From: Thalia democratica
Lineage: Eukaryota
Direction of reading: 5' to 3'
Assembly (NCBI GenBank): GCA_965202585.1
Contig: OZ241832.1
Location: 56,916,001 to 56,980,000, forward strand
DNA: 64,000 bases
In this document: in pieces, positions 1 through 64,000 of the stretch
Layout of the letters: the number at the start of each line of letters is the position of its first letter
Numbering within the stretch: the stretch's first letter is position 1
Made by a program: the position numbers and the translations under genes
The notes under the pieces: model-generated
What the model was told of the DNA's origin: nothing
The model's input: the letters and a program-made list of their open reading frames with translations, nothing else
Database searches by the model: none

Positions 1-1663
1 TACATCTAAAGTTCTTAGACTTGGGAAATTTTGTAAAGTTAAAGGATTAAAAAAAGCGATCAACTGTTTCCATAAAATTAGATTCCGGCCGGTTCCAATA
101 CTTTTATTTAAATTAGAACCCGAGCCATTATTCGGCTGGATACGGATATTGGATCCGGTTAATCACTACTTAAAAATGCTTCGGTCCGCAAAAGGCTAAT
201 TTTTTCCAGATCCGGCCCGTTGATTGAAAAACGTAAGTATGTTGTGTACGACTCAATAACCAAAAGGTTTGATCTTACTCCAGGTATTTAGACCAAGTTT
301 TTTAAGCGTTTTATATCGTTAGGTAAACAATATTATAAAGTATAAGCTTCAGCCGATTTTCTAAGCTAAATAAAAAACTAACAAACAATCTTAAATATAA
401 ATGTTTATTTATTTCAAAATGAACTATTATTTTTATCAGAAACTAAGCCTCAAAAATACTTTAACTTTAACCTTTTTTGTTTAAAAACAGCTTTTGTCCA
501 TAAATACTTGTTTTGAAAACTTAAGATTACATTTTAAGCGTAACTACTATATTGACTGACTTAACTTTAGCAAAACATAATATTTATTCTAAAGTAGTTA
601 AAAAACTAAAAGTAGTATCAAAGTAGCTTGAAAGCTTGAAAGTAAAATTGAAAGTATTATCGTATTATTAAGCACATACATACTGTGTGCAATAGTTTTT
701 TTAATATTTTTAAACTATTTATCGAAGTTTTAGTTTAAATAAACAAGAAATTTTACGCATGCATAAACTTTTAGAGAAAATAAAATAAGTTAATCTAATT
801 TTATTGTTATATAAAGCAAAAAAAAGCAATCTCTGTAGTGGCTTTTTTTTAATACACGTTTTTAATATTGTTAACATCAGTGTTTTACTTTTGTTTCGTA
901 TATAAAAAGAAAACTAAAAAGAGCGTAGTAGTCGCCTCTTAATTGCCAAATAATCATATTTAAGAAAATAATTTCGAAATTTCCAGGTTTAACTTTTAAG
1001 AAATGTTCAAATATTTTAAAACTAATTTGACTTGAAACTATTTCAATACTCTTAAAACCTTAATTGTATTAAAACGATCTAATATTTTTTTAAACTTAAT
1101 TTTCGGCAAACAAAGCAAACGAAAAAAGAAACAAAATTAAACAAAAACTTAGAGTAGTAACTTCCTATAAAAATATAGTATATTTGTTATACTTAATTAG
1201 TTTTAATTATTAATTTCTAGTTTTTTTAAAATTTATTTAAAAAAATGGTCTGTAGTTAAAACTTAAAAAGTTTGATAAATTTTAAAGTTTAATTTATTTT
1301 GAATAGTTGCATTCTTATTTTTATCTACTGATAATAAAAATTAATTTTCTTTTTAAAACAGTTCTAGTACAAGTTTGACTAAACTTTGTTTTCACTAAAT
1401 ATATTACTTAACTTTTTTTTTTAATTTATTTGGTTTAAGCCAATTACATGTTTCATAAATATAACGATAAAATTTTGATATAATAGAAATTTCAAACGTA
1501 GTTGAAATGCCACTAGTAGTTACAGTTTTTTATCTTTGCTTTTAAGAGCTTGTCTTTGTCTCTGATAATACCTGCAAAAAATTTTTAAATTTTAAGTCTT
1601 TAATAAGTATCTCAAACCAATTATGAAGAGTTAAAAAAGTTTTTTGATAGTGCGTACCTTACG
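1..1663 (+). repeat. Dispersed repeat, copy 1 (~1.7 kb), direct repeat of 6664-8360; runs off the left edge
   Basis: Colinear with 6664-8360 from TACATCTAAAGTTCTTAGAC (1/6664) to ATAGTGCGTACCTTACG (1647-1663/8344-8360), roughly 90% identity by eye. Contains an hAT-MITE-like end (GGATCCGGTTAATCACTA, ~151-168). Confidence 0.9.
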
Positions 1664-2100
1664 TCGTAGACGTCGTAAGGTACGCACTATTAAAAAAACT
1701 TTTTTAACTCTTCATAATTGGTTTGAGATACTTATTAAATACTTAACATTTAAAAACTTTTTGCAAGTACTATCAGAGACTAAGACAAGCTCTTTAAAGC
1801 AAAGATAGAAAACTGTAACTACTAGTGACATTTCAACTACGTTTGACATTTTTATTATATCAAAACTTTATCGTCAAATAAATAAATGTTATTACTTTCA
1901 TTAAACATGTATTTTATTAAAAGCAAATTAAAAAAAAATTGATAATAAGTTTAAATTAGTTTAAGATAAGAATTTTTTTTTATTTTCCAGTAGACAAAAA
2001 TGCAAATATTTAAAGAAATGAAACTCTAAAATTTATCAAACTTGAACAAAATATAATAACTTTTTAAGTTTAAACTACAGACCATTTTTTAAATAAATAA
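1230..2100. repeat. Long imperfect palindrome (arms ~430 bp) centred at ~1668
   Basis: ATAGTGCGTACCTTACG (1647-1663) and CGTAAGGTACGCACTAT (1674-1690) are exact reverse complements. The arms match closely for ~200 bp and patchily out to AAAAAATGGTCTGTAG (~1245) / CTACAGACCATTTTTT (~2075). Confidence 0.9.
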
Positions 2101-2655
2101 ACAACTTAATTTAATTTTCAAATTTGATTCATCAGTTTTTGACAGAAAAAAACCTTGATTAAAACGGTACAAGTTTAACTAAACAACTATAATACAACAA
2201 CTGATCTAATATAGAAACACAAGTTTATTTAAAATAAGTATTTTAAAAACTAACACAAAATGAGTTTAGTTGTTGTTTTTTGTTTTTACACAGTTAAGGT
2301 TTTACAATTTAAACAAGTTCAATCTAAGTGTGTTGCAACCCTTCTTATTTAGTGAATTTATAAGGGTGGCCACTGATTATTAAGAATTTTTTCCCGGTTG
2401 TTTAAATAAAAATTTTCTTGTTTCTGTATGGTACAATATTAAACTTAACATAGAGAAATTTTTTTTTATCGCAAAAAATTATTAAGAAAGATATACCACA
2501 ATGATATTTTAAATATATTTTATAGTATATAGACTTAGATCAGTATTGAAAGTATAGAATATAAAAGTTATTTCGTATTAATTTGGTATATGATGTAAGG
2601 CTCCATGTCCAAAAGGTCTTTCTCCACACCAATCCATTGACCATAGTTGTGAGAG

Positions 2656-3309
2656 ATGCGCATCTTATCGAGGGATAGTTAAAGGATAATTAAAGGATAA
2701 TTCAAACTATCCTTTTATGTGCAATTTTTGCTTCAAACTTTTAGTGGAAAAGTACTGAGAAAACGAGAGAATAAAGAAAAAAGTTAGCCTCTCTCGTTTT
2801 GTTTACACATTTATTTCAGCTCCTTAGTTACAAATAAGCTAAAAACATTAAACCAACTGTATTTCAATTTATTATTCAATACTGTATTTTTTATTTATAA
2901 AATACCTTTGAGCACATAATAATACAATGGTTACTGCTATCCTATCTATTCAAAAACTGTTATTATGGCAATTACCTAGAATGATGTTGCACCAATATCA
3001 AGCTGAAATTGTATAGTTAGCCAGATATTCATAAAACTTGTAATAAATAAACATATGAATATATAAAAATTAACATATTACACTCAATGTTCGATTATAG
3101 TAGTACATCATGCTAGGTAACTACAATAATATTTTCTGCTAAAAACGTTATTTCGCTGTGACGTCAAAATTACTTAACGGATTACCTTGAAACTATATTG
3201 TGCACCTACTAAGGTCATCATTAGGGAGTATACGAATTTTCATTGCCGTCCGTGCAGTAACTTTCTCAAACGAGATTAATGGTCAACTATCCTTTGATAA
3301 GAGATCCAT
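2656..3309. mobile_element. MITE (~654 bp) with ~25-bp imperfect TIRs and a 10-bp TSD (Mutator-like TSD length)
   Basis: Left end ATGCGCATCTTATCGAGGGATAGTT; right end reverse complement ATGGATCTCTTATCAAAGGATAGTT. Flanked by the exact direct repeat GTTGTGAGAG at 2646-2655 and 3310-3319. No ORF. Confidence 0.8.
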
Positions 3310-3689
3310 GTTGTGAGAGTTCTCATTTTTCTTTCTTTTTTTATCTAAATTTCTAAATTTTTCATATAAAACTGTACAAAACTTTAGGTTTTATTACATT
3401 TTTTTTTGAAAATTCAAGATTTTTCAAAATAGTATTGAACCTATGTTTTTATTTCCTAAATTTTCATATTATTACATGTTTTTTTTTTCTGTATTTTTAT
3501 ATAAAATATTTACCCTGACCTATGGAGTCAACATTATACAGTTATGACAATCTAAAGAAAAATTAGATTGTAATAAGTAAAAGATTTAATTAGTGTAAAA
3601 TTAGCATGGACTGATGTTGTAGGGGTCCAATCACCACTTAGGAAAATCATTAAGTTGAACATTGTAAGATCAAATACATAGTCGTTTTT

Positions 3690-3845
3690 TCGCTGGACAA
3701 AATCTGACTGGACAAAATTTTCAGCTTGATATTCCGCTAAAAACACAGTGAGTTCAAACAAACTAAACTGGACAATTTTGAGAAGGACAAATAACTAACT
3801 GGACAATTTTGGAAAGGACAAAAATCTCACTGGACAGTTTTGAAA
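3690..3845 (+). repeat. Cluster of short CTGGACAA/AGGACAA motifs, probable subterminal array of a truncated element
   Basis: About seven (CT/AA)GGACA(A/G) motifs within ~150 bp. I found no partner end. Confidence 0.5.
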
Positions 3846-3949
3846 CAATAAAACAAAATAAAGAAATAATGAAAAAAAAAAATTGTTTGTATTTTCTATA
3901 ATATTTTAAAGCTTAAATAACGTAAACAATATTGCAAATATCTAAAAAA

Positions 3950-4270
3950 AAATGTTATTAAAATTAATAATATTAATAAAAATTTTAAATAATAAATATT
4001 AATAAAAAAATATTAATAAAATAAAAAAATATTAATAAAATATTAATAAAAAAAAATATTAATAAAATAAAAATCTAAATTAAAAAAAAATAAACAAAAA
4101 TTTAAAACTTATTAAATCTCAAAAAACGTAAGCAATAGTACAAAAATATTAATAAAAAAATCTAAATTAAAAAAAAAATTAACAAAAATTTAAAACTTAT
4201 TAAAGTATAAAGAAACGTAAGCAGTAATGAGAATATTTTATAAGAATAAAACTGTCTAAATTAAAAAAAA
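3950..4270 (+). repeat. A-rich low-complexity / degenerate tandem repeat (AATATTAATAAAAAA) with an ~80-bp local duplication
   Basis: Repeated AATATTAATAAAA units. TCTAAATTAAAAAAAAA...AAAATTTAAAACTTATTAAA occurs at ~4075 and ~4161. Confidence 0.75.
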
Positions 4271-5347
4271 ACGTTTTAAGTTTGTAATTCTGTAAATAAT
4301 AAATACAAACAAATTAAAATAGTAAAAACTTATTTTAAAATTTTTATACATTTGTATAAATACGCAATATTGCAATAACATATAAGTGTTTTAAAACAAA
4401 AACAAAATTATTTCAAATTTGCAAATGTGTAAGAGGTAATTGAAATTAAAAGAAAACAATAAAAACTCTTTTAAAACTTTAGTTATATTTTTAAAATATA
4501 GAAAATAAAATAGGGTACGCAATATTGTTGAATATTAGATAACATTAAAGTTTGTCTGAAATTAAATAAAATCTAATAAACCGTTTAATCATTTGTATTT
4601 GTGTTTTTAACTTACAAATACTTAAAATGTTACAAATAACAGGAAAGTAAAGTAGAAGCGCAGTGGGTTTCAAGTTAGGTAAAATTCCCTTTTAATATTG
4701 TTTACATAATTTTGATATTTATATCCATGTTTACAAACTTATATTCAAATTGTATCTTGACCAGGGCCTAAATTTAAGATGAAAATTTAATAATGTAGTT
4801 TATCAAACGACAAAATTAAAAACGCACAAAATTTTTGGTCCTAAGACGTGTTATTCGATACAAAGAACCTTTTGATTATTGAGTCTTGCACGACGGATAT
4901 CTTTTGTAATATATAATAATCTTTATTTAACTGTAATTATTATATATTATAATAATATGCAAAAAAATTCAAAAAAAATAATTTGTGTATTAAACATTTA
5001 ATTGCATTAATAGTTTTTAAAATATTGCATTTTAATGACTATAATATAACGAAAATTAAATATCTCAGTTTAATTTTTTTATTAAAACTTTAGCGGCATG
5101 CAACATTAAAACGTAAAATTAAATTAAAATATTGCAATTTATATTATAAAGTTTAAATTTTCTTTGCTTATAATATAATATTAATATATATAAAAGAAAT
5201 ATACAAATTAAAGTATCTTTATAAAATATTTAATTGACCTGTTTTTTTAATTATTAAAATTTTACCATTTTTATATAATGCAAATTAAATTTATAGTTTT
5301 AGAGAACTATATTAAAACTTTTGCTGCTTAATTCAATTCAATTAACT

Positions 5348-5830
5348 GCTAGTGACATTTCAACTACGTTTGACATTTTTACTATATCAAAACTTTATTG
5401 TCAAATAAATAAATGTTATTACTTTCATTAAACATGTATTTTATTAAAAGCAAATAAAATCAAAAAATTATAATAATAAGTTTAAATTAGTTTAAGATAA
5501 TAATTTTTTTTTATTTATCAGTAGACAAAAATGCAAATATTTAAAGAAATGAAACTCTAAAATTTATCAAACTTAAATAAAAAATAATAACTTTATAGTT
5601 TAAACTACAGACCATTTTTTAAATAAATAAACAACTTGAATTTAATTTTCAAATTTGACAGAAAAAAACCTTGATTAAAGCGGTACAAGTTTAACTAAAC
5701 AACTATAATACAACAACTGATCTAATATATAAACATAAGTTTATTTAACATAAGTATTTTAAAAATTAGCACAAAATGTGTTTAGTTGTTGTTTTTTGTT
5801 TTTACATAGTTAAGGTTTTACAATTTTAAC
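5348..5830 (+). repeat. Direct copy of 1822-2320 (same family as the palindrome arm)
   Basis: CTAGTGACATTTCAACTACGTTTGACATTTTT...GTTAAGGTTTTACAATTT is colinear at 1822-2320 and 5348-5830. Confidence 0.9.
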
Positions 5831-6181
5831 CACTGAATCGTAAAACAAGTGAAATTAAACAATAATATATAGCATAAATTGTTTAGAATTATTTTAACAG
5901 GTTTAACATATGTTTTAAACCAGAAAACAGTAAACTTAAACATATGTAACTGTACATCTGTATCAAGACTTCAGTCGGGGTACACTTACTTAACTGTAAT
6001 CAAACAATATATACACCTATTTGGGCACGACTGTTTTTTTAACTCTTATTTTGATTTCAATGTTGTTAGAAAAGTTTTGGTATACATTTTGTTTGTAATT
6101 TACTAAGTAAATAAAGTATTCAGAATTTTTGTTTGTGATATCCGTTAAAGATAAAAAAAAATATTTTATTATATCGTAATA

Positions 6182-6300
6182 TAGGGGTGGGCAACGTACG
6201 GCCCGCAGAGTAAAAATGTCCGACCCCGACCGTTGTTTAAACTTAATTTGAATTCAGCCCCAAATGAAAATGACCGACCTGCGAGCGAAGTGACAGGCCC
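6182..6300 (+). mobile_element. hAT (Charlie/SPIN-type) left-end remnant
   Basis: TAGGGGTGGGCAACGTACGGCCCGC resembles the CAGGGGTGG(G/C)CAA...CGGCCCGC termini of non-autonomous hAT elements. I found no matching right end. Confidence 0.5.
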
Positions 6301-6663
6301 AAAAAGGGTATAACAAATTTATTAACAATATATTAACTAAATTATTAACAATATAATATTACAAAATAATAACAGTATAACAAATTTTTTATAAAAATAT
6401 TTATCATATTTTTACAAAACTAAATTATAAGAATCTCACTTTAAAAACATGCTAAAAAAATATTTTATAAATTAATGTGTACTAATAATTACACTATTTT
6501 GTCCTAATATTTTTGTTGTTTTAACTTAGTTGGAATATCTTTTTGTTAAATTAACCCAAGCAAAGTTTTTTTTTAAGTACAATATTTTACATACGTACCT
6601 TTGTCATTTACAATGTCAGTTCTATCTTGTAGACATTATTTTAACATCTGACATGGTTCAATC

Positions 6664-8384
6664 TACATCTAAAGTTCTTAGACTTGGGAAATTTTGTAAA
6701 GTTGAAGGATTAAGAAAAGCGATCAACTGTTTCCATAAAATTAGATTTCGGCCGGTTCCAAAACTTTTATTTAAATTAGTACCCGAGTCATTATTCGGCT
6801 GGATACGGATATTGGATCCGGTTAATCGCTAGTTTGAAATGCTCCGGTCCGCAAAAGGCTAATTTTTTCCAGATCCGGCCCGTTGATTGAAAAACGTAAG
6901 CATGTTGTGTACGACTCGATAACCAAAAGGTTTGATCATACTCCAGGTATTTAGATCAAGTCTTTTAGGCGTTTCATATCGTTAGGTAAACACTATTATA
7001 AAGTATAAGCTTTAGCCGAATTTCTAAGCTAAATAAAAAACTAACAAACAAATCTTAAATATAAATGTTTATTTATTTCAAAATGAACTATTATTTTTAT
7101 CAGAAACTAAGCCTCAAAAATACTTTAACTTTAACCTTTTTTGTTTAAAAACAGCTTCTATCCATAAATACTTGTTTTTGAAACTTAAGATTACACTTAA
7201 AGCGTAACTACTATATTGACTGACTTGACTTTAGCAAAACATAATATTTATTCTAAAGTAGCTAAAAAACTAAAAGTAGTATGAAAGTAGTTTGAAAGCT
7301 TAATATAAAATTGAAAGTTTTATCGTATTATTAAGCACATACATACTGTGTGCAATATTTTATTTAATACATTTAATCTATTTATTGAAGTTTTAGTTTA
7401 AATAAGCAAGAAATTTTACGCGTGCATAAACTTTTAGAGAAAATAAAACAAGTTAAACTAACTTTATTGTTATATTAAGCAAACAATAGCAATCTCTGTA
7501 GTGGCTTTTTTTAATACACGTTTTTAATATTGTTAACACCAATGTTTTACTTTTGTTTCGTATATAAAAAAAAACTAAATAGAGCCTAGCAGTCGCCTCT
7601 TAATTGCCATGAAACGGATTTTTATATCTAAGCTTTATTTAAATAATCATATTTAAGAAAATAATTTCGAAACTTCCAGGTTTAACTTTTAAGAAATGTT
7701 CAAATATTTTAGAACTAATTGAATAGAAACTATATTAATATTTTTAAAACCTTAATTGTATAAAAACGATCTAGTATTTTTTTATATTAATTTTCAGCAA
7801 ACAAAGCAAACGAAATAAGAAACAGAATTGAACAAAAATTTGAGTAGTATCTTTACTATAAAAATATAGTATATTTGTTATACTTAATTAGTTTTAATAA
7901 TTAATTTCAAGTTGTTTTTATATATATTTTAAAAATGGTCTGTTGTTTAAACTTGTAATTAAAACTAAAAAAGTTTGATAAATTTTAGAGTTTAATTTAT
8001 TTTGGATAGTTGCATACTTATTATTATCTACTAATAATAATATTTTTTTTTAACAGTTCTAGTACAATTTTGACTAAACTTTGTTTTCACTAAATATATT
8101 ACTAAACTTTTTTTTTTTAATTTATTTGGTTTAAGTCAATTACATGTTTCATAAAAATAACGATAAAGTTTTGATATAGTGAAAATGTCAAACGTAGTTG
8201 AAATGTCACTAGTAGTTACAGTTTTCTATCTTTGCTTTAAAGAGCTTGTCTTCGTCTCTGATAATACCTGCAAAAAGTTTTTAAATGTTAAGTTTTTAAT
8301 AAGTATCTCAAACCAATTATGAAGAGTGAAAAATTTTTTTTTAATAGTGCGTACCTTACGCGGGTGCGTACCTTACGACGTCTT
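6664..8384 (+). repeat. Dispersed repeat, copy 2 (see 1-1663), ending in a doubled GTGCGTACCTTACG motif
   Basis: Colinear with 1-1663. Ends GTGCGTACCTTACG-CGG-GTGCGTACCTTACGACGTCT (8347-8383). Confidence 0.9.
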
Positions 8385-8546
8385 TACTTTTTGAAATCAC
8401 TGAAATTTGGACCTGTTAGTAAATGTATATTGCATATCTTATAAAATAGAAAAAAAGATCCTGTAAATAATGCTAAAAAGCGTGTGCCGCGATTCGTGTG
8501 TAAAACCTTGTACTTTTTTTAGAGACTTAGGCTTGTTTTAACTTTT

Positions 8547-11500
8547 GGTTATGGTCGGTTTTAGGGGCGCGTATTTTACTTATAAAATTCATCTTTATTA
8601 AAGGTACTTTTTGACTTAATATTCAATTATTTATATTAGCAGGGCTACGCCCTGCTAATATTTACATTTATTATTAAAGTTGCTACAGTATTACACTATA
8701 TTTACTTTGGGACAAGTCAAAATTGCATTACCACAAAATTGCTCGAAGAAAAATTTGCACGAGATGACAAAATTTCACAATCAAAATTTTTCACCAAGGG
8801 TCAATTACTTTTGCTCACAGACAAAGTTGCACGAGGGGACTAATTTTCACATGGAAAAATTTGCACGAAAGCCAAAATTTCACAAAGACAATTTTGCAAC
8901 AAAGGTTAATTTTGCACGAAGACAAATTTGCATAAACGGTCAGTTTGCACAAAGATACTTTTGCACTTAGACAAATTTGCACGAGGAGATAAAATTGCAC
9001 TAAGACAATTTTACACCTAAAGTCAATTTTGCACGAAAGTTAAAAAAAACAGAAAAACAAACTAAAAGACAACTTAATAATAAACAAAAAAACTGTTATT
9101 AACGTGGGTAAGGATTAGAGGTAACAGTGTTAGTTAAAATAAAGGTTAGTTTGTAAATATCATTAAATTAAACAAGAAAATGAAAAAACAAAAATTAACT
9201 AATTAAAAAGAAAAAAAGCTATAGAATGATAGTATTAGTAAAGAAAAGTTATAAAAAAATATCAATAAGAAAAAAATGAAGTAAAATAAGTTACCAAGCG
9301 AGGGTAAGAACTAGGGGTAAAATAAAAACAATTACACAAAGTAATAGTCGTTGATAATCTTAAATATCTTTTTATTAAAGATGTAACGCTTTTTTTAACG
9401 TATTATAAAGTTAACCTTGTCATTAAGTTCAAAATTTAATTAATAGAAACTTCTTCTAATTATATATGTTATTATAATTTACTAAATTATTTGGATATTC
9501 ACATAAGAATATTTTGAACTGTTCTTTGTAGGATTCTAAAAGTACGAAGTAATTATATTTCATTTGTATAACAACTAAGTTAAATTATGACTTAGAAACT
9601 AGTAACTTTTAATTATTAAAAAAAAAACGAAGTTATTCCAAAAACTTTTTTATTTTAAAATTTTTTAAAATTTTCAAAAAGTTTTTTATTTTACTTACAA
9701 ATTCACATAAGAAAGTAAAATATACTTAATATTCTTTCCCGTCTGAATAATGTAACTTCTATTTAAAATTGATTAATTTAAAACTACAATTGATTTCAAT
9801 TTTACTTAGTTTCATTTTTTAATAAAAAAAGTTTAGTTATGAATATGCATAAACAATTTATCATAGAATACATAGATAATAGACAAATGGCTTGAATATA
9901 AAATTTTTCGTTTATTTAAAAAACTTGTTTTTGCTTTATGTTGTAAAATAACTTTAAAACTGAGTTTAAATAATTTTTATAATTTTAATATTAAAAAATT
10001 AATAAATCAATTCATTTTAATAGAAATGCTTAATTTTAGTTTTAACGTTGATTTTTGTTTGTCGTTAATGATACGTTGAACTATGGTGTATGACAAAATT
10101 AGAGAAGGTTTTATTAAAATTTGAGTAACAAATATTTTGACTCACTTTATTTTTTCGTTTTTGAGTATTTGTCATACAATGAATACTACTTTACGCTATC
10201 TTGATTCTTGATAGAAACGAAAGTTCTTTTTTTGTCGTATTCTATAAAAAGATAAAAACGATTTAAAAGTGTTTTACTTGCTTGCATCATGTTAAATAAC
10301 TTGAAGTAAGAATATTTTTAAACTAAAAATGTCAACTTTTAATCAATATGACAATCAAATTTACAATTAGGATGATAGTTGTAATTGTACTTACCTAAGT
10401 TTCTTTCATACTTTTGTTATCGTATTTAGAGTTTTATTAATTTAACTTGTTGACAATGTTTACTTTATAAAACATTTAAAAAAAAGTTTACAGTTTTTAG
10501 AAAAAATATTTTAAGATTATCAACTATTATAAAAGTACATTGCTAAAAAACTATCAATTGTTTTAATGAGCAAGCATCTTTCTTTTTAATGAATACAAAA
10601 GTTAAAATAAAGGTACTGTGTTAGATATAAACTTAAATAAACAATTGATTCTCTAATACTTTACCTAATAAAAGTGTTAGAAATAAAATTTTACTATTTA
10701 AACAAAAAACTTCTATTTAATTGTTTATTTGCTTTTATTAATTAACTTTTTTATATATTTTACTATCACTGTTACATCTAATCCTTATTCCTTACCCTCG
10801 GTCGGTAACTTATCTTTTTTTCTCATTGATTATAATAAATTTTTTTTTTTAATTTCTACCCTTAACCCTTATTCCTCAGTCGGTAGCTTTTTTTCCTATT
10901 AATTTATTCTTATTTATTAATTTACTTGTTTTTTTTATAAAATCGCTTATAATTCTTTTTTTTTTAATTTTACTATAACTGTTACCTTTAACTATTACCC
11001 TTGGTCAGTTACTTTTATTTTGTTAAGTTAGTTATTTATTATTTTGATTTTATTTATATCATTTTTATGTTTTTTTTACTGTCGAGCAAAATTGCCCATT
11101 TGTGCAAAAATTTCTTTTTGAAATTCTGTCCATTGTGCAAAAGTATCTTTGTGCAAATTTGATCCTTGGTGCAAAATTGTTTTTGTGCGAAATTAACCTC
11201 TAGAGCAATTTAGTCTTTTGGTGCAAATTTGTCTTCGTGCAAATTGACCCTAGATGCAAAATTGTCTTTGTGCAATTGTGTCCTTTTGTGCAAATTTGTC
11301 TTCGTGAAATTTAGTCCCCTCTTGCAATTTTGTCTGTGAGCAAAAGTATCTTTGTTCAAAATTGACCCTTGGTGAAAATATTTGATTGTTAAATTTTGTC
11401 ATCTCGTGTAATTTTGTCGTAATGCAATTTTGACTTGTACCCAAAGTAAATATAGTTTAGTAGTGTAGCAACTTTGATAATAAATGTAAATATTAGCAGG

Positions 11501-11604
11501 GCGTAGCCCTGCTAATATAAGTAATTGAATATTTAGTTAAAAAGTACCTTTAAAAAATATGAATTTAATAAGTAAAATACGCGCCCCTAAAACCGACCAT
11601 AACC
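8547..11604. mobile_element. Foldback-type non-autonomous DNA transposon (~3.06 kb) with long modular TIRs and an 8-bp TSD
   Basis: Starts GGTTATGGTCGGTTTTAGGGGCGCGTATTTTACT and ends with the reverse complement ...CGCGCCCCTAAAACCGACCATAACC. TSD TAACTTTT at 8539-8546 and 11605-11612. TIRs are clear over ~480 bp and include degenerate ~20-bp tandem units (GACAAATTTGCACGAA-like). Weaker inverted similarity extends to ~9380/10490. No transposase ORF. Confidence 0.9.
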
Positions 11605-12789
11605 TAACTTTTATTCTAAATTTGGTCTAGATAAGGTAGTTCATTATTCTCAGTCTAGTCTTTTTGACTATTTTTTTCTAATTATGATTTTAGAGTTTCT
11701 GTTATCATTTGGTAATTTTATAGATTTAAGTCTGAATAATGTTAATTTAGCCTAACTTATGCATGGTTTAACTTTAAAGTTTATTTTTTAAATGTATTAT
11801 AAAATAACTTTTGATGTAACTCAGGCTGACTTTTTGTCCCAAAGAGTGGCAACCCTGTAAAAGGTTCAAAATAAATAGTGAAGAAAAACTTTTTTATTTT
11901 TTTTTTTTGATAAATAACATACTAATGTTTTTCAAGTTTTTATTTGTATTTTTATTATGAGTTTTTGTAAACTTGACATTTGTAAATTGTTCCTTTTAAA
12001 ATGAAAAACTAGAGTTAACTTAGCTGGATTAGCATTTTTTTGTAATTTCAAAAAATGTCCAATTTTTAGATCTAGTTATTTTTTTATATTTATAAAGCTA
12101 ACTAAGATTTTTTTAAAACTAGAGAACACTCCTTTGCCTTTTATTAAAATAAAATCAATTGGATTGTGGTTTGACTTTATGAGTGAGGACCATTAGAAAA
12201 AAAATTGTTTTTTTTTGGAAATCATTAATCTAACCAATGTTTTAGCAAGAAAATAGTATCTTTTTTTAATATTCTTACTTTGCTGTATTTTCAAGGGTGG
12301 GTGTTTTTGTTTCCAAATTTCTAATTTTTCAATAATATATACAAATATGCCAATTGTAAATTTCAAAGACCCTGTATTTTCTAACAGTCCTGTAGCATAA
12401 AAAATTTATAATTTTTTTTATTACTTAATTATAACTATTTTAAACAGTATGACTTTTATTTTTATTTAAACTGTTTTTATCTGATGTTTATTTTAACAGT
12501 TTATCACTAACAAAAAATGTTTCACTCCTATATCTGCATATAGGAGATCCTTAGTTGTTGTAAACAAATCTGAAAACTGTTTTATGTAAACATGACCCAT
12601 GCACGTTTTATAAAGATTATCATTATTTGAATATGAAATCCTCATAAAGAAATATGACTTTATATAAACTTTCGACATTTTTTAAAAATTGCAAAAAAAA
12701 TGCTAATTAAGCTAAGTTAACGCTCGTAAATAAAATTTATACTCTTAGAATTTCAAAAGTATTATATTCAATATCTTATAAAAACATAA

Positions 12790-13009
12790 GGGTTGATCAT
12801 ACCAATTCAATCATCAGACCACAAGCTGTCAGTAGACTAACGTAAAAGACAGGCAGATGGTTGCTTCATGCTTGCATGTATAAACCGTTTGTAGATTGAT
12901 GACTGCAAGTTATTTGGTTGAGGCTGCCTGATGAGTCTTAATCAGGACAAAACCGGTCTCAGTCTACCAAGGGCTTGTGGTCTGATGATCAAATTGGTAT
13001 GATCAACCC
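12790..13009 (+). mobile_element. Hammerhead-containing short element with inverted termini, copy 1 (Penelope-like pLTR / retrozyme-like)
   Basis: Left GGGTTGATCATACCAATTCAATCATCAGACCACAAGC matches the reverse complement of the right end at 35/37, with the match extending patchily to ~50 nt. No TSD seen. Homologous to 38548-38800. Confidence 0.75.
12914..12970 (+). ncRNA. Type I minimal hammerhead ribozyme fold, degenerate (G12A; stem I closing mismatch)
   Basis: GGCTGC-CTGATGA-GTCT TAATCA GGAC-AAAAC CG GTC-TCAGTC: core CUGAUGA at 12928-12934, stem II, palindromic stem III ACCGGT, GUC triplet at 12956-12958, and stem I extended by TTGGT/ACCAA. Confidence 0.7.
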
Positions 13010-13338
13010 ATTTGTTAAACTTGAGCTTTGTCTTGTTCTCATACAAATGTCCAGGCTTCTGATCTGCAGTCTTTTGCCTATGTTTTTGTTGTTTATGCTA
13101 TAAAATTAACAATTATTTACAATTAATAACAATTATTTACAACTAATAAATTTCCAACATTACTACTGTTTATAACTAAGTTAAAATTATACATAAAAAA
13201 GTTTGTGAAGCATTGCTTATAAACTGTGAAAGGTAAACTGCTTTTTTTTGTCCTTTCAAAAGATAATACTTGATTTTCTACTTAATTATCTATAATTTGA
13301 ATTAAAAAAGCTGTTACAAACAACTACTATCTAAGTAA

Positions 13339-13957
13339 GGGCATAGGGTGTTCAACATTTTTTTAAAATAAAAATAATATTAGCTCTTATATGAAAGCTT
13401 AAAGTTTTTATAACCACAAGCGAGTTTTTATATATTAAAAATCATATTTAACTTTCATGATATTGTGATTTTGTGAAAAGTTCCCGATATAAACTATGGA
13501 TCGCAATTTTTTTGTGATCAATTTATTTGAAATTTAAAAAATCACAAAAAATTTATCTGGTCCTTTATTTTTTGAGCTAGAAACCTCAAATTTTTAGAAA
13601 AATAATTTCCCTTATATTTTAAAAGACTTATAAGGATGCAGTAAACAAAAATGGATAAAAAATATAGGTGGATTTTTTTTTTAATAAAATTTTATTCTTT
13701 AAATAAAAAAGATTCTTGCATTAAATATTTTTTAATTTTAATTTGGATTTCTGTGAAAATTTAAAGAAAATTGATTAAATATGAAGAAGATAGATTTTTG
13801 ATGAGAAAGTCTTTTTTTGTGTTTTTGGTTTGAGCCTTCCCTTAAAAACCTTTAAAGGTCACTGATTTTTTATAAGGGGTTTTAATGTCTGATTGAGCAG
13901 ATAAAACTTAATAAAATAAGATCAACTTGTAAAAATCTAGGTGGACCCCCTATGTCC
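13339..13957. mobile_element. TTAA-associated non-autonomous element (Kolobok-like termini GGGCATAGGG)
   Basis: Left GGGCATAGGGTG, right reverse complement GGACATAGGGGG. Flanks are GTAA and TTAA (one TSD degenerate). Same termini as 14798-15467. Confidence 0.6.
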
Positions 13958-14797
13958 TTAATTGTTTACAAATAAACTCAGGTTGAAAAAAGTGCCTTTC
14001 TTATTTTTTTATAATTTTGGTTATTATTTGTTGTTTTAAAATTTTTTATTTATATTTACTTAAACTAACAAGAATGTTTATACATATTTATAAATAATAA
14101 AATAACTTGGAAAAGTTCATCAAATATTTTTTATAAAAAAATCCAAATGATATCATGCTTGTTAAAAAATCTAGTTTTTATTTCAAACTTTAGATTGTTG
14201 TATCAGTACTATAGCTTTAGTTAAAACAACTTATAACAAAGAAATTGATTGAAAAACAACTTGATTGAAAAAAAAAGTTTTCAATAAAATCAAAATCATT
14301 TAAAGTAGTCATTTAGTCTCTTTTCAGTAATTTTCAAAAATAACAAAACACTTTTCTCTTAAGTTGAATTTTGTACTAAAAAGGGACAAGAATTTGGGTA
14401 GGGAACCCTAAAATATATATTTTTATATCTCTTAAATCAATATTTTTTGCTTTTTAATGACTTATTTAAAATTGAAGTAATAATAGTTAAAATTTGAAAA
14501 AAGCAAAATTTGATTCTTTATAAAGTTTTGGATTTTTTATAAGTATTCTCAAGAATTTTGTAAACGTTGATTGAGGAAGCATACTTTTACAGCTATGCTC
14601 TTTGTGGTATTTAACTTTAGAATAGCAATATAAAAATCCGGTTTTCCCAAACTCCTTTTTCAGAAAGTTATAAAATAATTATACCCTACCCCTTAATTAC
14701 AAACTCTAGAATTTCTACTGTAAGTTAGTTGTTACTGCCATGCTAGTCATTACCCAAAGTTTCAATTTGTTACTTAAAATTAAACTTTGTAATTTAA

Positions 14798-15467
14798 GGG
14801 CATAGGGGGGGGTAAACACCCTTTTTTGGTTTCTCATCTTAATTTATATAGTTTTTACTAAGCTACAAGATGCTTTTTACAGATTTAAAAAATTCAAAAT
14901 ATTTTTTGAGATATAGCCAGTCAAAGTTGGAGCCAACAATAGGTACCTTATGGGAGGCGCAAACTAAAACGGCAAATAACTAGAAATCACTAAAAACCTA
15001 TCTTCTCCTACGTTTTTTGAGATAACTACCTCAAATTTTCAGGAAATGTTCCTTGCAGTATTTAGAAAATTCTGTCGGAACAGAATTTAAAAAAATTAAA
15101 AAATAAAAATTTTATAACAAACAAACAAAAAAAAACTGTTTTTATGTTTATTTTTTATATAAAATTTTTATTTTACATTTTTTTCAAAATTCCTTCCAAC
15201 AGAATTTTCTAAATATATCAAGGAACATTTCCTGAAAGTTTGAGGTAGTTATCTCAAAAAATGTAGGAGAAGATAGATTTTTAGTAAAATAGCTTATTTT
15301 TGCTGTTTTAGATTGCGCCTCCCATAAGGAACCTATTGTTGGCTCCAACTTTATCTCAAAAATTATTTTGAATTTTTTAAATCTGTAAAAAGCATCTTGT
15401 AGCTTAGTAAAAACTATATAAAATAAGATGAAAAACCAAAAAAGGGTGTTTAACCCCCCCTATGCCC
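14798..15467. mobile_element. Near-perfect palindromic MITE (670 bp) with TTAA TSD (Kolobok-like)
   Basis: TTAA|GGGCATAGGGGGGGG...CCCCCCCTATGCCC|TTAA. Arms of ~320 bp are reverse-complementary almost to the centre (~15120). Confidence 0.9.
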
Positions 15468-16714
15468 TTAAAAGGAGACTACTTGAAATATTAAGGAAAA
15501 GTATTTCCAACAATTTTTCATATGCTGAACTTTTTTAAGTAACCAACTTTTGTTCCTTATATCTTAAAACCGATTTAAAGTCTTTTTTAAGTTTGTAGAT
15601 GAGATGAAAGTTTAATAAATTATACAGATTTGTAAAAAACTAGTTATACCTGCCATAAATACTACAAAGCTGTTTATTCAATAACTTTGGATAAGTTTGG
15701 CTAGTTTGAAATTTTTTAAAAGCTTAGCTTGACTCTGACTAACTCAAGCAAGTTTAAATAGTTAGTTTAAACTTATTGAAAAACTTAGGCTGACTTAAGC
15801 TAGTTTTTATACGTTTTATTAATTTAAGAGTAGTTTATTTGATTTTAAGAATTTATTTTTTAGCCCTTTTGTTATTATTTTGGTATTTTTAGATATTTAA
15901 GCTTGAGTAATAGTATTAAATACTTGAAGTTTAAATTGAAGAATTATTTCACTCATGATAATTTTTTATTTTGCATTCTTTTAAAGCTGGCTAGTTTTTG
16001 TTTATTCAGCCTTGATTTTTAACTTAAAGAGTGGCAACCCTCTTACTAAGTTCTAAATATTTATATCACTAAATAATATTAAAACTAAAATTATTACCAA
16101 ATAAAACTTTCAATCAAGGATGCAACACACTCAAGCTAGTTTATTTTATTTTGGATTATAAGTTTTTTAAATTTAGTAGTATGTTTTTTAGTTATTGACT
16201 AATTCTTATTATTTTCTCATTAACCCAGGCCAACTCAGGCTGGTATTTGGTCTCTCAAGCTGACTTTTTTGAACTCAAATAGTGGCAACAATTAGGTAAT
16301 ATTTTTTAAGTTAAAAATCAACAGAAGTTTAAATTTTTTTTTTATAGAAGCAAAGTAGTAAAATAGTTTATGTTGTATTAATGACAAGAAACTATTTTAT
16401 GGTTACAAATTACAACAACTTGACAAAAAAACATAGTTACAGACAGGTTGTAATTCAATTAAATAATGCATTACAATGTCTTATATATAAATTTTAGTTT
16501 GTCAAACTACCTTTTTATCTGATACTTAAATTAACAATTAAAAAGAAAAAAAATCTTTGATAACTAAATAAGTTGTAGTTGTGTGCCTTTTTTATAATTA
16601 AGCTGAAATTTAAATTGAATTTAAATATACTTAAATACCTTGCTAGACATGTTAAAATTTTGTTCAGCTAAAACCATTTGGCAACACTTTACAATTCAAA
16701 ACAGAAAGTTAAAC

Positions 16715-17977
16715 ATGGTAAAAAAATTAACTGAAGTCTCCATGGAGAACTTCAAAAACACTAATGAAAAATTCACAATTTTAGCAACAACTCCAACCGG
16801 GTTTGAAAGGTCAGCCGCCGGGGAAGTAAACTCAAAAATAGAAACGAGCAACTGTGAGATTATGCAGGGAAAAGTTTACTTCCAGGCCACCAAAAGCACG
16901 CTTGCGCAGATCCACAAGCTCAAGTCTGTTGACAACCTTTTCCTGGTTGTCAAGCACATTCCAAACTACGTTTACAATGAGGACAAGGAGAAAGCGCTGG
17001 CTGATCTGTTCCAGCTCCCCCTTGACATTCCCTGGGAAAACGTCGTGGACCTGTGGAACCTCAACAAAGAGCACTGCAACAAAAAAGCCAAAAAGTCAAT
17101 GAAGCCCAAACCAGATGAAAATGCACAGGACAAAAACCAAGACTCAGGGGATGCTGACGTTCCATTGAAGAAGAAGAAATCAAATGAGGTTTCCTTCCGT
17201 GTCAGCGCAACCAGGGTTGGCAAGAAGCAGAGTTTCATCTCCCCCGAAGCTGAGAGAACCTTTGGAGGGTCCCTAAACGACCACACCCACTGGAAAGTGG
17301 ACCTGTCAAACTACGACCTGGAAGTCAACCTGATACTGGGAATGGACCATGTGATGATCACGTTGTCATTGACAACCAGCAGCCTGCACAGGAGGAACAT
17401 CACCCACTTTGGAATCACCACCCTGCGCGGCACCATTGCCTACAACTTGGCCAGGCTGTGCAACATCAAGACGGGAGATGTTGTGTTGGACCCGATGTGC
17501 GGGACGGGTTGCATATCAATTGAGGCGGCTTCAGAGTGGCAGGGCTCGTTCCAAATCGCAGCCGACAACGCTCACCCGGCCATTGTGAGGTCAAGAGCAA
17601 ACTTTGACCACTTGAACAAGCAAGCGGGTCACGTGACTTACCTTGCTGACGTGATGCAGTGGGACGTGACAAACCTCCCCTGGAGAAATGACTCCATCGA
17701 CGTCATAGTGACAGACATGCCGTTTGGGAAGAGGGTGGGGTCCAAGCAGGACAACAGGAAGCTGTACCCGAGCACATTGCTGGAGCTGTCCAGAGTGGCA
17801 AGGGTGGGCGTGGCCAGGGCGTGCTTCCTGACCAGGGACAAGAGGAGCATGGGAATGGCCATCGCCAAGTGCAAGAAGTACTGGAAGTGCAGGGAGCAGT
17901 TCTTCATCAACATTGGCGGGTTGAAGGCTTGCGTCTACCTGATGAACCGCACTGCTGAGACTTACCAGGTAGAATAA
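16715..17977 (+). CDS. THUMPD3: THUMP domain-containing tRNA (guanine-N2)-methyltransferase, single coding exon (~420 aa; start at ATG 16715 or 16742, not the TTG at 16640)
   Basis: THUMP segment SFRVSATRVGKKQSF...FGG...WKVDL, followed by SLHRRNITHFGITTLR, SAM motif VLDPMCGTG, QWDVTNLP, DVIVTDMPFGKR and C-terminal NIGGLKACVY. All are recognisable THUMPD3/UPF0020 motifs. GC-rich codons. Confidence 0.93.
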   Translation: MVKKLTEVSMENFKNTNEKFTILATTPTGFERSAAGEVNSKIETSNCEIMQGKVYFQATKSTLAQIHKLKSVDNLFLVVKHIPNYVYNEDKEKALADLFQLPLDIPWENVVDLWNLNKEHCNKKAKKSMKPKPDENAQDKNQDSGDADVPLKKKKSNEVSFRVSATRVGKKQSFISPEAERTFGGSLNDHTHWKVDLSNYDLEVNLILGMDHVMITLSLTTSSLHRRNITHFGITTLRGTIAYNLARLCNIKTGDVVLDPMCGTGCISIEAASEWQGSFQIAADNAHPAIVRSRANFDHLNKQAGHVTYLADVMQWDVTNLPWRNDSIDVIVTDMPFGKRVGSKQDNRKLYPSTLLELSRVARVGVARACFLTRDKRSMGMAIAKCKKYWKCREQFFINIGGLKACVYLMNRTAETYQVE

Positions 17978-18955
17978 AACTTGAGTACAATATAAATTTG
18001 AAGTATAAGATACTGTTGTTTTGGTTTTGAATATTAAGTATGAATGATATCAAATTTTAAAATGCAGTGACTTCTTATATAGGTGTATGAATTTTAGTTG
18101 AAGTTATTTTGAGAAATGAAATTGTATAAATTTTTATAAATAGAAATACTAATGTCTATGTTTTAAAAGAGTTGTGAAGTTGTTTTTAAAGCAAGAGGTA
18201 ATTTAAATGTATCGAATTCTAAAAAAATGTATAAAAATTTAGTTTAAAACTGTTTTAACATCTTTTTTAATTGTTTTAGTCTTGCACTGGTAACTTGTTA
18301 TTGTGTTTTTTTTTAGTTTTATATAAGTTTTACTTGAATAAGTGTAAGTTTTAAAAAACATTTATATAAAATACCTTGTTCAACACTTTTCTTTGACTTA
18401 ACTATTTACTTAGTTTTAAAATCAGCTGAGAAATTTTATTTAAATAATATTTAAGTTTTTATTGATAAGTATTTTTATTAGTAGGTTAAATTTAGTTTTA
18501 ACAGTTTCAGTTGTAGCTATTTTCTCTTAAAAACTTAGCTGTTTAAGCAAATGAAATTATTAATTAACTTTAATATTATGTATAAGCTTTTTTTTGTTTA
18601 GAAAAATTCTTTTTACCTAAAGGTCTATATAAAAATACTTATTTGTTTTTTTTTTCTTTTTAGTTCATAGAAATACATTTTCCGTGTACTTTAATCTTTT
18701 TTTTTCAAATTAGATGTAATAGTTTTTATGCTAGGAAATTTTTAATATAGTTTACAATTCGTATTTTCTTCTTTAATGTTTAGTTTCTTTAGATAGAATG
18801 CTTGTCAGTAAGTTTTTTGAAACTTTTTTTAATATTAAAATGTAGTTGTTAAAATAACTGTATACATTTTTAAACCATTTTATTTTCAGTATACTTTTTA
18901 AACAATTTTTTGATAATAAATCAGAGTAAAAACACAAAATACATTAAAAGTTGTA

Positions 18956-19990
18956 ATGGATCCATTCGACTTGGACTCTATCATCAGCGTCATCGAGAAG
19001 CTCATCCCTGCTGGAGGAGGTCATGGTGACGTGATTTTCATGGGGCCCGGAATGCCTGGCAACCACGGTGACGGGGAGGAACCGCCTTGCAGCCAGGGAG
19101 ACTGTCAAGGATCATCTCCCCGCGACGATGTGCTCAAAAAGCCCCATCAGAACAACTTCCATCGTCATGGTTTTGGAAACTTTGGTGACGTAATCAGAAG
19201 GGATTTTCCCATGAGGGGTGAGGAGCCTCCGGTTTCCAACAATCAGAGAGACGAAGTTTTGAAGAACCCCTCGGAAATCCAGGACCCCAGGAGACACAAC
19301 ATGCAGGTAAGGGGGCTCCCCAATTTCGATAGCGCTTTCAGGGACGAGTTTGACGAATTCGCTGACATTTTCCTTCCCGATTTCTTCGACCCTTTTTCAC
19401 GTGGACAGAGGCAACATTTCTTCGACGATTTCGGCTCACTGAGGGGCGAAGACCCTTTCGACCCCTTTTCCAACTTCCATAGGCGCCGTCAGAACCCCAG
19501 ACAGGACGTCGACATGGACGAGGGTCAGGGAATTTCCCCGAAAAGCAACTTTTTCAAGCAGGAATCAAGCAGCAACTTCAGTTTCAGGTCGAACGGGTAC
19601 TACAAGAAAACGTCAACCTTTATCGATTCCGACGGCAACAAGCAGGTTACCACGACGACCAGGGACCAGGACGGGGTCGAGAGGGAGGTGGTGGAGCGCC
19701 ACCTGCCGGACGGCACCGTGGAGCGGATCGAGAAGAGCAGCCGTGACGATGATGACGTCACGGCGACGAGGAGCCCCAGGAACGACGTGGTAACCAACCA
19801 GCCGCCATTCGACCCGTACAAGTACCTGAAATACATGAGAAAGCCGCTGTACGACGACAAGATATTCCACCCCGAAATGAAGAAGGAGGAAGTGGACAGC
19901 ATGAAGATGGAGGATTACAAGCACGACGTTGCAAACTCCATCCCGATGACCTTCAAGAAGCTGCTCAAACACTTCCTGCACGGGGATTAG
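18956..19990 (+). CDS. HAX1-like (HCLS1-associated protein X-1 family) protein, single coding exon, 344 aa
   Basis: GC-rich ORF with F/D-rich low-complexity segments, RDxVLKxP motifs (cf. HAX1 RDSMLKYP), R-Q-D-x-D-M-D (cf. REDNDLD), PKSNFFK and C-terminal STFIDSDGNKQVTTTT (cf. TVVDSEGRTETTVT). Family assigned from memory of motifs. Confidence 0.65.
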   Translation: MDPFDLDSIISVIEKLIPAGGGHGDVIFMGPGMPGNHGDGEEPPCSQGDCQGSSPRDDVLKKPHQNNFHRHGFGNFGDVIRRDFPMRGEEPPVSNNQRDEVLKNPSEIQDPRRHNMQVRGLPNFDSAFRDEFDEFADIFLPDFFDPFSRGQRQHFFDDFGSLRGEDPFDPFSNFHRRRQNPRQDVDMDEGQGISPKSNFFKQESSSNFSFRSNGYYKKTSTFIDSDGNKQVTTTTRDQDGVEREVVERHLPDGTVERIEKSSRDDDDVTATRSPRNDVVTNQPPFDPYKYLKYMRKPLYDDKIFHPEMKKEEVDSMKMEDYKHDVANSIPMTFKKLLKHFLHGD

Positions 19991-21233
19991 AATTGTTTGG
20001 ACTGTATTGAGACTATTTGTTCTGCCCGTGTTGACCCTGCAATGTTTTGTTTTATTAAATTTTCTCAAATTTTGTTAACTTTTACAAAGAAATAAACTTG
20101 TCCGCATTATATATAGTTTTTTTTTTCAAATTGTTCGAGTTAAGGTTGATTTACTTAATTAAAAAAAAGTTTTCTGCTTTGAGTAGTAATACTGCTTAAA
20201 GTTTATGTTTGTATAAATAAAAAGTTGCTGCTTTTGTTTTAGTTTAAACTACTTTTAAAACTTTTTGCTCTAGAATTTTGATTTTTTTTTCGAAAACTAT
20301 TAAACTCTATAATTTAAAAATATTTTAACTTAGTATCTAAATATTAAAAAAAGGTTTGGTGTACATCTCTTCGGTTTTTGTAAAATTTAAGAATTTTTTA
20401 ATTGTTAGTTTTACTTTTGTTTTAGTTTCATACTTCTCAGATGGTATTAATGTTTTCGAAATAAGTTCTTAATGATTTTAAACAAATAGTATGTTTGTAT
20501 CTTACGACCCAATTTGATTTGAAAGTTTGATTTCTCCATCAAGATTTTACTAGTAGGCAGTATCACTTCTTTTTTGGGTGGTTAAGGTTATTGGAGGGAA
20601 AAGACTCTTAAATGGTCGGAAAGTTTATTGGGTAGTAAATAAGTAAACAAGCTAAATTATTTTTGCAGTTTCTGCCAAGGGGCAATTATGAAAACTTTTT
20701 GGTAAATCTATTTTACATTAAGTACACCTTTTGTTTAATAAAAAAATAGGATCTTAAAAATTACTGCACAAACGTATAAACATCTTAATTTTTTTTAAAT
20801 AACCTTAATACTTTCAATGGTAAAACAGTAAGTATTAATTTGTTTCTCATTCTTTATTAACAACAACACTTGCTTATTGTTCTACTGAAGTAACACATCA
20901 ATGGAAATGTTTAAATTACAAGCTGATCTATTGTATATCTACGTTATCAATCTTAAACTTAAACCGTGGTTTAAACAAAACTTGAACAAAACTGTGGTTT
21001 ATTACAATATACTCAAATTGAAAAGATTTTTAATGGAAGCTGCAAACAAAATTTAGTAAATAAGAAATAATTAATTAGATAGCTTGTCTCCTATAGTTAT
21101 TTATCAATATTTCTTAACCCCTTGAAAAGTTACACGTTCTTTTTATAAATTTTAGCAGTTCTTCTACCTATAAACAGATATTAAGTTTATTAACAGAAGG
21201 TGTTACAAACAAATGCAGTTAAAATGTTATGTA

Positions 21234-21530
21234 CAGGGTTGCCACAAAACCTGGAAATTAAGAAATGTTGAAAAAAAAAACCTTGAATCTTGAACAAAAT
21301 CACTAAAATACCTTGAATTTTAAACAGTTTTTTTTTAAGTAGTAAAATTATGATTTGACACGAAAATTTTTTTATGTAGAAATTGTTATCATCAAAATTT
21401 AAAAAAAAAAAAAAACTATTCTTACATTACCTTTTCAATGTTTTTATGTTATTTAACACAGATTTAAACTCTTGAATAATATAGACCAAAAAATCTTGAA
21501 GAAATTTCTCAATAACCAGTAGCAACCCTG
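21234..21530. mobile_element. hAT-like MITE (CAGGGTTGCCAC termini)
   Basis: CAGGGTTGCCAC versus GTAGCAACCCTG (11/12 inverted match), with repeated AACCTTGAA subterminal motifs. No intact TSD. Confidence 0.55.
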
Positions 21531-21545
21531 GTACCTAGGAAACTT

Positions 21546-23176
21546 CAGGCTTGCCACATGGTCAGGAAAAAATGGGGTGTTTTGAAAAAAAGTCAGGAAA
21601 TTTGATAAAATTTAAAAAAAAGTCAAATTTTGTCAGTTTAAAAATATAAAATTCTTTATTTCCAAAGCCTTCAAATGTAAAAATTAACTAAAAATCCTTT
21701 AAAGTCAGAAAAAAAATTCCCAAGTTTTCCTATAAATTTACAAAAATATTTAGTATTATTTCCAATGCCTTCATCTGGTATAAATTAGTAAAATATCCTT
21801 TGTAAAACTGCAACATTTTTCTATTAACATATTAAACAAGTACCCTACTTGAACAAGCAGATTTTGTAAGCTTTTTAGTATTGATGATCTGTAGCAAGGA
21901 CACTTCCATAGTGAAACTGAGATATATACACAAAAGTTTATCTAGCACAATTTTAGAATCAAAGTGTTTTTTGTTTAAGTAAATAATTGAGTTCTTTATA
22001 ATTATGCATTTATTTTAGTGTTTTATGTAACAAACTGATGTGTATACTTAAGCTCTTTATAATTCTTTCAAAGTTGTTTAAATTTATAAAATAAGTTATT
22101 AGAGAAGAATGTGCCAAGATTAAGTTTATTTATTATTTGTATTTTTTGTAGAATAACTTAAGTTTTTAAAATAAATATGAGTATATTTATTTGTTACAAA
22201 CTTTTTACTAAATAATTAGAGGAGATGTTTTATACAACACATATATAGTTTACTTTTTTATGTATTTTTTACAATTACTTAAGTATATTCTTTTTTAATT
22301 GATTTTTACTTTAAGAACTTTATATTAATTAGTTTAGGTAGTATTTTATTAAACTAAGTGAACAATTTATATAAGTAAAACATGTTCTAAGTAAATATCT
22401 TTTATCATTAGATATTTTTACCTTCTAGGTTGTTTTACAACTTTTGTACTAAGTCTGACTAAAGTTTACTTTGAAAATTTTTAAAGAATAAGTTCTTTAT
22501 TAATTTAAGGTTTTAATTGTAAAGTTACTTATATGTTGTTTCGTTTATTTAGATACATTTATGCTAGGAAATTTTTAAAAATTGTGTTTTTTATTGTTTT
22601 AAAGTTTTAACTATAAAAAGTTCGTTATTGTTTTAAGATTTAGTTGTGAAAGTTCGTTTAGGGTTTTAATTGTAAAAGTTTCTTATATGTTGTTTCGTTT
22701 ATATAGATACATTAATGCTAGGAAATTGAAAAAAATGTGTTCGTTATTGTTTTAAGATTTTAGTTGTGAAAGTTCGTTTAGGGTTTTAATTGTAAAAGTT
22801 TCTTATATGTTGTTTCGTTTATTTAGATACATGTATGTTAGGAAATGCTAAAAAGTTGAGTCTTTTTTCATACAACCTGTGTTTATAACGTAATAATACA
22901 AGTATTTTGCTAGAGCTGTTTATTGCAAATACATCAACCATACACAGATGGTTCAAGTGATGTAATGGAAGTTTGATGATTAAATTCAGCAAAAAAAAAA
23001 CTTGTTTCAACCTTTATTAAAATTAGATTGAAAACTTTATATAGTTTCAAGTGTTAGATTATGTATTTTAGAATAAGTCTAAATTAAGAGTTTGATTTAG
23101 AAAAGTCAGGGACATTTTGGTAAAAAGTCAGCAAAAAGTCAGAAAATTTTTCTCAGCTTGGTCTGTAGCAACCATG
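21546..23176. mobile_element. Degenerate hAT-like non-autonomous element enclosing a tandem repeat
   Basis: CAGGCTTGCCACA at the left and TGTAGCAACCATG at the right. AAAAGTCAG motifs cluster at both ends (21590-21710 and 23103-23142). No TSD. Confidence 0.4.
22509..22850 (+). repeat. Minisatellite, ~2.6 copies of a 120-153-bp unit
   Basis: GGTTTTAATTGTAAA(A)GTT(A/T)CTTATATGTTGTTTCGTTTAT.TAGATACAT starts at ~22509, ~22662 and ~22782. Confidence 0.85.
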
Positions 23177-26100
23177 AAAATTACAATCTGTAACCTACTT
23201 CAAATTCTATACTTACATTCAGGTATAGAATTTCCAAACTCAATATTATTATTCTAGATAATATAAACTTTTATCAAAACTACGCCATCCTATACCTTTT
23301 CATTTATTTAAACACTTGTAGAATTGTCTAAAAAGTTTTGATTGTAATTTATAGCTAGAGAAAACATAACTAATATTTTTATTAAACCTCCTGCAAATAA
23401 CAAACAGTAAAACCAGAAAGGTATAAAATCTTTGATAAGTTTTTGTGAGGAAAAGTAAATTATATATTCTTTTCCAATTAGCAAACTATTCTCGCACAAT
23501 TGCTATCGATTAGTGCGACTAACCTCATTGAGAACGAAGCATTAAACTAAGCAATCAGTGTTTTTATTTTAATAGAAAGTATATTTAAAGTAAATGTTGT
23601 AACGCGTAATTTACTCTAGAATTTTAAAGTTGGTGAAAAGATATAATCAAATAGATTAATTTTTAAATATTTTAATTTTTGTTATGAAAAAATTTTATAA
23701 ACCGTCTACAGTTGCCTGTCGCGGAAATTGGCAATTGAGTTATTACGCAATTTCTATAAACAAAATTTGAGTTCAATATTTTTAACATGTTTGATTGCAT
23801 CTAAACGAAAATTTACAAAAAAACGTTAATAGTTTTAAAAAATAGGAATAGACAACGTCCTGGCCGGATCTATCTAACAGCATAAAGCACAAACGCGTTT
23901 TCTAGTTTTTGAAAAAAACTTAAGCAAGCTGACTAAAATTGAGCTTTTTTGAAATAAATACTTTTAAATTTCTTGTTTAGAAAATAGTAACTATTGAAAA
24001 AATAAACAGCCAACTTATTTAAAATTAAAGTTTTTAAATGTATACAAAAATACTTTTTAACTTATCCTTATCTTGATTTGTTTAGGTTAAAAGATTTACA
24101 GAATTTTATCTTATTTCTGAATTTATACAAACATAATTCTTAATAATGATTTTTATTTTATATATTCCACAGAAACTTAAGCTCAATATCTCATAAATAT
24201 TTTATTTCTACAAAAAGGCTACTATTAACATACGTATATAAAAAAAAACAAGGTCTTTTACTAAACACAAATATATTTCAACAATTTTCTCCAGTGTCTT
24301 ACAATTGTTACAAAATAAAGAAAATATTTAATTTATATTGCCTTATAATTGCATCTAAAATTAGTTAATCAAGCAAATCTCAAAACAAAAAAAAAATTCT
24401 AAGTTCTGAATAAACAATTTTTACATAACATAAGAGTTCTAATTAGCTAAACAGAGAAAACAAATAATCAAATTATCTCTGCTTGCATAACTTTGGTTAA
24501 TTTAAATAAATGTATATGGGTTCAATTTTGATCATGAAATCCCGCATATTTCTTTTATGGGAGGTTTCATTTTTAAATAATTATAATTTTAGTAAAATGT
24601 ACATTGGTCATGTTGTACATAAAAACAGTTTAGATCAAAAAAACGTTAAGCATCTAAAATAGTCATAATTTAGTGTATTTAAATATTTTTTTTCCTACAG
24701 TTACCGTTAGTAAATTAAAGGTTTTTGATATTTACAATCGGGAATATTTGTTTATATTATTAATTTATTAGAAGTTTAAAAAAAACATTCCTTGAGAACA
24801 CAGCAAACTAAGAATATTAAAGAAAATTATATTTTGCCTGAAACATCCGTTAGAGTAAAAAAAAAAAAAAATTCTAAGGGGCCCAACTCAAAAATTCAAA
24901 CCCCAATCCTAGGGATTTTAAAAAATTACAGTCAAAGGAGTGTTCCTTAGAATTAAAAAAATCTTAGTTATCTTTAAAGATAAGGAAAATAATTGGATCT
25001 AAAGTTTGGACATCTTCTGAAAATTGCAAAAAATGCTAATCGAGCTAAGGTAACGCTCGTGTTATTTTGTACTTGAAATAAAAACGTAGCATGAAGAATA
25101 CGATTGAGCCATTCGTTTTCGATAGTATTTCTTGTTCTGATACGAAATAAGATACCTTTTTAATTTATCATATTAATTTGTCTTTTAACTTAAGTCATTA
25201 CAAAACACGAGTTTTAAAAAGTCAAGAATTATATATTAACATATATATGAATATTTTATTCTTTGTTTATTAACTTCCGCTACTTTTATGTTAATTGTGA
25301 AACAATATTACGTATACAATACATCACAACATCTTCAAAATTCAGCATTTATCCTACAAAGTATAAAATGATATAAAACAATTGAAATTTTAACTGCTTA
25401 TAGTAAGAAACTAAGCTTGTAGAAACTAAAGTTGTGCCTTAAAGAAAGGTTATTTCGAAATCTTAAGATTTTAAAAAAGTGTACGAGTGCTCTACAAAAG
25501 TTTTTTAACAAAAATCACATTTTTGACAAAATTAATAAGCACCAAATTTAAATTATGCTGAAATTTACTTAAAATAAAGTTCTACCATCACGAGATTAGT
25601 ATAATTTTCAATTACATTACCATGCAAAATAAATAAAATTAATGTAAACCATGATTAATGTTAAACTGGATGTAAATTCATCCTACAAGTGTAAATTGAT
25701 AGGAGATTTTTTAAATAGAATCGAAATGCATTGATATTATTGATACTACAATGAGAGGTTGTTCTTGAAAAAAGATGTTAAATGCATGCTGTTTATTATT
25801 TTTTTGTAAATAGTTATGTTAACTAGTTTTTGAAACAAGTTACATCTACTATTTTAGTTTACAAAATCAAATATTTCTTACACTTTTTTTGGTTTTGTCA
25901 CTGTTTTATTCAATTACCTAGTTCTGATAAAGCGAACTTTTCCAGTTGCAAACTTACTTTATTAGTAGTAAAAGATTGATTTATCTACCGAACCAAGTAA
26001 ATAAACAAAATAAACTAAATAAATGAAATATTTAAAATAGTTTTACAATATGTGTGCTTTTTAAACAAGCTTTTTACGGCTAGTAAGTTGAACAAAACTT

Positions 26101-29100
26101 TACTTAAAAATTAAACAAAAGTTTTAAAGATTAATCAAAAAATACTGTGTTTGGTTGAATGTACCAAACAAAAAAGTTTCAAGGTTTTTTTTATATTGGA
26201 AGTGTAATTTTGCAACATACTTCGTTGGCATAATTTCTAAACATCTTATTGAGTAATTGTGAAGCTTGATGTAAAATTACAAATTAAATCTAAGTTAAAA
26301 TTGTCAAAATCTGAAAAGTACACAGTTCTTAAGAATTCAAATTTGTTTAAAAGTCTTACTCGTTTTAAGTTTTTTTAAAAACATCTGCTTGCTTTAAATT
26401 TCTTTACAAATACTTCATTTTACAGCGAAAAACTTGTAGTTGACATTTTAAAAATTCTATCTCACTTTTCTATAAACACTCGAACTTGTTTTAGTTTTAC
26501 TTTGTTGCAATAGTGCACTTTGAACTAATAAAACCTATCAAAACTATACTTTTTTCAAAGTACTTTAAGTTACACAAAAATTTGAAAATTGATCTATTTT
26601 TAAAATAAATATTTTTTCTGGTTTAATTTGTAGTGTAAACAGTCAATTATTTTTAGTTGTACTAATTTAAGGCTGGGATATTTATCGTATTTTGTTAACT
26701 AGAAATTAAATTTAAGTTTAATTTAAGTTTTACGAATTCTAACTTAATTACAACTTTGTTAGCAGTGATATTTTTTATTTGTATTATACTTATACATTGC
26801 TATTTAACTCAGTTCATTTCAACTAAACTAAATTAATAGTGTCTTTAACTTAAATAGAAAAAATTAAGCTGGCTTTCTTTGGATTAAAAAAATGGGAATG
26901 ATAAAATTTTTGTTCATCTTTGAACTTATTTGAGTTTAAAGTCAAGTGTTATCAAAAAACAAGATTTTTTAAATAACGTATTTAATAATATTGCCTCATA
27001 AATATTTTATATTTCTTAAAACTAGACGCACGAACATGTAGTTAAAAGTACAAAAAATAAATTATACTTTTTGAAAATAATAAAATTTATACTTTTTGAA
27101 TTTATTGTAAAAAACTTAAAAATCATAAACTACGCGATTTTAATAAATAGTAATTTTTCACCAAAGCTTTCCGTTAACATGTTTTATTAGACTTTAATTA
27201 AAAAAAAGCATTTTCTTTTGTAACCACTTAATGTATGTTTAAACATACATAAATAAATCAATAATTTATGTCTTAAATAAAATAATAGTTTGCGTAAATT
27301 AAACTTTAATTAATTTGTTTTTCAAAATTTAGCTTGATATTTATTTAACCTTGAGTAGCAATATTACTTTTATACAGTATGTAAAATTATTAACATCTTG
27401 TTAAAGCTCAAGTAGTAAATAACTTTGTTTAAATCTATTTTAATTTTTAAGGAAATTTTCATTTAGTTTTCATGTAAGTTAAAAAGTCATTAACTAAGAT
27501 TTTACTTATAAAAAAATATTTGAAAAAACTTACGAGCTTTAAACTACGCATTAAAAAAAAAAATATTTTCAAGTATTTGATGTGAGTTTGTCAGTACAAA
27601 GTATGAGCTCAAGTAAAGAAGATTTTTACTAGTTTATTTTTGATTAATTAGTTTTTAAATTAAATGTCTTTAGATACACGATTTATGGTTATTATAAAAT
27701 GCTAGTTCTAGAAAATTAAATCATAACTAATTTTTTAAAAATTTTAGCGTTACTTACCTCTAACTTTTAGCAGCACTAAGAGTCCACTTCGATTTTAATA
27801 TTCTTTCATTACTTGTCATAACAAGCCAAGCTGAAGCAAATAATTATGTTAGCACAATACCAAGTGACAAACATTTATTTTTCAAATAAATAAACTTTTC
27901 ACGACTTAAAAATCTCAGTTACAGCTCACAAAGTGTGACTTTTGTTCCAGAAAGTTTTTAAAACAAAAGTAAAATTTTTGACTAGACAAACACATTCACT
28001 TTAAACAAAAAACAAGTTTATTTTCAAGAGTTCAGTACAGCTTTTAAATAAATCATCAAGAAAAGCTGTTGCATAAGTGAAAACAAATATTCAAATTCGA
28101 TTAATGCTTAAAAGCAATACAAATTCTTTGTGAAGTTGATAATTTGTACACAACATTTTAGTATACAATTACCTAATTACATTGATGCGTATGTTAAAAA
28201 GTTTTATTTAAAACATTTAACATTTGCTTTGTATAAATAGCATTGTATAATATCTGCTGTTTATTTCTGACTTTTTTGGGTTTTTTTTGTAATAAAACAA
28301 TATAGTTTTAATGTTGCTGCTTATATAAGGTTGTTAAAAATTACTTAACATCGTACTAAATTGTATAATTATATATACAGGGCTAAATTGTATAACACAT
28401 ATTTTGTTGCTTATTTGCTTGGTTATTTAAAGAATTTTATAATATTTAACATATTTTATAGATTTAGTTGGAAAACTTTAAAGTATTTTCAATAAAAACG
28501 TTAAATGAATGAGAATATTATTCAGTTAAAAGGTAAAAATTAAGTACTAATTGTATTTACTATTTCAAGTTTGATTTTTGTATCATATCTTAATACCAAT
28601 GATTAAGCATGCAAATCTATCGATTACTACGTAAAAAATCTCAAATTTGTGTTTATATATTATTTTTGTGTTAACTACAACTTATAACGTTTGTTTTACA
28701 TCAACAAAAACTCAAAAAATATTTTATATATTCTGCGTCACATAACAAGGTTGATAGACTTACAGCTATAGCATTGTGAGAGCTTTGAATATTTTTATTT
28801 TCTGTTTAATTTTTAGTTTTATAATTTTTCAGTTAAACAAGTGTACTTAACCGAAAGTCAGTTTGTCGGTACCTAGTAGACGTCTTTGAAGTTTTAAAAT
28901 AATCAAAAAAAAAAGTGCATTCAAGTTTGAAGATCAAATGATTTCTTTGAGTATTAAGCTTATATATAACACTTTTTTAAGCTCATAAGAACTCAATGCT
29001 TTAATTTTATTTTTAAGTTTATTCACTTTTTAAAAGTGCCTGCTACTTAGAAAAGGCCTAAAAACCTTTTAAGACTAAAACAACGTTGACTGAATATTTG

Positions 29101-32100
29101 TTTGAAACTATTTACTTGCACCATAGCTTACTCAAAAGCTTTCGTATTAAAAACTGAATATTTATCATTTTTAGAACAAACTACCGATATGCAAAAAATA
29201 AATAAATTATTTACGCATTTTATAAGAATACTTAACTCTCTAATTCATCCATGACGTGTTACCTTTACGATGGTAAACAATTAGACGACAAAGTACATTT
29301 AAAGCGTAAAAAAAATAAAAGTTTTTAAATATCTTATCGCTATAGACGGACTGTACTGTGGTTTTAATAGCTTCTGTCTCATTAAGCTAACGCTTTGCGG
29401 AACAACTTCATGAGCATATACGTTATAGATATTAGTAGTTTTTTATCATTTTTGTTTAGCTTAATATTATAAGATAGTTTTCTCATCAAAGCAGGTTATT
29501 TATTTTTTATTTTTTATATTTTACAGCTAGTGTCATAAAAAAAGTTAATTGAATATGACAATATTTAATTAGTTAGGTTTTAAGATTTACAATACTCTTT
29601 TAGTAAAAGTTTTCATATATATTTTTTGAAAGTTAATTTGTTTTCGAACAAATTAATGTAAATTTTCGTTAAGTTATCATTAAAAAAAAAGCATCAGTAA
29701 ATTGATAGAATTAAAAGTGGTTAAAAAAAAATTTCTCAAAGTTTTTTAAATATTTCAAATAAAAACGTAGAAGAAAGTTAGAACTAAACAGTAAAAAAAC
29801 AGTTTTTTCTTTAATTTGACAATTTAAATAAAACTTTTATTTTGTTTATAAAATTCTATGAGTTGATATAGTGTTTATTTTATAAAAAAAAACTTTACAG
29901 TTTCAGTTATATGCTAAATTTTTTCGTCGCTTTATTTCAAATAACTAAACTTTCATCGGTTGTTGAAATCAAAAGTGTTTAGGTTCATAACAAATACGGT
30001 TTAATATTAAAAAAGAAATTTTATAAACACCAACAGTAGTTACTACTTGTGAGGCAATTCTTGCGTTATTGATATTTAAAAGTTCGTTGAAACAATTGAC
30101 CAAAGCGTTAACATATTTTCAAGTAACCTTGCCGAAATCACGTTCAAGTGATAACAATAACATAATTGGTAAACTGAAATTGATCGAATGCCAAAGTTAT
30201 TGAAACTGAATTTATGCACAATTTCGGTTGCGTGAATGGAAAAACATATTAGTCTTTAAAATGAAATGTAAGTTTATAATAAATATGTGGAAAAGCACAT
30301 TTAAAATTTATAAATCATCGTCATACAGCTTTGTTTAATTTGAAGCACTCTGTGTCAAAACATAAACAAAGTTTAGTCAGTAGAAAACTATAAGTTTGTT
30401 TCGTCCAAGTATTAGTATTACTTGTATGTTTAGATATAAATATTTTAATATAAAGTTAATAATGTTTCGAACTCTTTTTAGTTTGATTTCGTAATTATGA
30501 GCTAGACTTTACCTTGAAAATAAAGTTTAAGACAATTTGAAAAAAAATAAATTGTTATTTGTTTGTTAACAAATTTAATTATGCCTCTAAAAGTTCCTTT
30601 TATGCTCCAAAAGTTTATTTCAAAATAGTTTGAAACCCAGTCGTTACAGAAAATGTAAGTTATTTTGTAAAAGCTTATAAGCTTATCAATCATGAAAAAA
30701 ATGCTAAAATATTTATTAAGCAAATTTGTGTTCAGCTTTTGAGTTATTATTTTCTTGTTTCAAACTAAGTATATTTTTTGTTTTACACATACAGTTTTTT
30801 TTACTTCTTAGTTTATAGTAGTAGTTAGTTTAAAAAACAATACTAACCCGTTTGAAAGTTTTTTTTTTGATTTATGTTATGACTTAGAACAAGTCCTTTA
30901 TCATACGATGCTTTAACATATAAACGTATCTTTTTAAATTATGAAAGCCTTGACTAAGCAAACAAGTATTTGATTGAGATTTGTATGTTGTTTTCTAAAC
31001 AACTCAATACTATCTTAAATCTGAATTAGATAAACTTTCTATTTAGTTTTTAGGCTGCTAGATGCTACTCTGCAAAGGAAGTTTAAATTTAGCAGCCAAA
31101 AAAGATCGTGTCAAATTTGTACGACTCCAAAGTCAAATTTTTAAACTAAATTTCCTCAAAAATGCTTGAGTTCTTTTAGTCCTAAAAGTCAATTCATTTA
31201 AAAAATCAGCCGTCATAAATTTCGTGACAAACTGTATCGTATTTGATTGAGGTGTCTATTCAAAGTTGAGTTTAACTTCCTCTGATATTATTTAATAAAA
31301 TCTAAAAAATCAACACCTCCTGTTTTTTTAATTGACAGTCAAAAAACTCGCTTGGTATGGTGTTGAAAAGTGACTTTAAAAGAAAACTTCAAAAAAAAAA
31401 GTTTTGATGTGTTGGGCAACCGGTAAAACATCAAATGAAGTTTGTATGCAAATGTTAAAGATTTCCTGTTTTGCTTAAGGAAATGTGAATAAGATGTTTT
31501 TGTGAAAATGAATATCTAAAAGTTAATTTTTTTATTCACTGATTATCTTTACATCATGCTCTGGTAGTTCTTTTTTTTTAATCTAAGTGTTTTTGTTATA
31601 ACAAAACAGTTTTTATTTAACTTTGCCTAATAAGTGGAGTTAGGAATCTTTTTAAATTAGCTCGACTCAATTGAAAAAATATTATTCAAAATATTCATTG
31701 ACAATAATTAATAAGTGTCTGATTAGAAACTTAAGACATTTTAAATTTTAAGTTTTTAACTAGTTTACTTAATTGCTAAGTTAGTTCAAAAAGTTTTAGA
31801 CTGTTCAAGTTACAATACATACTAAAATTAGATTTTTAAATTTAGCATTCGAAATGCTGTGAAAATTCGTTTATAATTTAATTGCAGATACTTTATTTAA
31901 CTTTTTTATTCAAAGTTTTATTTATAAACTTCCTAAACTCATATACGCACTATCTTTAAATAGTACGTAATTGCTTTAGTGCTTGAAAAACAGTGCTTTT
32001 ATTTTTATAAACTCAGCAGTAAATTGCTTGATGCAGTAATTAAATGATAAACTAAGTTTGAACACTTCCTCAATCGAATGATGTTGTATTGTTTACAGCA

Positions 32101-35100
32101 GTTTCGTAGCAACATTATGGGAAAAATCTAACTAGTATTAGAAAAGTTCAAGTTTTGCGAAACGCTATTACTCTTGGTTATTTTAAGTATAATTTAAACA
32201 GTTGTTAGTTTTGTGTTAATCTCATTAATTTTTTTTGTTACCCTTACACGGCATTATCAAAACAAGTCAATTATGTCTACTAAAGTACTTTGTTAAATGT
32301 AAAAATTAAGATTTTAAATTATTGTTTCAGTTTAACTATGTTTTAAAAGTTTGTACATTTTACTTTTATATCAATGCTTTTTGAAAGGTTATTTAGTTGT
32401 ACATTATAATTCTATTAAGTAATTTATAATCTTATTACTTTTTTAATATTATTCTGAATCTTGATAGTTGTTCTGAGTAAAAGATTAAAATTATTACCTT
32501 TAAATAAAACTTGAAAATTGTTTACAAATTACTGATAATAAATTATTATTTTTTTAGACTTTGATTAACCCAGTAACCGAATAAAACATTTTTATGTTTT
32601 CAATTGTGAGTTAAGTTCAAAAAAAAAATCAATTTATTGTTTGCTTTCATCAATAACTAAACTAAGAAAAAATTTTTGTAAGCATTTATATCGATAAACA
32701 AAAACAAGTCAATATATGTTTTAAACATTATTTCTATGTTAAAGTTCAAAGAAAAATAATGCTAAATATTTGTTGTTAAAGCTAGATGGGGTCAATATTT
32801 TTTTTTGTTGTCAATCATGAAACTATTGTTATGACAAATTTATAAAAAAATAGAAAAACATATGAAAAGAAAAAGTTGATATCAAAAGACGTTTTGACAG
32901 ATGCAGAAATTATCTTTGAGATTAGTACTTTTTCACCTTTTTCAATAATGTGTAAGTCAGATGGGTTAGACGGAATTCATTTTGATGAACACATATTTAA
33001 TAATTCACTATTATATCATTATTTAATAAAGTTATTACGTTCAAGTGTTAATAAGACATGTAAAAACAGTTTTTATTTGCATTAAAACTAACACCTACAG
33101 GTAAAATTATCGACACATACTGCTAAATCTTTAATGAAATCTTTTTTTTGTTTGAAAGTATTATACATCTAGTAAGGGACGCGAACTGCTAAATAAAAGT
33201 TTCCAAAAAACCACAATGAACAAGTTAACCGTTTTTGCTGCTAGATTACTTCCGAGAAAGTTTTTTAAATATTTTTTTTGTTTTTGCTTTAATTCAAAAA
33301 TAAATCAGCTTAAAACACGAAAAAAGTTGGTACTGACTTCTAGTAACGTTGTTTTAAAATGAAATTTAAATAGCAACTGCTGTAGTTGTAAGGTTTTGGA
33401 AACATTTACATTTAAGCAGTAAATTCATAACATTTTACGATTGAGGTAAAGTGATAATACAGCAGAATATTAGGAACATCACCATCCCCAACCAACCTTA
33501 CCCAAAACTTTTTATCTATACAGTTATCCCAAACCCACCTTACCAAAAAATATAAAAAACGAGCCAAAACACAAAAAAATTATTACTTAAAACTTAATAT
33601 AGTATTAAGTAAAATATTAACCAATCAAAAGCCACTTAAAAATGCAGCTGACGCATTTAAAATTCATGTGTTATTCTTGAGCAACAGGTGCCATTTAGTT
33701 GTGAATGTCGTCTTTAACTTGTTAAGGAAAGCTGAAAATTTCAAAAAAAAAAAACTCAACTTTTGCATTAATGTTGCAATATTGGATAACAGATTATTTT
33801 ACAATTGACAATATAAAATCACATGCTATGTCCATATCCGTGTTTTTTTTTCGTAAAATATGTTTTATGACCTTTAACGATTTTCAATTGTAAATCACGT
33901 AGGTAGTATTGCTAAAGCGTTGATTTTAATTTTAAAAGTATTGATTTAATTTTTTAATTAATTTTCGACTATACTTTTTCAGTATACTTAAAGTTTTTTA
34001 AATCTTTTTTTTTTTTCAATGTTTTTTATTCTTTTTGTTTTCTCTTACAAACACTTTTTAATTACTTTAAATTGAAAAATAAGACAATATATTAATCTCA
34101 ACCCTTTACGAGATAATTTCAATCATAAAGCTTAAAGCTTTGTTTGTTAAAGTCTTTCTCAGATTTTCAAAATGATTTACCATAAAATTTTTATTTATTA
34201 AAAATTTTGTATTTTAGAGGCATAACCATGTTTTAAAAGCTTATCTAACAAAATCAGTGCATCAATAAAACAGGTGTCTGGTTTTATTTTATAACTTTTA
34301 CTCGTTTATTACTTTTATTGTTTTTAAAGTAAATTGCGGAAATTTCAAGCTGTAAATCACAGAACGCAGTCTAATCACATGAATTTTTTATACACTAAAA
34401 ATACTTTAAACAGTTTAAAAATACACTTTTTCTATACAAATTCTAAATCTGTTTGTTAATACATTTAAGAAATTTCACTCATTAATTCATGAGATATATA
34501 CAAGTAAATTTGTGTTTGCATTTTAACAATAATATCATCATGGGACTTTAATTTATTGCGCTAAAATCGATAGTTTTTTAGTCATGCTATCTCATAGTGA
34601 TTTCATTACAAAAATAAAAGTAACAAGTAACGAAAATTTGTGTTGGATATTCGTGATAATTTTTTATTTGCAATTTTGCGTGTAGCTGCAACTTGGTTGT
34701 GCCGTAAAAATAACTTTTGTTATTTTTGTTTGATTTTGTTTATGTTAAGAAAAACTAGTTTTTTTTAAAGATTGCTTTATATTTTAATATTTTTTTACTT
34801 GATTAGTTGTTAGTTAAGTTTTTTAATGAAAAGAATAATTTACATCTAAACATGTTTGACAGAGTTAAGATTGAATTAAATTAGTTTAAGTTTTTTAAGT
34901 GTTTTATTATATTCAGTTAAAATTAGAATGTTTCGATATGTATACTTACATATATATATATCTATATTAAAAAATTAATAGAAAATTGTGATTGGTTTAA
35001 ATCACTAAGAAACTTGAGGTAAAAACAAAAAACTTTAAAGCTATGTACCAGTTGTTTATTTACTTTTAGTTATTTGATCTACAGCTAAAACAAAGCTGCA

Positions 35101-36299
35101 TAATAAATTCAACTTTGTCTGTATTTTGATTCAGTAAATAAAATATATTTACAATAAGTAGAGTACAGTCAAAAACAATTGTAAAACACATTCAAAAGCA
35201 TTAAACTTAAGCATTTTTATTCTTTTAAGTTTCCAATTTTTTTCTTGTTTTTATTATTAAAACTTCTGTGTATTATAAATTCTGTGTTACTTAAATCTCT
35301 TAATAACCATAAGTGTTTTAGTTCTAAAGCACTTTTTGTAAATACAAAAGTTAACATTGAACAATAAAAAGTAGAAAGTCCAAAAACTACGATAGATGAT
35401 AATTGCGTAACAAAATAAATGAATAATCGTTCCTTATTGAGAAAGTTCAATATTAATCAAAAATCAAAGAAAAATAAATTTTGTAATAATTTTTTTACGA
35501 TAATAAATTGCAATAATATCAAGTTCAAATAAGAAATCTTTGAACTTTAAGCAGACTTTTAGTGGATTTATTTTTCTACAAATATTCTTTTTTTTCGGTA
35601 AGCTCTTTTTGTGCTCTTCTAGAAGCATGGTGGTATAAATGTCAGAAGGCTTAATAACTATGTTGACACTAGGCTTAATAACCTCTAAAGAAAGTTGTAA
35701 CCTATACAAGTAAAGCTCTTTTGAGAATTGAGGAAATGAAATGTTAAACTTCAAGAGACTATATACTTTTGTAAATCGATATTTGTTAATACAGTTTAAC
35801 TTGTTCTAAAAATTTAAAAACTGTTTTTAACTTTAAGAACGACTTGTATACTAAACATGTAATCATTATTGATTAATTAAAATAGGAAAATAAGCTATTT
35901 ATTTTATTTAAAGATAACCTAATCTTGTATTGTTGGTTTGGCAAAAAAAAAACATGTTAGATTATTTAGATACACTTTAAATGAGTTTTGTTAGTTTGTG
36001 ATAATATTATAATAGTTAAATTTCAGCAAGTCGACTTATTTTTAATATCATTCTAACACGAGTTTATTTATTATCGATTTGTTTTTTTCTTAAATTTAAC
36101 ACAGAATTTTTGAGAGATTTTTTGCTCGATAAAAAAATGTATAGAGGTTGGTAATTTAGTTGCATATATTTCTAGCATTAACAAAAGTATTTTAAAGAGT
36201 TTCACAAAACCGATATATTTTGCTGATTTAGCTTTCAATAAATAAACTTACAGATAGTAGTTGCTAATATTAATTTGTGAAAAAGTGTTTGAAGAATTT

Positions 36300-39200
36300 A
36301 TGCCAAAAGTAATTAACGAAACGTACGTAATGCAACAAAAAACACGTAAGTTATTGATTGAGTTTTTATTTACTGTTTATTTTACTAAAAGTTTATTTAA
36401 GTTTTAATTCTTAAATTTAGTTTTATAAAGACCTTATCATAGTGTTATACCTTATTTTTTTAGTTTTTACCAGACGTTGAAAAATTATTAGCTGTATTGA
36501 TAGGGCTAATTGTCAAATCTTTTACTTTGTATTTTACTTGTATTTTATTTTACTAAAAATTTATTTAAGTATAACTTTTTTGATGTTCTTAAGTGAATTT
36601 AATATATTTTTTTATTATGTTTTGACTTTTTACAATACAATAAAAATTTAATATACTGTTTTAATAGATTTTGTTCTGAACTTTATCTTGAAAACCTTTA
36701 GCAGTATATTCATTTAATTATTATTTTTTTTGATTATTTTTACTTTTTTAAATTTTTATCATTTTTCCAGAAAAAGATCAGACGCCGAAAGACTGCGACC
36801 AGCTGATCACTGTGAGCATCAAGGAGAGCAAGAAGCGCAAGAAGCGCAAGATGAATAAAATATGCTCCTACTGCTTCAAGAAGAAGAGGACGCTGATCGT
36901 CTTCATCGTAATATTCCTCATCGTCGCGCTGGCGTGCACCTTTGTTTTGCTGAAAAATCGAGGTGAGTTTCGTTGAGGTTACGAGAAGCAGTTGAAACAA
37001 TTTTTACCTATAAATATTTAAAAATAACATTTCTGTTTGTGACTTTTATTGAGTTTTGTAGTTAAATTGGAATTTAAAATGTTATATCCCTATCAATATT
37101 TAAACAAAACAATTCTTTTTTTAAAATAACTTTGTTTTACAAAAATTCAAACAGTTTTTAAGAAATTCGAAAAATACTAACACCAAAAGCACCAAACAAG
37201 TTTATTCTATAAAGTTTAACTGTTTTTACAGGTTTGTTCTACAATAACACATCTAAAACTGACGACGAGTTGGTTTCCACCAAAAATCTTGCAGTCCCGA
37301 AAAACAGCTGCAGCCTCACAATCAGCAGCAAGTCGAAAGAGTTCCAAGTGAAGAAAATAATCTTGAACAAGAAAACTTTTGATGATTTCTTTCAAACCGA
37401 TAAAGAAAAGTTCAACGGAGAAAAATGGATTTCTCTGAAGAACATCGTCAATTCTGGTGAAAATAATAATGTAGAATTGAAAATGTTATACAAAAAAGAT
37501 TATGTCACAAGTAACAATCACGTAACAAAAAACCCTGATAATGACGTCACAAATGACGATGACGTCACAGTAGTGTTCCACGAGTCGTGCAACCGGCTTC
37601 TACCGATCCTCGGCTACTTCAGCCGAAACACTACGACAAGTGATCACGTGGACTTGCTCAAGCGTGACAAGTGCGATTTCGAGCACGTCGATTCGAGGGT
37701 CAACTGCAACTGGCGGGAAATAGTTCCAAACGGGGAACTCCCCTCAGTTGATCACGAGAAGAGGCGGGAAAGTTCAAAGAAAGTCCCTGTAAACTGCGCC
37801 GCTTTCCAAGGCGTGCAGGAAAAGGAGAACGTTCAGAACCAGTTCTTTGCCAAAGTGGTCGGCGACCCTGACAGCGGGGAGAAGTTCACCACCGCCTACA
37901 TGACGTCACCGACCTTTGACGTCACGGAACTGGATCACGTGACTTTCTCGATGCACTCGGCGATCCACTGCGACGGGTCGAGCTTGAGAGGTTACGTCAT
38001 ACCGGCCAGCAATGACGTGTTGGAGGAGGTGGAAAGTGCGGAGAGTTTTTTCGAGGTCGACCACGCCGTGTTCGGGTGGAAGATGGAGAAGTTCAATTTC
38101 GACGTTTCCACCCTCGCCGGTGAATACAGGGTCGGTTTGCTGCGTGTTTTGTAAAGTGTTTGAGTAAAAATGTTGAAGTTTTTGAAGCGCTTGCTACTTT
38201 TATTTTTTGCTTTAAAAACTTTTTATGATAGTAGTACTTACAAACACTAAATACTTCTGTTATTTGATTTTTGAATATTTTATTGACATATTGTTTTTAA
38301 ATATGTTATTGACAATGTTTAAACGGGCGTATAGTATACTTACAAACACTTAATATTCCATTGCATAATTTATTTAAAATGTCATTTAGTAGCTTCGAAA
38401 TTTAGCAAAACTAGTTTTTTTAAAACTGACAAATGAAGTTTTCAAAAAAGAGCATTGCGTAAAAGTTCAATCAACGAAATCGGCGAAAGTCTGCAGAACA
38501 AGTCCGGACTTTCGTTTGCCGTGAGACAAGCTCAAATTTAACAAAAAGGTTGATAATGCCAATTCGATCAGATGTCTTGCCTAGTGGACAATGTTTGAAA
38601 CGTTGCACGGCAAAGACAATGCTGACGTCACTAATCATTGCCAGCAAATGGTTGCTTCATGTGAAAGCATCATAATCCGTTTGTAGATTGACGACTACAA
38701 GTTTTTTGGTTGTGACTGACTGATGAGTCCTAATAAGGACAAAACCGGTCTCAGTCTACCGAAACTTGTGGTCTGATGATCGAATTGGCATGATCAATCC
38801 TTTTGCGTTAAAGTTATAAAGCGATTACAAATATTTATTTATTATAAAAAATATTACGACAACAGTTTAAAAGTTTAATTTTTTTTTTCTAATTTACTAT
38901 GTTTTAAGAGTTTTTCAATATAAAATAAGCTATAGTGTTGGAAAAATACAATAATAATTGTCAAACCATGTACAAGCTACTGTTTCGGACCACTATATAT
39001 TTAACATGTTTGTTTCCAATAACTTTTAATTCAGTTTAAACATTAAAATAGCTTTTTAAAATTACACTTTTTTGTAATTTATATGTAACTGAAAATCTAA
39101 ATATAAGCGTACAATAATTTTACAACTACTAAACAAGTTTGCAATAAATATAAACTTTAACGCTTAGGTTTTTTTGAAAGCAAGTGTGCTTAACAACCAA

Positions 39201-42156
39201 ACGTGCCAAGGTGACACCAAGTATTGCGGAGTTGGACCGACAATCAACATCGACGAAATTGTAATCGATGGAGGACTCAAGTGCAACAATGGTACATTGA
39301 TAAGTTTGTTTGATTACTTAAGTCTAAAAATTGAAAAAATATACGACTATTTTAAAGTTGTTTATGCAATTCTTAAACCTACATGTGTATAGTTCAGGAT
39401 AATTTGTTAACAGCTTATAGTATTTTTAAAAACAAAAAAAATAAAAAGAATTATTAAAAAAAAAAAAAATTATATGGATTTAAAAAATTTGCTGATATGT
39501 AGAGTACAACAACTTAAATCATTCAACGTCTTTTGAAAGTGAAGTATCTTACGTAAACTATATTTTAATTCGTTATAACAGAAATATTTGCTTTTTTTTT
39601 TAATAAAACCTATATTTCTGTATTAAAAAAAAGTTTTTTTTAAACCAAAGTAAAAAACATTCAGGTTCCGCGAGAAGTGTCAAGCATTCTTTTTCAAATA
39701 CAAACGAGAACGCTCCTGATAGGTGGGAGAAGACAAGCAACGAAGGTAAAAGTTTATTATATTCGTGTTTAGTGGAGAGTGAAGTATTTATCTTGTGATT
39801 GAAATTGTTGTATTCATTTTCTTAAAATTTGTTCGTATTTATTGAAAATATTTTTTAAATGCTTCTTTATATTTAACTAACAAAAACAAATCCATTCATT
39901 TTTTTTATTGAATTGAAAATATAGATAAAAAAACTTAGGCAAGTTAGTCTGTAAAATTTTTTTATCCTAAAACTTCTCCTATATATATTTATTTATTGAA
40001 AGAAATACAGTAGAAGTTTGGCCTTAATAACAAATAAAACTATATTTTTGTTTTCAAACTACATTACATATTTTTACTAAAACTTTTTTGCTTACTAGCT
40101 TTAAACTTTAACTTTGATTATTAGCTAGAGTGGGTGGCTTGATAATTGTTCAAATCATTGGCACGATGTGGCAAATCGTATTTGCCTAGTCAGCAAAAAA
40201 AGATTTTTATGCATGTTATTTTTAATATTGACCACTAAAAATTTATTCTTTGACCTATTTCCAATCTGATTGTGTAAGGTGGGTTAGGGATAAGGGTATA
40301 AAAAAAAAAAAAAAAGCATTAAAAAAGTTGCCAACTCATCAAACATGTAAATGATTTGCTACATTATGCTAATGATTTGCACATTTCTCAAGCTGTTAGT
40401 CACATATATTTTTGTTGATTTACGTAACTTAAATGTAATGTTTAATAAATATTAAAAATTAAACAAATATTAAGTTTAGTAACTCTAGTTTTGTTGTTAT
40501 AAAAATTTGTTTTTTTTTTTCACGCTTCTTCTATGGACTGTATAAAACAGTTTATTTCCTAACAATCGAAGAAACTGAAATTAACAGACTGTTTATTTTT
40601 TTCAGAAGAAAGTTGGCAACTAGAAGTTAGCACACGTTCACCTTCAGCCCTGAGCACTGGACTTTTGAAATCAACAAAAAATTGCTCGTGCAAAGTTACT
40701 TTCAAATTCACAAATAATGTAAGTATTTTTTTAACTATATATAATGTTTTTTTCGACATAAAAGCACAATTTTTAAAATGTAAAGTCTTTGCAGATAGTT
40801 CAATTTGTAGCAAAAAAAAAGTTGTTAGCTTTTCTGAACTGAAATTTTTAAAACTAATAGTTGCTTAACATTAAATTGTAATTTAGAATGTAAAAGCAAT
40901 TTAACACACTAGAGTAGTATGGAGAAAGTCTATTGGATAGTAATCACGATAAAAAACAACTTATAAATTTAAATACCGAAATAAAACTTAATTTTTTTAA
41001 TCTTGTTATCAAAACAATGTTTCACTCGTTTAAAATAAACCAAACGAGATCTTCAGTTGAATGTAAAATATTATTCAAAAAAAAACCAAAGTAAAACAAC
41101 TAACCAATCACAGAACCTGATTCGTGGCGTTGTGACGATCCGCTTGGAGCAGAAGTACGGCCGAACACCGAACGAGCGAATGTCGAACAAGAAGATATTG
41201 TGGAAAAGGCGACGAAGCGGAACGGTGGAGGTCGAGCTGAATCTGGTCGATGACGGAGTTCCCTTCGTGCTCGAGTTCGCCAGTTCCGAGTACGGGGGAT
41301 ACCCGGAAAACGTGTCGTTGGAGAACATCGTGTTTGTCGGCTGTGGTGAGTTGAATTTTTTGAATGTTGAATATCTGGTGTTGGAAACAAGTTGTTTTAC
41401 TTTTGTTACAAACTTTTTAGATGTTTTGTGAGTCAGTTTGAAAATCTAAACTTGCCAGAATAAATTTTCTTGTTAGCTTTACTATACAGTTAAATAAAAA
41501 TTATAAGAAATTTAAATTTACTAATAGTTTTATTGGTTTAAAATTCAGTTAAAAGTAAAACATTTTTAAACGACCTAAAGCTTTTTTCGTAATATATGTT
41601 AAAAGTGTTTGTTCCTTTAATAGGATTTTATTCATTATCTAGAAAGATTTTTTACTTCTCTTTAACAATACACATTTACAAATTATTAACTTATGTTGAA
41701 TTTTTTGTATATTGAAAATCAAATCTGTTAATGAAACTTAAATAAAGGATTTTTTTTTAAAGAACGCTTTTAATGTTTTGCGTGTGTTGAAAATCTATAA
41801 ACGAAAATAAGTTGTATGATATTTATCATTCAACTTTTTGTTTTGTTTCAGGTTTAAAACTTAACTTTAAGAAAATAGTTCACTTTTTAGCTTTGCTATA
41901 CATTAAAAGAAGTTATGATACATTAAATTTATTAACAGTTATAATGGTTTAATTTACAGTTTTTAAAAAGACATTTCTATTGACCCTAAGTTATTTTATT
42001 GTATATTTTTAAAACAATTTCTGTCTTTAGTAGGTTTTTATTCATTATTTATAAAGGTATTTTACTCACTAGTCTTTTAAAGATTGCCTTATTACAAAAT
42101 GTTAACCAATTTTTAAAGAAAAATAATATTTTTCAGATTTCGTCGAAGTAAAATGA
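36300..42156 (+). CDS. Type II membrane protein with MAM-like ectodomains, copy A (8 coding exons, 568 aa)
   Basis: Exons 36300-36345, 36771-36962, 37232-38130, 39168-39291, 39665-39745, 40606-40718, 41114-41345, 42137-42156. All are GT-AG with compatible phases, totalling 1707 nt. N-terminus MPKVINETY...KKRKKRK, then TM (TLIVFIVIFLIVALACTFVLL), MAM-like CDFE...CNW...SPTF...W...GEYRVFLKA...IDEIVI...C, a second MAM-like repeat ending LENIVFVGC, and DFVEVK*. Confidence 0.85.
38548..38800 (+). mobile_element. Hammerhead-containing short element, copy 2, in intron 3 of MAM gene A
   Basis: Homologous to 12790-13009 over the ~150-bp 3' core. Left GGTTGATAATGCCAATTCGATCA is an inverted copy of its own right end. 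It lies in ~900 bp of intron sequence absent from the copy B intron (~146 bp in B versus ~1037 bp in A). Confidence 0.75.
38714..38756 (+). ncRNA. Type I minimal hammerhead ribozyme fold (G12A variant)
   Basis: GACTGA-CTGATGA-GTCCT AATA AGGAC-AAAAC CG GTC-TCAGTC: perfect stem I (GACTGA/TCAGTC), 5-bp stem II with a tetraloop, stem III ACCGGT, GUC at 38748-38750. Confidence 0.78.
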
Positions 42157-43799
42157 AAAGGTTAAACATCAATGTGGAAAGAAAATGCCAGTTGAATAAT
42201 CGTGCTTTTAACTGATTTTGCTAGTTTAAGCTTAAAAATTACTAATTTATGAAGTTTTAAGTTTGAAAATTAGTGTTTCAAATGGTTGTATTTACAGATT
42301 GAGTAACTTTAAGCTTTGTTTAATGTGATTTGTTTATTCCTAATAAACTTAAAAATTGCGAAAAACGATATAAGTACCATTTTGGTTAAAAATATTGTCT
42401 GTAAACGTTATGAAAAGTTTAATTGACTTTTAATAAAAGTTTATTTAAAGAATTTAAAGTTCTAAACTTTAGTATTTTTCTTTTAATTTTCAAAAGGTTT
42501 GCTGTCTTATTTTTAATTTTTGTTTACTGAGTTCTACTTGTTTAGTTTTAATTTTTTGTATTAACCATTTTCGTGGTTTAGCTAAAAAATAAGTTTACGA
42601 GTTGAAACTTAACTTTTTCTAAGAAATATTTAAAGTTTTTCAATTATACTGACAAACATTATTTTATTTTACCTCTGTAGCGCTATTGTATTTTTTTGCC
42701 TTTTCACGTTTTAGTAATTTATATGCAAATCAGCATAAACACTGTGTAAAAAATAAAAACAAAATACTAGTGTGTTATGAAAGTGCATTTAAACGGTTGT
42801 AAACTAATAATGTTTTTGTTAGATTGGCTTTAAAAAATTTTAATAAAATATATTACATTTTCTAAAATTTTATATAACAGATTTAAGTTTTTAATTTTAA
42901 AAACTTATGTAATCATGTATTTGTTAACGCTAAACATTATTATGGACTGTGTAAATATTGTATACTTTTATAAATAATAAGTGTTGACTATTGCTGATTT
43001 TACAGATTTTAATCACAAGTTAAGCATTTCGAACTTTTATTTATTTTAGAATAAACTGCAGACAAACTTTCGAGCTTTGTGAATTTTAGAATAGAAATTG
43101 GTATAGAACAAGAAAAGAAAAATAAACAAATCTTGTTTTACCCTATAGTATAAGTACTGATGATTTAAACTGTTATTAAAACAGTTTAATTCTGTTTGTG
43201 ACAAAAAAGTCTTTTAAATATCAAGTTTTTAACTTTTTTATAGCTACAAAAATTTTAAATACTTAGTTGCTTAATGATTTGCGTTTCTTTGTTTTACCTG
43301 TTATATTAAAAACTAGTTTGAATTTTTTAAAACAGTAAAAAGCAACTTATAACTTATTTTAAACCCTACAAATTATGATTATTTACGAGTTTTGTTTTAT
43401 ATATTTTTTGTAACAGGTTTCATTTAAAAAAAGGTATGACACAAGAAGCGTTTTCATTAATTTGTAAAAGGAAACATTATTTTAGCCTTAAAGGAAATAA
43501 AAATTTTCGCGTACCTTACGCATGTGCGTACTTATTATAGAAAACATTTAAAAATAATAAATTAATGTGTGTTAAAAATTTAGTGCGTACCTTATGCGGT
43601 TACATACTTCTTAATGTGCGTACCTTATCAATGTACATACTTTGTTAATAGCACAAATTTAAAATTATGGTTTAGTTTAGACTAGATTGCAGCCCGAATC
43701 AAATGAACATGATTTTAATTTCAGTTCGATGTTGGTGCAACATCATCCTAGCTGATTATCACATATCTAACTAAATTTATTTTTGTTTGTAAAAAATAA

Positions 43800-44270
43800 A
43801 TTACATAAATGTACTTATAGATCTAACAATTGGTTTATGTGAACTCAAGTGTTTTTCGTTTACCAAATTTTAAAAATACAAAAACAAAAGATAATATTTA
43901 TAATAGGCCAAGCCACTACTTCTATAAATTTACTAAATATAAATTATATAAATACACTTATAAATCAAACAATTGGATTATATGTGTTCAAGTTTTAACT
44001 TTTATTTTTGTTTATTAAATCTTAAATACAAAAACTATCCGAAATAATTATAAATGCCAAGCCACTACTTCTTTAGTTAACAAAATATAAATCAAACAAC
44101 TGGTTTATGTGTGTTAAAGTTTTTATGTATATAAACATTTTTTCTTTACAAAATCTTAAATACAAATCTATCCATAGCCTTTTAGTAAGCTGAGCCACTA
44201 CTTCTATTAGTTTACAAAATATAAATTACATAAATGTACTTATAAATCAAAAAATTAGTTTATTTGTATT
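43800..44270 (+). repeat. Degenerate minisatellite (~140-150-bp unit, ~3.3 copies) in the spacer of the inverted duplication
   Basis: AGCCACTACTTCT at ~43910, ~44061 and ~44193, each followed by AAAATATAAAT...AAATCAAA.AA.TGG.TTAT. Confidence 0.8.
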
Positions 44271-47200
44271 GGAGTCGTTTTTTTTATTTTTTTGTTTATA
44301 AAATTTATGACAAATACTCTCCATAATATACTACTCAATAATATTTATTTAAGGACTAGACACTATTTTATTTTCCATTCAATTGCAGCAACTTAATTGC
44401 AGCAACATCTAAATACTACCTATAATTTTAATGACATAAAATCAAGTTAAGGGTAGATTTATGCAACTCTATCCATAAAATAGTGCCCATAAATTAGTAC
44501 CCATAAAAAGTCGTACCGGTTTACTTCTACCTTTTGAGACGGACTTTTTGTTTTATTTATATGGTTTATAAGTTTTGAAAACAATAAAAACTGTTATCTA
44601 AATGTAAAATACAAGGAAAAAATGCTGTCTAAAAATACGAAAAAAAGCTTAATTATCAAAAATGTTGTTAACAAATTATTGATACAGCATAGTTTATCAT
44701 AATTACAAAATTAGAAATGTTTATTGATGTCGAATTAAAATTATACATGAATAGTATAGAACAGTTTTTGTGCATTTACCTCTTAAACATTTGAGATTTA
44801 AAATTTCACTGTTTATACCTTTGTCCTCACGACAAATTTATTTCGATTTACAGCCACTACTGCAGTTTAAATTTATATTTGAACTAACAACAACCTTATT
44901 CAAATTTAATTTTTCATCATTTTTAAAGTTTTTAGTTCGCTCATTCTTAGGAGGGTCTACATTCGTGTCCTTAAGTTGGTCTTTGCATGCTATATGTAAG
45001 GACTTTTATTGTATTCATGTTCAAAATATGAATACTTTACATATCATATTACAGTACACAAGAGTGTTATATAAAGTAGAACGTTAGTTATGTTTGTTAA
45101 TTTTATAGGTTTTACAATATGCCTTTTTTTTTAGTTTAAAAAAAATTATACTAGTTTTTAAAGTTAAAAGTTTTTATAGTAAAAATACAGTAAATAAACA
45201 ACTAGATAATTTTTTTTAGCAACAAAGTTAGAAATGTTTAATTTTTAGAATGAACTCTAATTATATTGATAAATGATTAAACAAACCTCACATTTGAGAC
45301 TTTCGGGCTAGGTTATATTATAGAGTAGTTTTTAAAGTTTTTTTTGGTATTTTAAATAATTTAACATTAATTATTTTTGTCATTAACTCTTAAAATTTAA
45401 TTTACTATAATAATATAAGTTAAGATTTTTTATAACTATAAACGTTTTAGTAGATTTAAACTAACTTGCAAAGAACTTTTCATTATCTGTGATTAATAAG
45501 AAAATTACCTGAACAATTTAATAGTTTATTTAAAACAATTACTTGAAAGTTTTAGTTAAAAAAATTAAAAACTTTTTTTTTATTTAATCAATACACTGTG
45601 TATGCTACAATGTGATAAGGTACGCCTTAAAAATTATATATGAAAAGATACTCTTAGTCTAAATTTAAACTTTAAATGTGTTTAGAAAAATTTCTAATTC
45701 AATAAAAAATCTTGAGGTTTATTTTGATTTTCAGTTAAATTCTATTTGTGGCGATGTCGTTGTTTTCTAGGAATTTTTTAGATCTACTGTTCTATACAAA
45801 CATACAAAACTTGTTTGTTTTACGTACTGAATTCGATCAATAACTTTATGTTTATCAGTATAAATGTACAAAGATTAACTTATTGTTTGCAGCTAAAAGT
45901 TGATCGATACTAAAAATACGATGAGGCTTGCGATTCTTTTGATGTTAACAGAAATATTTCAATGAATATCAAAAAAATAAACAGTTTAAAAGATTAGTGT
46001 AAAAAATAAATTTTAAAACTAACTTTGTTTAGTTTTGCTCAGGTTAAATCGATATCTTCTACTACATATTTTAGGCAAAGTATTATTATAACTTTTTGTT
46101 TTGTAAAACAGATAAAAAATAAAGTAAACTAAAAAACTAGAAAGTTATATTAATATTAAACCGGTTTATATTTGCAAACAATAACAGCATTAACTCCGGT
46201 TTTTATGTTCATCACAAACGGAAGCAAACTCGTAATTTACAACAACAAAAAAGGTCATTAATCATGTAAAGCAATAACCGTCAAATTTCATTATCAAAGA
46301 TAAAATGAAATTATGTCTAATCTTCAACAACAGTATGACTGCTGGAAATTTAATGTCTTGTGAGCGCAGATGTTAAAAAATTTAGTTTTTAATTTCAGTA
46401 AAAGTAAACAAAGTAATAAATACACACTCAGGATAGAGAGTTGTTTCTTTATTATTTTTTTTGGTAAACAATAATTTAAATTAATGTAAGATAAAGAAAA
46501 AATAAAATCCACCAACACGGCTTTAATCTACACTGACATTCAGAAATGAATGATAAAAGAGCAATTTAATTGAAAAATTTCCAAAATATTTTTTGTTCGT
46601 TTTAAGGTTGTCTGATGTATTTTTGCTCGTGATTTTTTTGGCAAACTGGATTTTTAGCAAATTAAATTACTATTTTTTAGAAATGATTTTTACATTACAC
46701 TGTTTTGAAAATCTGTAAAAGTTAACTGAACATTTTTTTACAAAACTAAAACTTTTCACATTGGAAGAACAAAGTTTTAATTAAAAACTGTGAGTTAATT
46801 TTATAAAAATGCCACACAGGATGTAGCATGCAATTCGTTTTTGAAAACTTATGACTAATAAACAAACTTTTTTTAATCTAAAAATAATTAGCTAGTTGTA
46901 AATTCTAACGGTGACATATATATTGATTCATAGTACAAACTCTTAATGATTTTGTTTAAAAACAAACTCAATTGTGACTAAAGTTACTTTTTTATTATTT
47001 AAACAGGTTCGATAACCATGAAAAACAAAAAATTTGATATTTAAGAGGTTTAGTTGTCACAAGCAGAAATAAACTGTTTTAATAACAGTTTAAATCATCA
47101 GTACTTATACCATAGGGTAAAAGAAGATTAGTTTATTTTTCTTTTCTTGTTTTATACCAATTTGTTTTCTAAAATCCACAAAAGCTTGAAAGTTTGTCTG

Positions 47201-48108
47201 TAGTTTATTTTAAAGTAAATAAAAGCTCGAAATGCTAGAATTGTAATGATTAAAATGTGTAAAGTCAGCAATAGTCAACAAATATTTTTTATAAAAGTAT
47301 ACAATATTTACACAGTCCATGGTGATGTTTAGCATCAACAAACACGTAATTACATAAGTTTTCAAAATTAAAAACTTAAATCTGTTAAATAAAATTTTTG
47401 AAAAACGTAAAAAAACTTTAAGATTTTTTAAAGCCTATCTAACGCAAACATTATTAGTTTACAACCGTTTAAACGCACTTTCATAACACACTAATATTTT
47501 ATTTTTATTTTTTACACAGTGTTTATGCTGCTTTGCATATAAATTACTAAAACATGAAAAGGCAAAAAATACACTAGCGCAACGGAGGTAAAATAAAATA
47601 ATGTTTGTCAGTATAACTGAAAAGTTTCAAATATTTATTATTACAACTTGTGTTGTATTAATATAACAATCAATACAACACAAGTTTAAAATTAAACAAT
47701 TAAAATTCACTAAATAAAAAAGAAAAATAAGACAGCAAACCTTTTGAAAATTAAAAGAAATATACTAAAGCTAAGAACTTTAACTTTTTGAAATAAACTT
47801 TTAATACAAGTCAATTAAACTTTTATAACAATTACAAAACAATATTTTTAAACAAAATGGTAGTAGTATTTTTTTTTGTGATTTTTTAATTTATTAGAAA
47901 AAGCAAATAACTTAAATCAAAGCTTAAGACTGCTCAGTCTGTGAATACAACAATTTGCACAAAACATAGCTGTTTAAAACACTAATTTTAAGCTTAAAAC
48001 TTCTTAAATTAGTTGTTGTTTAGCTTAAACTAGCAAAATCAGTTAAAAGCAAGTACGACAACTGCCACTGTCTTTCTTTTTTTTATTCCACATTGATGTT
48101 CAACCTTT

Positions 48109-51100
48109 TCATTTTACTTCGACGAAATCTGAAAAGTATTTTATTCAAATTGGTTTGTAGTTTGTGATAAGGCAATCGTTAGAAAACTAGTGAAATAAAC
48201 TACCTTATTAGTTAATGAACAAAAACCTACTAAGGGCAGAAAATTATCTTAAGATATATAATAAAATAGCTTAAGGTAAATATAAATGTCTTATTGAAAA
48301 CTGTAAATTAAGTTATTATCACTGTTAATAAATTTTAATGTGCCATAACTTCTTTTAATGCTTAATAAAGCTGAAAAGTGAACTAATTCTTTTAAAGTTA
48401 AGTTTTTAACCTGAAACAAACAAATATTATTCAAAGTTTTTGAACAACGAATATTATCCAACTAATTTTCGTTTACTGATTTTTAACACACATGACATTA
48501 AAAGCGTTTTTAAAAAAAAACAACTATGTTTCATTAGCAGATTTTCAATATACAAAAAATTCAACATAGGTTAATAATTTGTAAAGATATATTGGTTAGG
48601 TAAAGTGAAATAAAATTTCAAATAATGAAAAAAAACCTTATAAAGTAAAAAATACTTTAAACATGCGTAATAAAAAATTGCTTTAGGTCATATAAAAATT
48701 TTTTATTCTAAACAGCAAATTGAATCAATAAAATTGTTAAAAAATTTAAATTTTGCATAACATTTGTTATTGTATAGTAAAGCTAACAAGAAAATTTATT
48801 CTGTCAAGATTAAACTTTCAAACTGACTCACAAAACGTCTAATACTTTATAACAAAAGTAAAACAACTTGTTTCCAACATCAGATATTCAACATTCAAAA
48901 AATTCAACTCACCACAGCCGACGAACACGATGTTCTCCAACGACACGTTTTCCGGGTATCCCCCGTACTCGGAACTGGCGAACTCGAGCACGAAGGCAAC
49001 TCCGTCATCGACCAGATTCAGCTCGACCTCTACCGTTCCGCTTCGTCGCCTTTTCCACAATATCTTCTTGTTCGACATTCGCTCGTTCGGTGTTCGGCCG
49101 TACTTCTGCTCCAAGCGGATCGTCACAACGCCACGAATCAGGTTCTGTGATTGGTTAGTTGTTTTACTTTGGATTCTTTTTGAATAATATTTTATAATCA
49201 ACTGAAGATCTCGTTTGGTTTACTTTAAAAGAGTGAAACATTGTTTTGATAATAAAATTAAAACAATTAAGTTTTACTTTAGTACTTAAATGTATTTTTT
49301 TTATGGTGATAACTGCCCAGTAGACTTTCTCCATATTACTCTAGTCTAGTGTGTTAAATAACTGCTATATTCTATAATACAATTTAATGTTAAACAACTA
49401 TTAGTTTTAGATATTTCCGTTAAAAAAGGTAACAAATTTTTTTTGCTACAAATTGAACTATCTGCAAAGATTTTACAGTTCAAAAATTGTGCTCCTTAAT
49501 AATAAAAAGAAACACTGTATACAACTATAAAAACACTTACATTATTCGTGAATTTAAAAGTAACTTTGCACGAGCAATTTTTGGTTGATTTCAAAAGTCC
49601 AGTGCTCAGGGCTGAAGGTGAAGTATAGTTTTCTAGTTGCCAACTTTCTTCTGAGAAAAATAAACAGTCATTTAATTCAATTTTCTTCGATTTTTAGTCT
49701 AAAAAAATTGAGCTAACAAGCAAGAATAAAAGGATGGATTTTTATAAGAAAAATCAATAAAAATTGTTTAAACATTGTTAAATTAAAAGACTTAAGTTTT
49801 ACGAAAAAAGTCTTATGAGTCATATAATTAGTAATTGGTGTCTTTGACAACCACAATTAAACAAAAATAGTTTTAGAGATTATTGTACTGGTAGTGTTTA
49901 GTTATTGTATAATACTTCCAGTCTCTTTTAAAAGAAAATTATCAATATTTCATACATTTCAATCTACTTTTATAACTTTTAAACAAACAATTTTTCATAA
50001 CTTGAAATTAAAAACTATATACCATAGTTTTAACTTTTTGTCATAAAATACTAACAAACCTTACTTGAAAACCAGTTTGTAAAAAAAAAGATTAAAACCT
50101 AAAAGTTTTTAGCAATGAAGAGCCCACCTTACACAATCATATTGAAAATAAATCAAAAAATAAAGTTTTAGTGATCAATATTAAAAATAACATACATAAA
50201 AAGCTTTTTGTGCTGACTAGGCAAATATGAATTGCCACATCGTGTCAATGATTCGCATAATTCTCAAGTCACCCACTCCAGATTATGATCAAACTTAAAG
50301 TTAAAGCTTGTAAGCAAAATAAGTTTTAGTAAAATATGTTAAGTAGTTTGAAAACAAAAATTTAGTTTTATTTATTAACAAGGCCAAACTTCGACTGTCT
50401 TTCTTTCAATATATATAGTAGAAGTTTCAGGGTAATAAACTTTTACAGACAAACTTGCCTAAGTTTTTTTGCCTCAATTTTTATATAATAAAATATGCTG
50501 GATTAATTCTAGATAGCTAAATATAAAGTAAAATTTGAAATGAAATATTTTCAATAAAAACGAACAAATTTTAAGTAAATGAATACAACAATTTCAATCA
50601 CATGATAAATACTCAAATCTCTACAGAACACGAGTATAATAAATTTTTACCTTCGTTGCTCGTCTTTTCCCACCTATCAGGAGCGTTCTCATTTGCGTTT
50701 GAAAAAGAACGTTTGACGCTTCTCGCGGAACCTGAATAAAATTTTAGTTTAAAATAAATACTTTTTTGTAGTTGATACAGCAATATAGGTTTTAGTTTAA
50801 AAAAAAGAGCAAATAGTTCTACTAAAACAAAATAAAATGAAGTTGACGTAAGATACTTTACTTTCAAAAAACGTCAAATAAATTTAGTTGTTGTACTCTA
50901 CATATCAGCAAATTTTTAAGTCCATAAAAAAAGTTACAATTTTATTGTAAATGTTATATTTTGATTTGTTTGTTTTTGAAAATACAATAAGCTGTTTACA
51001 AATTATCCTGAACTTTACACATGTAGGTTTCAGACTTCCGTAAACAACTTTAAAATAGTTGTATATATATACAATTTTTAGACTTAAGTACTCAAACAAA

Positions 51101-53038
51101 CTTATCAATGTACCATTGTTACACTTGAGTCCTCCATCGATGACAATTTCGTCGATGTTGATTGTCGGTCCAACTCCGCAATACTTGGTGTCACCTTTGC
51201 AAGTTTGGTTGTTAAGAACACTTGCTTTCAAAACAACCTAAGCGTTAATGTTTATATTTATTGCGAACTTGTTTAGTTGTTGTAATATGATTTTTATAAT
51301 AGATAAACTTTTACAAGCGCTTCACAAACTTCAACATTTTTACTCAATAAACCAAACACTTTAAAAACACACTGCAAACTGACCCTGTATTCACCGGCGA
51401 GGGTGGAAACGTCGAAATTGAACTTCTCCATCTTCCACCCGAACACGGCGTGGTCGACCTCGAAAAAACTCCCCGCACCTTCCACCTCCTCCAACACGTC
51501 ATTGCTGGCCGGTATGACGTAACCTCTCAAGCTCGACCCGTCGCAGTGGATCGCCGAGTGCATCGAGAAAGTCACGTGGTCCAGTTGCGTGACGTTAAAG
51601 GTCGGTGACGTCATGTAGGCGGTGGTGAACTTCTCCCCGCTGTCAGGGTCGCCGACCACTTTGGCGAAGAACTGGTTCTGAACGTTCTCCTTTTCCTGCA
51701 CGCCTTGGAAAGCGGCGCAGCTTACAGGGACTTCCTTTGAACTTTCCCGCCTCTTCTCGTGATGAACAGAGGGGAGTTTCCCGTTCAGAACTATTTCCCG
51801 CCAGTTGCAGTTGACCCTCGAATCGACATTCTCGAAATCGCACTTGTCACGCTTGAGCAAGTCCACGTGATCAGCTGTCGTAGTGTTTCGGCTGAAGTAG
51901 CCGAGGATCGGTAGAAGCTGGTTGCACGACTCGTGGAACGCTACTGTGACGTCATCGTCATTTACGACGTCATTATCAGGATTTATTGTTACGTGATTGT
52001 TACTTGTGACGTAATCTTTTTTGAATAACATTTTCAATACTACATTATTATGTTCATCAGAATTGATGATGTTCTTCAGAGAAATCCATTTTTCTCCGGT
52101 GAACTTTTCTTTTTCAGTTTGAAAGAACTGATTAAAAGTTTTCTTGTTCAAAATTATTTCTTTCACTTGGAACTCTTTCGACTTGCTGTTGATCGTGAGA
52201 CTGCAGGTGTTTTTCGGGACTGCAAGGTTTTTGGTGGAAACCAACTTTTCGTCAATTTTAGATTCGTTGTTGTGAAATAAACCTGGAAAAATAAACAGCT
52301 AAGAAACATCGTAGAACTAAATTGTTTGGTGCTTTTCGTGTTAGTATTTTCTTAGTTTCTTAAAAACTCTTTTAATTTTTGTAAAATAAAGTTGATTTAA
52401 AAAAATAATTGTTTGTTTAAAATATTAATAGGGATATAACGTTTTAATTTTCAATTTAACTACGAAACTCAATAAAAGTCACAAACAGAAATGTTATTTT
52501 TAAATATTTACAGGGAAACAAATGTTTCAACTGCTTCTCATAACCTCAACAAAACTCACCTCGATTTTTCAGCAAAACAAAGGTGCACGCCAGCGCAACG
52601 ATCAGGAAGATGGCGATGAAGACGATCAGCGTCCTCTTCTTCTTGAAGCAGTAGGAGCAGATCTTGTTCATCTTGCGCTTCTTGCGCTTCTTGCTTTCCT
52701 TGATGCTCACGGCGATCAGCTGGTCGCAGTCTTTCGGCGTCTGATCTTTTTCTAAAAAAATAATAAAAATAATAAAACTAACAATTAAATGAGTATAATG
52801 CTAAAGCTTCTAAAAGCAAAGTTCTGAACTAAATATACTGAAACAGTATATAAAACTTTTATTGTATTGTAAAGAGTCAAAAAATAGTAAAAACTTTAAA
52901 ATACTCCGTTATGAAATTCAAAATAAAAAATTATACTTAATTAAACTTTTAAGCAAATAAAAAATAAATAAAAAACTCAATCAGTAACTTACGTGTTTTT
53001 TGTTGCATTACGTACGTTTCGTTAATTACTTTTGGCAT
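48109..53038 (-). CDS. Type II membrane MAM-like protein, copy B (8 coding exons, 567 aa)
   Basis: Exons (minus strand) 53038-52993, 52751-52560, 52282-51384, 51237-51114, 50731-50651, 49650-49541, 49144-48913, 48128-48109. Same phases as copy A. The only coding indel is an in-frame 3-nt difference in exon 6. Total 1704 nt. Confidence 0.85.
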
Positions 53039-56000
53039 AACACTTTTTCACTTCAAACACTTTTATTAGAAATTAATATTAACAACTACTATCTGTAAGT
53101 TTCTTTATTGAAAGCTAAATCAGCAAAATTATTTGTAAAACTTTTGATAATAATTTTGTTAATGCTAGAAACGTATGCAAACTAAACTGTATACATTTTT
53201 TTATCGAGCAAAACATCTCTCAAAAATTCTGAGTTAAATTTAAAGAAAAAACAAATCGATAACAAATAAACTCGTCTTAGAATGATTTAAAAAGTCGACT
53301 TGCAGAAATTTAACTATTATAAAATTATCACAAACTAACAAAACTCATTTAAAGTAAGTCTAAATAACCTTACTTTTATTCCCAAACCAACTATATAAGA
53401 TTCAGTATATCTTAAAAAAAAAAGAAATAACTTAACCTCAATATAATTAGAAATTATTGATTACCTGTTGAGCATACAAGCAACTCTTAAGTTAAAAACA
53501 GTTCTTAAATTTTTAGTACAAGTTAAACTGTATTAAGATATATCGATTTACAAAAGTGTATAGTCTCTTGAAGTTTAACATTTCATTTCCTCAATTCTCA
53601 AAAGGTTTTACTTATATAGGTTACAACTTTCTTTAGAAGTTATTAAGTCTAGTGTCAATACTTCTGACATTTATACCACCATGCTTCCAGAAGAGCACAA
53701 AAAAAGCTTACCGAAAAAAAGGATGGTTGTAGAAAAATAAATCCACCAAAAGTCTGCTTAAAGTTCAAAGACTTCTTACAATGTTTATTGAACTTGATAT
53801 TATTGCAAGTTATAATCGTAAAATAGTTATTACAAAAAATTGTTTTCTTTAATTTTTAAGAAATGCTGAATCTTCTCAATCAGGAACAATTATTCATTTA
53901 CTTTGTTACGCAATTATTGTTTATCGCAGTTTTTGGATTTTTTTACTTTTTATTATTGAATGCTAACTTTTGTAGACAAAATAAGTGTTTAAAAACTAAA
54001 ACATTTACTTCTATCAAGAAATTTAAGTGACACAGGATCTTTAATATACAGTAGTTTTAATCTTAAAAACTAGAGAAATTGTAAATTTAAAAGAGTAAAA
54101 AAGCTTAAATTTACTATAATGAAAATGATTATTTATAAAACTAGTTTAAAAAATAAAAACACGCTTTTTAAGTTGTGTTTCACAACTGTTTTTGACTGTA
54201 CTCTATTAACTGTTAATTCGTTTTTTTTGCTTAATGTCAAAATAGATAAAGTTGTTCTTATTACACAGATTAGTTTTAGCTGTAAAACAAATATTTTTTG
54301 TTAAACCAATTTGATTTTAACCAATCACTATCATCTAATAGTAAATAAAAATGAATAAAAATGAAAACCAAAACATTCCAATTTTAACTGAGAATAATTT
54401 AACACTTTAAAATCTTCAACTAATTTAATTCAAACTTAACTTTGTCAAACATTTTTGAAAGTAAATTATTGTTTTCATTGAAAAATGTAACTAGCATCTA
54501 ATCATGTAAAAAAAGATCAAAATTTAAAACAATCTTTAAAAAAAACAAATTTTATTAACATAAACAAAATCAAAATTGTTTTTATAGCAGAACCAACTAG
54601 CAGCTACACGCAAAATTGCAAATAAAAAATTGTCACGAAAACCAAACATAAATTTTCGTTACTTTTATTTTTGTAATGGAATCACTATGTGTTAGCATGA
54701 CTAATAAAACTATCGATTTAGCGCAATAAATTAAAGTCCCATGATGATATTAATGTTAAAATGCGAACACAAGTTTACTTGTGTGTATCTCATGAATTAA
54801 TGAGTGAAATTTCTTCAATGTTTATATTAACTCGGTTTAGAACTTATATAAAAAGTGTGTATTTTTAAACTGTTTAAAGTATTTTTAGTATATAAAAAAT
54901 TCATGTGATTAGACTGCGTTCTGTGATTTACAGCTCAAAAATTCCGCAACTTATTTTAAAAACAATAAAAGTAATAAACGCGTAAAACGTATTGAAATAA
55001 AACCAGACACCTGTTTTATTGCTGTACTGATTTTGTTTGATAAGCTTTTAAAACATGGTAATGCCTCTAAAATACACTTTTTTAATAAATAAAAATTTTA
55101 TCGGAAATATTTTGAAAATCTGAAAAAACTTTAACACACAAAGCTTTAAACTTTATGACTATAAGTATCTCGTAAAGGGTTGAAATTATTCTATTGCTTT
55201 TTTCTAATTAAAAGTAATCGAAAAGTGTAAGTAAGAAAAAACAAAAACAATAAAAAACATTGAAACACAGATTTAAAAAACTTCAAGTATACTGAACAAG
55301 TATATTCAAAAGTTAATTAAGAAATTAAATCAATACGTTTTCAAGAAAAATCAACGCTCAAGCAATACTGCCTACGTGTTTTACAATTGAAAATCGTTAA
55401 AGGTCATAAAACATATTTTACGAAAAAAACACGGATATGAACATAGCATGTGATTTTATATTGTAAAATCTTCTACACAATATTGCATAATTGTTGGAGA
55501 AATTGAGTTTTATCTTTAGACATTTACAGCTTTCCTTAACAAGTTAAAGACGACATTCGCAACTTAATGGCACATGTTGCTCAAGAATAACACATGAAAT
55601 TTAAATGCGTCAGCTGCAGTTCTAAGGTCGCTTCTGATTGGTTGATATTTCACTTTTTTTATTTTTAGCTTTAACTGATAATTTTTTTTTGGTTAATTTT
55701 TTTACATATTTGGGTAAGGTGGTTTAGGGATAAGTGTACATATTGAAAATCTTGGGTAAGGTGGGTTGGGGAAAAGGTTGTTTTTAATATTCTGCTGTGT
55801 TATCACTTTACCTCAATCGTGTAATGTTATAAATTTACTGCTTGAATGGAAACATTTCCAAAACCTTATAACTGCAGCCGACCCCTTTTAAATTTTATTT
55901 CAAAACAACGTTACTAAATGTCAGTACGATTTTATTTCGTGTTTTAAGCTGATTAGTTTTTGAATAAAAGCGAAAACAAAAAACAAATATTTAAAAGAGT

Positions 56001-56200
56001 GTTTTGGAAGTAATCTAACAAAAAATATGTTAACTTTTTATTGTGGTATTTTGGTAACTTTTATTTAGCAGTTCGCGTTCCTCACTAGTTTTAAAATACT
56101 TTCAAACAAACATAAGAAATGAATTCATAAAAACAATAAAACTTCATTAAAAATTTGACAACATGTGTTGTTAATTTTACTTTTAGGTGTTAGTTTTGAT

Positions 56201-56473
56201 TAGTGATGTACCGGACCTACAATTTCGGGTCCGGCCGGACCCGGATCCGGACTTTTTTTTCAAATTAGAATCCGGCCGGAACCGGATCCGGATTTTTTTT
56301 TCAAAATAGAATCCGGCCGGAACCGGATCCGGACTTTTTTTTCAAATTAGAGTCCGGCCGGAACCGGATTCGGACTTTTTTTCAAATTAGAATCCGGCCG
56401 GATCCGGATATCAGACAAAAATTGCAATATCCGGCCGGACCCGGACCCGGATAGTGAATCCGGTACATCACTA
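56201..56473. mobile_element. hAT-type MITE (273 bp) built from ~40-bp ATCCGG-rich tandem units
   Basis: 15-bp perfect TIRs and about four units of CCGGATCCGGACTTTTTTTCAAATTAGAATCCGGCCGGAA. A second, left-truncated copy lies at 57744-57940. Confidence 0.88.
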
Positions 56474-57940
56474 GAATAAACTAGCCTGAGTCAGAATGAG
56501 GTTTTTAAAAACTGAAAAAAAAAGAACTTTAATTTATTAATAAGTAGAACAGCTAGCCACAAGGTTTACAAATTTAGGTGTTATTCACAATTAAAAATCT
56601 GAAATCAAGTTCTTGAACAAAATACACTAGAAAATTTAAAAATATTGAAAACTGGATCAGCTCAAACTCATTTAAAATCTAAAAGAAAACTAGCCTGAGT
56701 TGTTATAAAAAACTAAACTAGCCTGAGGCAGTCCAAGATTTTCTAAAATTCCCAAAATTTTTCAAACTAGCAGGGTTGCCACTGTTTAATTCAATAAAAC
56801 TAGCAAGAGTGAGTATAAACAAGCCTGAGTCATAATGAGGTTTTTAAAAACTGAAAAAATTACTTTAATCTAATAATCAGTAGAACAGCTAGCAAAGGTT
56901 GAAAATTTGGTAGTAAATTTGTGGACTGATTGTGGTACACTTAACTTATTAGTACTACCCATCATAACTAAATCCTACTTTATTTAATTAATATCTAAAA
57001 AATACTAAATTCTAACTAAGACTACTTTCTATGATCAGACACGACAGTTTTGAGTGATGAATCTTTTATATAAAACACAACAAGAAATACTAGAAATATT
57101 ACTTTGGTAACACTTTAAAAACTGGACGCTATTTAAATCTATATCAAAAGACTTAAAACTAAAAACTAAAAATTCAATAAAACTTTTAGTAAACAAGAAA
57201 CTGTAAAATTTTTAATAAACTATTAAACTACAAACCTGGCTTAAATATTTAAACAATTAAACACCTGTTGAAATATTCACTTTTAAAACAAAACACTACT
57301 TACAATAAGCATTCACAAAAACATTCAAGATATTTTGTTGTATCAAGCTACACACGAAACTAACTAACTGCTTACATATAAACTGCCTGTCATATTCTGA
57401 TGTTTTGTTGCATCAGTATTTAGTTTGAAACATTTCGTCATATGATTCTCATTGGCTCGTACATTCAACCGTATTAACTCTAAATATTCTCTGAGCTCAA
57501 CTTTGAACAATAAATAATGCAAGTATTCATTCCAAAGTTTTCAATTTTACAACATTTGTAAAAAGTTGCATTTCATGAAATGTTTATTTCATAGTTTAAA
57601 TGTAAACAATTGTAAATTAGTCACGTGTACAAAATGAGCCCACGGTAGGTGTTTAATTTTAACTGACGAAAATGACTCTTATTAATTCACACAGGGTTTG
57701 TTTATGAAAAAATACTTTTCAGTATGCTCTTTTTTACTAACTAGATCCGGGTCCGGACTTTTTTTTTAAAATTAGAATCCGGCCGGAACCGGACCCGGAC
57801 TTTTTTTTCAAGTTAGAATCCGGCCGGAACCGGATCCGGACTTTTTTTTCAAATTAGAATCCGGCCGGATCCGGATATCAGACAAAAATGGCAATATCCG
57901 GCCGGACCCGGACCCGGATAGTGAGTCCGGTACATCACTA
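56201..57940. mobile_element. Composite hAT-type insertion (1740 bp): complete MITE + ~1.27-kb cargo + 5'-truncated second MITE
   Basis: Outer TIRs TAGTGATGTACCGGA / TCCGGTACATCACTA. Perfect 8-bp TSD GTTTTGAT at 56193-56200 and 57941-57948. The paralogous arm has the empty site (33081-33088; reverse complement GTTTTAAT). Confidence 0.9.
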
Positions 57941-60900
57941 GTTTTGATGCAAATAAAAGCTGTTTTTACGTGTCTTATTAACACTTGAACGTAATACTTT
58001 ATTAAACAATAATATTATAGTGAATTATTAAATATATATTCATAAAAATAAATTCCGTCTAACCCATCTGACTTACACATTGTTGAAAAATCTGAAACAA
58101 TTCTAATTTCAAAGATAATTTCTGCATCTGTCAAAACGTCTTTTGATGTCAACTTTTTCTTTTCATATGTTTTTCAATTTTTTTTTTGAAATTCGTCATA
58201 ACAATAAATACATGATTGACAAAAAAAAACAAAATACTGACCCTTTTTAGTTTCAAAAACAAATATTTAACGATGTTTTTCCTTGACCTTAAACATAGAT
58301 ACAATATTAAAAACATATATTGACTTGTTTTTGTTTATCGATATAAATGCATATAACATTTTTTTTAGTTTAGTTTTTGATAAAAACAAACAATAAGTTG
58401 ATTTTTTTTTTGAAATTAACTCACAATCGTATTATTAAAAATGTTTTATTGGGTTACTGGGTTAATCAAAATTTAAAATAATAATAATTTATTATTAGTA
58501 ATTTGTAAACAAACTTTTTAACTTTTATTTTAGAGTAATAATTTTAACCTTCTACTTAAAACCTTTTTTAATAGTCAGATAAATATTAAAAAAGTAATAA
58601 GAATTTAAATAATTTAAGAGAACTATAAAGTACTACTAAATATTCTTCCAAAAAGCATTGATATAAAAGTAAAATGTACAAACTTTTAAAAAACACTTAA
58701 ACTAAAATAACAATTTTAAGTTTTAATTTTTACATCTAACCAAGTACTTTAGTAGACATAATTGACTTGTTTTGAAGCTGCCGAGTAAAGTTAACAAAAA
58801 CAATAATCAGATTAGTAGAAAACTAACAGCTTTTCAAATAATTAAAGAGTAAAGACGTTTTGGAAAACTTGAACTTTTCTAATACTAGTCAGACTTTTCC
58901 CATAATATTACTACGAAACTGCTGTAAACAATACAACATCATTCGATTGAGGAAGTGTTCAAACTTAACTTATCATTTAAATACTGCATGAAGCAATTTA
59001 CTGCTGAGTTTATTTAAAAAACAAAGCATTGTTTTTCAAGCACTAAAACAATTATGTACAATTTAAAGGTAGTACGTATATGAGTTTAGGAAGTTTATAA
59101 ATAAAACTTTGAATAAATAAATTAAATAAAGTATCTGCGTTTAATTTATAAGCGAATTTTCACAGCATTTCGAATGCTAAATTTAAAAATCTAACTTAAG
59201 TATGTATTGTAATTTGAACAGTCTAAAACTCTTTTAACTAACTTGGCTATTAAGTAAACTAGTTAAAATTTAAAATATAAAGTGTCTGAAATTTCTAATC
59301 AGACACTTATTAATTATTGTCAATGAATAACTTGAATAACAGTTTTTCAAATGAGTCGAGCTGTTTTAAAAAGATTCCTAACTCCACTTATTAGGCAAAA
59401 TTAAATAAAAACTGTTTTGTTATAACAAAAACACTGAGATTTAAAAAAAAAAAAAGAACTAAGCATGCTGTAAAGATAATTAGTAAATGAAAAAAAATAA
59501 CTTTTAAATATTCATTTTGACTAAAATAATATTCACATTTTCTTAAGCAAAAAATGAAATCTTTAACATTTGCATACTAACTTCATTTGATGCTTTACCG
59601 GTTGGCCAACCCATAAGAACATTTTTTACTTTTTGAAGTTTTCTTTTAAAATAATTTTTTAACATTATACCAAGCATGTCACAAGTTTTATGACTGTCAA
59701 TTAAAAAAAGTACAGGAAGTGTTGATTTTTTGAAATTTTTTAACAATTTAAGCGAAGGAGGTTAAACTCAACTTTGAATAGACACCTCAATCAAACACGA
59801 TACAGTTAGTCACAAAATTTGTTACTGGTGGTTTTTTTTGAATGAACTGACTTTTAGGACTAAAAGAACTCAAGCTTTCAAAGCTTGAGGAAGTTTAGTT
59901 TCAGAATCGAACTTTGGAGCCATACAAATTTGTCACGATCTTTTTTAATGGCTAAAGTTAAACTTGTTTTGCAGAGTAGTAAAAATTCTGTATATTCTAG
60001 CAACCTAATAGAAGGTTTATCTAATTCAAACTTTATTAAGCATTAAACTTAATAGAAAAAATTATATAAATAGTACAACAAGTGCAAATTATTTTTTTTT
60101 TATTACCAGATATCGGTGGTAAAAAATAACGACCTTGATAAGTATAACAAATGTATTTGTACTTTTATAATCATTTATATAAGATCTTTACATTCCAGTA
60201 TATTGAGCAATATTTTTTAGTTAAGAAAAAATACTGTATAAAAAAATGTACAAATCTCGTTCAAATACTTACTATAACCGTTGTATTTTGACTAATATAC
60301 ATATTTGATAAACCATAACATTTATAATTTAAAAAGATACGTTTGTATGTAAAAACATCGTAAATTAAAGGACTTATCCTAACTCAAAACATAAATTAGA
60401 AAAAAAAAACATTCAAATATGTAAATATTGTTTTATAAACCAAATAGTACTATTACTAAAAAGTAAAAAAAAAAGCTAGAGATATAAAACTAAAAGTATA
60501 TATACTAAATTTAAAACAAGAAAAAAAAAACTTGAAAACTTCGAGCAACTAACAAGTTTGAAAATAAATTTGCTTAATAAATATTTCAGCATTTTTTCAT
60601 GTTTGATTAGCTTAAAAATAACTTACTTTTTCTGTAACAACTGGGTTTGAAAAAGACTTTTGGAACATAAAAAAAAAACATTAAGAGACATAGTTAAACT
60701 TGTTAACGCTTTAAAACATTTTATCTAATAATTAAACAACAAATAAATTTGTTGAGATCAAATACGCATGCTAGACGGAATCATTAACAGATAAAAACCG
60801 TTTTAGTTTTTTTCAAACTGTCAAAACCTTTATTTTTAAAATAAAATATAGCTCATAATTACAAAATCAAACTAAAACAGTTCGTAACGTGTATTTATTA

Positions 60901-62099
60901 TTTACTTTACATAAGAATATTTATTTCAAAACATACAAGTAATACTAATACTTGGACTAAACAAACTTATAGTTCTCTACTGAAGACTAAACTTTGTTTT
61001 TGTTTTGACACAGATTGCTTTAAATAAAACAAAGCTGTATGACGATGATTTATAATTTTTAAATGTGCGTATATCAATTTTCTTATGCTCTTTTAATGAT
61101 AACTCAACAAAAATCTACATTAATTTGTTTGAAAACGAATTACTTTTCAAAAACCAATTATAAAGAAGTTTATTGTAAATCAAACACTTAACTACTTAAA
61201 TATTGTCATATTCAATTAATTTGTTTTATAACAGTCCTTGTAAAACATAAAAATAAAATAAAAACCTGCTTTGGTGAAAAAACTATCTTACAATATTAGG
61301 CTAAACAAAAATGATAAAAAACTACGAATATTTTCAACATATATGCTCATGAAGTTATTTTGCAAAGCGTTAGCTTAATGAAACATAAGCTATTGAAAAC
61401 ACATTACAGTCCGTATATAGCGATAAGATATTTAAAAACTTTTAATTTTTCCTAGCTTTAAATGTAGTTTGACGTCGACCGTTGTCTAATCGTTTTCCAT
61501 CGTAATGATGATATATTATAAATATATAGAGAGTTTAGTATTCTTTAAAATGCGTATATAATTTATTTGTTTTTGCTTATCGGTAGTTTATTCTAAAAAT
61601 GATAAACGTTTAGTATTTAATACAAAAATTTTGAGTAAGCTATGGTGCAATTGTACATTTAAAAAAAACTATTTAGTCAACGTTGTTTTAGTCTTAAAAT
61701 CGTTTTAGGCCTTTTCCAAGTGGCAAGCACTTTTAAAAACTGGATAAACTTAAAATTAAAAGCATTGAGTTTTTCTGCGCTTGGAAAAGTGTTACAAATA
61801 GGTTTAATGCTCAAAGAAATCAATTGATATTCAAACTTTTTTTTTCTGATTATTTTAAAGCTTCAAAGACGCCTGTTCGATTCCGTCAAAGTGACTTTCT
61901 ATTAAGTGTAGTTGTTTAACTGAACAAAATTAAAATGTTAATGATTAAAAATAAAGAACATTGCAAAATAAAACGAACATTGTACTGTATCATTTAGTAT
62001 TAACACTTAACACTTTTCTTTTATTTTTAAGAAATATATAGTAAACTTCAAATTACTATAGCAAATTTATTTAAAAATTTTAAAGTTAGTCTGTTAAAA

Positions 62100-64000
62100 A
62101 AACATTATTAGTTTACAGCCATTCAAACGAACTTTCATAACACACTAGTTTTTTTTTACACAGTGTTTATGCTGTTTTGCATATATATTACTCAAATGTG
62201 GAAAGGCAAAAAATACACTAGCGCAATAGAGGTAAAATAAATAATGTTTGTCAGTCTAACTGAAAAATTTCAAAAATTAAAAAAAAAATATATATATACA
62301 CATAAACTTATTTTTTAGCTAAACCATGGAATTGGTTAATACAAAGTTTAAAACTAAACAAGTAGTCGTTAAACTAAAATTAAAAAAAAAAAACCTTTTG
62401 AATATTAAAAGAAAAAAACTAAAGTTAAGAACTTTGACTTTTTAAAATAAACTTTTAATAAAAGTCAACTTGACTTTTTATAACGTTTACAAAACAATAT
62501 TTTTAAACAAAATGGTAGCACTATTGTCTTTAAGTTCATTAGAATAAAAAACCACATAAAACAAAGCTTAAAGTTGCTCAGTCTGTGAATACAACCATTT
62601 GCGAAACTAATTTCAAACTTAAAAGTTATTAAATCAGTGATTTTTTAGCTTAAACTAGCAAAATCAGTTAAAAGCACGTTTATTCAACTGCCACTTTTTT
62701 TCCACATCTATGTTTAACCTTTTCATTCTACTTCGACGAAATCTGCAAATGATATTTTTTTTTTAAAGTTGGTTAATATTTTGTAATAAGGTACTCTTTA
62801 GAAGACTAGTGAGTAAAATATCGTTTTAAATAATGAATAAAAACCTACTAAAGACAGAAATTGTTTTTAAAATATATAATAAAATAGCTTAAGGTCAATA
62901 GAGTTTCTTATTAATAACTGTAAATTAAAACGTTATAACTGTTAATAAATTTAATGTATCATAATTTCTTTTAATGTATAGCAAAGCTAAAAAGTGAACT
63001 ATTCTCTTAAAGTTAAGTTTTAAACCTGAAACAAAAAAAAAATTGAATAATGAATATCATACAACTTACTTTCGTTTATAGATTTTCAACAAACGCAAAA
63101 CATTAAAAGCGTTCTTTTGAAAATCCTTTATTTAAGTTTCATTAACAGATTTTCAATATACAAAAAATTCAACATAGGTTAATAATTTGTAAATGTGTAT
63201 TGTTAAAGAGAATTAAAAGATATTTCTAGATAATAAATAAAAACCTATTAAGGTAACAAACAATTCTAACATATATAACAAAAAAAGCTTTATCTCGTTT
63301 AAAAATGTTTTACTTTTAACTGAAATTTAAACCAATAAAACTATTAGTAAGTTTAAATTTCTTATAATTTTTATTCAAATGTATAGTAAAGCTAACAAGA
63401 AAATTTTTTCTGTCAAGTTTAAACTTTCAAACTGACTTACAAAACATCTAATACTTTATAACAAAAGTAAAACAACTTGTTTCCAACAACAGATATTCAA
63501 CATTCAAAAAATTCAACTCACCACAGCCGACGAACACGATGTTCTCCAACGACACGTTTTCCGGGTATCCCCCGAACTCGGAACTGGCGAACTCGAGCAC
63601 GAAGGGAACTCCGTCATCGACCAGATTCAGCTCGACCTCCACCGTTCCGCTTCGTCGCCTTTTCCACAATATCTTCTTGTTCGACATTCGCTCGTTCGGT
63701 GTTCGGCCGTACTTCTGCTCCAAGCGGATCGTCACAACGCCACGAATCAGGTTCTGTGATTGGTTGGTTGTTTTGCTTTGGACTCTTTTTGAATATTACT
63801 TTACATTCAACTGAGGATTTCGTTTGGTTTATTTCAAACGAGTGAAACATTGTTTTTATAATAAAATTAAAAAATTGAGTTTTACTTTGGTATTTGAATT
63901 TTTCTTTAATGGTAATAACTGCCCAGTAGACTTTCTCCATATTACTCTAGTCTAGTGTGTTAAATAACTGCTATATTCTATAATACAATTTAATGTTAAA
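62100..64000 (-). repeat. Segmental duplication unit C (tandem to B, truncated by the window edge)
   Basis: 62100-64000 is a direct repeat of ~47450-49400 (offset ~14.6 kb). Confidence 0.9.
62723..63753 (-). CDS. Type II membrane MAM-like protein, copy C, last two exons only (rest beyond the window)
   Basis: Exon 63753-63522 (NLIRGVVTIR...LENIVFVGC) and terminal exon 62742-62723 (DFVEVE*), with the same splice phases as A and B. Confidence 0.82.

Follow-up and report, generated by a model that had tools for sequence, protein, structure and literature searches.

The intron considered here belongs to paralogue A, one of five tandem paralogues on the same Thalia democratica chromosome, and lies within a 64,000-nt stretch of contig OZ241832.1 that was analysed as a whole (the window). 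Paralogue A is on the plus strand, and B, C, D, and E are on the minus strand. D and E are found downstream (G000:C8:57002019-57002549 and 57020755-57021285) and share 95-96% protein identity in the exon. Three distant paralogues (39-41%) are located on another chromosome (G000:C6:69261771-69313808). The features of the paralogue A intron and of the element inserted in it are listed in Table 1.

The splice dinucleotides GT/AG and the reading frame across the 38130/39168 joint hold on the plus strand, and in the X1 contig the whole intron, element included, is spliced out. The RNA evidence comes from four runs that all consist of assembled contigs, from which RNA starts, ends, and strand are unreadable. 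With the ribozyme motif and the spliced intron both on the plus strand, the motif is in sense orientation to the pre-mRNA, as the original prediction had it. Spliced transcripts of the paralogue group, at ~95% identity, are found in the X1 marine metatranscriptome (covering 37461-38129 and 39167-39293), which indicates that this animal or a close relative was present and expressed the gene in the open-water samples. Contigs from run X4 span both element junctions without a mismatch; X4 may be the source sample of the assembly. Just inside the intron, at 38159, paralogue A is devoid of an 8-bp stretch, TTGGTTTA, that is present in B, C, and run X6 contigs. The flanking exons show no Pfam match to the MAM domain even at an E value of 10 and no sequence match in PDB. 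A protein-language-model search ranks MAM clusters first (score, 0.93), and the description of the paralogue A exon domain as MAM-like is best treated as a lead.

Table 1. Features of the paralogue A intron, the inserted element with its hammerhead motif, and copy 1
Feature	Position in window	Strand	Basis or remarks
Paralogue A upstream exon (open frame), putative divergent MAM-like domain	37213-38130	+
Host intron (GT..AG) with element	38131-39167	+	RNA contig of run X1, record 3, joins 38130 to 39168
Left target-site duplication copy, GCGTAAAAGTT	38457-38467	.	Single in paralogues C, D, and E; twice in A
Minus arm of 103 nt, running from monomer 311 back to 209	38468-38570	-	blastn against the 328-nt monomer, ~95% identity
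Plus arm, 236 nt (monomer 1 to 236), holds the hammerhead	38569-38804	+	blastn, 97% identity
Type-I hammerhead motif	38706-38769	+	Rfam HH9, 32.4 bits, E = 2.3e-6
Helix I, GACUGA/UCAGUC	38714-38719/38751-38756	+	6 bp, perfect
Hammerhead core	38720-38750	+	Read directly from the sequence
CUGAUGA	38720-38726	+
Helix II, GUCC/GGAC, loop UAAUAA	38727-38730/38737-38740	+	4 bp, perfect
Core position 12, A	38741	+	Family consensus G, within CpG
Helix III, A15.1-U16.1, CCGG cap (palindromic)		+	1 bp
C17	38750	+	Predicted cleavage site 3' of C17; position from the Rfam alignment
Right target-site duplication copy, GCGTTAAAGTT	38805-38815	.	1 mismatch
Paralogue A downstream exon, open frame continuing from 38130	39168-39389	+
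Copy 1, older two-armed insertion, related subfamily, A12	12783-13103	+	80% identical to the monomer
Copy 1, minus arm	12783-12838	-
Copy 1, plus arm	12853-13103	+

The catalytic core in the intron is that of a type-I hammerhead: three helices surround it, and the structure opens at helix I. In the family consensus the core is complete; in the window copy it is complete except for A12 at 38741, which is followed by AA, A15.1-CCGG-U16.1, and C17. In hammerheads, G12 acts as the general base. Stems I and II are indeed perfectly paired, as had been predicted. The motif has a predicted folding energy of -18.9 kcal/mol (z = -2.9 against shuffled sequence). Its Rfam HH9 score and that of the family consensus (38.8 bits, E = 8e-8) are both under the gathering score of that model (52 bits), and at gathering thresholds Rfam yields no matches in the whole window. 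A related motif, likewise with A12, is found at 12928; the chance expectation for such a match is 0. The best-scoring model represents the amniote HH9/HH10 hammerheads (Rfam RF02275), which are likewise intronic and on the sense strand. However, those are single-copy and conserved, have a stable helix III, and are active as monomers, whereas the hammerhead in the window is repeat-derived, paralogue-specific, mutated, and 20 bits under the family threshold.

The element that carries this motif occupies 38468-38804 (337 bp), with an 11-bp target-site duplication on either side, rather than the interval 38548-38800 given previously. It consists of two 5'-truncated arms of a 328-nt repeat unit, joined head to head (5' to 5') with a 2-nt CA overlap, so that the 3' ends point outward. 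The hammerhead is confined to the plus arm; the minus arm is devoid of it and bears the ~70-nt "tail" end of the unit. An inverted repeat of 29 nt (90% identity) is found at 38542-38570 and 38777-38805 because monomer positions 209-236 occur in both arms. This arm overlap is what had been taken for an inverted 5' segment of ~23-27 nt; the inverted arm is in fact 103 nt long. The window copy differs from the family consensus by 11 substitutions in 337 nt (3.2%). Two motifs regarded earlier as its own variants, ATGCC and TTCGATC, both represent the family consensus, and copy 1 is the one that deviates.

The insertion is found only in paralogue A, as originally claimed: paralogues C, D, and E have an uninterrupted target, ATTGCGTAAAAG(T/A)TT..AAGCG, and no monomer matches in the corresponding intron. 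Once the element and one target copy are removed, A aligns to C, D, and E without gaps. Paralogue B, rejected as a decisive empty site, is a different case. The original prediction that the motif lies within ~900 bp missing from B is correct as to position, since 920 bp of A (38193-39112) correspond to 22 bp of B (51293-51314), but the insertion accounts for only 348 bp of this segment (the element plus one duplicated target). B has lost about 500-560 bp of intron sequence, kept in A, C, D, and E, in two deletions around the site; these make the alignment ambiguous and B uninformative about the insertion. As judged from the intron alignments, the insertion into paralogue A is later than the duplication of the gene family (A/C/D/E).

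The repeat unit is abundant in its own genome, where a genome-wide search yields more than 2,172 first-look matches, spaced at 328 bp within arrays. In the array at locus L010, which is flanked by a direct target duplication, 328-bp units are arranged head to tail and every one of them contains the core CTGATGAGTCCTAATAAGGACGAAACCGGTC with G12 intact. One of these units serves as the reference monomer, with position 1 at CAGATGTC...; on this scale the hammerhead begins at 152 and the predicted cut falls after 182 (182/183). The units show no open reading frame of at least 150 amino acids. The exact 31-nt core with G12 is found 1,516 times genome-wide, with part of the matches coming from a second hammerhead family.

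That second family is shorter (~230-250 bp) and has an identical 31-nt core (L065, L067-L069, L071, L072, and L078; e.g., L065:150-450). In place of GACUGA/UCAGUC, its helix I is CCUGC/GUAGG, which is compensating. Its similarity to the 328-nt monomer is limited to positions 148-182, breaking off right where cleavage is predicted. Of the sampled core matches, about 40% fall in this family, and G12A is seen there too. "Loose ends" at 38750 were considered as RNA ends and rejected: they occur in DNA runs as well and come from the second family, which diverges at precisely this point.

Contigs of the 328-nt family are also found in a marine metatranscriptome, where they fit thousands of copies. 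In run X3, a seawater "RNA-Seq" data set, a 358-nt contig matching 38464-38801 of the window consists of one 328-nt unit plus 30 nt. This is the length expected of a k=31 assembly that closes on a circular or a tandem unit, and the contig fits either.

The 328-nt family belongs to the animal non-LTR retrozymes, whose non-coding units, a few hundred bases long and tandemly repeated, contain a type-I hammerhead, and which have target-site duplications of >4 bp (PMC7229834). Non-coding tandem repeats of ~170-400 bp, each with a type-I hammerhead, and the lack of LTR, PBS, and PPT characterize the class; the units here are 328 bp long, and the target-site duplications are 9-16 bp across at least 20 insertions and 11 bp at the present locus. 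The family also shares with the metazoan elements described by Cervera and de la Pena (2020) (PMC7229834) a low GC content, a single type-I hammerhead per unit, and a copy number in the thousands. The window copy is very probably an ordinary dead member of this known class; it is unlike a typical non-LTR retrozyme in being a solitary two-armed fragment of 1.03 unit-equivalents with a dead core. The type-I hammerheads of newt satellite 2 and Schistosoma Sm-alpha cleave as double hammerheads (PMC4209133). These two repeats also consist of tandem ~330-nt units with a type-I hammerhead, but their sequences are unrelated to the present family.

A non-autonomous origin from Penelope-like elements (PLEs) has been argued for non-LTR retrozymes (10.64898/2026.07.22.740005), and PLEs are the presumed agents of their mobilisation. 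In published PLE insertions (PMC8557442), as in the 328-nt family, an inverted 5'-truncated copy abuts a direct one, tandem copies are partial, and only one end carries an extension, which is ~70 nt long in the 328-nt family. The likeness extends to PLEs with hammerheads in their pLTRs (PMC4209133, PMC8557442), which have the one-sided "tail" as well as the same minimal palindromic helix III, with expected action as dimers. In contrast to PLEs, the 328-nt family has no reverse transcriptase/endonuclease ORF between the repeats, its tail is ~70 nt long as against the 30-40 bp reported for PLEs, and its helices I and II are of the canonical 6 and 4 bp rather than of the PLE "min-HHR" form.

In 22 other distinct insertions (L002-L030), arm length varies between 28 nt and 2.7 monomers, and the target-site duplications are about 9 to 16 bp long. 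The two-armed insertions have, in every case, 3'-outward arms and a variable inner junction. In 17 of the 18 such insertions, one terminus is at monomer position 233-254 and the other at 293-321, with the two preferred places lying near 236-247 and 305-321, a pairing that independent choice of termini would yield ~7 times in 100,000; the termini of the window copy are at 311 and 236. Single-armed insertions end at 307-312 (n=3) or at 241 (n=1). The original prediction of variable, copy-specific inverted ends is thus borne out for the lengths of the arms but not for their outer ends, which fall at two preferred positions. Its preference for Penelope-type integration over a transposon with terminal inverted repeats (TIRs) agrees with the variable arms, their outward 3' ends, and the range of target-site duplications.

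Because the arms cross the predicted cleavage site (monomer 182/183) and their termini lie elsewhere, a monomer linearised by cleavage cannot have served as the template, which would have been an uncleaved multimer or a circle formed by religation. A snap-back origin of the two arms is rejected for the window copy, whose arms have only 28 nt of monomer sequence in common, and two priming events, one per target strand, would fit this copy better. It is possible, if doubtful, that cDNA synthesis from each target strand starts at a separate, fixed template position, the two positions being ~70 nt apart. If this is true, the thousands of young, short, readable insertions could make both PLE integration and the origin of the "tail" directly testable. 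With their clean target-site duplications and two preferred termini, these insertions are in any case raw material for work on Penelope-type integration.

Taken together, the segment 38468-38804 is very probably a decayed, non-functional insertion of an abundant non-coding 328-nt retroelement that integrated in the Penelope manner and acquired G12A by drift. Judging from published work, tandem units would be transcribed, paired neighbouring hammerheads would cut the RNA into 328-nt monomers, and ligation of the monomers would give circles. Copying of circles or of uncleaved multimers at a staggered cut in the chromosome would fall to a reverse transcriptase/GIY-YIG endonuclease of the Penelope type; with cDNA primed from both target strands, this would leave two arms, each truncated at its 5' end and pointing outward with its 3' end. 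These arms would be joined at the 2-nt microhomology and flanked by the 11-bp target duplication. Subsequent drift would account for the 3.2% divergence, including three CpG transitions, one of which is G12A in the catalytic core. As far as the sequence can tell, the ribozyme, mutated and on its own, is most likely inert, and the window copy would be a neutral fossil.

A different explanation of G12A, proposed originally, is that the ribozyme was active on landing and cut the pre-mRNA, so that the mutation was fixed by selection and rescued the expression of paralogue A. The sense orientation of the motif to a spliced intron and the presence of A12 in both window copies are in line with it, as is the reported depletion of Xenopus retrozymes from introns (10.64898/2026.07.22.740005). 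However, G12 follows C11.1 in the consensus and is thus part of a CpG. The core with A12 and otherwise identical is found 72 times genome-wide, 39 forward and 33 reverse, on all chromosomes; A12 is thus present at ~70 other loci, on both strands, and also in the second family. Within the core, a transition at one of the four CpG positions is seen in 173 copies (~43 per position), and one at the eleven non-CpG G/C positions in 290 (~26 per position). Outside the core, as scored in 24 other family copies, CpG positions have changed in 14.6% of cases versus 4.9% for other positions (odds ratio, 3.3; p = 1e-12), i.e., CpG positions of the family decay three times faster. In the window copy, the changes at CpG positions are at 38662, 38707, and 38741, all of them transitions, so that two more such changes lie outside the core. 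Taken alone, this copy shows no significant excess (3/34 for CpG versus 8/305 for other positions; p = 0.09). Six exact copies with the helix II type of copy 1 have CG (3), CA (2), or TG (1) at this place. Among copies of the 328-nt family, those with A12 are 6.5% divergent versus 2.6% for those with G12, a difference that is not significant (p = 0.10).

The structure of the motif also argues against selection. A hammerhead with a 1-bp helix III and a palindromic loop is reported to need a second nearby copy for cleavage (PMC4209133), and the transcript that holds the window ribozyme has a single hammerhead, which would be expected to cleave poorly even with G12. Any loss could also be buffered by the four other paralogues. 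With G12 in a CpG, CpG decay at ~3 times the rate, and a lone hammerhead with a 1-bp helix III, selection is not needed to explain G12A, and the scenario of a rescued paralogue is improbable. Accounting for 72 of the 173 copies that have a core CpG transition, G12A is the commonest core CpG change and exceeds the average (~43 per position); this leaves room for a small selective contribution, and selection may have added a little to drift. The locus illustrates how easily a CpG-borne core mutation is misread as selection and a two-armed retroelement as a TIR element.

It is less probable still that the element retains a function despite A12, such as some remaining cleavage, a role of its RNA structure in regulation, or use of a part of it as an exon. 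In favour of this, helices I and II are both intact, the predicted fold beats shuffled sequences, and family sequences are found in an RNA library, where they are free of the unique flanks of the intron. However, the RNA contigs, fitting thousands of copies, are not assignable to the window locus, and the X1 contig splices out the entire intron. In addition, A12 replaces the general base, and the element is absent from four paralogues and drifts like its neighbours. Least probable of all, and refuted by the two-arm anatomy and the variable lengths of arms and target-site duplications (9 to 16 bp), is a cut-and-paste DNA transposon or MITE, for which the 29-nt inverted repeat and the flanking direct duplication might be taken as evidence: the "repeat" arises where two arms derived from a single 328-nt unit overlap, the element begins (at 38468) 74 nt outside the left repeat arm, and in other insertions the arms measure between 28 nt and 2.7 units and are arranged in tandem arrays.

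With the 328-nt element read as a non-coding insertion of the Penelope type, its enzymes would come from elsewhere. A genome search for GIY-YIG domains yields 567 candidates; ORFs of 779-857 amino acids carry the domain at the C terminus and are often found in head-to-head pairs. Pfam recognises no reverse transcriptase domain in these GIY-YIG ORFs, and at three loci that carry long GIY-YIG ORFs the only similarity to the monomer is an unrelated old copy at L040:1231-1337. Likewise, four copies of the second family have no PLE ORF within 8 kb upstream. Locus L040, a match of the GIY-YIG genome search, encodes a 918-aa ORF in which Pfam recognised no domain. It has inverted arms of 378 nt that are 99% identical (4407-4784 and 7515-7892), one of them overlapping the start of the ORF, and looks like a tandem/inverted insertion of a Penelope-like element.

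What the first reader, a model, noticed from the sequence alone, without database searches (positions are those of the whole stretch)
56193..57948. Composite MITE transposon that moved ~1.27 kb of cargo, with the empty site visible in the same window
The inner complete MITE (56201-56473) has no TSD of its own. The 8-bp TSD GTTTTGAT instead flanks the whole unit, from its left TIR to the right TIR of a second, left-truncated copy ending at 57940. Arm A retains the uninterrupted site (33081-33088). The three-part unit therefore inserted in one event after the segmental duplication, like a bacterial composite transposon or a Pack-type element. An 8-bp TSD with TAG...CTA ends indicates hAT (established). 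It lies ~3.2 kb upstream of the copy B start codon and could differentiate paralogue expression (inference).
Basis: partly seen in the sequence, partly recalled or inferred. Interest (0 to 1): 0.7.

Follow-up and report, generated by a model that had tools for sequence, protein, structure and literature searches.

The report
Common hAT-type jumping element copy
The 1.74-kb three-part insert upstream of one gene copy is real and did land in one event, but it is one ordinary copy of a jumping-DNA family present roughly two thousand times in this genome, not a one-off capture of local DNA.

Summary
At 56201-57940 a 273-bp module with both terminal inverted repeats, a 1270-bp core and a 197-bp right module are bracketed by a perfect 8-bp duplication, GTTTTGAT. 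Arm A has the uninterrupted site with one mismatch (GTTTTAAT). Two further paralogues beyond the window, C and D, are also empty, and C reads exactly GTTTTGAT.

The "cargo" was not picked up here. All 30 full-length core copies fetched from ten chromosomes have the same three-part layout and the same internal junctions. Of 33 independent complete copies, 28 have a perfect 8-bp duplication around the whole unit, each different, and 3 have one mismatch. Target sites fit the hAT pattern nTnnnnAn. Copies differ from their consensus by a median 2.1%. Exact-word counts suggest about 1,500-2,500 copies.

The 273-bp "complete MITE" was never seen alone. Every copy examined adjoins this core or a related one. 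The unit is therefore a young, abundant non-autonomous hAT-like family. It may have begun as a two-MITE composite (macrotransposon), but that is not shown. No effect on paralogue expression is shown. Other first readers of this scan noted the same family on other DNA of this genome. Interest is low to moderate: a new member of a known kind.

The parts
56193..56200 (+). Left copy of the 8-bp target-site duplication, GTTTTGAT
   Evidence: Direct reading. Fits nTnnnnAn. It scores in the top 0.8% of window 11-mers under the family's target model, which was built without this copy.
56201..56473 (+). It holds the left end TAGTGATGTACCGG (56201-56214), 4.4 units of a 41-bp CCGG-rich subterminal repeat (56230-56409) and an inner copy of the right end, CCGGTACATCACTA (56460-56473).
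   Evidence: The same module sits at the left of all 30 fetched core copies. It was never seen alone.
56474..57743 (+). It contains an internal direct repeat (56473-56575 and 56815-56908, about 85% identical).
   Evidence: More than 36 near-full-length copies at 93-96% identity on ten chromosomes, out of 2,306 first-look candidates. No ORF over 53 aa lies inside it. No Rfam match near any gathering score. Internal repeat.
57744..57940 (+). Right terminal module: 3.1 units of the same 41-bp repeat (57747-57876) and the outer right end CCGGTACATCACTA (57927-57940). In the family consensus this module is 233 bp. It looks like the left module without about 20 nt of its outer left end, with only TAG kept (57742-57744 here).
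57941..57948 (+). Right copy of the 8-bp target-site duplication, GTTTTGAT
   Evidence: Direct reading.
33081..33088 (-). Uninterrupted (empty) target site in paralogue arm A. It reads GTTTTAAT on the minus strand, one mismatch from the duplication.
   Evidence: The matching empty sites in paralogues C (GTTTTGAT, exact) and D (ATTTTAAT) lie beyond the window at about window+71.3 kb and +91.1 kb (loci L061, L063).

Best explanation
The unit at 56201-57940 is one copy of a young, very abundant, non-autonomous cut-and-paste DNA transposon family of hAT type. Copies are about 1.55-1.8 kb long, and there are roughly 1,500-2,500 of them in this 802-Mb genome.

Every copy has the same fixed layout:
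- a left module of about 270 bp that carries the left end, 41-bp CCGG-rich subterminal repeats and an inner copy of the right end;
- a non-coding core of about 1.28 kb;
- a right module of about 200-235 bp with the same repeats and the right end.

A transposase encoded elsewhere (not identified here) cuts at the two outermost ends. It inserts the whole unit into an 8-bp target of the form nTnnnnAn (best GTTwwAAC), and that target is duplicated.

One such insertion hit the upstream region of paralogue B, 3.16 kb from its modelled start codon. This happened well after the gene family had duplicated, so paralogues A, C and D keep the empty site.

Shown: the anatomy, the family membership, the single-event insertion, its timing and the target preference.

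Inferred: the hAT transposase as the agent, the subterminal repeats as its binding sites, and the idea that only the outer ends are used.
For: - Same three-part layout and same two internal junctions in all 30 fetched core loci.
- 33 independent complete copies: 28 have a perfect 8-bp duplication around the whole unit, each different, and 3 have one mismatch.
- T at duplication position 2 and A at position 7 each occur in 28 of 31 sites, against about 37% background (p about 1e-9). There is also a symmetric T at -3 and A at +3. The pattern nTnnnnAn is the published Hermes/hAT preference, and hAT ends need about 200 bp of subterminal repeats (PMC10368747).
- Copies are 1.3-3.5% from their consensus, median 2.1%. 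The window copy is 2.7% away.
- Exact-word counts in the genome: the 14-nt end 4,657 times, a core 22-mer 959 times, a core/right-module junction 22-mer 840 times and the inner-junction 22-mer 422 times. All reversed controls gave 0.
- Summed contig depth over the element is about 2,000-3,000 times that of the flanks in two runs (rough only).
- Only B carries the copy. A, C and D are empty and show no footprint. Flanks are 81-88% identical between paralogues.
- The outer ends are exact in 61 of 66 cases and the inner right end in 22 of 33 (Fisher p = 0.0025). This fits use of the outer ends only.
Against: - No autonomous element or transposase with these ends was found. The hAT assignment therefore rests on the duplication length, the end motif TAGTG (YARNG) and the target preference.
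- A less selected sample, the 25 core sites in the first 26 Mb of contig C1, was cross-read by hand. It gives a weaker contrast: inner end exact in 11 of 25, outer ends in 32 of 50.
- Copy numbers are estimates from exact words and contig depth, not counts.
- The reads did not yield a contig that bridges either junction, so the assembly of this copy is not independently confirmed.
Confidence: 0.87

Rival explanations
1. One reading: two MITE copies at or near this locus mobilised 1.27 kb of local or donor-locus DNA in a one-off composite (Pack-type) event, and the result is seen here.
For: The unit-wide duplication and the lack of a duplication around the inner module are what such an event would leave.
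Against: The identical structure, with the same internal junctions, occurs at 33 or more independent sites, each with its own duplication. By word counts it occurs about 1,500-2,500 times. The core occurs nowhere else in the window. All 36 or more best full-length core hits sit inside the same unit. The window copy is a typical family member, 2.7% from the consensus.
Confidence: 0.03
2. Origin of the family, option A (macrotransposon). Two MITE-like elements inserted in direct orientation about 1.28 kb apart in some DNA. The second lost about 20 nt of its left end. The outer left and right ends then moved the whole block, which became the amplifying form.
For: - The consensus right module equals the left module minus about 20 nt of the end, with TAG retained.
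- The bases next to both inner ends resemble preferred targets. The core start GAATAAACTAG is in the top 3.1% of window 11-mers. The core end, read on the other strand (GTTAGTAAAAA), is in the top 1.4%.
- hAT macrotransposons are documented in maize (PMC9910405; bioRxiv 10.1101/082677). The same route to MITE-like families was proposed for P elements in Anopheles (PMC1562414).
Against: - No solitary copy of the 273-bp module was found among 29 best hits. Nor was one found among the TIR pairs under 300 bp apart in the first 26 Mb of contig C1.
- No locus carries both predicted ancestral duplications, GAATAAAC before a left end and TTACTAAC after a right end, within 2 kb. Cut-and-paste would remove the donor anyway.
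- The target-likeness test depends on where I placed the boundary.
Confidence: 0.4
3. Origin of the family, option B. A short deletion derivative (MITE) inserted into the left part of its own longer parent element, and its left end took over as the terminus. On this reading the right module is simply the parent's natural right end, not a truncated MITE. A variant of this option is aberrant gap repair or template switching after excision.
For: - A second subfamily of about 1 kb has the same left module and inner end. It continues with different first bases, GTTTTMACATA, in the top 0.03-0.2% of target-like 11-mers. It then shares core segments at 80-87% identity. Junctions made at the inner end therefore arose more than once or were remodelled.
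Against: No parent element without the left module was seen. The core end next to the right module also looks like a target site, and TAG is retained there. Option B does not predict either.
Confidence: 0.3
4. The insertion predates the paralogue duplications and was later excised from A, C and D.
For: hAT elements do excise. One family locus (L037) shows a palindromic junction that looks like an excision or deletion scar.
Against: This would need three independent, perfectly clean excisions, whereas hAT excision normally leaves footprints. The A, C and D sites are single, unaltered octamers in colinear flanks. The element is much younger (2.7% from consensus) than the paralogue split (12-19% flank divergence).
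Confidence: 0.03

Closest known systems
Non-autonomous hAT elements and hAT MITEs (Ds-type elements of maize Ac/Ds; hAT MITEs with subterminal repeats)
   Same: 8-bp target-site duplication. Short ends that start TAGTG (YARNG). Target pattern nTnnnnAn. About 200 bp of repeat-rich subterminal sequence at each end. No coding capacity. High copy number with low divergence (PMC10368747).
   Different: The left end carries a complete inner copy of the right end, so the first 273 bp look like a whole MITE. No matching transposase gene has been tied to the family.
hAT macrotransposons of maize (Ac/fAc and Tam3L pairs)
   Same: The outer ends of two nearby elements act together. The block moves with one shared 8-bp duplication, and the inner element has no duplication of its own. 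This is the diagnostic used for the White Cap locus (10.1101/082677; PMC9910405).
   Different: The maize cases are single or few-copy events of 10-28 kb or more that carry genes or enhancers. Here a small 1.74-kb non-coding unit has itself become a family of thousands. The two-element origin is inferred, not shown.
Pack-MITEs and transduplicating hAT MITEs (for example mHatvine-10.1 of grapevine)
   Same: hAT ends and subterminal regions surround an unrelated internal segment that is conserved across all copies. This implies one capture followed by amplification of the composite (PMC2817404).
   Different: For mHatvine-10.1 a genomic source of the captured region was identified. Here no source locus was found, and the core shows no gene fragment. 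The inner complete end is not a Pack-MITE feature.
Bacterial composite transposons (Tn10, Tn5)
   Same: Two copies of a small mobile unit bracket a passenger segment, and the outermost ends are the ones used.
   Different: The bacterial flanking IS elements are autonomous, both are usually complete, and each can move alone. Here neither module encodes a transposase. The right module lacks its inner end, and the left module was not seen to move alone.

Membership tests
hAT superfamily (non-autonomous member) | 8-bp target-site duplication | tested here: met
   Perfect GTTTTGAT at this copy. Among 33 independent copies, 28 have a perfect 8-bp duplication and 3 have one mismatch.
hAT superfamily (non-autonomous member) | Target preference 5'-nTnnnnAn-3' | tested here: met
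   T at position 2 in 28 of 31 sites and A at position 7 in 28 of 31, p about 1e-9 each against the window's base composition. The preference is as published for Hermes (PMC10368747).
hAT superfamily (non-autonomous member) | Short terminal inverted repeats that begin YARNG | tested here: met
   The ends are TAGTGATGTACCGG and CCGGTACATCACTA, exact at both outer ends here and in 61 of 66 outer ends across the family. The YARNG rule itself comes from my own knowledge.
hAT superfamily (non-autonomous member) | Shares its ends with an autonomous element that encodes a hAT transposase (BED finger, RNase-H-like core, hAT dimerisation domain) | not tested
L073, a 5.1-kb interval between two ends, proved to be a family copy with a nested insertion and no ORF of 100 aa or more.
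MITE (for the 273-bp left module taken alone) | Occurs as independent short copies, each flanked by its own target-site duplication | tested here: not met
   All 29 best genome hits adjoin core sequence; one of them, L037, keeps only 11 bp of it. All 8 exact end pairs 253-283 bp apart, and all 7 shorter pairs, in the first 26 Mb of contig C1 adjoin this core or the related subfamily core. None has a duplication of its own. The sample is limited, so rare solitary copies are not excluded.
Composite transposon or macrotransposon | One duplication flanks the whole block, and the inner element lacks its own | tested here: met
Composite transposon or macrotransposon | The flanking modules are (or were) independently mobile elements, and the passenger is DNA from between two insertions (a donor configuration exists or existed) | tested here: inconclusive
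   The sequences beside both inner ends are target-like, in the top 3.1% and 1.4%. However, no solitary module was found and no donor locus carries both predicted duplications.
Pack-type element (Pack-MULE or Pack-MITE) | The internal segment is a captured host gene fragment or an identifiable genomic region | tested here: not met
   No ORF over 53 aa lies inside the core. No Rfam family matched near its gathering score. Every fetched full-length core hit lies inside the same unit. No protein-level search of the core was possible with such short ORFs.

The most novel reading that the evidence does not exclude
The family is a natural hAT macrotransposon: two MITE-like insertions plus the DNA between them, with one inner end disabled. 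On this reading it out-competed its own components and amplified to about two thousand copies in a marine planktonic animal. Its still-intact inner end would keep generating alternative-transposition products, namely the ~1-kb subfamily with a different junction and the L037 scar. That would make it a small, abundant natural system for studying end choice and alternative transposition in hAT elements.
Probability: 0.3. Interest if true: 0.45.

Novelty: new member of a known kind. Interest (0 to 1): 0.25.

Why it matters
For this locus, the insert is a datable presence/absence marker. It distinguishes paralogue B from A, C and D, and it shows that the family was active after the gene family expanded.

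For the genome, one consensus of about 1.79 kb explains roughly 0.4% of the sequence. It also settles several similar 'composite transposon' notes made on other windows: they describe one repeat family, not separate capture events.

The unusual left end, a full inner copy of the right end that is less conserved than the outer ends, is a modest curiosity about how hAT transposases choose ends. Nothing here shows an effect on gene expression.

Tried and rejected
- Nested insertion of the core into one MITE or a tandem MITE. Rejected. The left module is complete and the right module overlaps it by 197-233 bp. The core has no inverted ends and no duplication, and the junctions are identical in all copies.
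- Search for solitary 273-bp MITEs. None was found among the loci in hand. Two apparent solitary copies, L066 and L068, turned out to be left ends of a second subfamily that shares a different internal sequence.
- Search for an autonomous partner. L073 and L074, larger intervals between ends, hold only family copies, one with a nested insertion, and L073 has no ORF of 100 aa or more. No further genome fetches were possible, and I did not try to get around that.
- Donor-locus test with the two predicted ancestral duplications. No locus carries both. The test is uninformative, because cut-and-paste removes the donor.
- Metagenome scan with the 16-nt end. It gave 53 single chance hits in contigs of 33-68% G+C, and none contains the family.
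- Presence or absence among individuals. The runs are short Logan contigs and no listed contig bridges a junction. X3 record 24 stops 2 nt inside the element's right end, as an empty site would. It has 10 mismatches in 148, so it is more likely a paralogue, or the corresponding site in a diverged organism, than an allele of B.
- Transcription. Family contigs occur in a metatranscriptome (X15). With about 2,000 genomic copies, DNA carry-over cannot be excluded.
- Rfam. Only sub-threshold matches, 17-31 bits against gathering scores of 50-125.
- The multiple alignment mis-placed the left end because repeat numbers vary. I therefore took end-conservation figures from pattern matching, not from the alignment.
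Full report
**1. What is in the sequence**

- GTTTTGAT lies at 56193-56200 and again at 57941-57948.
- The element between them, 56201-57940 (1,740 bp), starts TAGTGATGTACCGG and ends with the exact reverse complement, CCGGTACATCACTA.
- A second exact copy of that right end lies inside the element at 56460-56473. The first 273 bp therefore look like a complete small element.
- That module has no duplication of its own: GTTTTGAT on the left, GAATAAAC on the right.
- The last 197 bp (57744-57940) align to 56279-56473 at 93.9%.
- Both modules hold a 41-bp CCGG-rich tandem repeat, with 4.4 and 3.1 units.
- The 1,270 bp between the modules occur nowhere else in the window. They contain one internal direct repeat of about 100 bp, no ORF over 53 aa and only sub-threshold Rfam matches.

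**2. The empty sites and the timing**

The window holds an inverted segmental duplication. With 50 kb of flanking sequence fetched, the paralogues form an array of at least four copies, given in window coordinates:
- A: 29.0-43.0 kb, plus strand.
- B: 61.8-47.3 kb, minus strand.
- C: 75.7-62.1 kb, minus strand.
- D: from beyond 94 kb down to 81.3 kb, minus strand.

It reads GTTTTGAT in C, an exact match, and ATTTTAAT in D. In all three the flanks are colinear and there is no footprint.

The 1-kb flanks of B are 81-88% identical to those of A, C and D. The element is only 2.7% from its family consensus. The insertion is therefore specific to B and clearly younger than the duplications.

I did not verify the gene model itself.

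**3. The "cargo" is not cargo picked up here**

The window is G000:C8:56916001-56980000 in an 802-Mb genome.
- A search of that genome with the 1,270-bp core returned at least 36 near-full-length copies at 93-96% identity on ten chromosomes, out of 2,306 first-look candidates.
- In all 30 fetched loci the core is preceded by the same left module, whose inner right end abuts GAATAAACTAGCC. It is followed by the same right module, with the junction ...ACTAACTAG/ATCCGGG.
- After removing copies carried along by later segmental duplications, and adding complete copies from other fetches, 33 independent insertions remain. They are 1,552-1,795 bp long, and the length varies with the number of 41-bp units.
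- Of these, 28 have a perfect 8-bp duplication around the whole unit, 3 have one mismatch and 2 have none. The octamers differ from site to site, although GTTAAAAC recurs at three unrelated sites.

Exact-word counts in the genome, all with 0 for the reversed controls:

| Word | Count |
|---|---|
| 14-nt end | 4,657 |
| Core 22-mer (core positions 8-29) | 959 |
| Core / right-module junction 22-mer | 840 |
| Inner-junction 22-mer | 422 |

At 2-5% divergence per site these counts imply roughly 1,500-2,500 copies. Summed contig depth over the element in two runs is about 2,000-3,000 times that of the flanks. This agrees, but it is only a rough measure.

**4. Superfamily**

The insertion sites give a clear target pattern. 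T at duplication position 2 and A at position 7 each occur in 28 of 31 sites, against about 37% background (p about 1e-9). There is also a symmetric T at -3 and A at +3. The best site is GTTwwAAC.

The pattern 5'-nTnnnnAn-3' with an 8-bp duplication is the published Hermes/hAT preference. hAT ends are known to need about 200 bp of subterminal repeats (PMC10368747). The ends begin TAGTG, which fits YARNG (my own knowledge).

The hAT assignment is therefore well supported on cis features. The defining link to a hAT transposase gene could not be tested.

**5. Is the 273-bp module a MITE?**

I found no evidence that it moves alone.
- All 29 best genome hits to it sit directly beside core sequence; one of them, L037, keeps only 11 bp of the core.
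- In the first 26 Mb of contig C1, all 8 exact end pairs 253-283 bp apart adjoin the core.
- All 7 shorter pairs fetched (L066-L072) adjoin the core or a second internal sequence.

That second sequence (GTTTTMACATAAAAAGTAGAGC...) defines a related subfamily of about 1 kb. It has the same left module and inner end, and it shares two core segments at 80-87% identity.

Across the 33 independent copies the outer ends are exact in 61 of 66 cases, against 22 of 33 for the inner end (Fisher p = 0.0025). This fits constraint on the outer ends only. A less selected hand tally on C1 is weaker: 32 of 50 against 11 of 25.

**6. How the family may have arisen (inference)**

In the 1,786-bp consensus the right module is 233 bp. 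It equals the left module without about 20 nt of its outer left end, and a TAG remains at the boundary.

I scored sequences with a target model built from 29 other sites. The bases next to both inner ends look like insertion targets:
- The core start is in the top 3.1% of window 11-mers.
- The core end, read on the other strand, is in the top 1.4%.
- The subfamily-2 junction is in the top 0.03-0.2%.

This modestly favours an origin from two separate insertions whose outer ends then moved the block, which is a macrotransposon. Such events are documented for maize Ac and Tam3L (PMC9910405; 10.1101/082677). The same route to MITE-like families was proposed for P-element MITEs in Anopheles (PMC1562414).

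There are three weaknesses:
- The boundary choice is mine.
- No solitary module was found.
- No locus carries both predicted ancestral duplications, although cut-and-paste would erase the donor.

A MITE nested into its own parent element, or aberrant repair after excision, remain live alternatives. Capture followed by amplification of a composite hAT MITE has a precedent in grapevine, mHatvine-10.1 (PMC2817404).

**7. What was not shown**

- No effect on expression of paralogue B was tested.
- The runs found are short contigs. X1 matches the flanks perfectly and is probably the source individual. X3 (organism B) is 8-9% diverged in the flanks, yet holds the family at similar depth.
- No listed contig bridges a junction, so neither polymorphism nor the assembly of this copy could be checked.
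- Family contigs in a metatranscriptome may be DNA carry-over.
- A metagenome scan with the 16-nt end gave only chance hits.

**8. Earlier notes of this scan**

Four first-reader notes on other windows of this genome describe units of 1.70-1.80 kb as composite hAT transposons built from MITE arms (s1-301493, s1-292017, s1-281812, s1-301569). None has been followed up. They fit the family described here but are not independent evidence. I did not see their sequences.

**9. Verdict**

The single-event, post-duplication insertion and the hAT-type mechanism are supported. The reading as a locus-specific capture of cargo by independent MITEs is not.

This is an ordinary insertion of an abundant, young, non-autonomous hAT-like family with an unusual duplicated-end architecture. 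It is a new member of a known kind, of low to moderate interest.

Noticed in passing
window 29000-64000 and beyond (L061, L063, L065 = window +64001 to +94000): The MAM-like paralogues form an array of at least four copies: A on the plus strand, then B, C and D in tandem on the minus strand. Non-coding flanks are 81-88% identical. Copies C and D lie mostly outside the window.
   Followed up: partly
L037:1480-1800 (G000:C4:100098222-100098494): The left 273-bp module is followed by only 11 bp of core. Then comes a palindromic junction, GTTTTGAT/TCAAAAC, made from the flanking octamer. It looks like a hairpin-type hAT excision or deletion scar that removed the core and the right module.
   Followed up: partly
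L066:201-616; L068 (reverse strand); L074:4347-5370: A second subfamily of about 1 kb has the same left module and inner right end. Its first internal bases differ (GTTTTMACATAAAAAGTAGAGC...), and it then shares core segments 123-251 and 1061-1270 at 80-87% identity. The junction at the inner end was therefore made or remodelled more than once.
   Followed up: partly
L073:500-5609 (G000:C1:19945249-19950355): A family copy is split by a nested insertion of about 3.3 kb at unit position about 872-879. No ORF of 100 aa or more lies in the locus, and the insert was not identified.
   Followed up: no
L009, L012, L029: Three insertions at unrelated loci share the identical duplication GTTAAAAC. This underlines a strong target preference (consensus GTTwwAAC).
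   Followed up: yes
L002/L004/L005; L016/L017; L027/L028 (the last pair 3.3 kb apart on contig C9): Family copies with identical flanks and duplications occur at two or three places. Later segmental or tandem duplications have copied already inserted elements.
   Followed up: partly
window 55200-58900 laid with runs X1, X3, X4, X15: A second labelled organism (X3) has flanks 8-9% diverged yet holds the family at similar depth. Marine metagenomes and one metatranscriptome also contain family contigs. The family is therefore shared beyond the sequenced individual and is detectable in seawater samples.
   Followed up: partly
window 57451-57455 and about 57636-57645; family consensus positions about 1250-1264 and 1443-1457: The core consensus carries two oppositely oriented CCAAT-type motifs about 190 bp apart (cattggctc and gagccaatcacgg). 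The window copy lacks the AAT of the second one; some contigs in the runs have AAT put in behind 57640. The motifs might be a remnant promoter of a parent element. Untested.
   Followed up: no
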